Source: Eledone cirrhosa (Eukaryota). From it: a DNA stretch of 64,000 nt. Location of the stretch: positions 283,774,001 through 283,838,000 of the forward strand of contig OZ024743.1 in the NCBI GenBank assembly GCA_964016885.1, read 5' to 3'. A model generated the notes under the pieces. It was given only the letters and a program-made list of their open reading frames with translations, searched no databases and had not been told where the DNA came from. Positions 1-64,000 of this stretch are shown one piece after another. Made by a program: the position numbers and the translations under genes. The stretch's first letter is position 1. Every line of letters begins with the position of its first letter.

Positions 1-329
1 TAAGACTGTTAAGCCTAGTATTTCAATGAAGTATGAAAGTTTTTGAGACGTATCCTGTACACTGGAAAATTGATGCCTACATCAATAAAGGAAAAAACTA
101 GCCCTTGAACAACTGACTACTTCTTTATTTTGGAGAATATGCTATTGCAATCCATAATCAGGAAATAGATCTAATATTTTTCTTCTGAACAAAAGGATTC
201 CCTTAAAATCAAACACCCGTCTAAACCCATGCTAGCATGGAAGATAGACGTTAAACAATGATGATAACATGTAAACTGAAATATTCAGTGTCCAGCAGAA
301 AGAAGTGCTTAAAGTAATTTTCCATGTTA

Positions 330-1310
330 AAGCAGGGGTTAGCCATGCAGACCCCATGGCAAGCTTCTCTATTTTGTCCTACCATCTGCATTCCCCTTCA
401 CCAAGCACTTGACTTTCATTTCCCTCTCCATGTCCTTCTTTGTCTTCTTCCTCTATTTCCTTCCATATTCATTTTCATCATTCTTCTAACTCAGTCACTT
501 CATTCTTCTCCAACATAAGACTCAACCATCTCATTCCATTTCTCTTCAAAACATTCATTACTGGTTCTATTCCCATAATCCTCTACAACTCATGGTCTTC
601 CTTTCACTGAGCAATACTCCACTCATCCATCAGACCATTTTCATTTCCATAGTTTCCAGCTTTCTCTGCTAATCTACATTCATCACTCATGTCTTATTCC
701 CATAAATCATGAAACTTCTCACACATGCAGCTTTCCCTTCAGTTTCAGTGGCATTCCTTTCCTCATTTATACATCTCACTGTAGCTACTTTTGCCATGTC
801 AAATCCACATTTTCCATTCAACATGTCTCCTAGATAACAAAACGTTTTTACATCTATTTCCATACCATTCCCAAGATCCAGCTCAACATCCTCTCTATCT
901 GCAGTTCCCTCCATACACACCTTACATTTAAATGTAGCTGCTACTTTAATTAATAATCTCTTCAACACCACTACATTTTTTATGTACCTGCCCAATTCAT
1001 ATTGTGCTTCAACACCTTCCTGTACACAGCGACTTTCCTGTTCTTTCCATCTCACCAAATGCTTTACCATTTGCCATCATCTTTGTCTTTCCAATATTCA
1101 TCTTCGCAACTTTTGCACTGATTCATCTTTTCTCTAAGTCCATCCATACTCTCTGCTATTAACACCAGGTCATCTGCATACAGCAAATCCAATGGTAAAA
1201 CCTCCAGTACCCTTTAAGCCAGTACCGCCATCACAACTACAAAAAGTGATGGGTTTAATACTGACTCCTGATGTACTTCAACCTTCACTTTAAACTTGTC
1301 ACTGGTCCCT
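330..1310 (-). mobile_element. Degenerate RTE-clade LINE fragment (RT to 3' end)
   Basis: Minus strand encodes LLYADDLVL (about 1160-1190) and TFCYLGDML; its 3' part is similar to 29267-30010. Confidence 0.75.
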
Positions 1311-1631
1311 CTTCTCCTTTAACACTCGTTCCAATATCTTCATTCCATGTTCAAATACCTTAATTGCTCTATACAAGCCAGTGTAGATCACCTTTCACTT
1401 TGTACAGAGGGATGACAGTACACAACTTCCAATCAACTGAGATAGTTTTCTTTCACCACCAACCTACAGATCAGTCATTTTCGCCACAACACAACTTCAA
1501 GCTTCCTTTAACATATCTCCCACAACTCCTATTAGCCCTCTTGCTTTTCAACTCTTTATTTTTCCCAATACTTCCTCAACTACTTTCTCAGTTATCTACT
1601 TTGCCAGTCTAAGAATTGGATTACTTGTGGG

Positions 1632-2173
1632 CAGAGGCGTATCTAGGGTATGGCAAGCATGGCACATGCATTGAGCACCACTTGAAAGGGGGCGCCACCT
1701 GGACTAAGAGCACTTTCTATTAAAATCAGATAAGCTATTGTCAGAGAGTGAAAAAAGAAACTTCGTCAGATGTATGATCTGTCTTTGATTATCATGAGTG
1801 AGAAACATTATGGTAGCTGGATCCTTAAACCATTTATATAAATTATTAGGCCCATAGGGAAAAATAAAATGCTGGGAATTACATGATCACAGAGGCATAC
1901 CTTCTAGTATGACTTGTCAACTATTTTAATAAGGTTTTAATATTTGTCAAAGATCAGTATTACACAGATCATTTTTGCCAATACTTTACGTATATTTAAG
2001 CGTAAAGGATACCTGTAGAACAAATGAAAATGCAGTTTAATACCCTAAACCCTCATTTATTTAAACTGTGTTGTCAATCCCATTGTCTAACAACTTCTAT
2101 ATAGCTTGCTGCATGAGCAGGGGTGCAATTTAAATGTTTGCCATAGGCACTATTTTCCCTTGTTATACCTCTG
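1632..2173. mobile_element. Non-autonomous hAT-type DNA transposon
   Basis: Imperfect TIRs CAGAGGCGTATCTAGG / CCTTGTTATACCTCTG; perfect 8-bp TSD CTTGTGGG at 1624-1631 and 2174-2181. Confidence 0.85.
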
Positions 2174-5100
2174 CTTGTGGGTATCCAGTTTAGAATAGGT
2201 ACACCATATTTCTATGTGTTGTAAGAGATGACTAAATGAGTTGGCACCAGGAAGGATATCCAACCATAAAACATTGCCCCAACAAAGACACCATGATGAG
2301 TATAATAAACTAAGATGTTCAGTACATTGATGAATAGTTACAACAGACATAGTTTCATCATCATGTTTGTGTGTTTTCTCCATGCCTGCATAGGTTGGAC
2401 AGGTCTTTTTCAGCACAGTATTTCTCCACTCGCCATGTTCATTTGTTATCTCCTCTTGGAGTCTCAGCAATTTGAGATCAGCTCTCACAACCTCATTATG
2501 TACTAAAGTTTCGGGATATAACCAAAGTTCTTAGCAAAATTACATAAGTATCAGAGCAACCATGGTTGTCTTGAGGATTCACTTAAGATTTCTGTTAAGG
2601 TCACAGCTTAGAGCTACATTAAAAATGTTGTTTAGCTTACAAATGGGTAAATAAATTTGCATATTGATATTTTTTTTATATCTGTCAAAAATTATCTTTT
2701 TTACTCTAACAGAGCATGAGACATCTGTATGTGGAAAGATAATTATTAATAGTACTCGTATTAATATTGCTGTGCTAAGTTTGTACTTTAGTACCTGTTA
2801 GGGTTGAAACAAAACATGTAAATAACATTGCAAGAAAAAAGTATCAATCATCTCAAATAAACTGCAATGAATTACTATCCCCCATAATCAGCAGCTGCCC
2901 CAGGATGTCATCAAATGTCAGCTTCTTTAGCAACGACACAAAAGTCATCACTTAACATTTGCAGACCTTTCCTATAAATATGAAATTTCATCCATAACTA
3001 AAAAAATTTTTTCTCATTATTATCACTTGCTGGTGTTAAATTTGTGACATATGGTACAATGTACACTGTTGGGACCATAAAGTTTCATTTACACTCAAGA
3101 GAAGGCGTTAACATTACTACAGTGCATTTTCCCGCCCCTTAAAAATCTGAAATGTTATACCTATGTAAAAAGTCACCAGCATCGTCATCATAGGGTTTCT
3201 AAATCCAAGATATCATCCAAATAAAGCACAACATAAAATAAAATATTTGATATCGCAGTAATAATGTCAACAATGACCATTTAATGTATTTGGCAGAAGA
3301 CCACACATTTTCATTGACTGTACCAGTATGTATGGGTGCTTCTTACTTATTTTATTGGACTTGGCGTGACGAATGGTGCAGTCGATACTAGTAGGGTATC
3401 AAAAAAGCAAAGGAACGTAACTACTATTAGGCATTTAGACCTATGCTCAATCGCCTATGTCACCACTACGTCCTAGATGATTTATCCATTTAAAAGATGA
3501 AGGTAACTAGGTTTTGCATTAAAGAGATAGGTGAGGAGAAATGGCAGTATTCCTTAAGTTTCAAACCCAAACAAACACTGGGAACTAAGAATACATGAAA
3601 ATAACATAAGAAATATTTCTCATAACGAAAATAACGTTTCTTCGTATTGTTTTTGTTTTTGCTTTACACCAATTTCGAGACGATAAACATCATATTCTTT
3701 AACCATTTAGGTATGTTCTTAGACCCTGTGCTGATTTGGGTTCGAATCAGAAACTGAAGGACCAATGACACCAATTGGAAATCGAAACTTAATGGCAGAC
3801 TCCGATGACCAAGAATTTACTATTTTACAGCAACAGAACAGCCATCACATGGACCACATATCAAATATATAAAGACATATCAACACTGCCACAAGTTAAA
3901 AATAGGTCAATTTTTAACAAAGACTAAATATTTTATCTTGATGATAATTAAATAAAGAATCAGTCGTTAAATTTGTTCTTTACACACACACACACATATA
4001 TATATGTATGTATATATATATATTTATTTATTATACTTATAATTAGGTTAAATAAGAAAGATGATTTTGAAAGTCAGTTTTTCTCTTCCATAATATAGAT
4101 AATTAGAAACCTGGACCAATAATATAATTATTAGATATAAGTAATATATATATATATAAACAAACTAGCATGAGAGTAACGAGGAAGAAAAATAATCGAT
4201 TTAGTTTAAGCTGAGAAATATTACTATTTTACTCATTTTTGTTATTTCAGACATAAATATACTAGGTAGGTGAAATTAAGATCAGTAACTGTAGAAGAAT
4301 TTGAAAAACAAACAATTGTATGTCTTTGAGAAAAAATGTCAAAAAAATATTGATATCTTGCGTGGGTAGACAACACATGTGTAGGGATAACATGAGAAAG
4401 TGTGACAGTCATATTTTTCTGAAGGGTTGTAATTAGAAACGTGAGGGAAATGAAGTGAAATAGTTACAAACGAGAACCGAAACCGGGTAGCAGAGTTAGC
4501 TCGACAAATCGAAAGCAATATCAATGTTAACGAAATTGATGTTGATATAAAACTGGTGGGGTTTTCAAAACATATCATTTTTAATAAACGAAATAAATTA
4601 AAATTAACCAAACCATCTTTACTATTTCTAATTCTACGCCGTACATTTTAAACTATTTATAAGATATACCTTCTGAAATACTTTAAAGAAAAACACACTG
4701 CTTGATGTTACAATATTTTTTTTAATCTGCTCTGAGTGAGTTTAATAACAATCACGCTGAGAAACGAGGAATTAAGTCTTCAAGGCAAAATTGTCCGTTT
4801 CTCTTTACTTTGAAAGCATTTATTTTCGTTCACACAAATAGAACTGCCTGATCAAAATAAACAGATAACAGACACTGTTTGGTTATATGACATAACGGGA
4901 AAATGTGATGTTCATGCTTTTCTGAAAGACATCTACCGATCTAGGCAAAACATTTTCTAATTTATGAATCAAAATGGATGAATTAGGTTGTTATTATTAA
5001 ATGTGATGTGGATACAACGTAAATTTGAAACCGTTTTAATTACGATGGTAATAATCAGTGTAAATGCATGAACGTCACACCTTCCTACTACACGAAACAA

Positions 5101-5276
5101 CAAACTGTTTGGTATCTATGTATTCTGATCAGAGACTGATGATAAATGAACATATTTGTTTGAAATAATAACAATTATAATAAGAAAGAAGAAGTTGATG
5201 TATCGAATAATAATAAAAAAGGAACTTTTTTCACGTTAGATAATTTCTTTTCAAAAGATCATAATCAATCACTAAC

Positions 5277-5369
5277 CTTTAATCGAGAATTTATCAGAGA
5301 GAGTCGGTTACATGTAGTATCCGCAGACATGCCGTCGCCATTAGCATAGTGTATTTCCGGTTGCAGCAT
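5277..5369 (-). CDS. Candidate coding exon of an unidentified minus-strand gene
   Basis: CpG-rich, open frame MLQPEIHYANGDGMSADTTCNRLSLINSRLK ending at donor AAG|GTTAGT; no homology recognised. Confidence 0.3.
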
Positions 5370-6039
5370 GAATTTTGAGTGAAACTTGATTAAATGTTAG
5401 TATCGCGGAGATACTGTTATTATCTTAAAACTGTAATAAATAAATTGTTAAATAATTCTATCTGGTATATGTTCTAATTGGAAAATTATGTAAGAGAAAA
5501 TATGATCAAAATATTCTTTTTCTTTATTATATATTTTCATAGTTCATCCGGTTTAAACTTCAATCGATGATTATTTCCCTTGGTATTACACACCCTTATT
5601 TCTACACACTTGTCAAGGGGAGTGCAATGCATAGAAAAGGTGACGGAAAAAGGGGTTACGAATACACAGTGGAGCAATGACAGAAAGTTAAGATATTCAA
5701 AGGCTCAGAAGTTATAGTAAAAGATAGAATAAGCAACAAAATTATACAGACCAACAAGAGGTGGTTGGGGATTAAGATTAATGATTAAATATGCATTTGA
5801 TAATTATTATGCATAAATTAGAAGTTATTAACAGAGAGACATATTTTCAGGAATGCAATGCTTTTAAGATAACCTTCCTTATTAACAGGATTCTTACAAA
5901 TTTTTCAGAATCCTCCTACCTGCCATTCTTCAACCTTACTTGCTCTATAAATAGCATTCATGCAGTTAAAACCACTACATTCGCTGCTCTTTTTACTTTC
6001 AATTTCTAGAAATGAACCTCAATTGCATGTTTCATCCCC

Positions 6040-6800
6040 CAAAAATCAGTTTTTCTGATCCTGACGACAACTGATAAATAATCCTTACTTTCAACATCTT
6101 AAAAAGGATGAATACAATTGTAAATGTCTGCCTCTTATCAGAGGTTCTTATAACTGATCAGTTGAAGAATTTGGCAAAAGCATTGTTATTGTCCTTGACA
6201 TCAAAGTATTTCACCATGTAATGATAACAGTATGTCCTCACAAAGATCCTAGTGTTAGGGCTCCATCAATCTCTCTGTTTGGATTTAGAAGTTTTCTGTG
6301 AGACCCATCCATTATAGCCAGTGCCAGATTTACCATTGTGCTTAGGTGTGCTTAAGGAGGGCCCATCTTCCTGCCAAATAAATTTTTTTATGATGAATTT
6401 TTCAAATGTTTAGGGCTTCATAACTTAACTAGCACAGGGCCTCATTTGTCCTAAATCCGGCACTGATCACAGCATGCATTATTGGGTTCTCCTTGACCAA
6501 CAATCTATTTCTTCAATATGTTAATTACCTGCTCTCTGTTACATCAAACCACATACATTCCTATACAGATGATACCATCCTTTAATCTTTCCCAGCCTTC
6601 CACACTCAGGCATCATTCAAATTCAATCTAGACACCGCATACCAGACTTGTCCTGTTTTAATATAGACTTCATAAATATCTTTTAATGAGCATATGTCGC
6701 CACCAAGACACAATCTTGACACATATCAAGGAAGCAATCTCATAGCACTACACTCATGAGTAAAACATAACACACTTTCTAATCATTAACTAAAAAAATC
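6040..6800 (+). mobile_element. Highly degraded Jockey/L2-group LINE RT relic
   Basis: Remnants resembling VLDI.KAF..V (about 6190-6220) and Y.DDT (about 6563-6580), broken by stops and deletions. Confidence 0.4.
6319..6465. mobile_element. 147-bp hAT-type MITE nested in the LINE relic
   Basis: TIRs CAGTGCCAGATTTA / TAAATCCGGCACTG (13/14 match); degenerate 8-bp TSD ATTATAGC / ATCACAGC. Confidence 0.75.
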
Positions 6801-9047
6801 TTCCTATAATTGCTAAACTTCAATGGTTGCAGAAAGAGTTCTGAAGAGGTGGGACTGGGAATATTAATGAGTGTGTAACCTGGTGTGTTGGTGAGTGAGT
6901 CTTTGATAGTATGCTAGATTGCTTGTTTTCGATGCAGTCTAGGGTGTGCATGTGTGTAGTATCATGAATGACCCAGATATGAGTACAGTACTTTATAATC
7001 AGTCTTATTTGAGTACTGTAGAGTGACAGTAATAGTGGTCAGAGCTGAAGTATTTTCTTGTCATGAAAAGAAAAGCTAGTTTCTTATGTATGTGGAGTTA
7101 ACAAGAAAGATCATTAAGGTTTGTAAGATCTAGATTTTGTAGTGATTTTCAGGTTTTCAATTTCACATTGTCTAAGACTAGAAAAGGGTAACTACTAAAA
7201 TGTTTTCTTGGTATGAATCATGATTGTGACTTTGCAGTTTTATGTGACAAGATTGCCATCTAGACAGTAGAGAATATTTTGTGGGTCCCTTTCCATGGGA
7301 ATAGTGAAGTTTGATGTTAGGTTGCTCATGGATGACATTTGTATTCTGTATAAGCTGAAGGAACAGTGAAAAATTGTATCAACTGCATAAAAGTAAGAAT
7401 TATTAAAGGTGACAGCAAACAGGTTGTTAATGTACAAAAAGCAGGCCTGTTGCAAGGCTTTGGTGTTTGGAGTGGGGGTCTTCAAAACATTCTGGGTAGA
7501 CACTCTCATCATCATCATCATCGCTGAACATTCATTTTACTATGCTAGCATGGGACAGATGAGTTGTCCTGTTGTGAGTTAAGTCAATAGGAGGAGGGGA
7601 GGAATAGAAGAAAAAGAAGTCAATACTAATGAGGATGATGATGATGGTGCAAGTTAAAGAAACTCTTTAACTTTTTAATACAGTAAGCTTGATAGTTACA
7701 TTGATGAAAACCACCTTATAAAAACTATCATATTACTCATTTGGAAGAGGAGGAAATAAAAGTCAGGGGATTGGTGAAAATGGGGCAGCAGATAGCAATA
7801 TAGAAAAGCTTGTCATAGGACCTGCAAGGCTATTCCTGTTATAACAGGAGAAATGGCCATAAAATATTTGTTGTAAAAGTTGCATGAAAATACGATGTAA
7901 AATCAGTATGTGACTTATCTGCTGGACCTAAAATATCTCAAAACAAAATATATGGTACATCGTAGATGCCAAAAGCAGTGTGGTGTTAGCTAACAGTATT
8001 TTATATAGCCCAAATATGTTTATGGATAATTATAATTTGCGAGTAAATATAAACAATAACATTATAAGAATATATTTCTGTTAAAAACAGTGAATGGCAA
8101 AGGAGATGGTCTGGAACAGCTATTTCACCTTGCTATCTTCACTCTGCTAGCAGGGATGGGGTCTGGGGGCCAAGAATACAGATATAACAGTCTATAAAAT
8201 ATTAGTTTTGTTGTTTATACACTTTAATCATTCATTTACTTGTCAATAATCAAAATATAAAGATAATTTCAGAATCCCATAAGTTATAGTAGATAAACAA
8301 AACTCTGTTAATCCCTTACCGACAAGACAGAAAATCAATTGAATACTATTACCATATGGAAGTAGAGCAAACTAGCAGAGTGTATTGTTTTTATATTGTT
8401 AACATATAATTTATTCCCCTTGATAAACTTCCAAAGATGTGTTTCACACCAGAAAATGTATTTGATATAATTAAAATACAGTATATGCTGTAGTAGCCAG
8501 AGTGTGTTAATTATTTTGTTATTGCATGTAATAAAATTTAATGAAATGTGTAGTTGCATGTGATTAAATGAATAAAATACAATTATTATATTTATAGATT
8601 TAAGAGTTTAGCAACATAGGTTTACTTGTAAAGAGCTACCAAAGGGTTTAATTATGTGTAGTTTTATTAGATATAATATGGGGAAAATATGTTTAATTTT
8701 GAATATTTAGATGGAAATTTTGTCCAAGCATATATAAGCATACAACTTATATGTGAGTCAAGTAGAGAGCCAAGAATACTTTATATAAAATAGGGGCACA
8801 ACTTATCTAATAATGCCTTATACATGAGTAGTTACAGATACAGATAAGTAAACTGAGCCAAGAAAAGTTAAACAACTTAGTCATAGAAAAAGTTGTGTTT
8901 GTCATGGGAATTGAACTACTGACTCTGTAACCCAAAAGCTGACAATCAACTCTCTACATAAATACTTAGTCTTGCTATAAAATTATATCCCTTTTGGCAG
9001 CCCAATATGAACATTGAACTAACCAGTTTCATTATTATACAACAAAG

Positions 9048-9118
9048 CAATTACCCAGTACAATAAAGTACCAGTAATGTACTGGGTAATTGCTGGCCTT
9101 GTGCCTAAAGTAGAAACA
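9048..9118 (+). mobile_element. 5'-truncated (ATT)n-tailed SINE with fold-back 5' end
   Basis: 3' end ggccttgtgcctaaagtagaaacaattatt; TSD attattatacaac(a/g)aag at 9031-9047 and 9119-9135. Confidence 0.8.
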
Positions 9119-9984
9119 ATTATTATACAACGAAGTACATTCTGTAAAATGGTAAGGGATAGGAAGGACATCCAGTCATAGAAAACCTGCCAAACAAAGG
9201 GCTGGGAGGACTCTTTAGTTGTATCAAAGACTAGACGACTTCCCTAGAGCTGTTGCCACAATAAAATGCACACAATAGAGTGTGGAAACAAGTGAGATGT
9301 GAGTCCCCGACCCATCAGAGCAATCAATAGTGTACAAGAACATATGTAAGCAAGATGAAGCCCCCCACCCCCAATCTGAGAGGTCAGTACCTCTGCTTAA
9401 GAACTGACTGGTCCATGACAACATGTCCAACCCTTGCTAGAAGATAAAACGGAACTTAAATGATAATTATGAATAAATCAGGATTCTCTCACCTCTCCTT
9501 CCAAAACTGCCAATGCAGTAGCTGAAGGCCACTTATTAAAACATAAACAAGCCTGTACCTTAGTACAAACTTATTTGAATAATAGAATATTCAATGGATT
9601 CTGATTAATTAGCCCATCAGTAAATTGTGGCAGCTGTTTATTTAGGACAAATCTTAATGCCAGAATACATCTCGCTTATATAGGACACCATCTCATTAAA
9701 TGGATTAGATGATTGCTTGATGGCATTCTTGTATCAGATATTATGGATATTGTTACTGCATAAGCCATCACTAATTCACCCAGTTTGAAAAACATGAGCA
9801 TTTGTGGAGTGTAGAAAGCCTGCTTTAAGTGACTACTTATACCATATAATAAGTTTTGGCATGTGGCATAATAAGTAACTTACTTAGTAAGAAGTACAGT
9901 GCATACTCGAATATAAGCTGACCCCGTATTTTATGTCTGAGAAATGGCCAAAAATAAAAAACCCATTTAAATGCAAAGGCAGCA

Positions 9985-10620
9985 AAATTTTGAAGGCCGA
10001 CTGGACAAAGCGAGCAATGTCGTCAGCTGCCAGTGCAAAGAGGACACCCATAGTGGAAGCAACTTTGATGTCAGCAGCCATGAGTATGCCGGGTCTTCCG
10101 TACAATAGATGAGCAAGAGGGTAAATTGAGGGGGCTCATTTGAGATGTTTCTAAGACATGATCCCACCTAACGCTGTTGAAGCGTTTCTCATGTCCAGCC
10201 TCACAAGGAAGTGGGGTGATGAAGGAGGCATGTGCTCTATAAAGTGTCTAGTCGCATGAGCTGGAGCTTCACATCTGCTCTTGACTCCCACTTTGAGCTG
10301 GACAGGGCTTAGCGCCTCGCCCAGGTCGTCTTTGACTGGTTAGCTAGCTATCATGACTGCAAGTCATTGGAAGACGTTGCCCACTGTGATGGGGTGGTCT
10401 CCATCATTCTTCCTCAGAGTGGTCAGACTGAGAAGAAAAGATCGTGGGCATGGCAAGGCAAGTTGGTATGGAGGAGACAGTTGGTGAGGGATGTAATTGA
10501 CTGGAGCAATCATGCTCCTGCCTCAGCAGCATGAGGCAAGATAGGGTCTCTGAGGTGGCTGGGGTACAGGCCGTCCACTCCACCACTGCTGCTCCCTGGG
10601 AAAGATTTCAAGGCAGCTAC
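9985..10620 (-). mobile_element. CRE-clade (R2-group) non-LTR retrotransposon RT relic
   Basis: Minus strand, across frameshifts: KSFP.GSSG..DGLYPSHLRD; SLTTLRKNDGDHPITVGNVFQ*LA; PVQLKVGVKSRCEAPAHATR; LVRLDMRNAFNSVRWDHVL; LFALAADDIARFV. This motif order is typical of CRE-like RTs. Confidence 0.75.
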
Positions 10621-11749
10621 TATATCCTCACTATATGCATTCACAAATGTCTGATGTGTTGAGATATAGAACTAGAACAAATGTGAAGAAAAGTTCTGTT
10701 ACATCCTGGCCACATTGTAACAAACTATAATTTGAAAAACATTCAATTCGAATTTTTTACTACCAACACCAATGATCATTGAAGGCATATAAATATTTAA
10801 AGACTTTGTATCATAGAAAATTGGTAAACTATATTTTAAATTGTATGAAACTGCATGCTGGTATGAGAGTTGATAATGTAATATGATGTTGTGTGTTTTT
10901 TTCTTGTTCATTTCCATTCTTCCATCTTCTCCCTCTGCTCCTCTCTACCACTTCTCCAGACCAACATACTTCTAGCTATTCATTCCTGTCCTTTGAGGTA
11001 AAATTTTACCCAATGTCGTCATTGACATCATTTTACAGTTTTGGCAGTTTTTTTTTTGCATTGAGTTTCTCATTATTCTATAAATTCTTATACATTTGTG
11101 CTTCAACTCGAATTTTGAGACAACACTTTGTTTACATTATATTTCTGAAAATTTACTAGCATCTTAATCAAATAAAGAGGTAAGACCTAGGGTTAATGTT
11201 CTTTAAGCAACATAGTTTGTGAATAGATATGTATCAAAATCATTGAGAAATTTTTACAATGTGGCTTTATGTATTTAAGCTTGGAGATGTTACATATGAT
11301 CAATAGTGACAAGCTGTTTTAAAAGTACAACATATCTGAAGCTATGATGTTTTACATGTATTCATAATTCAAGGAAAATGAAAATTATGCAAAGGCAATC
11401 GTTGAATAAATTCAGATGCCAGAAGATAAGGAAAATAATGAAATTGACTCATCTGAGCTTGATTGACTGATCTGGATGCCAGAAAATTCATTGCTGGATT
11501 AAAATGTAATTTCTTGCTGGAAAGCAATGAAGCCATTCCTGTATGTGCAATTAGATATTTGAATTAACAATTAATTTTATGGTTTACTAAGTATTTCTAT
11601 ATTTTTATTGAGTTTCATACATATATACATACATACCAAACAGGCACACACACAACCACATAAAAATGTTTGTATATAAGGACTGTCAAGAAAATATCTA
11701 ACTTTATATTATCCTGTGGAAAGTTTTGATGTTAGGGAAAGAAAAATGT

Positions 11750-12470
11750 GCAGAGTGAAGCCAACATATAGTCTTACACATGTGTGATTTTGGGCGAACT
11801 TGTGGGATGTGTCAGGTAACCACTGTGGAAAGTGTTATACTTGTTACTCATCATTTCACTCAATACTTTCAACAAGGATGCTGAGTTCTTGAAGACTTTA
11901 ATAACTGGAGATGAGATGTGGGTATATGGCTATGACCTGAAAACGAAATTGGAAGTCTCAAGTGTTGCCAAGGTCCAAAAAAGTATGTTAAATGTGAAGT
12001 GAAATCAAAGTGATACTGACTGTTTTCTGCAAAATCCAAGGCATTGTGCACCATGAATATGCACCAGATGGAGTAAACATTTATAAAGGAGCATTCTCAA
12101 GAAGTCCTCTAACATCTTTATGATGCAGTTCGGCATAAGAAACCAGATCTATGGGCCTTGCAAAACTAGTAGCTGTATCATGACAATACCCTAGCTCATT
12201 TGTCTGATCCAAAATTTCTTGGCAAAGAAAGGCATATCATTCATCATCCAAGCTCTTTATTCTCCAGACATGATCCTTTCTGACTTATGGCTGTTTCCAA
12301 ATTGAAGATGCCACTGAAAGACTCCCACTTTGAGAGTCAAGAGGACATCATGCAGATTGCAATGGTGAAGCTGTGAACAATTCTGGAAGAAGCAATCTTG
12401 GTGTGCTTTAAACAATGGAAGATTTACATTTGTGGAGGCACGAGGGGCCTAATTTGAAGCGGATTAGCAT
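11750..12470 (+). mobile_element. Mariner (DD34D) transposase pseudogene
   Basis: DEMWVYGYDLKTK (about 11910-11950), GIVHHEYAPDG, LYHDNTLAH, YSPDMILSDLWLFP; stops and frameshifts present. Confidence 0.85.
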
Positions 12471-12489
12471 TTGAACCCCAACAAGTTTC

Positions 12490-13125
12490 ATCATCGTTTA
12501 ACATCTATTTTCCATGCTTTCATGGGTTAGATGGGTTGTCACATTATGAAATAAGTCAGGTCAGGTGTCCATGCTTTGCTCATATGGATCTGTATTTTGG
12601 CTTGGTTTCTACAGCTGAATGCCCTTCTCTACACTTCACAAACCATGTTACAGTGTGGACTGGGTGCTTTTTATTGTGGCACCAAAATGACCATTTAACA
12701 TGGTGGACTTAGTGCTTTTTTGTTGTGTCACCAGCACGACCACCTTACAGGGTGGAGTGGGTGCTTTTTGTGTTGTCACCAGCAAAACCACCTTACAGAG
12801 TGAACTGAGTTTTTTTTCTCATGTCATCAGCACAACCATCTTACAGGGTGGATTAGGTGCTTTTTTCCCATCACACCAGCACAACCACATTACAGGGTTG
12901 ACTGTGCTTTTTGTCATGTCACCTGCACAACCACTATGTGGTGTGGACTGGGAGCCTCTTATCATGTCACTAGTACGACTGCTTTACAGGGTTGATTGTG
13001 TGCTGCCTCTTGTTTCTTGTCATGTTACTAGCATGACCACCTTACAAGGTGGTTGGGGTGCTTTTGTTGTGGCACCAAAACTATCACCATATAGGGTGTA
13101 CTCAGCTCTTTTTTGTTATGGCAGC
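12490..13125 (-). repeat. RTE-type 3' end with a degenerate ~44-bp tandem array (about 10 units)
   Basis: Repeating ttacagggtggactgggtgctttttgttgtgtcaccagcacgaccac; reverse complement of the RTE 3' UTR repeat seen at about 40000-40100. Confidence 0.7.
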
Positions 13126-13559
13126 AGGATTGTAGGATAGCAGATGTGGAGCTTGTTCAGTTTTCCCTGTTTGTATGCATGGGTTGGACAGAACAGGAGT
13201 TGTGTATCTCAAGTGAGGAAGTTGGGTTAAGAGAATGAGTATGCAAGTTGGACATGGATGAGGTGAATGGGGGTATTAAAATTTGAGAGGGGTAGGGAAA
13301 CGTTTGGTGCAGACATATGTTCTCTACAGGTTTGTTTCATCCTGTACATGTGGGAAAGTGAGTCTTCTCTAGTACAGCATAATGCCAGAGTTCTCGATTC
13401 TGTGTCATCTCCTTTGTAGTGTTGCTGCATCTTTAAAATTGATAGGGACAGAGCAATTCATGTAGACAAAATGGTTAGAACACAGTCATTTTTTCAATAT
13501 GATGTATGTATGTATGTACATATGCATGTATGTGCATACCTGTCTGTGTATTGGGGTGG

Positions 13560-13760
13560 AGCTCATCAAATCGGACCAAGGAAACAATGTTTCTATTGGT
13601 CTTTCCATTGCTAATACTATCTACTAGTCACAATTCCTGGCAGAAAGAACAACATAAAATAAAGTGTCTTGCTTAAGGACATAACGCATCGCACAGTCTG
13701 GGTATCAAACTCCCAACCTCATGATTGTGAATCTAGTTCTCTAACTATTAAGCATTGTTG
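13560..13760 (-). mobile_element. Degenerate tRNA-derived SINE
   Basis: aaataaagtgtcttgcttaaggac is the reverse of the central domain of the 15531 SINE; remnants of a tRNA head follow. Confidence 0.55.
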
Positions 13761-14199
13761 TTTTAATTCTCTCTTCATTTTAAAGGTATATTGATGTGTC
13801 ACATTCACACAACTACTAATTGGTTCTATTAACCATTCATAATTTTTTATTAATGTAATTTTTGTATACATTTAATTATATCAATTCTATGCAAATAAAT
13901 ATTATATCTATGATATTTTTCATCCTAATTTGATATAATTTTTCTATATCACAAACTTTATGCTGTTTTCAAATGTCAAACAAAACCTTTAGTGTGTGTT
14001 GTTTAACTAGCAATTTCTTGTAACTCTCCCACAAAATTGTGATCTCTAACAGGAAAGTACTGAAAATTAATAACCTGAACTTCTCATATACGCACACAAT
14101 CAGTCCTTGTGGCCCACAAAGGTGGAAGTACTCAATATGTGAGTAAATATAAAGGTTCATTTATTCATTTTCTTACAACAAAACTACAACATCAACAAC

Positions 14200-14420
14200 A
14201 TTTACAGAGTGGACTGGGTGTTTTTTTTATCATGGCACCAAAATGACCACTTTACAGTGTGGACTGGCCACTTTATTGTCATGACACCTACATGACTACT
14301 TCACAGTGTGGACTGGGCACTTTATTGTCATGACATCAACATAACCACTTAACAGTGTGGACTAGGTACTTTATTGTCATGAGACCAACATGACCACTTT
14401 ATAATGTGGACTGGATGCTG
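14200..14420 (-). repeat. ~44-bp tandem array derived from the RTE 3' UTR (about 5 units)
   Basis: acagtgtggactgg...tttattgtcatgacaccaacatgaccactt repeated. Confidence 0.7.
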
Positions 14421-15530
14421 GGTTGGGAGAGGTGCATGTATGTAGAGTGGGGATTGGAGAGGTAGGTCATGGGTGGGGCACATATCTGGTGAAAGATTGG
14501 GTGTTAGAATGTGGGTGAAGGGTGGAGTGTTAGGACATGGGAAGTATGTGGAAAGGACAGGAGGAGTGGTGCATACTAGAGACCACTAGATGTATGCTTC
14601 AACCCATGCACATGGGAAAGCAGGTCTTCTGCAGTACTGCTAATGCAAGAGATGGTAACCAATAATGGTAACAGGACTTGAAGTTGATCTAAAATTGAGA
14701 TTATGTTGAAAAGTTAAGTGATAGAGTGTGAATATAAATTAAAGTGAAAAAATAACCCTATCGTAACCATATTTTTAATGAATGACACAACTAATAATTT
14801 TCAAATAATTTTGAAAATAATCAAGAGTTTAGAAGGATTTAGTGATACAACTAACTTTATCATTATACTACATTTTTAGCTATCCCACATACTTATTCAC
14901 ATCACGTAGGCAAAACTGAAGCTTTCATTACAGGCGATATGGCGTGTGTCTATAATTTCTCAGACAACATTTTTATTCATTTTTGTAATATATATATAAA
15001 CAGAATATTGTGAAGGAGAATGAAAACACACTTATCAACATTGTTTAATTTTTACAAAACGTTTCATATAGAAAAATATTCTAATGGTGCAATTTAAAAA
15101 TAGAATGAAATATAATATATCTTTCTGTACTCTCCTATGAGTTTGTGATATAATATTTTTATTTTTGATATATATATAGACATATATACACCCTATTCTA
15201 TCATTTTGTTAAAATAATAACAGAATTCGAAATAAATAAACAGTACATAAATTCATTCACTACAATCTAACAGAAGTCTGATGAGCTTTTGATTCCAGAG
15301 TTCAAGGTTTGATAGAGATCGAACTTTGAACTGATCAATCGTGAAACGCGCATCCCACCTGAATAAACTTAATAAAATACTTATTATAATAATATATATA
15401 AAGCACCAGTAATGCACTGGGATAATTGCTGGCCTTGTGCCAAAAGTAGAAACAATTATTATTATATATATATATACTATATATATTATATATATAGTAT
15501 ATATATATATTATAATAATTGTTTATATAT

Positions 15531-15832
15531 GGAGACACATGGCTTAGTGGTTAGAGCATTGGCCTTGCAATCGAAAGGTTGTGAGTTCAATTCTCAGACC
15601 GGGTGATGTGTTGTTTCCTTGAGCAAGACACTTTATTTCACATTTCTCCAGTTTACTCAGCTGTAGAAATGAGATGATAGGGACTAGGGTCCATATCATT
15701 CCACTGCAAAGTGGTCGTGGAGGTGCCACGGCAAAAAAGCACCAGCTGTAGAAATCAAGCCAGAATCAGTTCCCGTCCCACCCTTGCAAGCAGGGAAAAG
15801 TGGACGTAAAATGAAATGATGAATGATGATGA
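15531..15832 (+). mobile_element. tRNA-derived SINE with CORE-like middle and RTE-derived tail
   Basis: A-box TGGCTTAGTGG, B-box GAGTTCAATTC, ccttgagcaagacactt central motif, (GAT)n tail; near-identical copy at 55366. Confidence 0.9.
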
Positions 15833-15839
15833 TATATAT

Positions 15840-17065
15840 ATGGAAAAAGCCTTTGACAGAGTCCATTATCTGGTGGGCTCTCAGAAAACTAGGTGTTGAT
15901 GAATGGCTTGTGAGAGCTATACAAGCCATGTATAAAGAAACAGTCAGCAAGGTTAGAATTAACAACGAATATAGTGAAGAGTTTAGCGTAAAAGTTGGTG
16001 TTCATCAGGGCTCCTATCTATTATTGCCCTTCAGGCTACATCAGAGGAGTTCAAGACCGGCTGCCCATGGGAACTTCTATACTCAGATGACCTAATGCTC
16101 ATAGCTGAATCGATGGCTGAACTAGAGAAGAAATTCCAAACATGGACGCATGGCCTAGAATCAAAAGGCCTTAAAATTAACTTGTCTAAGACTAAAGTGC
16201 TAGTATGTAGGAAGGAAAATAGGGCACTGGTCCCCTCTGGCCATGCTCAATGTGTAGGAAAGGAGTAGGCAGAAACACCATTTTATGTCCTAAATGCAAA
16301 GTGCATAAAAGATGTAGTGGGATCACAGGTAAGCTAACTAAGAACATAGATTTTATATGTGGCCGGTGCTCTGGTGCAATAAGTAGCAGCAAGTGCCCAC
16401 AGAGTACTAGCTCCTTCCATTGCCCAGATGGTTCTATAGAAATAGTGGACACTTTCCGTTACCTGGGTGACACAATCAGCAGTGGTGGTGGGTGCACTGA
16501 AAATACAGTAGCTAGAGTCAGAACGGATGGAAAAAGTTCAGAGAGCTTATACCACTATTGGCCACTAAAGGTTTCTCTCTAAAAATGAAAGGCAGACTGT
16601 ATGATGCTTGCATACGAACAGCAATGTTACATGGCAGTGAGACATGGACATTATGTGCAGAGGATCTACGCAGACTGGAGAGGAACGAAGCTTGCATGCT
16701 CTGTTGGATGTGTAATAGTAATATATGTGAACGGGAAAGCATAAATGAACTAACTGAGAAATTAGGAATAAGAGGGATCAGATATTGTTTACTCGAGAGA
16801 AGACTACGTTGGTATGGTCACGTGATGCGTATGAACGATGACAGCTGTATAAAAAAGTGCAGAGTGATAAAAATAGACGGTAGCTACAGAATAGGCAGAC
16901 CCAGAAAAACTTGGGACGATTTGATAAATTCCGACCTTACACACTTACACCTCTCCAAGACAATGTCACTGGACCGAGATCTTTGGCGCTACACAGTAAT
17001 ACAGAAGACCCACCTTGCCTAGGTACAAAGCGAAACCTACAGTCAGTAGGCACCTCTTAACCAAA
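15840..17065 (+). mobile_element. RTE LINE fragment (RT-PHD-C-terminus), frameshifted
   Basis: IIWWALRKLGVDEWLV, CRKGVGRNTILCPKC, MLHGSETW, RRLRWYGHVMRM, GRPRKTW; same subfamily as 33110-35012. Confidence 0.92.
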
Positions 17066-17860
17066 ATAACTCAGAACATATAGGGGCGTAACTCTATGCT
17101 GCAAAGCATGGCGCCCGACCTTCTACTGATACTGCCAATCCACATAATTATAGTGAAAAAGTGTTAGATAAATATAAGCACATTAAAATAACATTTTTCA
17201 TCATAAAACCAAGTGCGGTTTCATGTAGTTTGGTATCAAAAGGGATATATCATAATCATCCTCATTATTGTTTCAATGTCTGGTATGTATTGGATGTGTC
17301 TACAGTATGGAAAATTGTGTTATTTCATCTTTAAGACCCAACATCTCAAAAATTGACCTATTACTTCCTCCCATATGTTCTACACTCCTCTTTTGTTACT
17401 AGCATCTTCCACTGTTAACACATGGCTTGTTTTTATTCAGCTGCTCACTAATTGTGTGTCCATAACATTACAATTAACTCTCCTGCATATATGAGCAGAT
17501 GCCTTAACCCTTTCAATACCATATTTCTAATGAAAATCACTGCCTATAATTTTCAAATTATTTTGAAAATAATCATGAATTTGGAGGAATTTAGTAATAT
17601 AACTCATTTTAAGCTGGTGTTTGGAGAATAACTTAACAAAAATTCTTACATAAAATAATGCTGGAAGGTTTCTAGATAAATATAAAACAAAGGGCTACAT
17701 ATTGTAGCTTCAGAACACTTTCAGGAAAAATGTACAATTTGTCAATGTTTGCATATTTAAACAAAAAAAGAGAGAATAAGAAAAAAAAAATAACATTCAA
17801 TAGCGAAAGTAAGGGAAAGAGGAGGCAAGCGGCAGACTCTACATCCCAGTCTAGGGCATA

Positions 17861-18059
17861 TATGAGGGTTGGATAAAAAGTTCATAGGCTGACCAAGATA
17901 CTCTCATGGAATGACCAAATAAGGTTTATTTTTCAACATAGTCCCTGGAATGAAGCAATGCAGTTATTAATAAGAGTTGAAATTAATGCATGCAAGATTT
18001 CACAGTGCTAGCATCACTCCTTGATAGTCAATGTATGAATTTTTCAACTGATTCGCATA
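17861..18059. mobile_element. Mariner-like MITE
   Basis: TA-flanked imperfect TIRs tatgagggttggataaaaagttcat / atgaatttttcaactgattcgcata. Confidence 0.5.
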
Positions 18060-18194
18060 TATGACCTGTAGCAAGCTACTTACCTTTGGCGCATTTGTGG
18101 ACTATTCGTGTGTCATTTGGCTAAGTTAGGCCAATCGTGAGTCGCGCACGGATATATATTTCCAACTTCCGCCTAAACAGAGATTTTCCCACTT

Positions 18195-19331
18195 TCTTTG
18201 ACTGAGAATGAAGAGAGGTAGTCACGGTTCTGGGACAGCATTCCTCACCATATGAGATGTCATCTGGTGTACCACAGGGATCTGTTCTTGGCTCCCTTTT
18301 GTTTGTGGCATATATTAATGACATAGATGCCAACTTAAAGAATGCCACAGTACTAAAGTATGCATATGACATCAAGCTGTACCTTGAGATAAAAAGGACA
18401 GATCCTGAACACTATAGATCTTGCTTGCAGTCTGACCTGGACACAATACAACAATGGATCTCAGACTGGCAACTCAAGCTAGCTGTGGACAAGTGCACCA
18501 CCATGCATTTTGGGAGGAAAAACCCAGCATCCACATACTCCCTCCACAGCACTAATATCAAGAAGTCTTCTTGTGAACGTGACCTGGGCATTACGGTCAG
18601 CAGCGATTTGCGTTGGACGAAGCACGTCTCTAAAATTGTCAAGAGGGCTGAGGGTGTCTTAGCATCACTCAGCAAGACCTTTGTCAGTCGCTCTCCAGCT
18701 ATCTATTTAAGGCTGTACATGGCTATGGTGCGGCCACACTTAGAATTTGCATCACCAGTCTGGAACCCCTATCTTGCTCAGAACATTGACTGCCTGGAAA
18801 CTGTTCAGAGACGTGCAACCAAGCGAATACCCTCCATCAGACATCTACCATACTCTGAACGCCTTGCTTCCCTGGGCATGGATGCATTGAAGCTCCGACG
18901 CCTGGCAACTGACTTGGTAAACACCCAAAAAATTGTTAACCATCTTGCCAACAACAACCCTGAATACCTTTTTGATTTTCATGTGTCTAACACATGTGGA
19001 CATGCCCACAAAGTCAGAAAACAGCACAGCTCCCATGACTTTTGGAAACATTTTTTCACGCTCAGAGTTGCTGAAGCATCGAACAAACTACCTGCGTCAG
19101 TTGTTAGCTATCGAGACACTGCATCCTTTAAAACCTCCATGCTTCCCGAGATTCGCTAACACTACACCTAATGTTCCCCCTCCATACACATACACACATG
19201 TATATCATGACTCATACACTATTCACTTCCCTGAAATTTGTATATTATTCTATGTACTATACATACACCTTTGACGAGTTGTAGTGCACCTGAGCACTTT
19301 ACACAATAATTTCATTATTATTATTATTATT
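18195..19331 (+). mobile_element. 5'-truncated CR1-clade LINE (single 3' end subfamily)
   Basis: ORF 18257-19159: SGVPQGSVLG, KYAYDIK (YADD mutated), ERDLG, LETVQRRATK; (ATT)n tail. Confidence 0.95.
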
Positions 19332-19766
19332 TATACTGTCTCTTGTTGCTTCAATTATGGAAAGGTAAACACCATTTTTCTTTTGCTGTTCGACCACTAG
19401 CCAATATGTAACGACAACAACATAACTACGGCCTGGCCAGCACCTCAGCCAGTACCGTACCTTCTAAACTCTTAATTTATTTATTCCTTTGTTTGGCATG
19501 CCAGCTCAACCTTTGTAATTGGTTTGTAAATAAAATATGTTAAAAACATTGTAAAGTCTTGTGATACTATTACCACAGCCATAGCCTTTAAATGTGATAT
19601 GGAAAGATCCTTTCCAGAGTTATTATCACTGCAGCAACAGAACCTGGGACTTACAGCCGAACCTCAATTCAACTAACATTGCATATAACAAAACCATTAC
19701 ATTTATTGATATAACCAAACCATACCTTTCCTGCTACAACAAAATACATCATTATTATTATTATTG

Positions 19767-19889
19767 TCAAATCCCGCCGAGGTTAACTTTGCCTTTCATC
19801 CTTATGGGGTCGATAAAATAAAGTACCAGTAATCTACTGAGTAATTGCTGGCCTTGTGCCAAAAGTAGAAACAATTATTATTATTATTG
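19767..19889 (+). mobile_element. 5'-truncated (ATT)n-tailed SINE
   Basis: tcaaatcccgccgaggttaactttgcctttcatccttatggggtcgataaaataaagtaccag, a conserved SINE central domain (Meta- or Nin-type; family not resolved). Confidence 0.85.
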
Positions 19890-20138
19890 TCGTTGATATT
19901 ATTATTACATAGCATAATATTATTTTCTGCTAAACTGGTAACAATTAATTAACTGCTATATTGGTGACCCCTGTTGATATAAATATTATCATTATTTTAT
20001 ATCCTGCTAAAGACCTCTCAAACTGTCTTTGGCCCATATCACATCTGTTTGATCTTATTATATGGCGTAAATGAAGTGTCAGAAAAAAGTTGAATTGTTA
20101 ATGTACTCAGAAAGGCAAGATTCCATGATAACAATAAT

Positions 20139-20248
20139 TGTTTCTACTTTTGGCACAAGGCCAGCAATTATCCAGTACATTACTGGTACTTTATTTTATC
20201 GACCCCATAAGGATGAAAGGCAAAGTTGACCTCGGCGGGATTTGAACT
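20139..20248 (-). mobile_element. 5'-truncated (ATT)n-tailed SINE
   Basis: Reverse copy of the 19767 SINE; 15-bp TSD catgataacaataat at 20124-20138 and 20249-20263. Confidence 0.9.
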
Positions 20249-20984
20249 CATGATAACAATAATGGCATGAAGATCTATATGGAACTTCTTTTTTGTCCAC
20301 TTATTCCTGGAAGAGTCATGGGGAACAGAGTTCTCAAGCATGCCTTCCAACAGGTCATGTCAGAAACACCCGTCTCCAATTGAACTGACAATATCCCCAA
20401 GTGAGTCCAGCCGAGCTTATATATGTTAATTGAATTGTAAATAAAGTTCAAGATTTAATCTTTCTTGTTACCAAATTTTGAAGTACCAGAAAGCTCAACA
20501 CACAAATACAGATATGTGTATGGGAAAATATCTATCTCTCTTATGGCAGGCAGCATGCTGTCATACTCTCTTCTTTTTGATTGACATCAGGATTCATGAG
20601 GAGATAGCTGGATGGGGTTGTTATGTTTAAAGATTTGACCGTGCTTTACTGAAATATTTGATGATGCTAATGAAGACGATTCACTTTTCCAGTGTCTAGC
20701 TTTACTATCTTGCTGTGAGTGTTTTGAGTTGCCTCAAACATTTTTAAAGGGAAACTCTTGCATTTCTTGTAATGAATAATTGAGGGTGTGTGCATGCCTT
20801 TTTTTTTTCGGTACCGTTTTTATTTATTTACTTTTTTTTTAAATTTAAACTTTTATTATTCACAGTTGTATAAATAACATTACAAATTGTTTATAAGTCT
20901 TACAAAATGAAAATATAAACATATAATAAATACAATTAATTATTGCTAGGAACCTCACAAACATAAGGCACAAACATTTCTATA

Positions 20985-23900
20985 TAATAATAATAATAAT
21001 AATGAAATTATTGTGTACAGTGCTCAGGTGCACTACAACTCATCAAAGGTGCATGTATAGTACATAGAATAATGTACAAATGTCAAGAAAATGAACAGTG
21101 TATGAGTCATGATATAATAACAATAACAATAATGAAATATTGTGTACAGTGCCCAGGTGCACCACAACTCATCAAAAAAGTGCATGTACAGTACATAGGG
21201 CAATGCACAAACATCAGTAAAATGAACAGTGCACGAGTCATGATACACACATGTGTGCATGTGTATGGAAGGGGTACATCAGGTGTAGTTTTGGCGTATT
21301 TCGGGAAGCATGAGTGTCTTAAAGGATGCAGTGTCTCGGCAGCTAACAATTGACGCAGGCAGTTTGTTCCATGCTTCAGCAACTCTGAGCGTGAAAAAAT
21401 GTCTGCGAAAGTCATGGGAGCTGTGCTGTTTTCTTATCTTGTAGGCATGTCCATGTGTGTTAGACACATGGAGATCAAAGAGGCGCTCAGGGTTGCAGTT
21501 GGCGAGATGGTTAAAAACTTTGTGGGTATTCACCAAGTCCATTGCCAGACGTCGGAGCTTCAATGAATCCATGCCCAGGGAGGCAAGGCGTTCAGAGTAT
21601 GGTAGGTGTCTGATGGAGGGTATGCGCTTGGTTGCACGTCTCTGAGCAGTTTCCAGGAGGTCAATGTTCCGAGCAAGATAGGGGTTCCAGACTGATGATG
21701 CGAATTCCAAGTGTGGTCGCACCATAGCTGTATACAGTTTTAAATAGATGGCTGGAGAGCGGCTAACAAAGGTTTTGCTGAGTGATGCCAAGACACCCTC
21801 GGCCTTCTTGACAATCTTAGAGACATGCTTTGTCCAACGCAAATCGTTGCTGACAGTAATGCCCAGGTCACGTTCACAAGAGGACTTTTTCATGTCAGTG
21901 TTGTGGAGGGAGTATGTGGACGCTGGATTTTTCCTTCCAAAATGCATGGTGGTACACTTGTCCACAGCCAGCTTCAGTTGCCAGTCTGTGATCCATTGCT
22001 GCATTGTGTCCAGTTCTGACTGTAGGAAAGAGTTCTAAATTTCAGGATCAGTCCTTTTGATTTCAAGGTACAGCTTGATGTCATCTGCATATTTTAGTAC
22101 CGTCGCATTCTGTAAGTTGGCATCTATGTCATTAATATATGCCACAAACAAAAGAGGACCAAGAACAGATCCCTGTGGTACACCAGATGACATCTCATAT
22201 GGTGAAGAATGCTGTCCTAGAACCGTGACTACTTCCTTTCGGCTGAGAATGAAGGATTTCAGCCAGTCGAAAAGATCATCCCTCACACCCATTGCAGAGA
22301 GTTTTGCCATAAGTCTTTTGTGTGGCACAGAATTAAAAGCCTTAGCAAAGTCAAGGTAAACAACATCCACCCATGAGCCGCTGTCAGTGATCCGGGTGAT
22401 GTCCTCAAGGAACTCGATAAGCTGATCACAGCAGCTGGAGTTAGGGATAAATCCAAACTGTGAGGGCCGGATGAGGTTGTGAGAGCTCCAGAAGTTCCAA
22501 AGTGTTTCTCTGACACAGGATTCCATCAGTTTGGCCATACAGCTAGTAAGACTGACTGGACGATAGTTGACAGGTGACATGCGGTTGCCCTTTTTGAACA
22601 GGGGAATGACACTGGCAGTTTCCCACTGCTCCGGAGTAGCACCATTGCTGAGACAGTATTGAAAGAAAAAAGAAAGCTGGCGCAAAAGGAAATCCCCGCC
22701 ACGTTTGAGAAGCAGGTATGTCACACCATCAAGACCAGGGGAGGCATAGTTGCGCTTATTCTTAAGGTGACGTCGCAACATTGCAGGTGTAAATTCCTTA
22801 GTTGTTATGGAATTTGATGTTAGAGATGGTGGAGATGCTACATTCTGGTTTTCAACCGTAAAAATACTTGCATAGCACTCAGCAATGAGTTCTGCGCATT
22901 CCTTGGGATCGTCAGTGATCTGGCTTGTGTGAGGATTGCGAAGAGGACCAACTGGAGAGTGAGGTCTCTGCTTTGAATGAACATATTTCCAGAACACCTT
23001 ACTGTCAGGATTGGTTGCGATGCACTGTTCAAATTCAAGCACTGCCTTCTTTGTCACTTGCTTGAGATGGTTAGAAGATTTATTCCGCTTTTTTTTGTTG
23101 GCATCTGATCTATGCAGTTTATATTCCCGTTCAGCGTTCCGACGTTCTTTCCTGGCAAGTCGGACCGCTGAAGTTTCCCAGATTGCACTTTTGGGGTGGT
23201 TATTTTTCCACTTCCGTGGCACTGATGCTGCACACGCTATCCATATTGAGTCCAGGATGCTCTGGAGTATAGAGTTCACATCTCCAGAGTTATACATCTC
23301 ATGCCAGTTTAGGCGCTGTAGCTCAGTGCAGTACAAGTTCCAATCCGCCCTCTTCCAATCAAAGCAAGCAGATTGGAGATGGCTCTGGTTTTTGTTGCTG
23401 CCCTCAAGTGCCAGATTGGCAATGATCATAGCATGATCAGAGTCGCCTAGAGGTTCCTCAGTAGTACAACTGATAACCACTTCAGGAGTAGTGGTGAAGA
23501 TCAGGTCCAAAGTGTTGTCACCTCTTGTTGGAGAGGTGACTACTTGTGACCAGTTTGAGTCCAGCACTAGTTCAAGGAAATCGTTTGCACCCTGTGGCCA
23601 ACGAAAGGTTTCCCAATCGATCTCAGGATGATTGAAGTCACCTGCAATAAACACATAAGTGGCTGTTTTCTTGGCAGCAACTCTGAGGATATCGCAAAGC
23701 TGTGTGTCCTGATGGTAGTTTGGGGGGGGGGGGGGGGGGGGCGATAAACAACACCAAGCAGAAGTGTTGACATGGTCATACGTATGTCACAGAAAAAAAC
23801 TTCTTCCTGTGATTCGTTCAAATCAACGCAAGGAATTACCGAAAAGTTTGAACGAACATAGACCATCACACCACCACCACGGCGGTTAATACGGTCCTTG

Positions 23901-25005
23901 CGGAAACGGTTGTACCCAGTAATGGTGAAAACCCCATCACAGAGTAAGGAATGTGCCCATGTTTCCGTGACTGTGATGAAGTCAGGGTCGATGCTTCTGA
24001 CGTAGGATTCGAACAGATGTATCTTGTTGCATAAACTGCGAGCATTTAAGGACAACAATTTGTACCCTGCTCGCAGTTTATGATGGTGTGTAGAGGGTGG
24101 CAGGTTGTTCTGGTTTAGTTTCCCAGAGTTGTAGCAGTTTTTACATTGCCAGTTATTGTGGGTAGATCACACTCAGACCAGCTGGTATCTCTCTTCCACG
24201 TTTCACCAGCCTTGACAAACCTCCAGATCTGCCCATCATCACGCAGACTGAAACTTTCATCTTGTGCTGAGTTCCGATTCAAGGAAGCTGCAGCACGTAG
24301 TTTTGGATGTACATGGGGTGGTAGGCCTGGGCGTGTTCGGAAGGTAATCCGATTTTCACGCCCAGCTTTAGCAGAGGCCAGATGATATGAGGTTGCCTCT
24401 GCGGGGTCCGAGAAAGACAGCCTGATGAGTCTGGGTTTTGGACCAGGTCGACCAAGGCGGAGGGCACCCTTTGGGGAACACAGCCTAGGTCTTTGGCTGA
24501 GCTGGCAGCAAATGCCTGAAGATCAGCCTTGTCCTCTGGTACCCCAATGGCAATCACTTCATGGGTAGCAGATTCCGCAGTCTTTTCAGCAAGAGGTACA
24601 GGGAGATTCTTTAGCAAGGCATTCCGATAAGACCCCTCATTGTGGGGTCCTACCCGAATGCTTGCCTCTATTCCTGCAACTTCCCTTCTCAGAGCAGAAA
24701 TCATTAGTTGCAGTTCCGCAAAATCTGTACTGGTCGGTTGTTGTTGTTGTTGTTGTTGTTGCTGCTGCTGCTGTCGTTGTTGGTGATGATGATGTTCCTC
24801 CACGGGAATGGCAGGGGAGGACACAGTCGCAGGTTGTTGCTGTTGTTGTTGTTGGTGATGATGATGTTCCTCCACGGGAATGGTAGGGGAAGACACAGTC
24901 ACCAGTTGTTGGTGTCGAGATGTACTGGGATATATGATGAAAGCGAGAAAAAAATAAAAACAGCCATAAATTCACCACCAAGTGCGACAATCGGCCGCCC
25001 ACCAC
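20985..25005 (-). mobile_element. Near full-length CR1-clade LINE (ORF1 + APE-RT ORF2), inactivated
   Basis: APE (LNARSL, TETW, GDFN, SDH) and RT (YLDFAKAF, VPQGSVLGP, KYADD); lesions are a 1-bp ORF1 frameshift near 24475, a G20 run at 23722-23741 and a TAG stop near 22035; duplicated 3' end; (ATT)n tail; 5' boundary approximate. Confidence 0.95.
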
Positions 25006-25124
25006 ATTTGTTTTTATATATGTATACATTTGAAACTATTGTGAATTAAACCCTTAGGAATATTTAAAAAAAAAAAGAAGAAAACAAAACTTCAGAGAAT
25101 TCTAAGTGAGAGAATGAGAAGTGA

Positions 25125-25790
25125 AAAATTCGACCAATCCTTCCGTCGACAGGCGTGGCCACGATACTAACTTCTATTGGTGAATTGAATCAATGGTAAC
25201 AAACGCGTAATGATATAAACACCAACCTTAGAAAATAAAGAAATAAACAAGTTGACTCTTATTTGTTAGCTGAATTTTATAATATACTTCTTTCTTCATG
25301 AAAATAATTTTTAAAATTAATTTTAATAAACTTTAATATCATTTTCTTTCTTTTGATAGAATGTCTTATGTGATTCTATTTTCTTTTGTGGCGTGATAAC
25401 TTCCGCTAGAGAACTAAGGGTTGTCGGGTTTTCTTTTCCTTTTATTTTTGTTCACTACTGATGCTCAATTCTTACTATAACGCATATTCACATATTTGTA
25501 GGAGGTTACTATCTCGGGATATAGACTAAAACCAACTATTAAGAAATCATTGCTGATATATTCGATATTGAAAAACTCCACATGAGTAAGACAAATAATT
25601 ATGACACTATTATTAACGCCAATACCGCGGAAAAAGCCTGTCGCTGTTAAATAATGGTTATGCTGCAAACGGCGAATCGCTCTAGAAAAAAAAGCGGTGA
25701 TAGAAAGCTGATATAAAATACTACACACGTATCAGCTAATTAGAAATATATATATCATTTGTTATAATAACATTTCCATGGATCAGTATA
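25125..25790 (+). promoter_or_regulatory. Putative EDEM1 promoter/5' region
   Basis: CpG-enriched relative to flanks; CCAAT at 25134, ATTGG at 25176, palindrome CGTGGCCACG at 25154-25163; directly upstream of the first coding exon. Confidence 0.5.
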
Positions 25791-26050
25791 ATGTTGGGAA
25801 AACCGTCAACAATTTTTCTCTTGCTATGGATGTGTATTCTGGTGAAAGGTCGCATGTACCTCTTCCAGAAGGACTGGGGTCGCCACGATGTCAAGTACGG
25901 CCACTTCTCCGAGAAGGAGCGTCTAAACATGCTTCAAAAAGTCCGAGAGATGTTCAACTTCGGTTATGACAACTATATGAAATATGCTTTTCCTAAAGAC
26001 GAGCTAAACCCTCACAGTTGTCATGGTCGTGGCCCTGATTATGACAACCC
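25791..26050 (+). CDS. EDEM1: EDEM1 coding exon 1 (signal peptide/anchor and start of GH47 domain)
   Basis: ATG at 25791; MLGKPSTIFLLLWMCILVKG...VREMFNFGYDNYMKYAFPKDELNPHSCHGRGPDYDN(P), typical EDEM1 GH47 N-terminus; donor CC|GTAAGT, phase 2. Confidence 0.93.
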
Positions 26051-26282
26051 GTAAGTTTATACCACTTATGTTTCAATCGTGTACATTATTTGCTGTCTTC
26101 CTCCCAATTTTTATTATTTAAAGCCAACTTCATGTTAAGACTGGAGAAGGAAGTCTTCATTTCAATTTTTATTCGGTAATTCAGTAACCCACTGTTACTG
26201 TTTATTTGACTATATATATATATATATATATATAGCTAGCTAAGAGAATGGAGTACTCAATATCGAAGAAGAGTTTTAATAT

Positions 26283-26412
26283 TCATTGTATTAAGGCAGA
26301 ATAATGAGTCTTGTTACTCTGGAGTTACTCGCCTGTTTTTGTATGATGACCCTGTGATAAACAGGCGAAACTCCAGAGTGACAAGACTCACTGTTTAACC
26401 TTAATAAAATGA
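26283..26412. repeat. Long imperfect inverted repeat (hairpin/MITE-like) in EDEM1 intron 1
   Basis: Arms 26283-26338 and 26359-26412 (tgagtcttgttactctggagt..tcgcctgttt / aaacaggcga.actccagagtgacaagactca); about 20-nt loop. Confidence 0.85.
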
Positions 26413-26929
26413 GCATAACATATATTTATATATATATACACACATACACAATTAGCAAAGATCACCTGAAGAAGTGATTAATTTAAGCCTTTTTAAGTAC
26501 AGCTTACGTTCTAAAAACTTTAATATCGATGATTTTAAATGTTTTCGACAGTGGATGTCGATGCTAGTGTTAAGGATCTAGAATTCTTACCAGTGTCTCT
26601 CTTTAAGTTGAGTCGTCAGATATATTAAATTAATATATTTCATCAAAAACCAGATTCTTATATCAACTTAAAGATCTTAACACAAAGTATTTGACTTTGA
26701 GACCGATATATATTCGCTGTACCTGGTAGAATTGTATATTTTAACCAGTAAACTACATTGTCAGGTGAGCTTTCTCGTTACTCGCTCAAAGAAACGACAT
26801 ACAAATATAATTCTATCATACTGAAGCTGAATTAAAGCGAGGATATATTTTTCGATACTAATTACTGAAAAGTTTAAGACATACCAAAGAACGAGCATTG
26901 TTCACTAGCAATTAGAAACGGTGCTTATA

Positions 26930-27360
26930 TTAGCTCCGGGTCAACCTTAATTGAGCAGACCTATGATCAAAGGCGACTCTCGTGTCATTATTTTCAAGTC
27001 ACAGTGTATCTAGGACTGTTTTAAAGACGGTAGGGTGATATTTGATTAAAATCTAGCTGCTATTTAAGTGACCACATAGGTGGAGGCTTCGTTATTCGAC
27101 GGTGTTGTTGGTTAACTCAAGATCAGCTGTCATGACGCGGATTTGTGATCAAAGGCGTTCCAGCCTTGAGCATATCATCTTGTATTTATATTAGGGACTT
27201 CATTTTCCAATGTATTTTTTATTTAAGATGGTGGGATGTGATTTGGATGAAACCTGACTGCTATTTCTAGCAGATCTTGCAACCGTGTAGAGACTTCGTC
27301 TCTGATGAAGATTGTGGTTTTAGGTCCAGATCAGCTTTGATTGAGCAGTCCTATAATCAG
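26930..27360 (+). repeat. Degenerate tandem copies of an unclassified ~200-bp interspersed repeat
   Basis: ttgagcagacctatgatcaaaggcg...aagacggtagggtgatatttg...gctgctattt recurs here and at about 27760, 40980-41100 and 55260. Confidence 0.55.
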
Positions 27361-27693
27361 ATTTTCTATTAATGATTAACCTGTCTTTATATATATATAT
27401 ATATATAAGTTAAAACAATGAAATAAAAAAATCAAGTCATTAGAGATATACTTCACTGCTTTACGATCGTTTCTAGATGATGATAATACATTGTAGCTAT
27501 ACTTCGTTATTGATCTATGTGGGAATAGACTCCACAACTTACCGTGGATATCTCTGTGTATATATATATATATATATATAAAGTAGAAATACAACAGTTA
27601 GTTCTAACTATTGTTCTAATTGTTGTGTTTCTACTTCTACCAACCTCGTCCCATGGACTGAGTGCTCTACCACTACGGATATTTCCTTCCAGT

Positions 27694-27726
<33 letters not shown>

Positions 27727-28064
27727 ACTTTATCTAATGTGTCCGTCTTTTTGTTAAGACGATAGGTACATGAGGGAATTTAGTTGCTATTTTTCCCATC
27801 AAGCGACTGCATTGAGAATCCCCGAAAGGTGATTCCTTTGTTGGTTAAAAACTACTACAGAAGGGCTGGGTCCCACTCCGCTTTCGGAACAGGTGATTCA
27901 AAGTCGCATGTCCCTTCTTCGTAAAAAAATAATAATTAATAGATAATTTTTACATTGAAAAACCGTTGGATGTAAATATGAATGTTTCTGGGAGTGTTTG
28001 GAATCGTGAGCTACGTGTCACGTTCGAGCAGATTGTGAGAGTTGATTTTATTATTACAGCTATT

Positions 28065-28163
28065 GAATCCCGCCGACTTTGTCTTTCATCCTTACGGGGT
28101 CGATAAAATAAAGTACCAGTAATGCACTGGGTAATTGCTGGCCTTGTGCCTAAAGTAGAAACA
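28065..28163 (+). mobile_element. 5'-truncated (ATT)n-tailed SINE
   Basis: Same family as 19767; 15-bp TSD attattacagctatt at 28050-28064 and 28164-28178. Confidence 0.9.
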
Positions 28164-28958
28164 ATTATTACAGCTATTAATTAAATTAATACACAATACA
28201 TGGGAATCCGATTTGATGTTCTTAACTTTTTTAATACACTCTGGGAGCATACATTTGCTGTATAGTATGTTATAATTGCTATTTTCCTTATTCTATCAAA
28301 CATCATGTCAGTGGTAAAAATTAACTCTTGTTTCTGTATTGTTAAAGTAGAAGAGATTACATATCGCTTTACTGGATAAGTTATCAGTCTGTTGTAGGTA
28401 ACTTTCTTAGAACTAGTATCTACTTTCCAACAGTTAAAGGAATCAGTAATCCTAAATTACAGTTAAATATTCGTAGGAAATATGGTTAAATCACTCATAA
28501 TCTGATAGCCTGATACTTCATTCTCTATTGCTTGCTAATTCCTTCCAACCCTTTTTTCCATCCACTGACTGCTGGATGAAACACCAGTAACTATGCTGGT
28601 TTTAGGCCTATTTACTTGCCCACGATGGCCAGGTGCTTGAACGGGTTGTTCTTGTGGTTGGATGATTAGCCCTTGCCATTGACAAATATCAATTCTATAC
28701 TGTAATTCAATCTCGGAACCGTACATTCTTAGTACATTATACTCAGTTTACATGGGAAACTATGGATATCCTTTATCACTAATAGAAATAGTATTATGGG
28801 AGTTGTTTAGTATCATTCTTAGCTTAACAGTCTCTCACTTCTTGTAGATTGATAAATTACTCAAGATAATAGCGCAAGATAAAAAAAAGACTAAAATTAG
28901 GTTATATGTAGCATATTGAGTTTATAGGTCATTACTGAACATCAGGTTCGACTAATAA

Positions 28959-29098
28959 CGATTTCTATTATAAACACAAGGCCAGCAATTTTGGGGGAGG
29001 GGAAAGTCGATTAAATCGACCCCAGTGCATTACTGGTGCTTTGTTTGATCGACCCCATAAGGATTACAGACAAAGCTAACCTCGGCGGAATTTGAACA
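28959..29098 (-). mobile_element. 5'-truncated SINE (related subfamily)
   Basis: gatcgaccccataagg...ctcggcggaatttgaac; 15-bp TSD aggttcgactaataa at 28944-28958 and 29099-29113. Confidence 0.88.
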
Positions 29099-29266
29099 AG
29101 GTTCGACTAATAATAAAAACAACGCAACTTTTTCTTGATTCTAAGTCATTTCTGGAAGCTGTTAAATTCTTGGCAACTGGAATTTGTATTGCTTTTACTA
29201 CTTACCTGGAACAGAATCGTTTATATATAACAACAATATGCATTTTATGGCCATTTATCCTGCTAA

Positions 29267-30010
29267 GGCAGGGGTAGTCTTGCAAACCCCATAACAAGCT
29301 TCTCAATTTTGCTCTATCGTCTGCATCTCCCTTCATCAATACTCTGGCTTTCATTTTCTCCTCCATATACCTTTAGTCACGTCTTTCTTGGTATTCCTTT
29401 TCCTCTACTTTTTATCATATTCATTTTCATCACTTCGCTTCCTCTATCACTTTCATCCGTCTTCATCTCATAACCCAACAATCTTATTCTATTTCTCTAA
29501 GTGATACTCTGCTTATCTGCAGGACCATTCTCCTTTCAGTTCTTTCCCACCTTCTCCGTTGCTCCATGTTCATCACCCATGTCTTTATAAATCATGGCAC
29601 CACTCATACATGCAGCATATACCTTTTTCCTTTCAGTTTTAACAACATTCCCTTCATTAGTACACCATCCAGTTCCAAGAACTTCTTCCATGCACATCTT
29701 ATTCTTGTTACTGATGATGAATCTTATCTATCTTGTCAACACATCTCTTAGATAAATCATTTTTAGATCATTCCCAAGATTCAGCTCATTTGGATCTCCC
29801 CTTTTATACACTTTATGCTTAAATATACATTATTTACTAACACATTATTTACTAATCTCTTCACACATTATTTACTAATCTCTTCACACTAAATTTTCTA
29901 TGTAAGTGCATTTCATACATTTAATGGAGTTCATTTCGATGCCCTTCCTGCACACACACCTCACCACATTAACATTTGCTTTTACCTTCATACCTTTTGC
30001 CTCTATAAAT
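29267..30010 (-). mobile_element. Degenerate RTE LINE 3' fragment
   Basis: Similar to 330-1310 (gcaggggtagtcttgcaaacccc..caagcttctc). Confidence 0.6.
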
Positions 30011-30319
30011 TATAATATTCACTATACTCTCATTGTTGAGAATATTATTTTATTGTACGGAACTGTATTGTTATATATTTCCTTGTATACTTTGTTTAGC
30101 TGTAAATATTATATACAGTGATGATCTAAATGCCATACATGATTTTACATCTTGATTTTAAATCCTACAGGAGTTTGAGCCCTTATTGAGTTCAATAAAA
30201 TAGTGCTAACTATTTATTGTGACTGATTCAAACAATTATTCCTCTTGCCTATGCATTTTTGGTTTGTTCCAAAGTAATACATTTGCAGAGATTGTTGAAA
30301 CAGGATGGCACTATAAACT

Positions 30320-30880
30320 CACTAATCAGTAAACCTCTGAAAGATGTTGACTAGTTCACCTATCTTGGAAGCAATATTTCAAAACAAGGTCTTGCTGAAA
30401 CTGACATAAACACATGCATTGGCAAATCTTGGGTTGCCGTGGATAAACTGACAACAATTTGGAAATTGAAACTCCCCAAATAAATAAAATGTGAATTCTC
30501 CCAAGCAACAGTGGAGTCAGTCCTGCTGTACAGGAGTACTGTGTTGATATTCTTTAACTAACTCGAGGTGGCACATACACAAGAATACTCAGCTGCTTTA
30601 AACATATCCTGGAAAAAAAGTAGCTCTATTGTCATCTACCTGCAATCTCTTATACCATCTGAGAAACACTCAAACCAAACTTGCAGGACAGTTAGAGCAC
30701 AAAGAATGAAATTGTTCGAGATGTGCTGCTGGGGACACCAAGGCATAGATAACTCAAGCAGCTATGTGAGAATGCTGAGTGTTTTCCAGAAGACCTGCTA
30801 AGTGCAATGGATGATAGTGGGATGGAGAAGGAGAGTCATGGTGATTCATGTAACCAGCAGATCAAGATGATGATGACTGA
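30320..30880 (+). mobile_element. Degenerate LINE 3' fragment of a different RTE-group family (no PHD seen)
   Basis: FTYLGSNIS..DINTCIGKSWVAVDKLTTIWK..ATVESVLLY; (GAT)n tail. Confidence 0.7.
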
Positions 30881-31874
30881 TTTATATGATTTATTATATA
30901 TAGTTTGGAATCACTCCAGTTGGGAGTTTACATAGGGCACTGATGTGATTTGGTTTTAAATTTTCTACAGGATCTACTTCATTTATGTTGCTGATTCTTT
31001 AAGGGAAGCTATCAGCAACTTGATATTCCTTTCTATTGTAAGTTTAGAACTTCATGCTTTTTGAGAAATTATCATTATCAATATTATTATATGTTGATGA
31101 AGTCTTTCATCCTTCTCCAGCTGATACTAGTATCTAATTAAAAATTCTCCTCCTTGAAAATGTTTGGTCATGTGCCTGTGTAAGAAATCCTTATGCTGGT
31201 GTTTATGTAGCACTTAATTTGAGTTTATGGTAGCATTGAACTGATTATATGAATTACAGAATTCAGTTTTGATCTTCTAGACAGAGGTCATCATTTTGTA
31301 TTTACTTTCCATGCTGGCATGTGTTACAGTCTGAGACAGTTCTTATTCAGAGTTACTGCCCTTCTAGGCAAGTCAGAGGACTACGTCTTCGTACATTTCA
31401 ATTTTTGCATGATTTCTATTGTTGGATGCCGTTCCTAACTCTAACCACCCAAGAGTCGACAAGACTAAGAGTCCTCTATTCTATGTTGTCTCTGTTTGAT
31501 GATCACTTACTTTACAGAGTGTACTGTGTGTCAACACTAGGGAGGCTGTTTTCGCCATGGCAAAAGTCCTCACCTCTTGAATATGCAGTCATGTGCCTAT
31601 GTTAGAAAACATTGATTCACAGCATGTTACATTTCTAACATGCTACATATGTTAGAAAACATTGAATTCTGAATTAGTTTCAAGAAAACATATTGAACAA
31701 TTTGTATACTATTCAACTTAATCCTTTGGTGTTTTAGATGTTAAAAAAATGTCAATAGATATTGTCTTCTGACAGCTATTTACTGTATTATAGGTTTCCA
31801 TATCTAGTGTTTCATTGGAATTTTTGTCATCTCTTCACTTAGATATGTATGTCTGTGTGTACATGTGTGTGTAG

Positions 31875-32190
31875 ACTTGGTTGAGTGGTTGAGATATTTA
31901 CTTTGCAATCATGAGGTCTTGTGTTTGATTTCACTGTGGCATTATGGGCAAGTATCTATTGCCATAACCTCTGGTCAACCTAAGTCTTGTGAGTAAAATT
32001 GGGTTGACAGAAACTGTGGAAGCCTGTACCTGTAATTTAAATGGCCAACCTTGTCATGCCTTGCATCCAGCTAATTTTACTGGAGCATTATATTAAAGTT
32101 AATCATAGCTGTGGAATATTCAGGCACTACACTACTTTTCAATGAGTAGTTACTTCAGTACAACTGGAATATTCATCATCAAAACCATTA
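31875..32190 (+). mobile_element. Old tRNA-derived SINE
   Basis: tggttgagtggtt A-box remnant and tgggcaagt central motif, lying between (TG/TA)n tracts. Confidence 0.5.
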
Positions 32191-32899
32191 AAGGATACAT
32201 TTACTTTATGTGCTTGTGTGTGTATGCATGTTTATATGTGTATCTATATGTATGTGTACATGTGAGGTCACTTTGAGTGCTGCTGGTATTATGTAATTGA
32301 ATACTACAACTTATATGTTTGGGTCAGCAACTAAACCAACACCCACACCAAGCTAATTAGCAACCCTGAAAGACAAAAATAAAAGCTATCAAAAGGTTGG
32401 TGGAACTCAGTATAGGATCAACAACTATCTAGCAATAGTGCACAGTGATATAGAAGTAATCAAGATGGGGCATGAACGTGCTTTCAAAGTGATAGAACTA
32501 TAGTTCATATTACAACATCTACCTAGATTGGGCTCCTTAGCTTTATTAGGGATGATTTATCTGCATTGGCCAGGTTCCTTGTGGGTAAATCTAGGAAGAT
32601 AGGGGTGAGGGGTGTACACCCTGGGAGAATAACAAGCTGGCAGTTAGTTTTAAGGCAGTTTCCAAGAGATTGGTTTTGGAGTGAAGATAAAGATACTGGA
32701 AAATGTGCACCTTTAACACCACTCTAAATCTTCATTGCACAGATGTCTTCTGCAATGCAAATCATGGACCTTGGATATTAGGAGTGTCTATGATGATGAA
32801 ATACCAACATGGTGGTGGCATGTGGATTACATTTACTTCAATAAGCATGATTACTAAGAAGGTGAAAACATTTAATAATAACTCTCTCCCTCAGAACAA

Positions 32900-33110
32900 G
32901 AGAGGTGATGAAAAACAGACAAGAAAGATGTTCAAGCTGAAGGCAGAATTTGTGGGGAGGTTGCAGAGACAGTTCATATTGATTCTGAGTGTAAGCAGTT
33001 ATCCCAGAATAATTTCAAAATAGGCTGACATGATAAGGTGGCTGCTATGTTGCATTGGCGCTTGCTTATGTCAAAAGTATGGATTTCCATGTGCAGAAAA
33101 AAACTATGAA
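32900..33110 (+). mobile_element. R4/Dong-clade retrotransposon, zinc-knuckle portion
   Basis: RICGEVAETV.., ECKQLSQNNFKIG*HDKVAAMLHWRL, matching the CCHC and RHD motifs of REL-type elements. Confidence 0.7.
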
Positions 33111-35012
33111 CAAGGCATCTGGTATGGTGGGACACACTATGGTCACCCGTATAGTTAACCAAGTAATACAGAATGGGGTCATACTGAAAGACTGGCGTAG
33201 CATCATCATCATTAACTGCTACAAGGGTAAAGGGGATGCTCTAGATAGGGGAAACTATAGAGGCATTAAGTTAGTTGACCAGGTCATGAAGGTCACAGAA
33301 AGAGTTATAGCGCAACTAATCAGAGCGAATTGATCTAGATGAAATGCAGTTTGGGTTTGTGTCGGGTAAAAGTACCACAGACGCTGTTTTCCTTGTACGA
33401 CAACTACAAGAGAAGTACCTAGCTAAAAGTAAACCCCTCTACTTAGCTTTTGTAGACCTGGAGAAAGCTTTTAACAGAGTCCCCCACTCCATTATCTGGT
33501 GGGCTCTTAGAAAACTAGGTGTAGATGAATGGCTTATGAGAGCTATACAAGCTATGTATAATGAAACGGTCAGTAAGGTTAGAATTAACAATGAATATTG
33601 TGAAGAATTTAGTGTAAAAGTTGGCGTTCATCAACGCTCTGTCCTTAGCCCCCTCTTATTTATTATTGCCCTTCAGGCTATAACAGAGGAGTTCAAGACC
33701 GGTTTCCCATGGGAACTCCTATATGCAGATGATCTAACGCTCATAGCTGAATCAATGGCTGAACTAGAGAAGAAATTCGAAACATGGAAGCATGGCCTAG
33801 AATCAAAAGGCCTTAAAGTTAACTTGTCTAAGACTAAAGTTCTAGTTTGTAGAAAGGAAAATAGGGCACAGGTGCCCTCAGGGAAATGGCCATGCTCAGT
33901 GTGTAGGAAAGGAGTAGGCAGAAATTCCATTTTATGTCCCAAATGCAAAGTATGGGTACATAAAAGATGTAGTGGGATCACAGGTAAACTATCTAAGAAC
34001 GTAGACTTTATATGTGGCCAATGCTCAGGTGCAATAAGTAGCAAGTGTCCAAAGGATACTAGCTCCTTCTATTGCCCAGATGGTTCTATAGAAATAGTAG
34101 ACACTTTCCGTTACCTGGGTGACGAAATCAGCAGTGGTCGAGGGTGTTCTGAAAGTACAGTAGCCAGAGTCAGAACGGGATAGAAAAAAATTCAGAGAGC
34201 TTATACCGCTGTTGGCCACAAAAGGTTTCTCTCTAAAAATGAAAGGCAGATTGTATGATACCTGTATACGAACAGCAATGCTACATGGCAGTGAGACATG
34301 GGCATTACGTGCAGAGGACCTGTGTAAACTGGAAAGGAACGAAGCATGCATGCTCCATTGGATGTGTAATAGTAATATACGTGAACGGCAAAGCATAAAT
34401 AATCTAAGTGAGAAATTAGAAATAAGAGGGATCAGATACTGTTTACTTGAGAGAAGACTACGTTAGTATGGTCACGTGATGCGCATGAAAAAGTGCAGGG
34501 CGATCAAAATTGATGGTAGTTACGGAGTAGGTAGACCCAGAAAAACCTGGGATGATCTGATAAATTCCGACCTCACACATTTACATCCCACTAAGACAAT
34601 GTCTCTGGACCGAGATCTTTGGCGCTACGCAGTAATACAGAAGACCCGCCTTGCCTATGTACAAAGCGAAACCTACAGTCAGTAGGCACCTCTTAACAAA
34701 ATATACACCCCAATCTACTACCCCTACCCTATCCTACCACTCCCACCAACAGCACGAGAAAATGAAATCGAGTTCGTGTAGGTGTCACGACAAAAAAAAA
34801 CACACAGTCCACGCTGAAATGTGGCCGTGTAGGTAACACGGTAAAAAGTTGCCAGTTCCACACTGTAAATGTCGTTGGTGTTAGGAAGGGCATCCAGCTG
34901 TAGAAAACCTGCCAGATAGTCCTATATGAGCGAGACACGGTCACCCGACCAGCTCTCGTCTAACCCACGCTAGCGTGGAAAATGGATATTAAACGAAGAT
35001 GATGATGATGAT
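33110..35012 (+). mobile_element. 5'-truncated RTE LINE (RT-PHD), nested in the R4/Dong relic
   Basis: NYRGIKL, QFGF, AFVDLEKAF, LYADD, C4HC3 finger; 3' end ctaacccacgctagcgtggaaaatgg with (GAT)n; internal stops. Confidence 0.95.
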
Positions 35013-35014
35013 GG

Positions 35015-35560
35015 TGTCACAAATGAGATTAGAGTGTTAGAGAATGATGAGTTTTATGGGATTTTCCAATTCAGACCAAGATGAAGATTGAGCATAACAA
35101 ACCAAATATTGTCAAAATTAAGAGGAGAGATCTTGTATCCTCATAGATGTAGCGTGTCCTTTTGACACCAGAATTCAAGGAAAAGAGGAGAAAGTAGGGG
35201 CTTATACCAACCTAAAATATGAGATCTTGAAATGCTGAAGTAATGAAGTAAAAACAGTCACCATTGTCCAAGTGTTGATTAGTGCTCTTGGCATGGTGAC
35301 AAAGAACTTTGTGAATTACCTGTTGAAGTTAGACTTTGCATCTGGGATTGAACCGCTCTAGAAGACATGCCTACTGGTAACAATTCAAATCGAGAAAGGT
35401 TCTGGTCTACCAGCAGTAGTTAAATGACATGGAAGGATATGAAAAGGTTGGACTTACCCTAGGCTATTTGTTGTAGCCCGGTATTCCCTAAAATAACCGA
35501 CCCAAAACATCAAAGTTGGGCATGATAAACAGCCAAATAATAATAATTTTCAATAAATAA
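35015..35560 (+). mobile_element. R4/Dong-clade retrotransposon, restriction-like endonuclease and 3' end
   Basis: LWDFPIQTKMKIEHNKPNIV, CILIDVACPFDTRIQGKEEK..Y..LKYEI, VQVLISALG; (TAA)n tail. Confidence 0.82.
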
Positions 35561-37004
35561 ATAAAAACTAGAATGTTCTCAGCTCTGCTACAATTCTATG
35601 CTTTTTGTACAAGTTAAAAGCCATCTTTCACTACTGCTGCCACCACAATGACCATGCAAACAAATCAACTAATCAGATTTTTTAGCTATTCTTTTACTCA
35701 ATGGAGGTCAACATTTTGTAATCAGTTGAACATCTGTTCTGTTCACTTGCACTTTTGACACATTTCAAGGGAAGGAAAGCCATTTTGATTGCACATGTTA
35801 TTTGTCCAGAGAGATGTTCAATGAGTGGGTAAGTGTAATGGTTGAACTGGAAATCAAAGTCACACCACAAACATAGCTTCTTTTATAATTATTTTACAGC
35901 ACAGTCATTTGGATGCATTATGGCCAAATAGAAACTACTTGGAAGACTATCAAATAGTGTGTACATGTAATTCAAAGGAGCAGCTTTGTCACTCACTCCA
36001 TCATGCTGAATCTCCTTGTGATTCGCATGAAGGGCACGTGTTTGTTGTGAAAGACTCAATTTAATGAGTAGACTTTTTCCATAATAAGAAAACAGGAACA
36101 CTCTTTGTCAAAACTGATGGTGACTCTTTTACTTTACAGCACAGATATATGGTTATGTAATAAGGTTGGGAGGCCCCTTCAGTTGTGTCAAGGACACGAC
36201 AGCCTCTCTAGTATTGGTGATCTACACGATAAACACAACCGGTACACACTGTAAAGTGGTTGGTGATAAGAATGGCATTCGGCCATAGAAAGCCTACCAA
36301 ACAAAGGGTTGGGGAGACCCTTCCAGTTGTGACAAAGACATGACAACCTCGCCTGTGCACTTGGTAGAACATGAGACTGTACATAAGCAACATGTAGATC
36401 CCTGGTTTGTCTGGGAGACCAGCGCCCTTGCTTCAGTACTGACTTTGTCCATGTGGACCTGTCCAACCTTGCTAGCAGGAAAATAGCAGACGTTAAAACG
36501 ACAATGATGATGATCGTTGTGACTCAGCTGTTTTCATGGTATTGTGCTGATAAAATAACTCTCTCAATGGCAAGGTTACCTTCTGAAGTAGTTTCTTTCT
36601 CAGACACATGGCAGATCCTCAACAGATTGGAACTTCGAACCCTGAGCAGGGAGTCTAATATCATATTTCACTTTTACATGTGTACCTCATAAAAGAAGAA
36701 ATAAGATATTATAAACATTAATTTAGGTCAGAAAAAGAACAGCTCTGATGAAACTTGTATCTATCACTTGGTGTCATATATATCATTTATATTAAAACAG
36801 CTGTTAATTAATACACTCATTTCATCATCGTCATTTTTATATCCACTTTTCCATACTGGCATAAGTTGGACAAGTTTTTTTTTAGTCAGTTTTTCTATAA
36901 CATGATGGCCTTCCTGATGTCACCAATATTTTATTTTTAAGTATGGATTAATATACCACTCATTTTTGTCAAATTGGTTCACTATGATATGTATTGTTGT
37001 CGAC

Positions 37005-40000
37005 AAATGCCCAAAACTCCGAGTTGGTACCATCAATGTAGGCTCAATGAAAGGAAGAGCAGGAGAAATCGTAGAAATGCTAGAGTGAAAGGAAATTGAT
37101 GTATGCTGTGTGCAAGAGACTAGATGGAGAGGAGAGTCTGCCAGAGTCCTGGTAGGAAAAAGTCGGTGCTACAAATTTTTCTGGGTGGGAAATGACGATG
37201 GGATGGGTGGTGTAGGTATACTACTAGCTGACAAATGGGTAGATAAAGTAATCTCAGTGTACAGGTTAAATGCAAGAATCATTAAACTCAGACTAGTCCT
37301 GAATAAAACAATGACCACAATAATATCAGCTTACGCACGCCAATCGGGGCTGCCAGACGAACTTAAGGATAGGTTTTACGAGTCCCTAATGCACACTACT
37401 GCTCTAACAGACGACAATGACTTCCTAATCATCGCAGGAGATTTTAACGGACACGTAGGTAAACACTGCGACGGCTTCAATAGAGTACATGGAGGCCATG
37501 GGGTTGGCACAAAGAATGAGGAAGGATTCAGACTTCTAGAATTCTGCGACGCCAACGACATGTCGATATGTAACACAAACTTTAAAACACCCGACAACCA
37601 CCTGATCACCTATAGATCAGGGGAGCACTCTAGTCAGATAGATTTTATCCTTATCAGAGGACGTGACAGATGGACGGTCGTAAACACAAAAGCCTTCCCT
37701 AGTGAGGAATGTACATCCCAACAGAGCTTAGTTGTCAGCGACCTCACGGTCATAACTAGACGAACCTGGAAACAGAGGCCAACCTGGAGAAGAAAGATCT
37801 GGAAGCTGAAAGTCCCCTCAACCAGTAACAGATTTAAAGATATTTTACTCAACGCCTACGACAGTAAAGAAGAACAGATAGACATTTAATGTAGAAGAGA
37901 ACTGGGAGTTCCTAAAAAATAATTTACTAGAGGCGACGGATGAGGTCTGTGGCTGGAGTAAGACCTCAAGCAGGAGGAGAGTGACTTGGTGGTGGAACAA
38001 TAAGGTAGATGAAGCAGTTAAGGCCAAGAGACAGGCATGGAAAGAATGGAAGAACGGGGGGAGCAGGGTACACTACATAGAGACCAAGAGGGAAGCTAGG
38101 CGACAAGTATACTTAGCTAGGAGGGGAGCAGAGGATAGAAAATTCAAGCATGTTTTGCAACGTGAGGACCAGAAACAGGAGGTATTCAAGATTGCGAGGC
38201 AGTGTGTCAGAGATAGTTGTGATGTCATTGGAGAGAAGTGTATCCGGAATGATAAATGTGAGCTTGCCCTCACAAGTGCTGAGAAGAAAGATGCATGGAA
38301 GAGTCATTATGATAGATTACTAAATGAGGAGAATGCATGGGAAGAAGAGACCCTACCCCAAGTAGACCCTATAGAGGGGCCAGCAGTACAAGTCAGCAGC
38401 AGCATAGTAAGTAAGGCAATCAAAGATTTGAAGATGGGGAAGGCAACCGGTCCATCAGGTATAGCTGCCGAGATGCTGAAGGCATCATTGTCAACTGCTA
38501 CAAAGGTAAAGGCGATGCACTAGATAGAGGAAACTATAGAGGTATAAAGTTGATGGACCAGGTCATGAAAGTAACAGAAAGAGTTATAGCACAGTTGATT
38601 AGGGACCGGGTGAAAATAGATGAGATGCAATTTGGGTTTGTACCAGGAAGAGGCACCACTGATGCCCTCTTCCTTGTGAAGCAATTACAGGAAAAGTACC
38701 TAGCTAAAAGTAAGCCACTCTACTTGGCATTTGTTGACCTTGAGAAAGCCTTTGACAGAGTTCCACGTGCTGTAATCTGGTGGGCTCTTAGAAAACTAGG
38801 AGTAGATGAATGGCTTGTGAAAGCTGTACAAGCCATGTATAGGGGAGCAGTCAGCAAAGTTAGGATTAGCAATGAGTATAGCGAGGAATTTAGCGTACAG
38901 GTTGGGGTCCACCAGGGCCCTGTTCTTAGGCCCCTCCTGTTCATCATAGTCCTGCAGGCAATAACGAAGGAGTTTAAGACCGGATGCCCATGGGAACTCC
39001 TGCATGCTGATGACCTCGCACTTATAGCTGAATCTATGGTAGAACTAGAGAATAAATTCCAAACTTGGAAGCAGGGACTAGAAAGAAAGGGTCTCAAAGT
39101 CAACATGACAAAGACTAAGGTCCTTGTAAGTAGACGAGAAAACAGAACCCAGATCCCCTCAGGGAAATGGCCTTGCTCAGTATGTAGGAAAGGTGTAGGC
39201 AGGAACTCCATTCTCTGCCCCAAATGCAAACAATGGGTACACAAGAGATGTAGCGGGATCTCAGGAAGCTTAATTAAGAATGTAGGCTTCACATGCAGCA
39301 GCTGTGCTGGGACAGCAAGCAGCAAACAGCCACAGGAAACAAGTACCACCAATCTCTGGGAGGGCTCTGTAGAAACAGTAGACAGCTTCTGCTACCTAGG
39401 TGACCGAATTAGCAGTGGAGATGGGTGTTCAGAAAGTACAATAACTAGGGTAAGAACGGGATGGAAGAAGTTTAGGGAACTACTACCACTGTTAGCTGCA
39501 AAAGGCTTCTCCCTCAGAATGAAAGGCAGACTGTATGATGCGTGTATCCGAACAGCAATGTTGCATGGTAGTGAGACCTGGGCGCTGAAGGTGGAAGACT
39601 TACGTAGATTAGAGAGAAACGAAGCCTGCATGCTCCGATGGATGTGTAACAGTAATATACGTGAACGACAAAGCATGAATGAATTGAGAGAGAGACTGAG
39701 CATAAGAGGAATCAAATGCTGTGTGCAGGAGAGGCGGTTGCGCTGGTATGGACATGTGATGCGTATGAAGGATGACAGCTGCATAAAAAGGTGCAGAGCA
39801 CTAGAAGTTGATGGAAACCACGGAGTGGGGAGACCCAAGATGACCTGGGATGATGTGATAAAAGCCGACCTTACCCAATTACACCTCTCAAAGGCAATGA
39901 CACACGACCGTGACTTCTGGCGTCACGCAGTAATACAGAGTACCCGACCTCCCATGGGTACAAGCTGAAGCATATAGACAATATGCCCCCACACCCCCCA

Positions 40001-40266
40001 CCGCAAGGTGGTCGTGGAGGTGCCACGGCAAAAAAGCACCCAGCCCACACTGTAAAGTGGACGTGTAGGCGCCACAAAAAAGCAGCCAGCACTCACTGTA
40101 AATGAGGTTGGTGTTAGGAAGGGCATCCAACTGTAGAAATCAAGCCAGATCAGTTCCTGTATGAGCAAGGCATGGTCAGCCGACCAGACACTGCCCACAA
40201 CAGGACAACCCGTCTAACCCATGCTAGCGTGGAAGAACGGACGTAAAACGGTGATGATGATGATGA
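37005..40266 (+). mobile_element. Near full-length RTE LINE (APE-RT-PHD), inactivated
   Basis: LRVGTINVGSM, QETRW, GDFNGHVG, IDFIL; RT with YADD mutated to HADD; stop near 37086, frameshift near 37885, deletion near 38487; tandem-repeat 3' UTR and (GAT)n tail. Confidence 0.95.
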
Positions 40267-41236
40267 ATGCAGTACATAAATAAATGTCACTACTTGCTTT
40301 AAACAGCATTGATAAGAAGATTAGTGTAGTCAATTTTTTCATGAGTAAACACTAAATTAAGGTCAAAGGCATGTTGAAAAGCACCAATATTTTCTTAAAA
40401 GGCTCTAAAAATGTGCTAAAATAAAAATTATGGGTGAACATTGGCTAGGTGGCAAGCATAAACTCAATTGACTTACCTTATATTTAATCAGAATCAAAGA
40501 CTTTTAAATTAAAGCTCACTTCCCAAACATGGAACCTATTGTCAACATTTTCTTCTAGAGTCAGGTTATAGGCATCTATTGTTCCTATTTTCTGCAAGAT
40601 ATCCTTTGACCATTTGTAACTGAAGCAGTATGCATCCGGCCATATTTTACAGATAAAATGGCGTTGTTTTCTTTGAATTAACAGTCTGTTCTTAAGGGTG
40701 TTTTAAGTGAGGTCTATGCAGGGAACCCTTCGATTTTTGGTTTTCAGTAGCTCCAACTGCTATCCCTCAAAATATATGATGGAGGAGGGGATACATAAGA
40801 GATTGTGCTAATAGTGATTGGCTGGTAGAGGTTCAATGTAAGTGGGCAAAATAATAAAAAAAAAATCTCAGTTGAAAAGAGCCCAGTTGATGCCTACTGC
40901 AACAGAGTGGTCTAACGGGTAATTTCAGGCTAAAGAGAGGGAAGATGGATAGCAATCATAGACAGCTCTTAGTTAACTCTTACTGAGCAAATATATGGTC
41001 AAAGATATTCCAGCCATGACCATCCTGTCTGCATTTTGAAAACAGTAGGGTGGAATTTAAGGGAGATTTGGTTGTTATTTCTAGGAGGTTGAGTACCCTC
41101 ATTGCCTTGAAAGAATAGCTTAGGTGTTCAGCAACCTCAGTATATAAATATTACTGATTATATTGACTCCTGATAGGATAACAGGCAAAATCAGCCTGGT
41201 AAGATTTGAACAGTGAGGGACAAAAGATTTCTAAGG

Positions 41237-41669
41237 TATTTAGTACACTAGTCTAGTTTTTTACCACACCACCACTCTAACTAAGCAGTATTTAGTACAC
41301 CAGTCTAGTTTTTCTACCACACCACCATCACTCTAACTAAGCAGTGTTTAGTAAATGTCTACTGTTCTACCACACCACCATCACTCTAACTAAGCAGTGT
41401 TTAGTAAATGTCTACTGTTCTACCACACCACCATCACTCTAACTAAGCAGTATTTAGTACACTAGTCTAGTATTCTACCACAACACCATCACTTTAACTG
41501 AGCAGTATTTAGTAAATAAGTCTACTTTTCTACCACACCACCATCACTCTAACTAAGCAGTATTTAGTACACTAGTCTAGTATTCTACCACACTACCATC
41601 ACTCTAACTGAGCAGTATTTAGTAAATAAGTCTACTTTTCTACCATTCCACCATCACTCTAACTAAGCA
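41237..41669. repeat. Minisatellite, 8 units of ~50-56 bp
   Basis: Unit gtatttagtacactagtctagtattctaccacaccaccatcactctaactaagca, in three variants. Confidence 0.92.
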
Positions 41670-41807
41670 TGATGATGGTAACTATTATTTGTGAATGTCA
41701 AATATTTCATATTTTTTCGAAATTTTTAGTTTTGTTTTGTATTCATTGTCTTAAGTTTTTTCATTAGTTTGTTATTTTTCTTTAATTAGTTTATAATTAT
41801 CTTTCAG

Positions 41808-41880
41808 TTCCAATATCAATATAAACGATGTCTTAGGAGATTATGCATTGACTCTTGTTGATGCTTTGGACACACTTGCA
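41808..41880 (+). CDS. EDEM1: EDEM1 exon 2 (73 nt)
   Basis: ctttcag acceptor; (P)[24 protein letters not shown]; GTGAGT donor; phase matches exon 1. Confidence 0.96.
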
Positions 41881-41953
41881 GTGAGTATTCTTATCATATC
41901 ACATTTACTTCATACAAGAACCATAGAATTCCAGTGAGTTATATAGCAGAAAA

Positions 41954-42270
41954 TCATCATCATTATTTTACATCCATTTGTCCATGCTGGCATGGGTTAG
42001 ACGAGTTGTCCTGGTATGGGCAATGTTAGGTCAGGTGACCATGTCTTGCTCATACAGAACTGTTTTTGGCTTGGTTTCTACAGCTGGATGCCCTTCCTAA
42101 CGCCAACCTCATTTACAGTGAGTACTGGGTGTTTTTTGTCGTGACGCCTACATGGCCACTTTACAGTGTAGACTGAGCACTTTTTGTCGTGATACCTTAC
42201 AAGACCACTTTACAGTGTGGGCTGGGTGCTTTTTCACTGTGTTACCATCACAACCACTTTACAGTGTTTC
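41954..42270 (-). mobile_element. RTE 3' end with tandem 3'-UTR repeats
   Basis: (ATC)n, tccatgctggcatgggttagacg and ctggatgcccttcctaacgccaacc are the reverse complement of 40100-40260. Confidence 0.8.
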
Positions 42271-42430
42271 GGCATGTCCTCATGAGAGAAGTATGGGAGG
42301 GAGGGTGGGGTGTTAAGTTCACTCTTGTGTAGGTTCAGCCAGCTTCCTATGAAGATCCAACTCATTGGAGTTTTATTGGGTGTTTTAGAGATAGCTCTTC
42401 CCTATAAACATGCACAAATATATTATATGC

Positions 42431-42462
<32 letters not shown>

Positions 42463-42714
42463 ACATTCTGTTACTACATGCTACCTGAACCCATCATGTA
42501 TGTATACATCATTCAAGGCACATCTGTAACTTAGGAATTTCAAAATTTACTATAAACAACAGCTCTATCCTATTTCATGCTTTCTATAAACATTGAATCT
42601 ACCAGCCAAACCATTCACTTACCTCGCCCCCCCCCCCCCCCACCTTATTATCTTAGACCAATCAAACCACAGCAATACAAAGATACCTTCACTCACAAGT
42701 GTTCCATATTGTAA

Positions 42715-43645
42715 GGCAGTGTGTTAGTGTGAATTGAGATGTTGTCAGGGAAAAAAATGTGTTAGAAATGATGCTGATGCACTTAGCACCACTGATGCCC
42801 CAAAAGAAAGAGGCCTGGAAATGTTACTATGAGAGATTGATGAATGTAGAGAATGAATGAGAGAAAGGGAAGCTACACCCAATTTACTCAAAGGAAGGAC
42901 CAGCTATTGAAGTTGATAGTTTTAGGGTCAAAAAGCTGCAGGACCATAAGAAATAGTTGCTAAGATGCTAAAAGCATCGGGAGATGTAGGAGTCAAACTA
43001 GTAACCTGTGTGGTAAATCAAGTAATACGTTACAGAGTCATGCCCAATGACTGGCACAGCAATACAATCATAAATTGCTACAAGGGCAAAGGTAATGCTC
43101 TAGAAAGGAGCAACTATAGAGGATAAAACTAATAGACCAAGTTATGAAAGTGACAGAATGAGTTGGCACAGCTAATTAGAGAAAAGGTCAAATATATGAG
43201 ATGCAGTTTGGTTTCATGCCTGGGAAAAGTAATACAGATGCCCTCTTCATAGTGAGGCAACTACAAGAGAAGTTCCTAGCCAAAAATAAGCCACTTTATT
43301 TAGCCTTTGTTAATCTAAAGAAGGCCTTTGACAGAATACCTTGATCTATTATCTGGTGGTTCTTAAGGAAATTAGGTGTAGAAGAATGGTTGGTGAGAGC
43401 AGTGCAAGCCATGTACAGAGGAGCTGTCAGAAAAGTGAGTTTAGTGAGTAATTAAAGGTACAAGTTCATCAGGTTTCGGTTCTTAGCCTATTACTATTCA
43501 TTATAGTTCTCCAGGCTATAAAAGGGAAGTTTAGGACCAGATGCTCATGGGAAGCTATGTACAGAGGAGCTGTCAGTAAAGTGAGAGTAGGAAATGAGTT
43601 TAGTGAGGAATTTAAGGTACAAGTAGGAGTTTGTCATGGTTCAGT
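42715..43645 (+). mobile_element. Degenerate RTE LINE fragment with an internal duplication
   Basis: NYRG, MQFGFMPGKS and KAFDRI remnants; atgtacagaggagctgtcag occurs twice (43411, 43557); similar to 56740-57350. Confidence 0.85.
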
Positions 43646-43979
43646 TCGTTATAGTGTACCAGGTACATTTTATAGTATCAGCACTACCATTTTATCGTGG
43701 CACCCCCACAAGAGAAGTTTTCAGGTATTTGACATGTGGAGAGGGTCCTCTCTACTCTTTCTGAAGAAATGTGCTGAACTGAGTACATTCCATTGTGTTA
43801 CTGGAAGTTGTAACATCCACTGCAGGCTAAAGGAGCCTTACTACATTTAGTGTTGTAGTGCTTATACTGGTGTGTAAGTCTTCTATATTATAGCATATCT
43901 CCAGTCAGCTTGGTTCTGTGTTATCTCTTTCTTGAGGTAATTCTTCACAACTTTTGTCCCATGTTTTCCTACTTCAAGA

Positions 43980-45150
43980 AGCACTCAGCACTTTTTTTAT
44001 ACAACTCTCACTCTCTTTACACATTACATGACCATATCAGCACAATCATTTCTCTTGCATGCTACATTTGATTCCTTTTAAACTCAGCTTTTCTCTCGGT
44101 TCACTTGTGCTCAGTCATTCAATGTGCATTAACATTACACATCCATCGGAGCATGCATGCCTCATTTCATTTTAGTTGCTAAAGATCTTCTGCACTCAAG
44201 GTCCATGTCTCATTGCTATGTTGTATAACAGTTTGATCAAAAGCATCCTATACTTTGCCCTTCACTCTGAGAGAAAAGCCCTTTGTTACCAGTGGAAGTA
44301 ACAGCTCTTTGAACTTTTTCCATCCTATTTTCACTCGGCTACAATAGTTTCTGTATATTCACCTCCATTACTAATGAAGTCACCTATATAGCAAACTCTT
44401 TCCACTACTTCTAGTGAGCTTTGAGCATTTGAGAGAGTTTATTTCCTGAGTACTCTTACTGTTGACTACTCTTGTTCACCTGCTACATATAAAGTCTACC
44501 TTTACTATCAGCCTGTCTATGATCTCTCTACATTTCTTGTGCATCCACTGTTCACACTGAGTATACCATATGGAGTTTCTACCTATTCATTTTCTTCACA
44601 TTGAGCATGGCCATTTACCTGATGGTAGTAGAGTCCTATCCTATTTCCTACCTACTGAAACTATAGTCATTGCTAGGTTTACATTGACACCCTTTGATTC
44701 CAGATTTGATTCCATGTCTGGAACTTCTGCCGTAGTGCTTCTAAAGTTACTACTATGAGAGCTAGATCATTAGCATACAGGAGTTCCCTAGGACATCCAG
44801 TCTTGAATTCCACTGTTATGGCCTGTAGAACTGTAACAAACAGAAAGGGGCTCAGAACTTAGTTTTTGTGTATTCCTACATGCACACTAAATTCATTGCT
44901 GTGCTCATTGTTAACCCTCACCTTGCTAACTGACCCTCTGTACGTGGCTGGTACAGCTCTCACAAGCCATTCATCTATCCCTAGCCTCCCAAGACTCCAT
45001 TATATTAATGTGGAAATATATCAAATACCTTTTCCAGATAAACAAATGATGTATAAGGCCTCATTCCTAGCCAAGTATTCCCCCTAGGAAGATGGCATCA
45101 GTAATGCTTCTCTTTGGCATAAAGCCAAATTACATCTTATCAAGATTAAT
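43980..45150 (-). mobile_element. Degenerate RTE LINE fragment (RT-PHD-3')
   Basis: Reverse strand: GKWPCSM, ELLYANDL, ETWTLSAEDL, WCHVM remnants. Confidence 0.85.
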
Positions 45151-46067
45151 TCTATTCCTATGAAAGTATGAGGTTTATAGTTGGGGAGATGGGGGGGGGG
45201 GAGTACAAATCTTACAGGAAGATGTCAATCATAGTGGGTCCTTCTGCTGTTCAATTGGTATTTTAGAGGGTGGTATTTCTAAGAAGAAAGCAAATATTTT
45301 CAGATATTTGGATGTGAGAACTTTTATGATTGTAATCTTCATAGTTTTAGAAAACTACATAAAGGCCATTCCTTCTGCCAGTTCAGCAGGGCCAAAGATA
45401 ATGCAACTAACTGTTGCTTCTGAGAGAGACAGCAGTGAGTTTCTTGAAGATTTAGTTATTACTTTGAGGAGGTATAGTGTTTGTGTAGAAGTTCCCTAAC
45501 TCACTGGAATAGTTTGTGTTAGGAACAGCATATTACTTAACTTGCTTCAGTTTACTAGGCTGACAAGTATTCCTCATATTTTATGAACAGTTAATAGTGA
45601 GAACAGATATACTGAACAGTTAATAGTGAGAACAGATATACTGATCTGATAAAACAATATACAGATATGATAAAATAATAATATAAAATTTACTCAGCCA
45701 TTGAAGACATTAAATGGTAAACAGTAAATAAACATTTTTTAAATAATGAAAAATATTTAAAATAAAACAAAATCTAATGTTGATAAAAGAATGAACTATA
45801 ACTGATGTTGATAAAAGAATGAACATCATTTCTAAAAGTGCTACAAATGCTGAATTGTAGTACAGGTAAGACAATAAACTAGAATGAGAAGTGTTACCTT
45901 TTGTGTAAGTGTACAATGTAATGTTTAGTTTCTGCATCCTATCATTTTTACAGAGGCACATTTTGATAGTACTGATGGCATTTGCACCAAGTAATTTGTT
46001 TTTCACAAACCGTAGATATTAACATCTTTATATTGTTTGTTTTAACATGATGATGATACCATTGCAG

Positions 46068-46171
46068 ATTATGGGCAATAGTAGTGAGTTTCAACGTGCA
46101 GTGAAGCTTGTTGTAGAGTGTGTGTCATTTGACAAGAACAACACTGTCCAAGTGTTTGAAGCAACCATCAG
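46068..46171 (+). CDS. EDEM1: EDEM1 exon 3 (104 nt)
   Basis: ttgcag acceptor; [34 protein letters not shown](R), containing the GH47 FE.TIR catalytic Glu motif; GTATGT donor. Confidence 0.96.
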
Positions 46172-46343
46172 GTATGTTGCTCTAAATTTATATTTTAGCT
46201 TGTGATATTAAAAGATAATGGTGTAGATGTTATGCAACTAAGTTGTGTTGTGGATTGGGTACATGAGTCAGTTGTATATTTTTAATAAAAGGTATTTAAG
46301 ATGGATACTTAGAAGATTTAGAATATTGCAAGAGCTGTTTAAG

Positions 46344-46618
46344 TGGAGGCGCGTTGCCCAGTAGTGAGGGTGTTGGACTGTCATGGGTTCAATTCTTGGA
46401 TTGGGTTGTGTGCTGTGTTCTTCAGCAAAACACTTCATTTCACATTCCTCCAGTTTACTCAGCTGAAAATGTGTACCAGCAATAGCTGGGGTTTTAACCC
46501 TGCAATTCACTGGCATCCTTACAGGGAGAAGTCTTGTACTCTCAGTTGCTTAACACCACAGCAACCAGGATAAGCACCAGCCTGGTGAGCCTCCGGGCTT
46601 CAGACAGACATCAGAAAA
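46344..46618 (+). mobile_element. tRNA-derived SINE with CORE-like middle and a different 3' end
   Basis: ggaggcgcgttgcccagtag head, gggttcaattc B-box, shared tttcacattcctccagtttactcagctg; TSD agctgtttaag at 46333-46343 and 46619-46629. Confidence 0.8.
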
Positions 46619-47049
46619 AGCTGTTTAAGGATTAAGTTTTCTTGAAATATTGTTGCACATTAAATCAATAATGGTGACATGGTTTGTAATATGAACTGGT
46701 TTCTGCTTAAACAAATTAGTTGCCACAATGCCTTAGAATTATAGGGAAGAGGAAATTCCCATATATACTCAAATATAAGCCGAGGAATGTGACTAAAAAA
46801 AAAAGATGGTAAAATAGAGGGGTGGCTTATATTCAAGTTTAAAGGGTAAGTTAAGTAACTTTCATGTATTTTTTAAGATTAGTGATGCCATGGAAATGAA
46901 ATGGAAATAAAACAAAAAATCAAATTGAAAAATTTAAGATTTGTGTTGAAGGACTATACAAAAGTGTGAAGGGAGTCAAACAATGAATAGTTTCTTGGTA
47001 TAAATGATTATAGGTAATTATTGGTGCAAATCTTCATCAAAGAAACACA

Positions 47050-48520
47050 ATCATCAACATTCATTTTACGTCCATTTCTCCATGCTTGTATAGGTTGGAT
47101 GGGTTTTTTCTTTGATAGCCTCTTTTATTTGTAGCTTTCCTTCATTACCTCCTCTCTGCAGATTAACATTTTTAGATCAGCTTTAACCACTTCTGACCTA
47201 CCCAGGTTTTTCTCAGTCTTCCTCTATTGCAGTTTCCTTCCACTGGCATCTAGCACTTCACCCAGTATTCATCATCCATACATATCATATCCATACCAGA
47301 ACAGTCTTCTCTCTTGAACACTACATCTGATTCCTTTTATACACAGTTTTTCTCACTTTGTCCATGCCATGTTGTTCATGCACACTAACATTACATAACC
47401 AACGGAGCAAACTCACTTCATTTCTTTCCAGCCCCTGTATATCCTCTGCATTTACTGTCCATGTTTCACTAACATGCAACATTTCATTTCTCATGCAGAC
47501 ATCATACAAGCTACTCTTTGCTCATAGAGAAATTCCATTTATTACCAACATAGGTAGTAGCTCCCTAAACTTTTTCTGGACTGTTTTTTATTTTAGCTAC
47601 TATGCTTTCAGAGCAGCCTCCTCTATTGCTAGTTAAACTCATGTAACATAAATTGTCAACTACTTTTATGGTACCCTCCCGAAATTGGAAAAGCTTTATT
47701 TCTTTGCTGCTCATACTATCCACTATTCCTTTGCATCTGCCTCTTGCTATGTCTATCTTTCTGTTAGCCTGCCTTCAATCCCACTACACATTTTTGTACC
47801 TATTCCTTACAATGTGTATATCGTATAGTTCCTACATATTTCTTTTCTACATATCAAGTGCAATCACTTCCCCAACGGAATCAGAGCCTTGTCCGCTTTC
47901 CTACTTACTAAAATGTTTGTCTTTGTTAAGTTTACTCTGAACCCTTTTGATTCTCAGTTCTGTTTCAACAACAGGAATTTCTTCTCAAGCTTTTCCACAG
48001 ATTCAGCTATAAGAACCAGGTCATCAGTATACGGAAGTTCCCACGGACAGTCCGTTTTGAACTTGCCTCTCGTTTCTTTTATGCCCTGGAGAACTATGAT
48101 TAACTGGAGGTGATGAACACCCCATTGCTCATTGAATTCATCACTAACCTCATTAACTATTTTCACTTTACTGTCAGCACCTGTGTACATGGCTTGCACT
48201 ACTTTTACAAGCCACTCATTTACACCCAGTTTCCTTAAGGACCACCAGATAACAAATCATGGTTTTAGTCAAAGGTCTTTTCTAGATCTACAAAAGCTAG
48301 ATATAACAGTTTACATTTAGCTAGGAACTTCTCTTATAGCTGTCTCACTAAGAAGAGGGAATTTATGGTGCTCCTTCCTGGTACAAAACCAAACTACATC
48401 TCATTTTAATTAGTTGTGCTAACGCTCTTTCTATTACTTTTATAAATTGATGCATCAGTTTTATGCCCCTGTAGTTGCTCTTTTCTAGTGCATCACCTCT
48501 TTCCTCGTAGTAATACAGAT
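47050..48520 (-). mobile_element. Degenerate RTE LINE (RT to 3' end)
   Basis: SNYRGIKLM, CPWELPYTDDLVLIAES, MLHVSETW, LERNE. Confidence 0.88.
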
Positions 48521-48850
48521 TGTAAGAGGTTGGGAGGTTGTGCAACAAATAATTAAATTAGAAAGAGAAGAACTTGTATTATGGTGGTATAAGATACAGA
48601 TCTAAGACTTCACAGCAATGGCCATATGACTGACAATTTTCAGAAAAATGAGTTGTTGAGTAAGCCACAAAAGTAGTTTATTAAACAGTGTTTCAAGTTT
48701 AGTTGGTTTAGGTTAAACTTCATTGTATATTTGGTATTCTAGTTTTAGCAATCTTCATTAAGATGATTAGGAGTTTGTTGAAAGTGTTTTAACACTTATA
48801 TTAAGCAGGTCGAGTGTCTAAAAGTTCTACGCAAATTTTCTTGCAGAGTT

Positions 48851-51800
48851 ATAATAATAATAATGAAATTATTGTGTACAGTGCTCAGGTGCACTACAAC
48901 TCATCAAAGGTGCATGTATAGTACATAGAATAATGTACAAATGTCAGGAAAATAAACAGTGTATGAGTCATGATATAATAACAATAACAATAATGAAATA
49001 TTGTGTACAGTGCCCAGGTGCACCACAACTCATCAAAAAAGTGCATGTACAGTACATAGGGCAATGCACAAACATCAGTAAAATGAACAGTGCACGAGTC
49101 ATGATACACACGTGTGCATGTGTATGGAAGGGGCACATCAGGTGTAGTTTTGGCGTATTTCGGGAAGCATGAGTGTCTTAAAGGATGCAGTGTCTCGGCA
49201 GCTAACAATTGACGCAGGCAGTTTGTTCCATGCTTCAGCAACTCTGAGCGTGAAAAAATGTCTGCGAAAGTCATGGGAGCTGTGCTGTTTTCTTATCTTG
49301 TAGGCATGTCCACGTGTGTTAGACACATGGAGATCAAAGAGGCGCTCAGGGTTGCAGTTGGCGAGATGGTTAAAAACTTTGTGGGTATTCACCAAGTCCA
49401 TTGCCAGACGTCGGAGCTTCAATGAATCCATGCCCAGGGAAGCAAGGCGTTCAGAGTATGGTAGGTGTCTGATGGAGGGTATGCGCTTGGTTGCACGTCT
49501 CTGAACAGTTTCCAGGAGGTCAATGTTCCGAGCAAGATAGGGGTTCCAGACTGATGATGCAAATTTCAAGTGGTTGCACCATAGCTGTATACAGTTTTAA
49601 ATAGATGGCTGGAGAGCGGCTAACAAAGGTCTTGCTGAGTGATGCCAAGACACCCTCAGCCTTCTTGACAATCTTAGAGACATGCTTTGTCCAACGCAAA
49701 TCGTTGCTGACAGTAATGCCCAGGTCACGTTCACAAGAGGACTTTTTCATGTCAGTGTTGTGGAGGGAGTATGTGGACGCTGGATTTTTCCTTCCAAAAT
49801 GCATGGTGGTACACTTGTCCACAGCCAGCTTCAGTTGCCAGTCTGTGATCCATTGCTGCATTGTGTCCAGGTCTGATTGTAGGAAAGAGTTGTAAATTTC
49901 AGGATCAGTCCTTTTGATTTCAAGGTACAGCTTGATGTCATCTGCATATTTTAGTACCGTGGCATTCTGTAAGTTGGCATCTATGTCATTAATATATGCC
50001 ACAAACAAAAGAGGACCAAGAACAGATCCCTGTGGTACACCAGATGACATCTCATATGGTGAAGAATGCTGTCCTAGAACCGTGACTACTTCCTTTCGGC
50101 TGAGAATGAAGGATTTCAGCCAGTCGAAAAGATCATCCCTCACACCCATTGCAGAGAGTTTTGCCATAAGTCTTTTGTGTGGCACAGAATTAAAAGCCTT
50201 AGCAAAGTCAAGGTAAACAACATCCACCCATGAGCCGCTGTCAGTGATCCGGGTGATGTCCTCAAGGAACTCGATAAGCTGATCACAGCAGCTGGAGTTA
50301 GGGATAAATCCAAACTGTGAGGGCCGGATGAGGCTGTGAGAGCTCCAGAAGTTCCAAAGTGTTTCTCTGACACAGGATTCCATCAGTTTGGCCATACAGC
50401 TAGTAAGACTGACTGGACGATAGTTGACAGGTGACATGCGGTTGCCCTTTTTGAACAGGGGAATGACACTGGCAGTTTTCCACTGCTCCGGAGTAGCACC
50501 ATTGCTGAGACAGTATTGAAAGAAAAAAGAAAGCTGGCGCAAAAGGAAATCCCCGCCACGTTTGAGAAGCAGGTATGTCACACCATCAAGACCAGGGGAG
50601 GCATAGTTGCGCTTATTCTTAAGGTGACGTCGCAACATTGCAGGTGTAAATTCCATAGTTGTTATGGAATTTGCTGTTAGAGATGGTGGAGATGGTACAT
50701 TCTGGTTTTCAACAGTCAAAATACTTGCATAGCACTCAGCAATGAGTTCTGCGCATTCCTTGGGATCGTCAGTGATCTGGCTTGTGTGGGGATTGCGAAG
50801 AGGACCAACTGGAGAGTGAGGTCTCTGCTTTGAATGAACATATTTCCAGAACACCTTACTGTCAGGACTGGTTGCGATGCACTGTTCAAATTCAAGCACT
50901 GCCTTCTTTGTCACTTGCTTGAGATGGTTAGAAGATTTATTCCGCTTTTTTCTGTTGGCATCTGATCTATGCAGTTTATATTCCCGTTCAGCGTTCCGAC
51001 GTTCTTTCCTGGCAAGTCGGACCGCTGAAGTTTCCCAGATTGCACTTTTGGGGTGGTTATTTTTCCGCTTCCGTGGCACTGATGCTGCACACGCTATCCA
51101 TATTGAGTCCAGGATGCTCTGGAGTATAGAGTTCACATCTCCAGAGTTATACATCTCATGCCAGTTTGGGCGCTGTAGCTCAGTGCAGTACAAGTTCCAA
51201 TCCGCCCTCTTCCAATCAAAGCAAGCAGATTGGAGATGGCTCTGGTTTTTGTTGCTGCCCTCAAGTGCCAGATTAGCAATGATCATAGCATGATCAGAGT
51301 CGCCTAGAGGTTCCTCAGTAGTACAACTGATAACCACTTCAGGAGTAGTGGTGAAGATCAGGTCCAAAGTGTTGTCACCTCTTGTTGGAGAGGTGACTAC
51401 TTGTGACTAGTTTGAGTCCAGCACTAGTTCAAGGAAATCGTTTGCACCCTGTGGCCAACGAAAGGTTTCCCAATCGATCTCAGGATGATTGAAGTCACCT
51501 GCAATAAACACATAAGTGGCTGTTTTCTTGGCAGCAACTCTGAGGATATCGCAAAGCTGTGTGTCCTGATGGTAGTTTGGGGGGCGATAAACAACACCAA
51601 GCAGAAGTGTTGACATGGTCATACGTATGTCACAGAAAAAAACTTCTTCCTGTGATTCGTTCAAATCAACGCAAGGAATTACCGAAAAGTTTGAACGAAC
51701 GTAGACCATCACACCACCACCACGGCGGTTAATGCGGTCCTTGCGGAAAAGGTTGTACCCAGTAATGGTGAAAACCCCATCACAGAGTAAGGAATGTGCC

Positions 51801-52395
51801 CATGTTTCCGTGACTGTGATGAAGTCAGGGTCGATGCTTCTGACGTAGGATTCGAACAGATGTATCTTGTTGCATAAACTGCGAGCATTTAAGGACAACA
51901 ATTTGTACCCTGCTCGCAGTTTATGATGGTGTGTAGAGGGTGGCAGGTTGTTCTGGTTTAGTTTCCCAGAGTTGTAGCAGTTTTTACATTGCCAGTTATT
52001 GTGGGTAGATCACACTCAGACCAGCTGGTATCTCTCTTCCACGTTTCACCAGCCTTGACAAACCTCCAGATCTGCCCATCATCACGCAGACTGAAACTTT
52101 CATCTTGTGCTGAGTTCCGATTCAAGGAAGCTGCAGCACGTAGTTTTGGACGTACATGGGGTGGTAGGCCTGGGCGTGTTCGGAAGGTAATCCGATTTTC
52201 ACGCCCAGCTTTAGCAGAGGCCAGATGATATGAGGTTGCCTCTGTGGGGTCCAAGAAAGACAGCCTGATGAGTCTGGGTTTTGGACCAGGTCGACCAAGG
52301 CGGAGGGCACCCTTTGGGGGAACACAGCCTAGGTCTTTGGCTGAGCTGGCAGCAAATGCCTGAAGATCAGCCTTGTCCTCTGGTACCCCAATGGC
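48851..52395 (-). mobile_element. 5'-truncated CR1-clade LINE in EDEM1 intron 3, antisense; very close relative of 20985-25005
   Basis: ORF1 C-terminus, APE and RT; TGG to TAG near 51407; 2-bp deletion near 49570; same duplicated 3' end. Confidence 0.96.
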
Positions 52396-52796
52396 TAACA
52401 TTGCTAACATTGCTAACATTGTCTAGTAAAAGATGATCAATGAATTAAAACTGAAACCTAAGCAATGATTAAATTTAAATTGCTTATGAACAACATGCTT
52501 ATGAGCAACATGCTTATGAGTTCTAATCTTTCTGCCTGTTTCAGTTTGCCTGACAGACAGAAAACAGGTTTCCCTTCTAGTTTACAGTTAGTAAGTGTAT
52601 CTAGCTGTAAAAACAATTGATTCAACATAAAAAAGCTAAGAAAAATGGATATGGATATATAACAGTAAACAATGGCTGATTATAAATGTATTGGATTTTT
52701 TAAAAAAGCTGTATTTAATAAATTGTATTTAACTCTTAAGTTATCCCAGCTGTCAGAACATGTATTTTGATACTATACTGTGATTTATATTTGCAG

Positions 52797-52968
52797 AGTT
52801 CTTGGAGCCCTTCTCTCTGCTCATTTGATCATTACTGATCCACACCAGCCATTTGGAAATATGAATTTGGTAGAGTACAATGATGAACTCCTTCATCTTT
52901 CTCATGATCTTGCCTCTCGTCTCTTGCCTGCCTTTGAAGCTACCTCAACTGGTATTCCTTATCCAAGA
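52797..52968 (+). CDS. EDEM1: EDEM1 exon 4 (172 nt)
   Basis: ttgcag acceptor; [20 protein letters not shown]...[21 protein letters not shown]; GTAAGT donor. Confidence 0.97.
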
Positions 52969-53101
52969 GTAAGTCAATTATTCATAAATACCTTCATCTT
53001 GTTTTGTTTAAATTTTGATTACTATAAATAGAACACTTTTAATAAAACTTCTTTTTCATTTCCTTAATAACAAGAATATATATTAATATAAAATGATAAT
53101 A

Positions 53102-53248
53102 GTTGTTTCTACTTTTGGCACAAGGCCAGCAAATACCCAGTACATTACTGGTACTTTATTTTATCGACCCCGTAAGGATGAAAGGCAAAGTTAACCTTGA
53201 CGGGATTTGAACTCAGACCGTAATGGGACGTAACTGTGTTAGATGTAA
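53102..53248 (-). mobile_element. (ATT)n-tailed SINE
   Basis: Same family as 20139; 17-bp TSD aatataaaatgataata at 53085-53101 and 53249-53265. Confidence 0.9.
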
Positions 53249-53339
53249 AATATAAAATGATAATAATAAAACAAATTTTGGCCACTCAGTCGTATTGATT
53301 ATTTTATATACTTAGAATCCACTTTACTTGTACTTTTAT

Positions 53340-54210
53340 TCATCATCATCATCATTTAATGTCAGCATTTCCTGCTAGCAAATGTTGGGTTGTCAACGGA
53401 CCAGGCTGGTGTTCATAGCAGTGGTACTGACTGCATGATGGCTGGGAGCCTGCATCTCGCTTACATTCCTGCACATGACCGAGTGCCAGACGGTCTGCGA
53501 CTCACATACATATGATTACACACAGTACCAAGTGCATTTTATCATGACACTAATACTAGTTAGGTTGTTATGGATTTGACACAACTGAAAAATTCTACCA
53601 ACCTTTTGTGTGGTAAACTTTTTATAGTTGAAGGCCTTTCCTATCATCACCCACTTTATAGAGTGCACTGAATGTGTTTATCATGTAAATCACCAACATT
53701 AGATAGGTTAGCTAAAGACTCTTTCTGACTTTGCTTGTTAAGTTTTCTACAGGTAGATGCCCTTCCTATCATCGATATTACAAAGTGTACTTGGTGTGTT
53801 TATCATGTGTAAATCACCAACACTAGGGAGGATGTGATGTCTTTGGCACAGCTGAGGAAACCTTCTGACTCTTGGTTTAGCAGGTTTTCTATGACTGGAT
53901 GCCTTTCCTACCACAAATCACTTTACAGAGAGTACTGGGTGTGTTTATCGTGTAAATCACCAACACCAGAGAGATAAACTGAAGAGATCTCCGGACCCTT
54001 TGAAACCTTTCTTTTCACCACTTAACAGTGTACTGAATGTGTTCATGTAACTTACCAACACTAGAGATGCTGTTAACCCCTGACACAACTGGAGAGTTCT
54101 CTCGACCCTTTTTTGGCATGATTTCTACAGCAGGATGCCCTTCCTGTCACCAACCACCCTCCATGGCTCATTTATTGTGATATCAGTACTAGAGAGGTTG
54201 TTGGTTATTT
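53340..54210 (-). repeat. RTE-type 3' end with a degenerate ~110-130-bp tandem array
   Basis: Repeated ttttctacaggtagatgcccttcctatcacc..ctttacagagtgtactgggtgtgtttatcatgtaaatcaccaacactag. Confidence 0.65.
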
Positions 54211-54785
54211 ACTCAATTGTAAAGCCTTCTCTGCTCTGGGGCAGAAGGAATGGGCTAACGGGGATGACGAGTGTCGTGGGGTGGTGGGATTTGAGTAGAT
54301 AAAAAGTAGGAAGGAATATGATGGTCACAAATACAAGGGTTAAGACTGGTATGTCAGGATTTAGTGGTGGGGTGATTCTGGCTGGAGAGTGTTGGTGTTA
54401 GAATTCGAGGAGTGGGATGGAGATCCTGGAAATTGAGGAGGGGTGGAGCTGTATGTTGATGGTAAGAATAACTTCTAAAAATTCACTATTTTGTTTGTGT
54501 TTTCACACTTGGAAACATTTTTATTACTTAATTTGGGATGAAGGAACAACAACCATATCCTTTTAGTTTCCTCTTAGTCTGGGGGATAAGGATAACTTGG
54601 TGTGGTTAGTAGTTAATGTTTGATTTGGGCTATTGTATGTTCCTGGTTTGAAGAGAATACAGACAAGTAGGAAGTTCTCAAGTTGTAAGAGTATTTCAAC
54701 ATGTTTTATCATTCATGTTTCATTTACATCGTTTAACTTTCTTGTTTTTAGCTTTTCTTATTTCTTTCATGTTTTATTTTCCCAG

Positions 54786-54969
54786 ATAAACTTGAAGAAA
54801 GGTGTCCCTCCTAACTGTTTGAATGAAACGTGTACGTCAGGTGCTGGCACACTTCTGCTTGAATTTGGTGTACTCTCACATCTGTTGGATGACCCTGTCT
54901 ATGAGTCTGTAGCTCGTCGAGCTGTTGACTCTCTATGGAAATACAAGTCTAATGTCACTGGATTATTAG
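54786..54969 (+). CDS. EDEM1: EDEM1 exon 5 (184 nt)
   Basis: cccag acceptor after a polypyrimidine tract; [61 protein letters not shown](G); GTATTT donor. Confidence 0.96.
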
Positions 54970-55365
54970 GTATTTATTAAGTAACTACATTGAAATGTTT
55001 TTTTTATATGATTTTAATCAGTATTGAGAATACCTCTTTGATTGAAGTAGAGGCTATAGTTGCTGTCATTGGGCAATTAAGGTGAAGCAGTAATTAATAT
55101 AGGAGCCAATTCACATGCTCAGCTCCTTGAATATACATATGTAAGATATCAAGCACATTCATTTTGGTTGAACTTTTAAACTACTTTCTGACTGAAGCCA
55201 TTCCATTTGTAATGTGGCCATGCTTGTCTAAGAATCTAAACATGTTCTCATCATTTTAGAGACAGTAACAAATTTCTTGAGGGAGATTTAGCAGCTATAT
55301 AAGTAGGTTAAGTGACTACATTGTAACTCTACCTAGCTTGTCTGAATTAAAATTCACACATATAT

Positions 55366-55706
55366 GGAGGCACATGGCTTAGTGGTTAGAGCGTTGGCCT
55401 TGCAATCGAAAGGTTGTGAGTTCAATTCTCAGACCGGGTGATGTGTTGTTTCCTTGAGCAAGACACTTTATTTCACATTGCTCCAGTTTACTCAGCTGTA
55501 GAAATGAGATGGTAGGGACTGGGGTCCCTATCATTCCACTGTAAAGTGGTCGTGGAGGTGCCACGGCAAAAAAGCACCCAGCACTCACTGTAAATGAGGT
55601 TGGTGTTAGGAAGGGCATCCAGCTGTAGAAATCAAGCCAGAATCAGGTCCCGTCCCACCCTTGCAAGCAGGGAAAAGCAGACGTAAAATGAAAATGAAAT
55701 GAATGA
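55366..55706 (+). mobile_element. Full-length tRNA-derived SINE with RTE-derived tail
   Basis: A-box TGGCTTAGTGG, B-box GAGTTCAATTC; its 3' half matches the RTE 3' UTR at 40005-40150. Confidence 0.92.
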
Positions 55707-55819
55707 ATATATATATATACACACACACTTGGACCTGGATGTTATGTAATGCAATAAATCAAATTTAAAAATGTAAGACCATCTCTTCATTTTTAATGAA
55801 GTGTATAAATGTATATATA

Positions 55820-57435
55820 TTGGGGTAGGAGGTGTAGGCATCTTACTAGTTGAGAAATGGATAGATAAGGTGATAGAATTAGAGTAAATGACAGAATTAT
55901 CAAACTTAGATTAGCGGTAGGAAATAGAATGATGACGATTACATCTGCCTATGCTCCACAGGACTAAGTAAAGAACAAAAAGACAAGTTGTATGAAGAAC
56001 TTTTACAGGCAGCTTTAGGCACTGAAAAAGGCGACTTTAACGGACATGTAGGACAGTACCAGGACAGATTCAGTGGAGTTCAGGGCAGCTATGGTTATGG
56101 CTCAAGAAATGAAGAGGGAGTGAGGCTCCTGGAATTCTGTGATGCAAATGAACTAACTATTTGCAACGCAAATTTCTGGAAACCAACTAGCCACCTGATC
56201 TCATATCAATCAGGCAAACACAAAAGCCAAATCGATTACTTACTTGTAAGACAAGATAGATAGACAGTAATAAATACTAAGGCCTTCCCCAAGGAAGAAT
56301 GCACTGCCCAACACAGGTTAATTATTAGTGGCATCAAAATAAGCACAAGACAGAACACTGTATGCAGGAAAATATGGAGATGGAAGGAATGGAAGCTTAA
56401 GGACCTTTTGGTTAAATATAGGTTTAGAAAAGCTCCATGGGATGCATTTGATGAGAGAAGTGATAAGCTTGATAGTTATGGCGTTAAGGACAACTGGAAA
56501 TTCATGTGACAACCTTTTGCAAACTACTGATGAGATTTGTGGCAGAAGTAGAGCACTAGTCAGACAGAGGGTGACCTGGTAGTGGAACAGACAGGCGTGA
56601 AAAGACTGGAAAAATGGGCGTAGTAGAGACCAGTACCAGTTAGCTAAGAGAGGAGCTAGATGACAGGTGTACACAGTTCAGAGAGGCTGAAGAGAGAATG
56701 TTTGCCAATGTCTTGAGACGTGAGTATGAGAGACGCGAAGTGTCAGTGTGATTAATCATGATGTTGGGGAAAAATGTGTTAGAAATGACAGTGCCACACT
56801 TAGCACCACTGATGTTCAAAAAAAAGGGGCGTGGAAATGTTACTATCAGAGACTGATGAATGTAGAGAATAAATGGGAGGAAAAGAAACTACCTCCAACC
56901 TACCCAACAGAAGAGCCAGCCATTAAAGTTAAGTTAAAAGGTTAAAGAAGCAATCAAAAAGATGAAAGATGGTCAAGCTGTGGGACCATCAGAGCTAGTT
57001 GTGAAGATGCTAAAAACATCAGAAGTAGGAGTCAAACTAGTAACCCACATAGTCAATCAGGTAATACAGAACGGAGGCATACCCTATGACTGGCGCAGCA
57101 GTACAATTGTAAATTGCTACACAGGCAAAGGTGATGCCTTAGAAAGCAGCAACGACAAAAGAAGAAAACTAATGGACCAAGTTATGAAAGTGATGGAAAG
57201 AGCTATAGCGCAATTAATTAGAGAAAGAGTCAAATTAGACGAGATGCAGTTTGGTTTCATCCTTGGGGAAAAGTACTATAAATGCCTTCTTTTTAGTAAG
57301 ACAATTACAAAAGAAGTTCCTAGCCAAAAATAAACCACTATATTTAGCTTTTTGTTGAAAATAAGTTCCAACTATGGAAACAGAATTTGGAATCAAAAGG
57401 TCTGAGAGTGAACTTAACCAAATCTAAAGTGCTTC
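55820..57435 (+). mobile_element. Degenerate RTE LINE (APE to RT) with deletions
   Basis: GDFNGHVG, RLLEFCDANEL, SQIDYLL, MQFGF. Confidence 0.88.
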
Positions 57436-57734
57436 TGCCCTAAAATAATTTTACTGGGGTGGGACAATTTTCAGTTTATTGGATATACAGTATGAATAGA
57501 TTTGAGGAATGGTCATAAACAATAGACAATAATTGAAAGGATATTAATGATATCCAATCCTCCTTGAGACGAGAGATCTTCAGATTGCACAAATGATGTA
57601 TGTAATGAGAAAGTTTGATATAAATTTGGTAAAGAAGTGTTGTCAGTTGATAATGTTTACCACAATATGAGTAGAGTAGGAAAGAACATGACTGAAAGGT
57701 GTTGATGATAATATATTTATGTCTACTGTTTCAG

Positions 57735-57826
57735 GGAATGTAATTAATATACAAACTGGAGAGTGGGTTGGCATCATGAGTGGACTTGGAGCTGGTCTTG
57801 ATTCTTTTTATGAATACTTGCTCAAG
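57735..57826 (+). CDS. EDEM1: EDEM1 exon 6 (92 nt)
   Basis: tttcag acceptor; [30 protein letters not shown] (GH47 DSFYEY motif); GTTAGA donor. Confidence 0.96.
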
Positions 57827-58540
57827 GTTAGATATTATTACAATGTTCTATATTCTTTTTTTATTTTACTTGTTTCAGTCAGTAGACCGGCTAAGTCGGG
57901 GCAGTGTTTTGAAGTGAATTTTTTTTTCAAGTCTAGTACTTATTTTGTTGATCTCTTTTTGTAAGGCTGCTGTGTTAAGGGACATAAACAAACAGTAAAC
58001 ATAAACACAGATATAAACCCATGCGCACACATGCAATGAATGTGTAATGTTATTGTTAATGAATGACATAGCATAAGTGAGCTAAGAGAAAAACCTGGTA
58101 AAAGAAGAATTCAATGAAGTGTCCATGATAGAGGGTTGCACTGGTATGGACATGTGATGCATATGGAAGATGGCAGCTGTATAAAGAAATGCTGAGAACT
58201 CTCAGTGGATGGGACTTATAAAAGAGTTGACCTTGGAAGATATAGGATGAAGTAATGAAGACCGACTTTAGGAAGCTGAACCTCATGTCAAGTGACAAAA
58301 GATAGCGATGACAAGCAAGATGTGATACTGGAGAAGACCTTCCTATATAAACAAGATACCCCACCATTTCTAATAGAGTATCTGCCATATTCTGCCATAT
58401 TCTAACTCATCTAATGGCCTGTCCTGACTCAATCATGCCCTACTCCCACACAATCACTATTCAGTAACTATTCTCTGTGATCACTTTCATCTTTTGTCTC
58501 CTTAACCACATATATATATACTGCATGTGTGTGTATATAT

Positions 58541-59059
58541 ATCATAAGAGGAATCAAATGCTGTGTGCAGGAGAGGTGGTTGCATTGGTATGGACATGTG
58601 ATGCGTATGAAGAATGACAGCTGCATAAAAAGGTGCAGAGCACTAGAAGTCAATTGAAACCACGGAGTGGGGAGACCCAAGAAGACCTGGGATGAGGTGA
58701 TAAAAGCCGACCTTACCCAATTACACCTCTTAAAGGCGATGACACATGACCGTGACCTCTGGCGTCATGCAGTAATACAGAGTACCCGACTTCCCATGGG
58801 TACAAGCTGAAGCATATAGACAATATGCCCCCACACCCTCCCACTGCAAAGTGGTCGTGGAGGTGCCACGGCAAAAAGCACCCAGCACTGTAAATGAGGT
58901 TGGTGTTAGGAAGGGCATCCAGCTGTAGAAATCAAGCCAAAATCAGTTCCTGTATGAGCAAGGTATGGTCAGCCGACCAGACACTGCCCACAACAAGACA
59001 ACCTGTCTAACCCATGCTAGCATGGAAGAACGGACGTAAAACGGTGATGATGATGATGA
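58541..59059 (+). mobile_element. 5'-truncated RTE LINE (subfamily of 37005-40266)
   Basis: High identity to 39700-40265; (GAT)n tail; flanked by (TA)n. Confidence 0.92.
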
Positions 59060-60499
59060 TATATATATATATAAGTATAATGAGATGTACATTTAGATTA
59101 CGTTTAGCCCAGCTGCCATTCACTCACTCAATGAATTTACAAAAATCATATATTGTGGACACTATACGTTAAATAGTGGATAAATGGCTTAGTGTGGGAA
59201 TAAACTGCTCCAAACTGTAGTTTCATTACTGCATCCTATGTGCAGCAGATGCATCAGCAAGCACTACACATAGAAGTCATGCAATATTTCCAAAAAATTA
59301 CAAAGTCTTCATGGTTAGGACTAACGGGATAAACCAGTGGCAGAGTTCAGTTGTAATACTAACAGGAGAATTCATCTGAGAGACTGCCAGAGTTAAAATG
59401 AAACTACACAGTGGCAGTGATAGCAGTTTCATACTGTGACAGAATCACATGACCTAAAGAGGAAGGCAGTAGAATTCAGTCATTAGGAATAAGAGCACTG
59501 TTGGTAGTAAAATTCAGATAGTTAAAGATGTGCCAAAGCTCTCAACCTGGTTAGTTATACACTAGATGAAGACCTGGTCAGAGGTGGTGAGCACTGATCT
59601 CATGATGAGATGATAGAACAGAACAAGTAGAAGGAAGCTGTACCGGAATAGACCCATCCAACCCATACAAGCATTATATTGTTTCATCATGGGGTCCTTT
59701 TTTACTTTTCGAGGTAAAATTTTACAGTATACTGAAGTGACTGGATAACATGAGTGATGGAAATTAAAGTAGAAAGAAGTAAAGGAAGTAGTGGACCAAG
59801 AAAGATATGCTAAATATGATGGAAGAGGAAATAAAAGCTAGGAGGTTGGTGATGTGGGATGCAAACAATAGGGTAACATGGAGAAGCATATCATGGGACC
59901 CCACACATTCCATATTATGTCAGGTTAATACAATATTCTGAAAAGTATTAATAAAACAGCTTGATCACCCTGTAAATGTTGATTATATGAAATAAAAATC
60001 ACAAACATATGTAGTGTGCAAGAGAGATGACTGTGCTAATATGGACATATGTATATGGTGATGAACACTGGGTGAAGAAGTGTCAGATACATGTGGAAGG
60101 AAGCTGTAGTAGTGGATGACTGCAAAAAAAAACTGGACAGAAGTGGTTAGAGCTGATCTCAAAGCACTTCAACATCACAGAAAAGATTATAAAAGAATGC
60201 TACGAGTGGAGGGAGGCTGGAAGGGACCCATCCAACCCATACAAGCATGGAAAAACAGACATTAAATGATGATGATGATTCATTTACATATATATAAGTT
60301 GAAGTGAATGTAGAATTACAGGTGTGCAACTGATTCATGGGAAAACCTGCAGTATATCAACTTAAATATGTTTGATAATTAGTTATATATCTTAAATATT
60401 TAATCATTTCTATTCCACATCTGTGAATACAGGTGTGTAGAAATATACTTACACAGATATTTAAGTTCTAAATCTCCATTTATTATTATTATTTTACAG

Positions 60500-60582
60500 T
60501 CTTTCATTATGTTCGGTGATAATGAAGATCTGAAAAAATTTAATGAATCATATGAAACTATAAAATTCCACATGCGAAGAGG
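60500..60582 (+). CDS. EDEM1: EDEM1 exon 7 (83 nt)
   Basis: ttacag acceptor; SFIMFGDNEDLKKFNESYETIKFHMRR(G); GTAAAC donor; phases fit exons 6 and 8. Confidence 0.92.
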
Positions 60583-61982
60583 GTAAACTTTTTCAAATAT
60601 TCATAATTAAATTTTGATTTAAAAAAACCATTGTATCTCATTGAACAAAACACATTCTATATAGCTTCTTGTATGGCCAGCATTTAAAACTAGTTCCGTG
60701 GAATTAGATTCTATGTTACGGAAACATCTTGAATGATTTCACATCAGCAGACTGCTGTTCTGCTGTTTCTTACTGCAGTATATTCTATTCATCTATTGCA
60801 TGCTACCTATTTACAACTTGTTCTACTGAACCAACAGAAATATGCTGAAATCCATCAACATTATTATCCCAATGCATCAGATCTATCCTTCTCCCAGTGA
60901 TATACCATTATCCCAGAAACTATATCCTAATTAAGTGTATAAGTGTGATTATATCTTAAGAAATGAATAAATGAAGAACAATGTCTCTGAGTGTTGGTCT
61001 CACTCAGACTGTCAGGTTGATAATCATTTCATTGATAGTCTTTCTCGGCTATAGTAATTTGACCATAAAGTAAAGTTTCTCAGTGTGCCAAGCTTGGTTC
61101 TTGGTTTTACTTCTTAGTGAAGTCATTTAGCTGCATCAGCATCATCATTTGTCCTCATGAATTACATGAACTTTGCAACTTTCTTTACACTTTTCCTAAA
61201 AAAAATTTTAAAGGATAGATAAAACAATTATTTTATTATAAATTCTTACAATTTTCTTCCTTTCTAATCTAGTTTTTCAGACCTGTAACTCTAAAGCCTC
61301 TAACAAAGAGGTTGCTGTTTTGTATAAGTCTATTACCACAATCAGTTTCAAAATGTATTTAATGAAATAGTCAAACCATTCTCGGTAAACTCCTGTTTTT
61401 AAAATGCTTTGATAGCTAAATGATACAACTGCATGACTTCAATAAAGATGAGATGATCTTAAGTAGAAATGTTAGTCTGATAATGAAGTGGAATATAAAT
61501 TGACACCCAAACTATATCCACTTTTTTATTATTAAAATATAGGGACTCTGCCATCAGTATCATGCTCCAGAAGCCAAGAGTTGTTTTTATAAGGAGGATG
61601 GAAAGTATCTCTAGCTCTTGCAGATGTCCCCAGACCATTGATGTAAGATGAAGTGTTCAGTATAGGAACAGCAGGAATAGTGATAGTAGGAAAGGAATAT
61701 ATATCAAGTGGTTATAGGTAGAGATGAATGATAGATTGTTAATTTAGAACAGAGGCTGTTGTAGTAATTGTGCATACATCACACCAGTGGGCATGTGATT
61801 TAGTGTTTTAGTTAGCTTGTGTCTCAAGTGAAAAGGACTATTGGACACACATGACTACTAACAAAACTGATCATGTTCTCATGATTGCGCACACATACAC
61901 ACTCACAAAACTACATCATTCATTATTGTATAGTGCTTTTGTTATTTAATGTATTGCCATTTTAAGATGTGTTCTATTGCAG

Positions 61983-62103
61983 GAGGGTGCACTGTAATAA
62001 AGGATTGGGCCATCCCCCTTTGTATGTGAATGTCAACATGAAAACAGGAGACACTGTTAACAACTGGGTTGACTCATTGCAAGCTGCTTGGTCTGCTCTT
62101 CAG
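61983..62103 (+). CDS. EDEM1: EDEM1 exon 8 (121 nt); gene continues beyond the window
   Basis: ttgcag acceptor; [40 protein letters not shown]; GTTCGT donor. Confidence 0.94.
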
Positions 62104-62163
62104 GTTCGTAAGCAAATTATAAAAAATACAAAGTACATTTTTCGAAAGAGATTTATTGTACCC

Positions 62164-62217
<54 letters not shown>

Positions 62218-62306
62218 AAAATATGAATGTCCCAAAGGCAGAAAATAACTGAAATGAGTTGGTCACTATAAATTGTAGTTGAGAAAATCAGCTAAAATAC
62301 CCTTAA

Positions 62307-62726
62307 CCCTTCAGCATTTAAACCGGCCGTATTCGGCCAGAATTCTTTCACCTCTTTCTGTTCAAACCGTCTAATGGGCCACTCACACTGACGTTAAGGA
62401 ATTGTTCTCAAAATAAATAAGATCAAAGTCTCATAAGTTCAATATTATGTAAGATAAATCCTTTACCACAAAAATACAATAGTATATATATATAATATAT
62501 AATGAAATTATTGTGTAAAGTGCTCAGGTGCACTACAACTTGTCAAAGGTGCATGTATAGTACATAGAATAATACATAAATGTCAGGGAAGTGAATAGTG
62601 TATGAGTCATGATATACATGTGTGTATGTGTATGGAGGGGGAACATTAGGTGTAGTGTTGGCGAATCTCGGGAAGCATGGAGGCCTTAAAGGATGCAGTG
62701 TCTCGAGTATTGTAAATGCTAAAGGG
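62307..62726. mobile_element. piggyBac-like MITE containing a CR1 3' fragment
   Basis: TTAA at 62303-62306 and 62727-62730; TIRs CCCTTCAGCATTTA / TAAATGCTAAAGGG. Confidence 0.75.
62495..62706 (-). mobile_element. Short 3' fragment of CR1 LINE (single 3' end subfamily)
   Basis: Reverse complement closely matches 19111-19320. Confidence 0.92.
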
Positions 62727-62981
62727 TTAAAGATGGAAAAATGTGAACAATAGCACCTAATGGGAATTGAATCCCCATTTCTCGAATACCTTGTGAGTAC
62801 TCTAGAAATACAAAGTTCAATTCCTTGTAGGTGCTTCTGTCCACTTTTTTCTGTCTCTAAGCGTATTTTACTCGATTTTCTCAACCATTATTTATAGTTA
62901 TTGACTGTTATTATAGCCATTTTCTGCATTTGGGACACATATTTTCAAATTTCATATCTTCTCAGTGCTCTATAAATCATA

Positions 62982-63024
<43 letters not shown>

Positions 63025-64000
63025 TGCAAGCAAGGAAAAGTGGATGTAAAATGAAAATGAGGATGTGAAATAGATTGCCTCAGTTGCATGTGAGGTTCTC
63101 AAGTGTTTTGATAGGTTTTGTTACCTAGCTGATCTAATCAGCAGTTGTTAAGGATGCGCTGAAGCCAGAGTAAGAATGGGCTGGAAGAAGTTTAGGGAGC
63201 TGGTGCTTCTGCTGACAACAAGAGTAGACTGTAATGCTACATGTCACTAAGACATAGGCCTTGACTGCAGAAGAGCTGTTGCTTCTTAGAAACTACTCTC
63301 ACCATCATTGTATATCCTCTACTTTACTCAAGATCACCCAACCCCTTCTCACCTTCTCATCACTCTGTTAAACTTCACCACACTTGTCTTACATCCATAA
63401 TTTATTTTCTCACCCATTATTTGAAACTCAACATCGAACTTGCCAATCAACCCCACCCTTTGTCATTTGCCCTTGATATACCTCTCATCTTTCTTACCTA
63501 CCACATCTTATTCCCACCCTACACCCTCCCATTAGATAGAGAGGTCACTTCAGTCATGTCTATGACTCACAACTACCCTAGTGCTGGTGCACCAATAAAA
63601 TGCACCCAATACTCTCAAAGTGGTTGGGGTTAGGAAGGGCTGTATAAACCATACCAAAAATACCAAACACGCTGCCTTTTACAAGCACACCTGCGGCCCG
63701 CACAAAGGTTTTTATAGCACAAGAATGTTTTATCTTCGTAATATAAAATGAAAAAAATTAGTTGTCATGTATGGCCCTCGGGGAACCCTCAGTTTGATAT
63801 GTCTGGTTTAGAGGACCGTCCGGTCATGACATAATAACCTCTCTAGTGCTAGGGCTGCAAAAAGGGTACCCAATTCATCCTACAATGTGATTGGTGATAG
63901 GAAAGACTCCCAGCTAGAAACCATGCTAAAAAGGGTCGAGAAGACTCTTCAGTTTTGTCAAGGGCACGATGACTTATCCAGTGTTGGTGATCTACATGAT

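What the first reader, a model, noticed from the sequence alone, without database searches (positions are those of the whole stretch)
20985..21290. CR1 LINE with a duplicated 3' end whose inner copy looks A-to-I hyper-edited (fossil ADAR editing, rescued by a fresh 3' end)
Seen: the element ends in two ~130-bp tandem units, each with its own tail (outer 20985-21115, inner 21116-21246). Aligned by eye, 9 of about 14 substitutions are T>C on + (A>G in LINE sense), and none is C>T. The inner tail reads ATTGTTATTGTT instead of (ATT)n, adding 2 more. About 8 of these 11 sites are in sense UA context. The sister subfamily (19200-19320, 62500-62620) has A at these sites, which polarises the change as A>G. 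Two changes hit the 3' stem-loop GTAGTGC-ACCTGA-GCAC. Established: ADARs prefer a 5' U and disfavour a 5' G; inosine is reverse-transcribed as G; CR1/L2-type LINEs need their 3' stem-loop and tail; coleoid cephalopods edit very heavily. Inference: an edited LINE RNA was retrotransposed, its 3' recognition signal was damaged, and a new lineage arose by appending an unedited 3' end.
Basis: partly seen in the sequence, partly recalled or inferred. Interest (0 to 1): 0.82.

Follow-up and report, generated by a model that had tools for sequence, protein, structure and literature searches.

The report
RNA-edited LINE founded a young subfamily
In an octopus-type genome, more than a thousand young copies of a jumping gene share a tight cluster of seven A-to-G changes, likely left by the RNA-editing enzyme ADAR on their founder's RNA before it was copied into inherited DNA; they also carry a second tail end borrowed from a sister family, but nothing shows that this extra end rescued the edited one.

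Summary
The double 3' end and the one-way A>G skew are real. The outer unit is not a duplicate of the inner one: it comes from a sister subfamily (O). The inner unit's true parent (P*) is still in the genome. Against P*, the oldest double-ended copies differ by 7 A>G in 82 nt and by no other fixed change over 1,587 columns. At least 1,320 copies carry the edited stem. Four other family copies show their own sense-strand A>G bursts; two T>C control patterns found none. Private mutations are strand-symmetric, so this is not drift. Best reading: ADAR edited a LINE RNA, it retrotransposed, and it founded an active lineage (about 0.75 for that step). Corrections: the two tail Gs arose later, and the UA bias of the founder alone is weak (p=0.07). 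'Rescue' is not shown: the edited hairpin still folds, stem-edited terminal ends did insert, unedited double ends arose independently at least four times, and the order of events is unresolved. No RNA reads could test editing. This scan has already noted ADAR-type edited retrocopies on other DNA, in this genome and others.

The parts
20983..24930 (-). Young CR1-type LINE copy of the double-ended subfamily D; 5' end approximate
   Evidence: Endonuclease and RT domains; family alignments reach about 24840-24930; nearest 40 genomic copies 99% identical over 21250-21600
20983..21112 (-). Outer 3' unit with (ATT)n tail, captured from sister subfamily O, unedited
   Evidence: 94-98% identical to the 3' ends of single-ended copies whose bodies are only about 75-88% identical to D
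21010..21039 (-). Terminal stem-loop of the outer unit; inferred recognition signal for reverse transcription
   Evidence: Predicted hairpin, z=-2.05; function inferred from UnaL2/ZfL2 (PMC4176376, PMC1636434, passages)
21112..21116 (-). Junction of inner tail and outer unit, with 3-nt microhomology
   Evidence: Sequence; the same or a nearly identical join recurs in independent tandem ends L009, L010, L011, L370
21113..21134 (-). Inner tail; its two Gs (21127, 21121) are later additions
   Evidence: 128 junctions with a pure ATT start; G in 108 of 137 and 80 of 138 copies
21153..21234 (-). Founder A>G cluster: 21234, 21206, 21201, 21189, 21183, 21163, 21153 (7 of 19 adenosines in 82 nt)
   Evidence: Column majorities of 20 P* vs 33 early D copies; 6 vs 14 long copies
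21139..21168 (-). Inner stem-loop: one stem A-U turned G-U (21163), last loop base changed (21153)
   Evidence: Folds of natural parent and edited copies, -8.4 vs -9.3 kcal/mol, hairpin kept
21279..24166 (-). ORF2 in three pieces in this copy (a stop near 22035, a frame break near 23600-23790)
   Evidence: ORF list; Pfam RVT_1, Exo_endo_phos, Exo_endo_phos_2; best named homologue from Octopus sinensis, 75% identical
48851..52395 (-). Second double-ended D copy in the window
   Evidence: 98.5% identical over 3,563 nt; both units present
18215..19331 (+). Single-ended O-type sister copy (outgroup)
   Evidence: 87.5% identical to D; body differences symmetric
62492..62705 (-). Short single-ended O-type sister copy

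Best explanation
The young double-ended subfamily differs from its surviving single-ended parent by seven A-to-G changes packed into 82 bases, which were likely made by ADAR on one LINE RNA that was then reverse-transcribed into germ-line DNA. Shown: the cluster, its direction, its confinement, the foreign origin of the outer unit, and that 97 of 100 sampled copies include the outer unit. Inferred: the parent's 3' unit was double-stranded, through its own long imperfect hairpin or an antisense copy of this roughly 12,800-copy end; inosine was read as G. The O-type end was likely joined at the ATT tail through a 3-nt microhomology, probably by a template jump during reverse transcription or by insertion into the tail, a process that recurs in this family without editing. 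The outer end would then prime later insertions, leaving the inner unit free to collect further A>G changes.
For: P* (20 copies) vs early D (33): 8 differing columns of 1,587, all A>G, 7 in the unit and 1 polymorphic in P*. Long copies: no difference in the 2.0 kb from 21404 to 23403. A tree of 38 bodies intermingles P* and early D, with old P and O outside. Only 12 of 49 lineage-level body changes are A>G, so 7 of 7 has p about 5e-5; 7 of 8 inside the unit has p about 2e-7 (both post hoc). Two sites left free in a pattern: about 56 AA, 42 GG, 2 mixed of 100 listed (counted from the listing). Independent sense-strand bursts: L407 (7 A>G, 1 T>C in the outer unit), L408 (4 of 6 private changes), L410 (16 of 20), L444 (9 of 13, 9 of 12, 7 of 9 in three segments). 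A>G-forcing patterns hit 4 loci, T>C controls 0. Pooled 5' neighbours edited: U 16/43, A 7/28, C 3/61, G 2/28, p=1e-5 (4 U sites forced by the pattern). After the burst, 6 of 10 shared derived changes in inner unit plus tail are A>G vs 16 of 94 in the body, p=0.006. Parent 3' UTR folds into a long hairpin covering all seven sites, z=-3.0 and -2.7. A_deamin genes present.
Against: No RNA reads, so editing is not observed. Seven sites are few; founder UA bias alone p=0.067; one site has the disfavoured 5' G. Three of the seven sites are unpaired in the predicted hairpin, and no antisense partner was identified. G at 21183 also occurs in O and could be a conversion; G at 21234 and 21206 recurs in some non-D units. 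4 vs 0 alone is p=0.06. A scan of 541 segments (292 kb) found no private A>G cluster but 3 C>T, 1 G>A and 1 T>C, so bursts are rare. L213 has only the four upstream edits, which may mean two steps. Template jump and tail insertion could not be told apart. The P* group included two doubtful members (L140, L208).
Confidence: 0.65

Rival explanations
1. The reader's rescue (compatible with editing, differs on cause): editing crippled the 3' signal, the edited copy was nearly inactive, and gaining an unedited end revived it.
For: No unedited inner unit among 67 D-lineage junctions with a pure tail. Only 3 of 100 sampled edited-stem copies lack the outer unit within about 10 kb. One edit changes a loop base, and the loop sets specificity in ZfL2 (PMC4176376, passages). 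L235 is single-ended, early-type and fully edited. L407, L408 and L410 have no A>G in the terminal stem-loop.
Against: The hairpin still folds. L442, L443 and L444 end in a stem with two A>G changes and inserted (the pattern fixed the loop A, so loop edits were not tested). Unedited tandem ends arose in L009, L010, L011/L195/L220 and L370. L213 is double-ended with an unedited inner stem-loop, which would put appending first. Use of the outer end is expected from position alone. L263 and L272 carry late D states yet end at the inner tail, so it may still prime.
Confidence: 0.25
2. A DNA-level or polymerase-level burst: an error-prone patch by a Pol eta-like enzyme (A>G at WA, recalled) or misincorporation by the LINE's reverse transcriptase under low dTTP.
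For: The same U/A 5' preference is expected of Pol eta (recalled). Three edited sites are predicted unpaired. No RNA evidence.
Against: All five bursts are A>G in LINE sense, none T>C in two controls; a DNA patch has no strand reason. 7 of 19 adenosines with no other error far exceeds recalled Pol eta error rates. RT error under pool imbalance gives no evident reason for a bounded tract or for sparing CA sites.
Confidence: 0.12
3. Ordinary drift in a 3' unit released from selection, or plain subfamily divergence.
For: Inner vs outer identity (86%) matches body divergence between D and O (87.5%); later A>G steps did accumulate gradually.
Against: No time for drift: parent and daughter bodies have no fixed difference over 2 kb. 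Private changes are symmetric, A>G 1.38 vs T>C 1.30 per 1,000. Intermediates are nearly absent.
Confidence: 0.04
4. Recombination patch from an unsampled G-rich relative.
For: The family is mosaic and inner/outer conversions occur (L062, L140, L389).
Against: The patch keeps every other P* state and differs only by A>G, so the donor would itself be a burst product; none was found among the loci held.
Confidence: 0.05

Closest known systems
ADAR-linked A-to-G hyperediting of avian retroviruses RAV-1 and avian leukosis virus (Felder 1994; Hajjar and Linial 1995; seen only as cited in passages of PMC8586724)
   Same: Clustered A>G, attributed to ADAR, recorded in DNA after reverse transcription.
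   Different: Here a non-LTR retrotransposon in an invertebrate germ line; the edited copy founded a lineage of over 1,300 copies with its parent still present.
APOBEC 'DNA-edited' LTR retrotransposons (PMC4866542, PMC2873906; passages)
   Same: One-type mismatch clusters fixed in genomic retroelement copies and polarised against sister copies.
   Different: G>A on cDNA by cytidine deaminases, LTR elements only; that signal was at noise level in 19 invertebrate genomes.
ADAR1 restriction of human L1 (PMC5224506, passages); ADAR2 paper PMC8677026 (search listing only)
   Same: ADAR binds LINE RNP.
   Different: No editing was detected in over 2.5 kb of L1 RNA and restriction was mainly editing-independent; here edits appear fixed in DNA.
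A-to-I editing of repeat-derived RNA in coleoids (PMC9068888, passages)
   Same: Most untranslated-region edits overlap repeats; ADARs are broadly transcribed.
   Different: RNA level only; no write-back to the genome in the passages read.
Stringent LINE 3' ends, UnaL2 and ZfL2-1/2 (PMC1636434, PMC4176376; passages)
   Same: Stem-loop plus short terminal repeat; template slippage at the repeat.
   Different: L2 clade, assayed; the requirement is only inferred here, and no tandem two-subfamily 3' end appears in the passages read.

Membership tests
ADAR hyper-edited RNA product | Cluster of one mismatch type, A>G | tested here: met
   7 of 7 in 82 nt
ADAR hyper-edited RNA product | On the transcribed strand | tested here: met
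   Founder and four further bursts all in LINE sense; two T>C controls empty; small numbers
ADAR hyper-edited RNA product | 5' U/A preferred, 5' G disfavoured | tested here: met
   Pooled p=1e-5 (partly forced by the search pattern); founder alone inconclusive, p=0.067
ADAR hyper-edited RNA product | Double-stranded substrate | tested here: inconclusive
   Predicted parent hairpin z about -3 spans the tract, but 3 of 7 sites unpaired; founder locus unknown
ADAR hyper-edited RNA product | Inosine or RNA-DNA A>G mismatch seen in RNA | not testable with these tools
   No raw or stranded RNA reads were offered
ADAR hyper-edited RNA product | Host has ADAR genes | tested here: met
   PF02137 matches in three clusters plus one lone exon; the family also covers ADAT1 (recalled); germ-line expression not tested
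CR1-clade LINE | APE endonuclease plus RT in ORF2 | tested here: met
CR1-clade LINE | 3' microsatellite tail and stem-loop instead of poly(A) | tested here: met
   (ATT)n tail and predicted hairpin
CR1-clade LINE | RT groups with reference CR1 rather than L2 or jockey | not tested
   No reference set on hand; homologues are named only 'jockey-like' or unnamed; the C-terminal motif resembles CR1 by recall
Stringent LINE | Retrotransposition needs the cognate stem-loop | not testable with these tools
   Needs an assay; stem-edited terminal ends exist
APOBEC DNA-edited retroelement | G>A clusters on the sense strand | tested here: not met
   0 G>A in the unit

The most novel reading that the evidence does not exclude
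ADAR editing is a recurring, heritable mutagen of an active LINE lineage: an edited RNA with a crippled 3' signal was copied only because reverse transcriptase jumped onto it from a sister element's intact end, creating in one step a chimera that spread to over 1,300 copies and whose spare inner end now records each later round of germ-line editing.
Probability: 0.25. Interest if true: 0.85.

Novelty: new variant of a known kind. Interest (0 to 1): 0.66.

Why it matters
RNA edits are normally transient. Here a parent, an edited daughter lineage and later sub-lineages all sit in one genome, so the event can be polarised base by base and placed in the family's history. If ADAR did it, editing in germ cells feeds heritable mutations into a mobile element that went on to amplify, rather than only restricting it. 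It also offers a natural set of 3'-end variants for testing how much of a CR1-type stem-loop the reverse transcriptase needs, and shows LINE subfamilies swapping 3' ends. Ten literature searches listed no paper that reports this for a LINE; the library lacks most subscription journals.

Tried and rejected
DNA search with the inner unit alone returned nothing, even its own locus: uninformative. No RNA holder was listed; four guessed-RNA runs were contigs of relatives with small shares and cannot show editing or expression. Thin cover of the inner unit in run X24 is not used as evidence of age. Ongoing editing as a general background: rejected, private A>G equals T>C (one search agrees, though its grouping pooled O, P and outer units). 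Local cluster scan of 541 segments: no A>G burst. A single-ended edited subfamily: of 9 apparent cases 5 had the outer unit behind an insertion in the inner tail; 4 lack it within about 10 kb; target-site duplications were not resolved. Inverted partner: within 1.5 kb only L409 of 7 loci has one; these are landing sites, not source loci. A 5'-truncation hot spot at the junction could not be judged because outer units swamp that bin. The D2 grouping was empty (bad criterion). L409, L442 and L443 show only the changes forced by the pattern and are not counted as bursts. One further pattern search for double edits was not run, so burst counts are lower bounds. No supplements were read.

Full report
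Observation. The element lies on the minus strand from about 24930 to 20983 and encodes an endonuclease and reverse transcriptase, in pieces in this copy. Its best named homologues are Octopus proteins, 74-75% identical, and the genome has 3.0 Gb, so an octopod host is inferred. It ends in two units. Outer to inner, in LINE sense, there are 10 A>G, 0 G>A, 3 T>C, 2 C>T and 1 C>A. All 30 nearest young copies share the double end; an edited-stem 24-mer has 1,320 exact matches and a family-wide motif 12,783. A contig from another study spans 21019-21330 with one difference (run type not on record).

The outer unit is 94-98% identical to the ends of single-ended copies (O) whose bodies are only about 75-88% identical to this element, so it was captured, not duplicated. 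A second single-ended subfamily, P (1,476 motif matches), shares the inner unit's T>C states and indels. Within it, P* has the same body as the oldest double-ended copies. A tree of 38 bodies gives O, then old P, then P* mixed with early D, then late D.

The founding event. Column majorities of 20 P* and 33 early D copies differ at 8 of 1,587 columns, all A>G: seven at 21234, 21206, 21201, 21189, 21183, 21163, 21153, and one at 21403 that is polymorphic in P*. Six against 14 long copies give the same seven, no difference from 21404 to 23403, and nine columns further upstream, at low coverage and mostly mixed within a group (3,401 columns). Lineage-level body changes are balanced (12 A>G, 12 G>A of 49), as are the body differences to the window's O copy and private changes in 154 D copies. 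Of those 154 (selected for at least 4 G), 131 carry all seven; 68 of 77 P-type units carry none. With two sites left free, about 98 of 100 listed matches were AA or GG. So the seven arose together or in very few steps. The C>A, the extra T and the tail Gs are later.

Is it ADAR? Seven of 19 adenosines changed; 5 of 8 after U, 1 of 7 after C, 1 of 4 after G (p=0.067). The parent 3' UTR folds into a long imperfect hairpin that spans the tract (z=-3.0, -2.7), but three edited sites are unpaired in it, so a longer duplex with an antisense copy is the likelier substrate (inference). Earlier scan notes on edited retrocopies (unchecked) prompted a search for independent bursts. A scan of 541 segments in hand found none. 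Patterns forcing two or three A>G hit 4 loci, matched T>C patterns none. L407 has 7 A>G and 1 T>C in its outer unit, L408 4 of 6 private changes, L410 16 of 20 over 285 nt; L409 has only the forced two. A further pattern (no control) gave L444, edited across three units. Pooled neighbours favour U and A over C and G (p=1e-5, partly forced), close to the ADAR rule in PMC8586724 (passages: 5' G disfavoured), though the strong avoidance of C is not in that passage. A_deamin genes are present. RNA could not be tested. I put about 0.75 on ADAR; the main rival is an error-prone polymerase with a similar context (recalled), which does not explain the strand.

How the second end came, and whether it rescued. 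The join shares three bases between the ATT tail and the O unit, and nearly the same join recurs in unedited tandem ends at L009, L010, L011/L195/L220 and L370. Appending is thus a habit of this family, by template jump (slippage at the terminal repeat is described for UnaL2, PMC1636434, passages) or by insertion into the tail, which other elements also use. Among 76 pure-tail junctions examined at 69 loci, 66 inner units had 4-7 G, one had 2, six were array hybrids, one lacked an inner unit, and two were the unrelated L370 pair: no unedited D-lineage double end. Of 100 sampled edited stems, 93 had the outer unit adjacent, 4 had it behind an insertion, 3 lacked it. This fits edit-first or one step, but position alone predicts outer priming. 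The edited hairpin still folds (-9.3 vs -8.4 kcal/mol); three terminal ends with two stem A>G inserted; the loop change, the likelier damaging one by analogy with ZfL2 (PMC4176376, passages), was not tested. L213 (double-ended, early, inner stem-loop unedited) suggests appending came first; L235 (single-ended, early, fully edited) suggests the reverse. Either could be a recombinant or an internal-priming product. Rescue: about 0.25. After the event the inner unit and tail kept gaining A>G (6 of 10 shared changes vs 16 of 94 in the body, p=0.006; tail sites may not be independent), as expected of a spare end.

Comparison with what is known. It works like ADAR hypermutation recorded in avian proviruses (cited in PMC8586724) and parallels APOBEC-edited LTR elements (PMC4866542, PMC2873906, passages). 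For human L1, editing was looked for and not found (PMC5224506, passages). Coleoid editing of repeats is described at RNA level (PMC9068888, passages); an Octopus vulgaris repeat survey lists recently active CR1 families and does not contain the word editing (PMC13282606, passages). Ten searches listed no report of an ADAR-edited LINE fixed in a genome. This scan has noted such copies repeatedly in this and other genomes, including two edited founders of families (unchecked notes). What this case adds is a surviving parent for exact polarisation, a lineage with a captured second end, and continued gain of A>G.

Verdict. Observation confirmed; editing likely; duplication wrong; rescue unproven. 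New variant of a known kind, interest 0.66.

Noticed in passing
L391, L397, L398 (outer unit about 5.9 kb downstream), L392 (1.6 kb), L279: The inner ATT tail is a target for other insertions: in three copies about 5.9 kb separates inner tail and outer unit (two start with the same sequence); in one an RT-like fragment ending in a (GAT)n run.
   Followed up: partly
L011, L195, L220: A second multi-copy double-ended lineage with the opposite order (O-type inner, P-type outer) and no edits: a natural control.
   Followed up: partly
L009, L010, L062, L389: Arrays of up to 8 tandem 3' units; in L062 and L389 the units are inner/outer hybrids, as unequal crossing-over would give.
   Followed up: partly
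L014, L015, L028: 61-nt tandem arrays within the last part of ORF2 in O-type copies.
   Followed up: no
window 21145 and 21169 equivalents: A D sub-lineage with a further A>G at 21145 has 475 exact matches; over half of the 100 listed also have A>G at 21169.
   Followed up: partly
L185: Single-ended P-type copy with A>G at two founder sites (21206, 21201) plus one more; independent edit or conversion.
   Followed up: no
window 33320-34183 and 38415-39968: Two ORFs with RT followed by a PHD finger: a different retroelement.
   Followed up: no
window 19770-19880 and 20130-20260: Two inverted pieces of a short repeat that also often follows this LINE's tail at other loci; probably a SINE.
   Followed up: no
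window 25820-26050: A coding-like exon just upstream of the LINE on the + strand; resembles an EDEM/GH47 mannosidase by recall, not tested.
   Followed up: no
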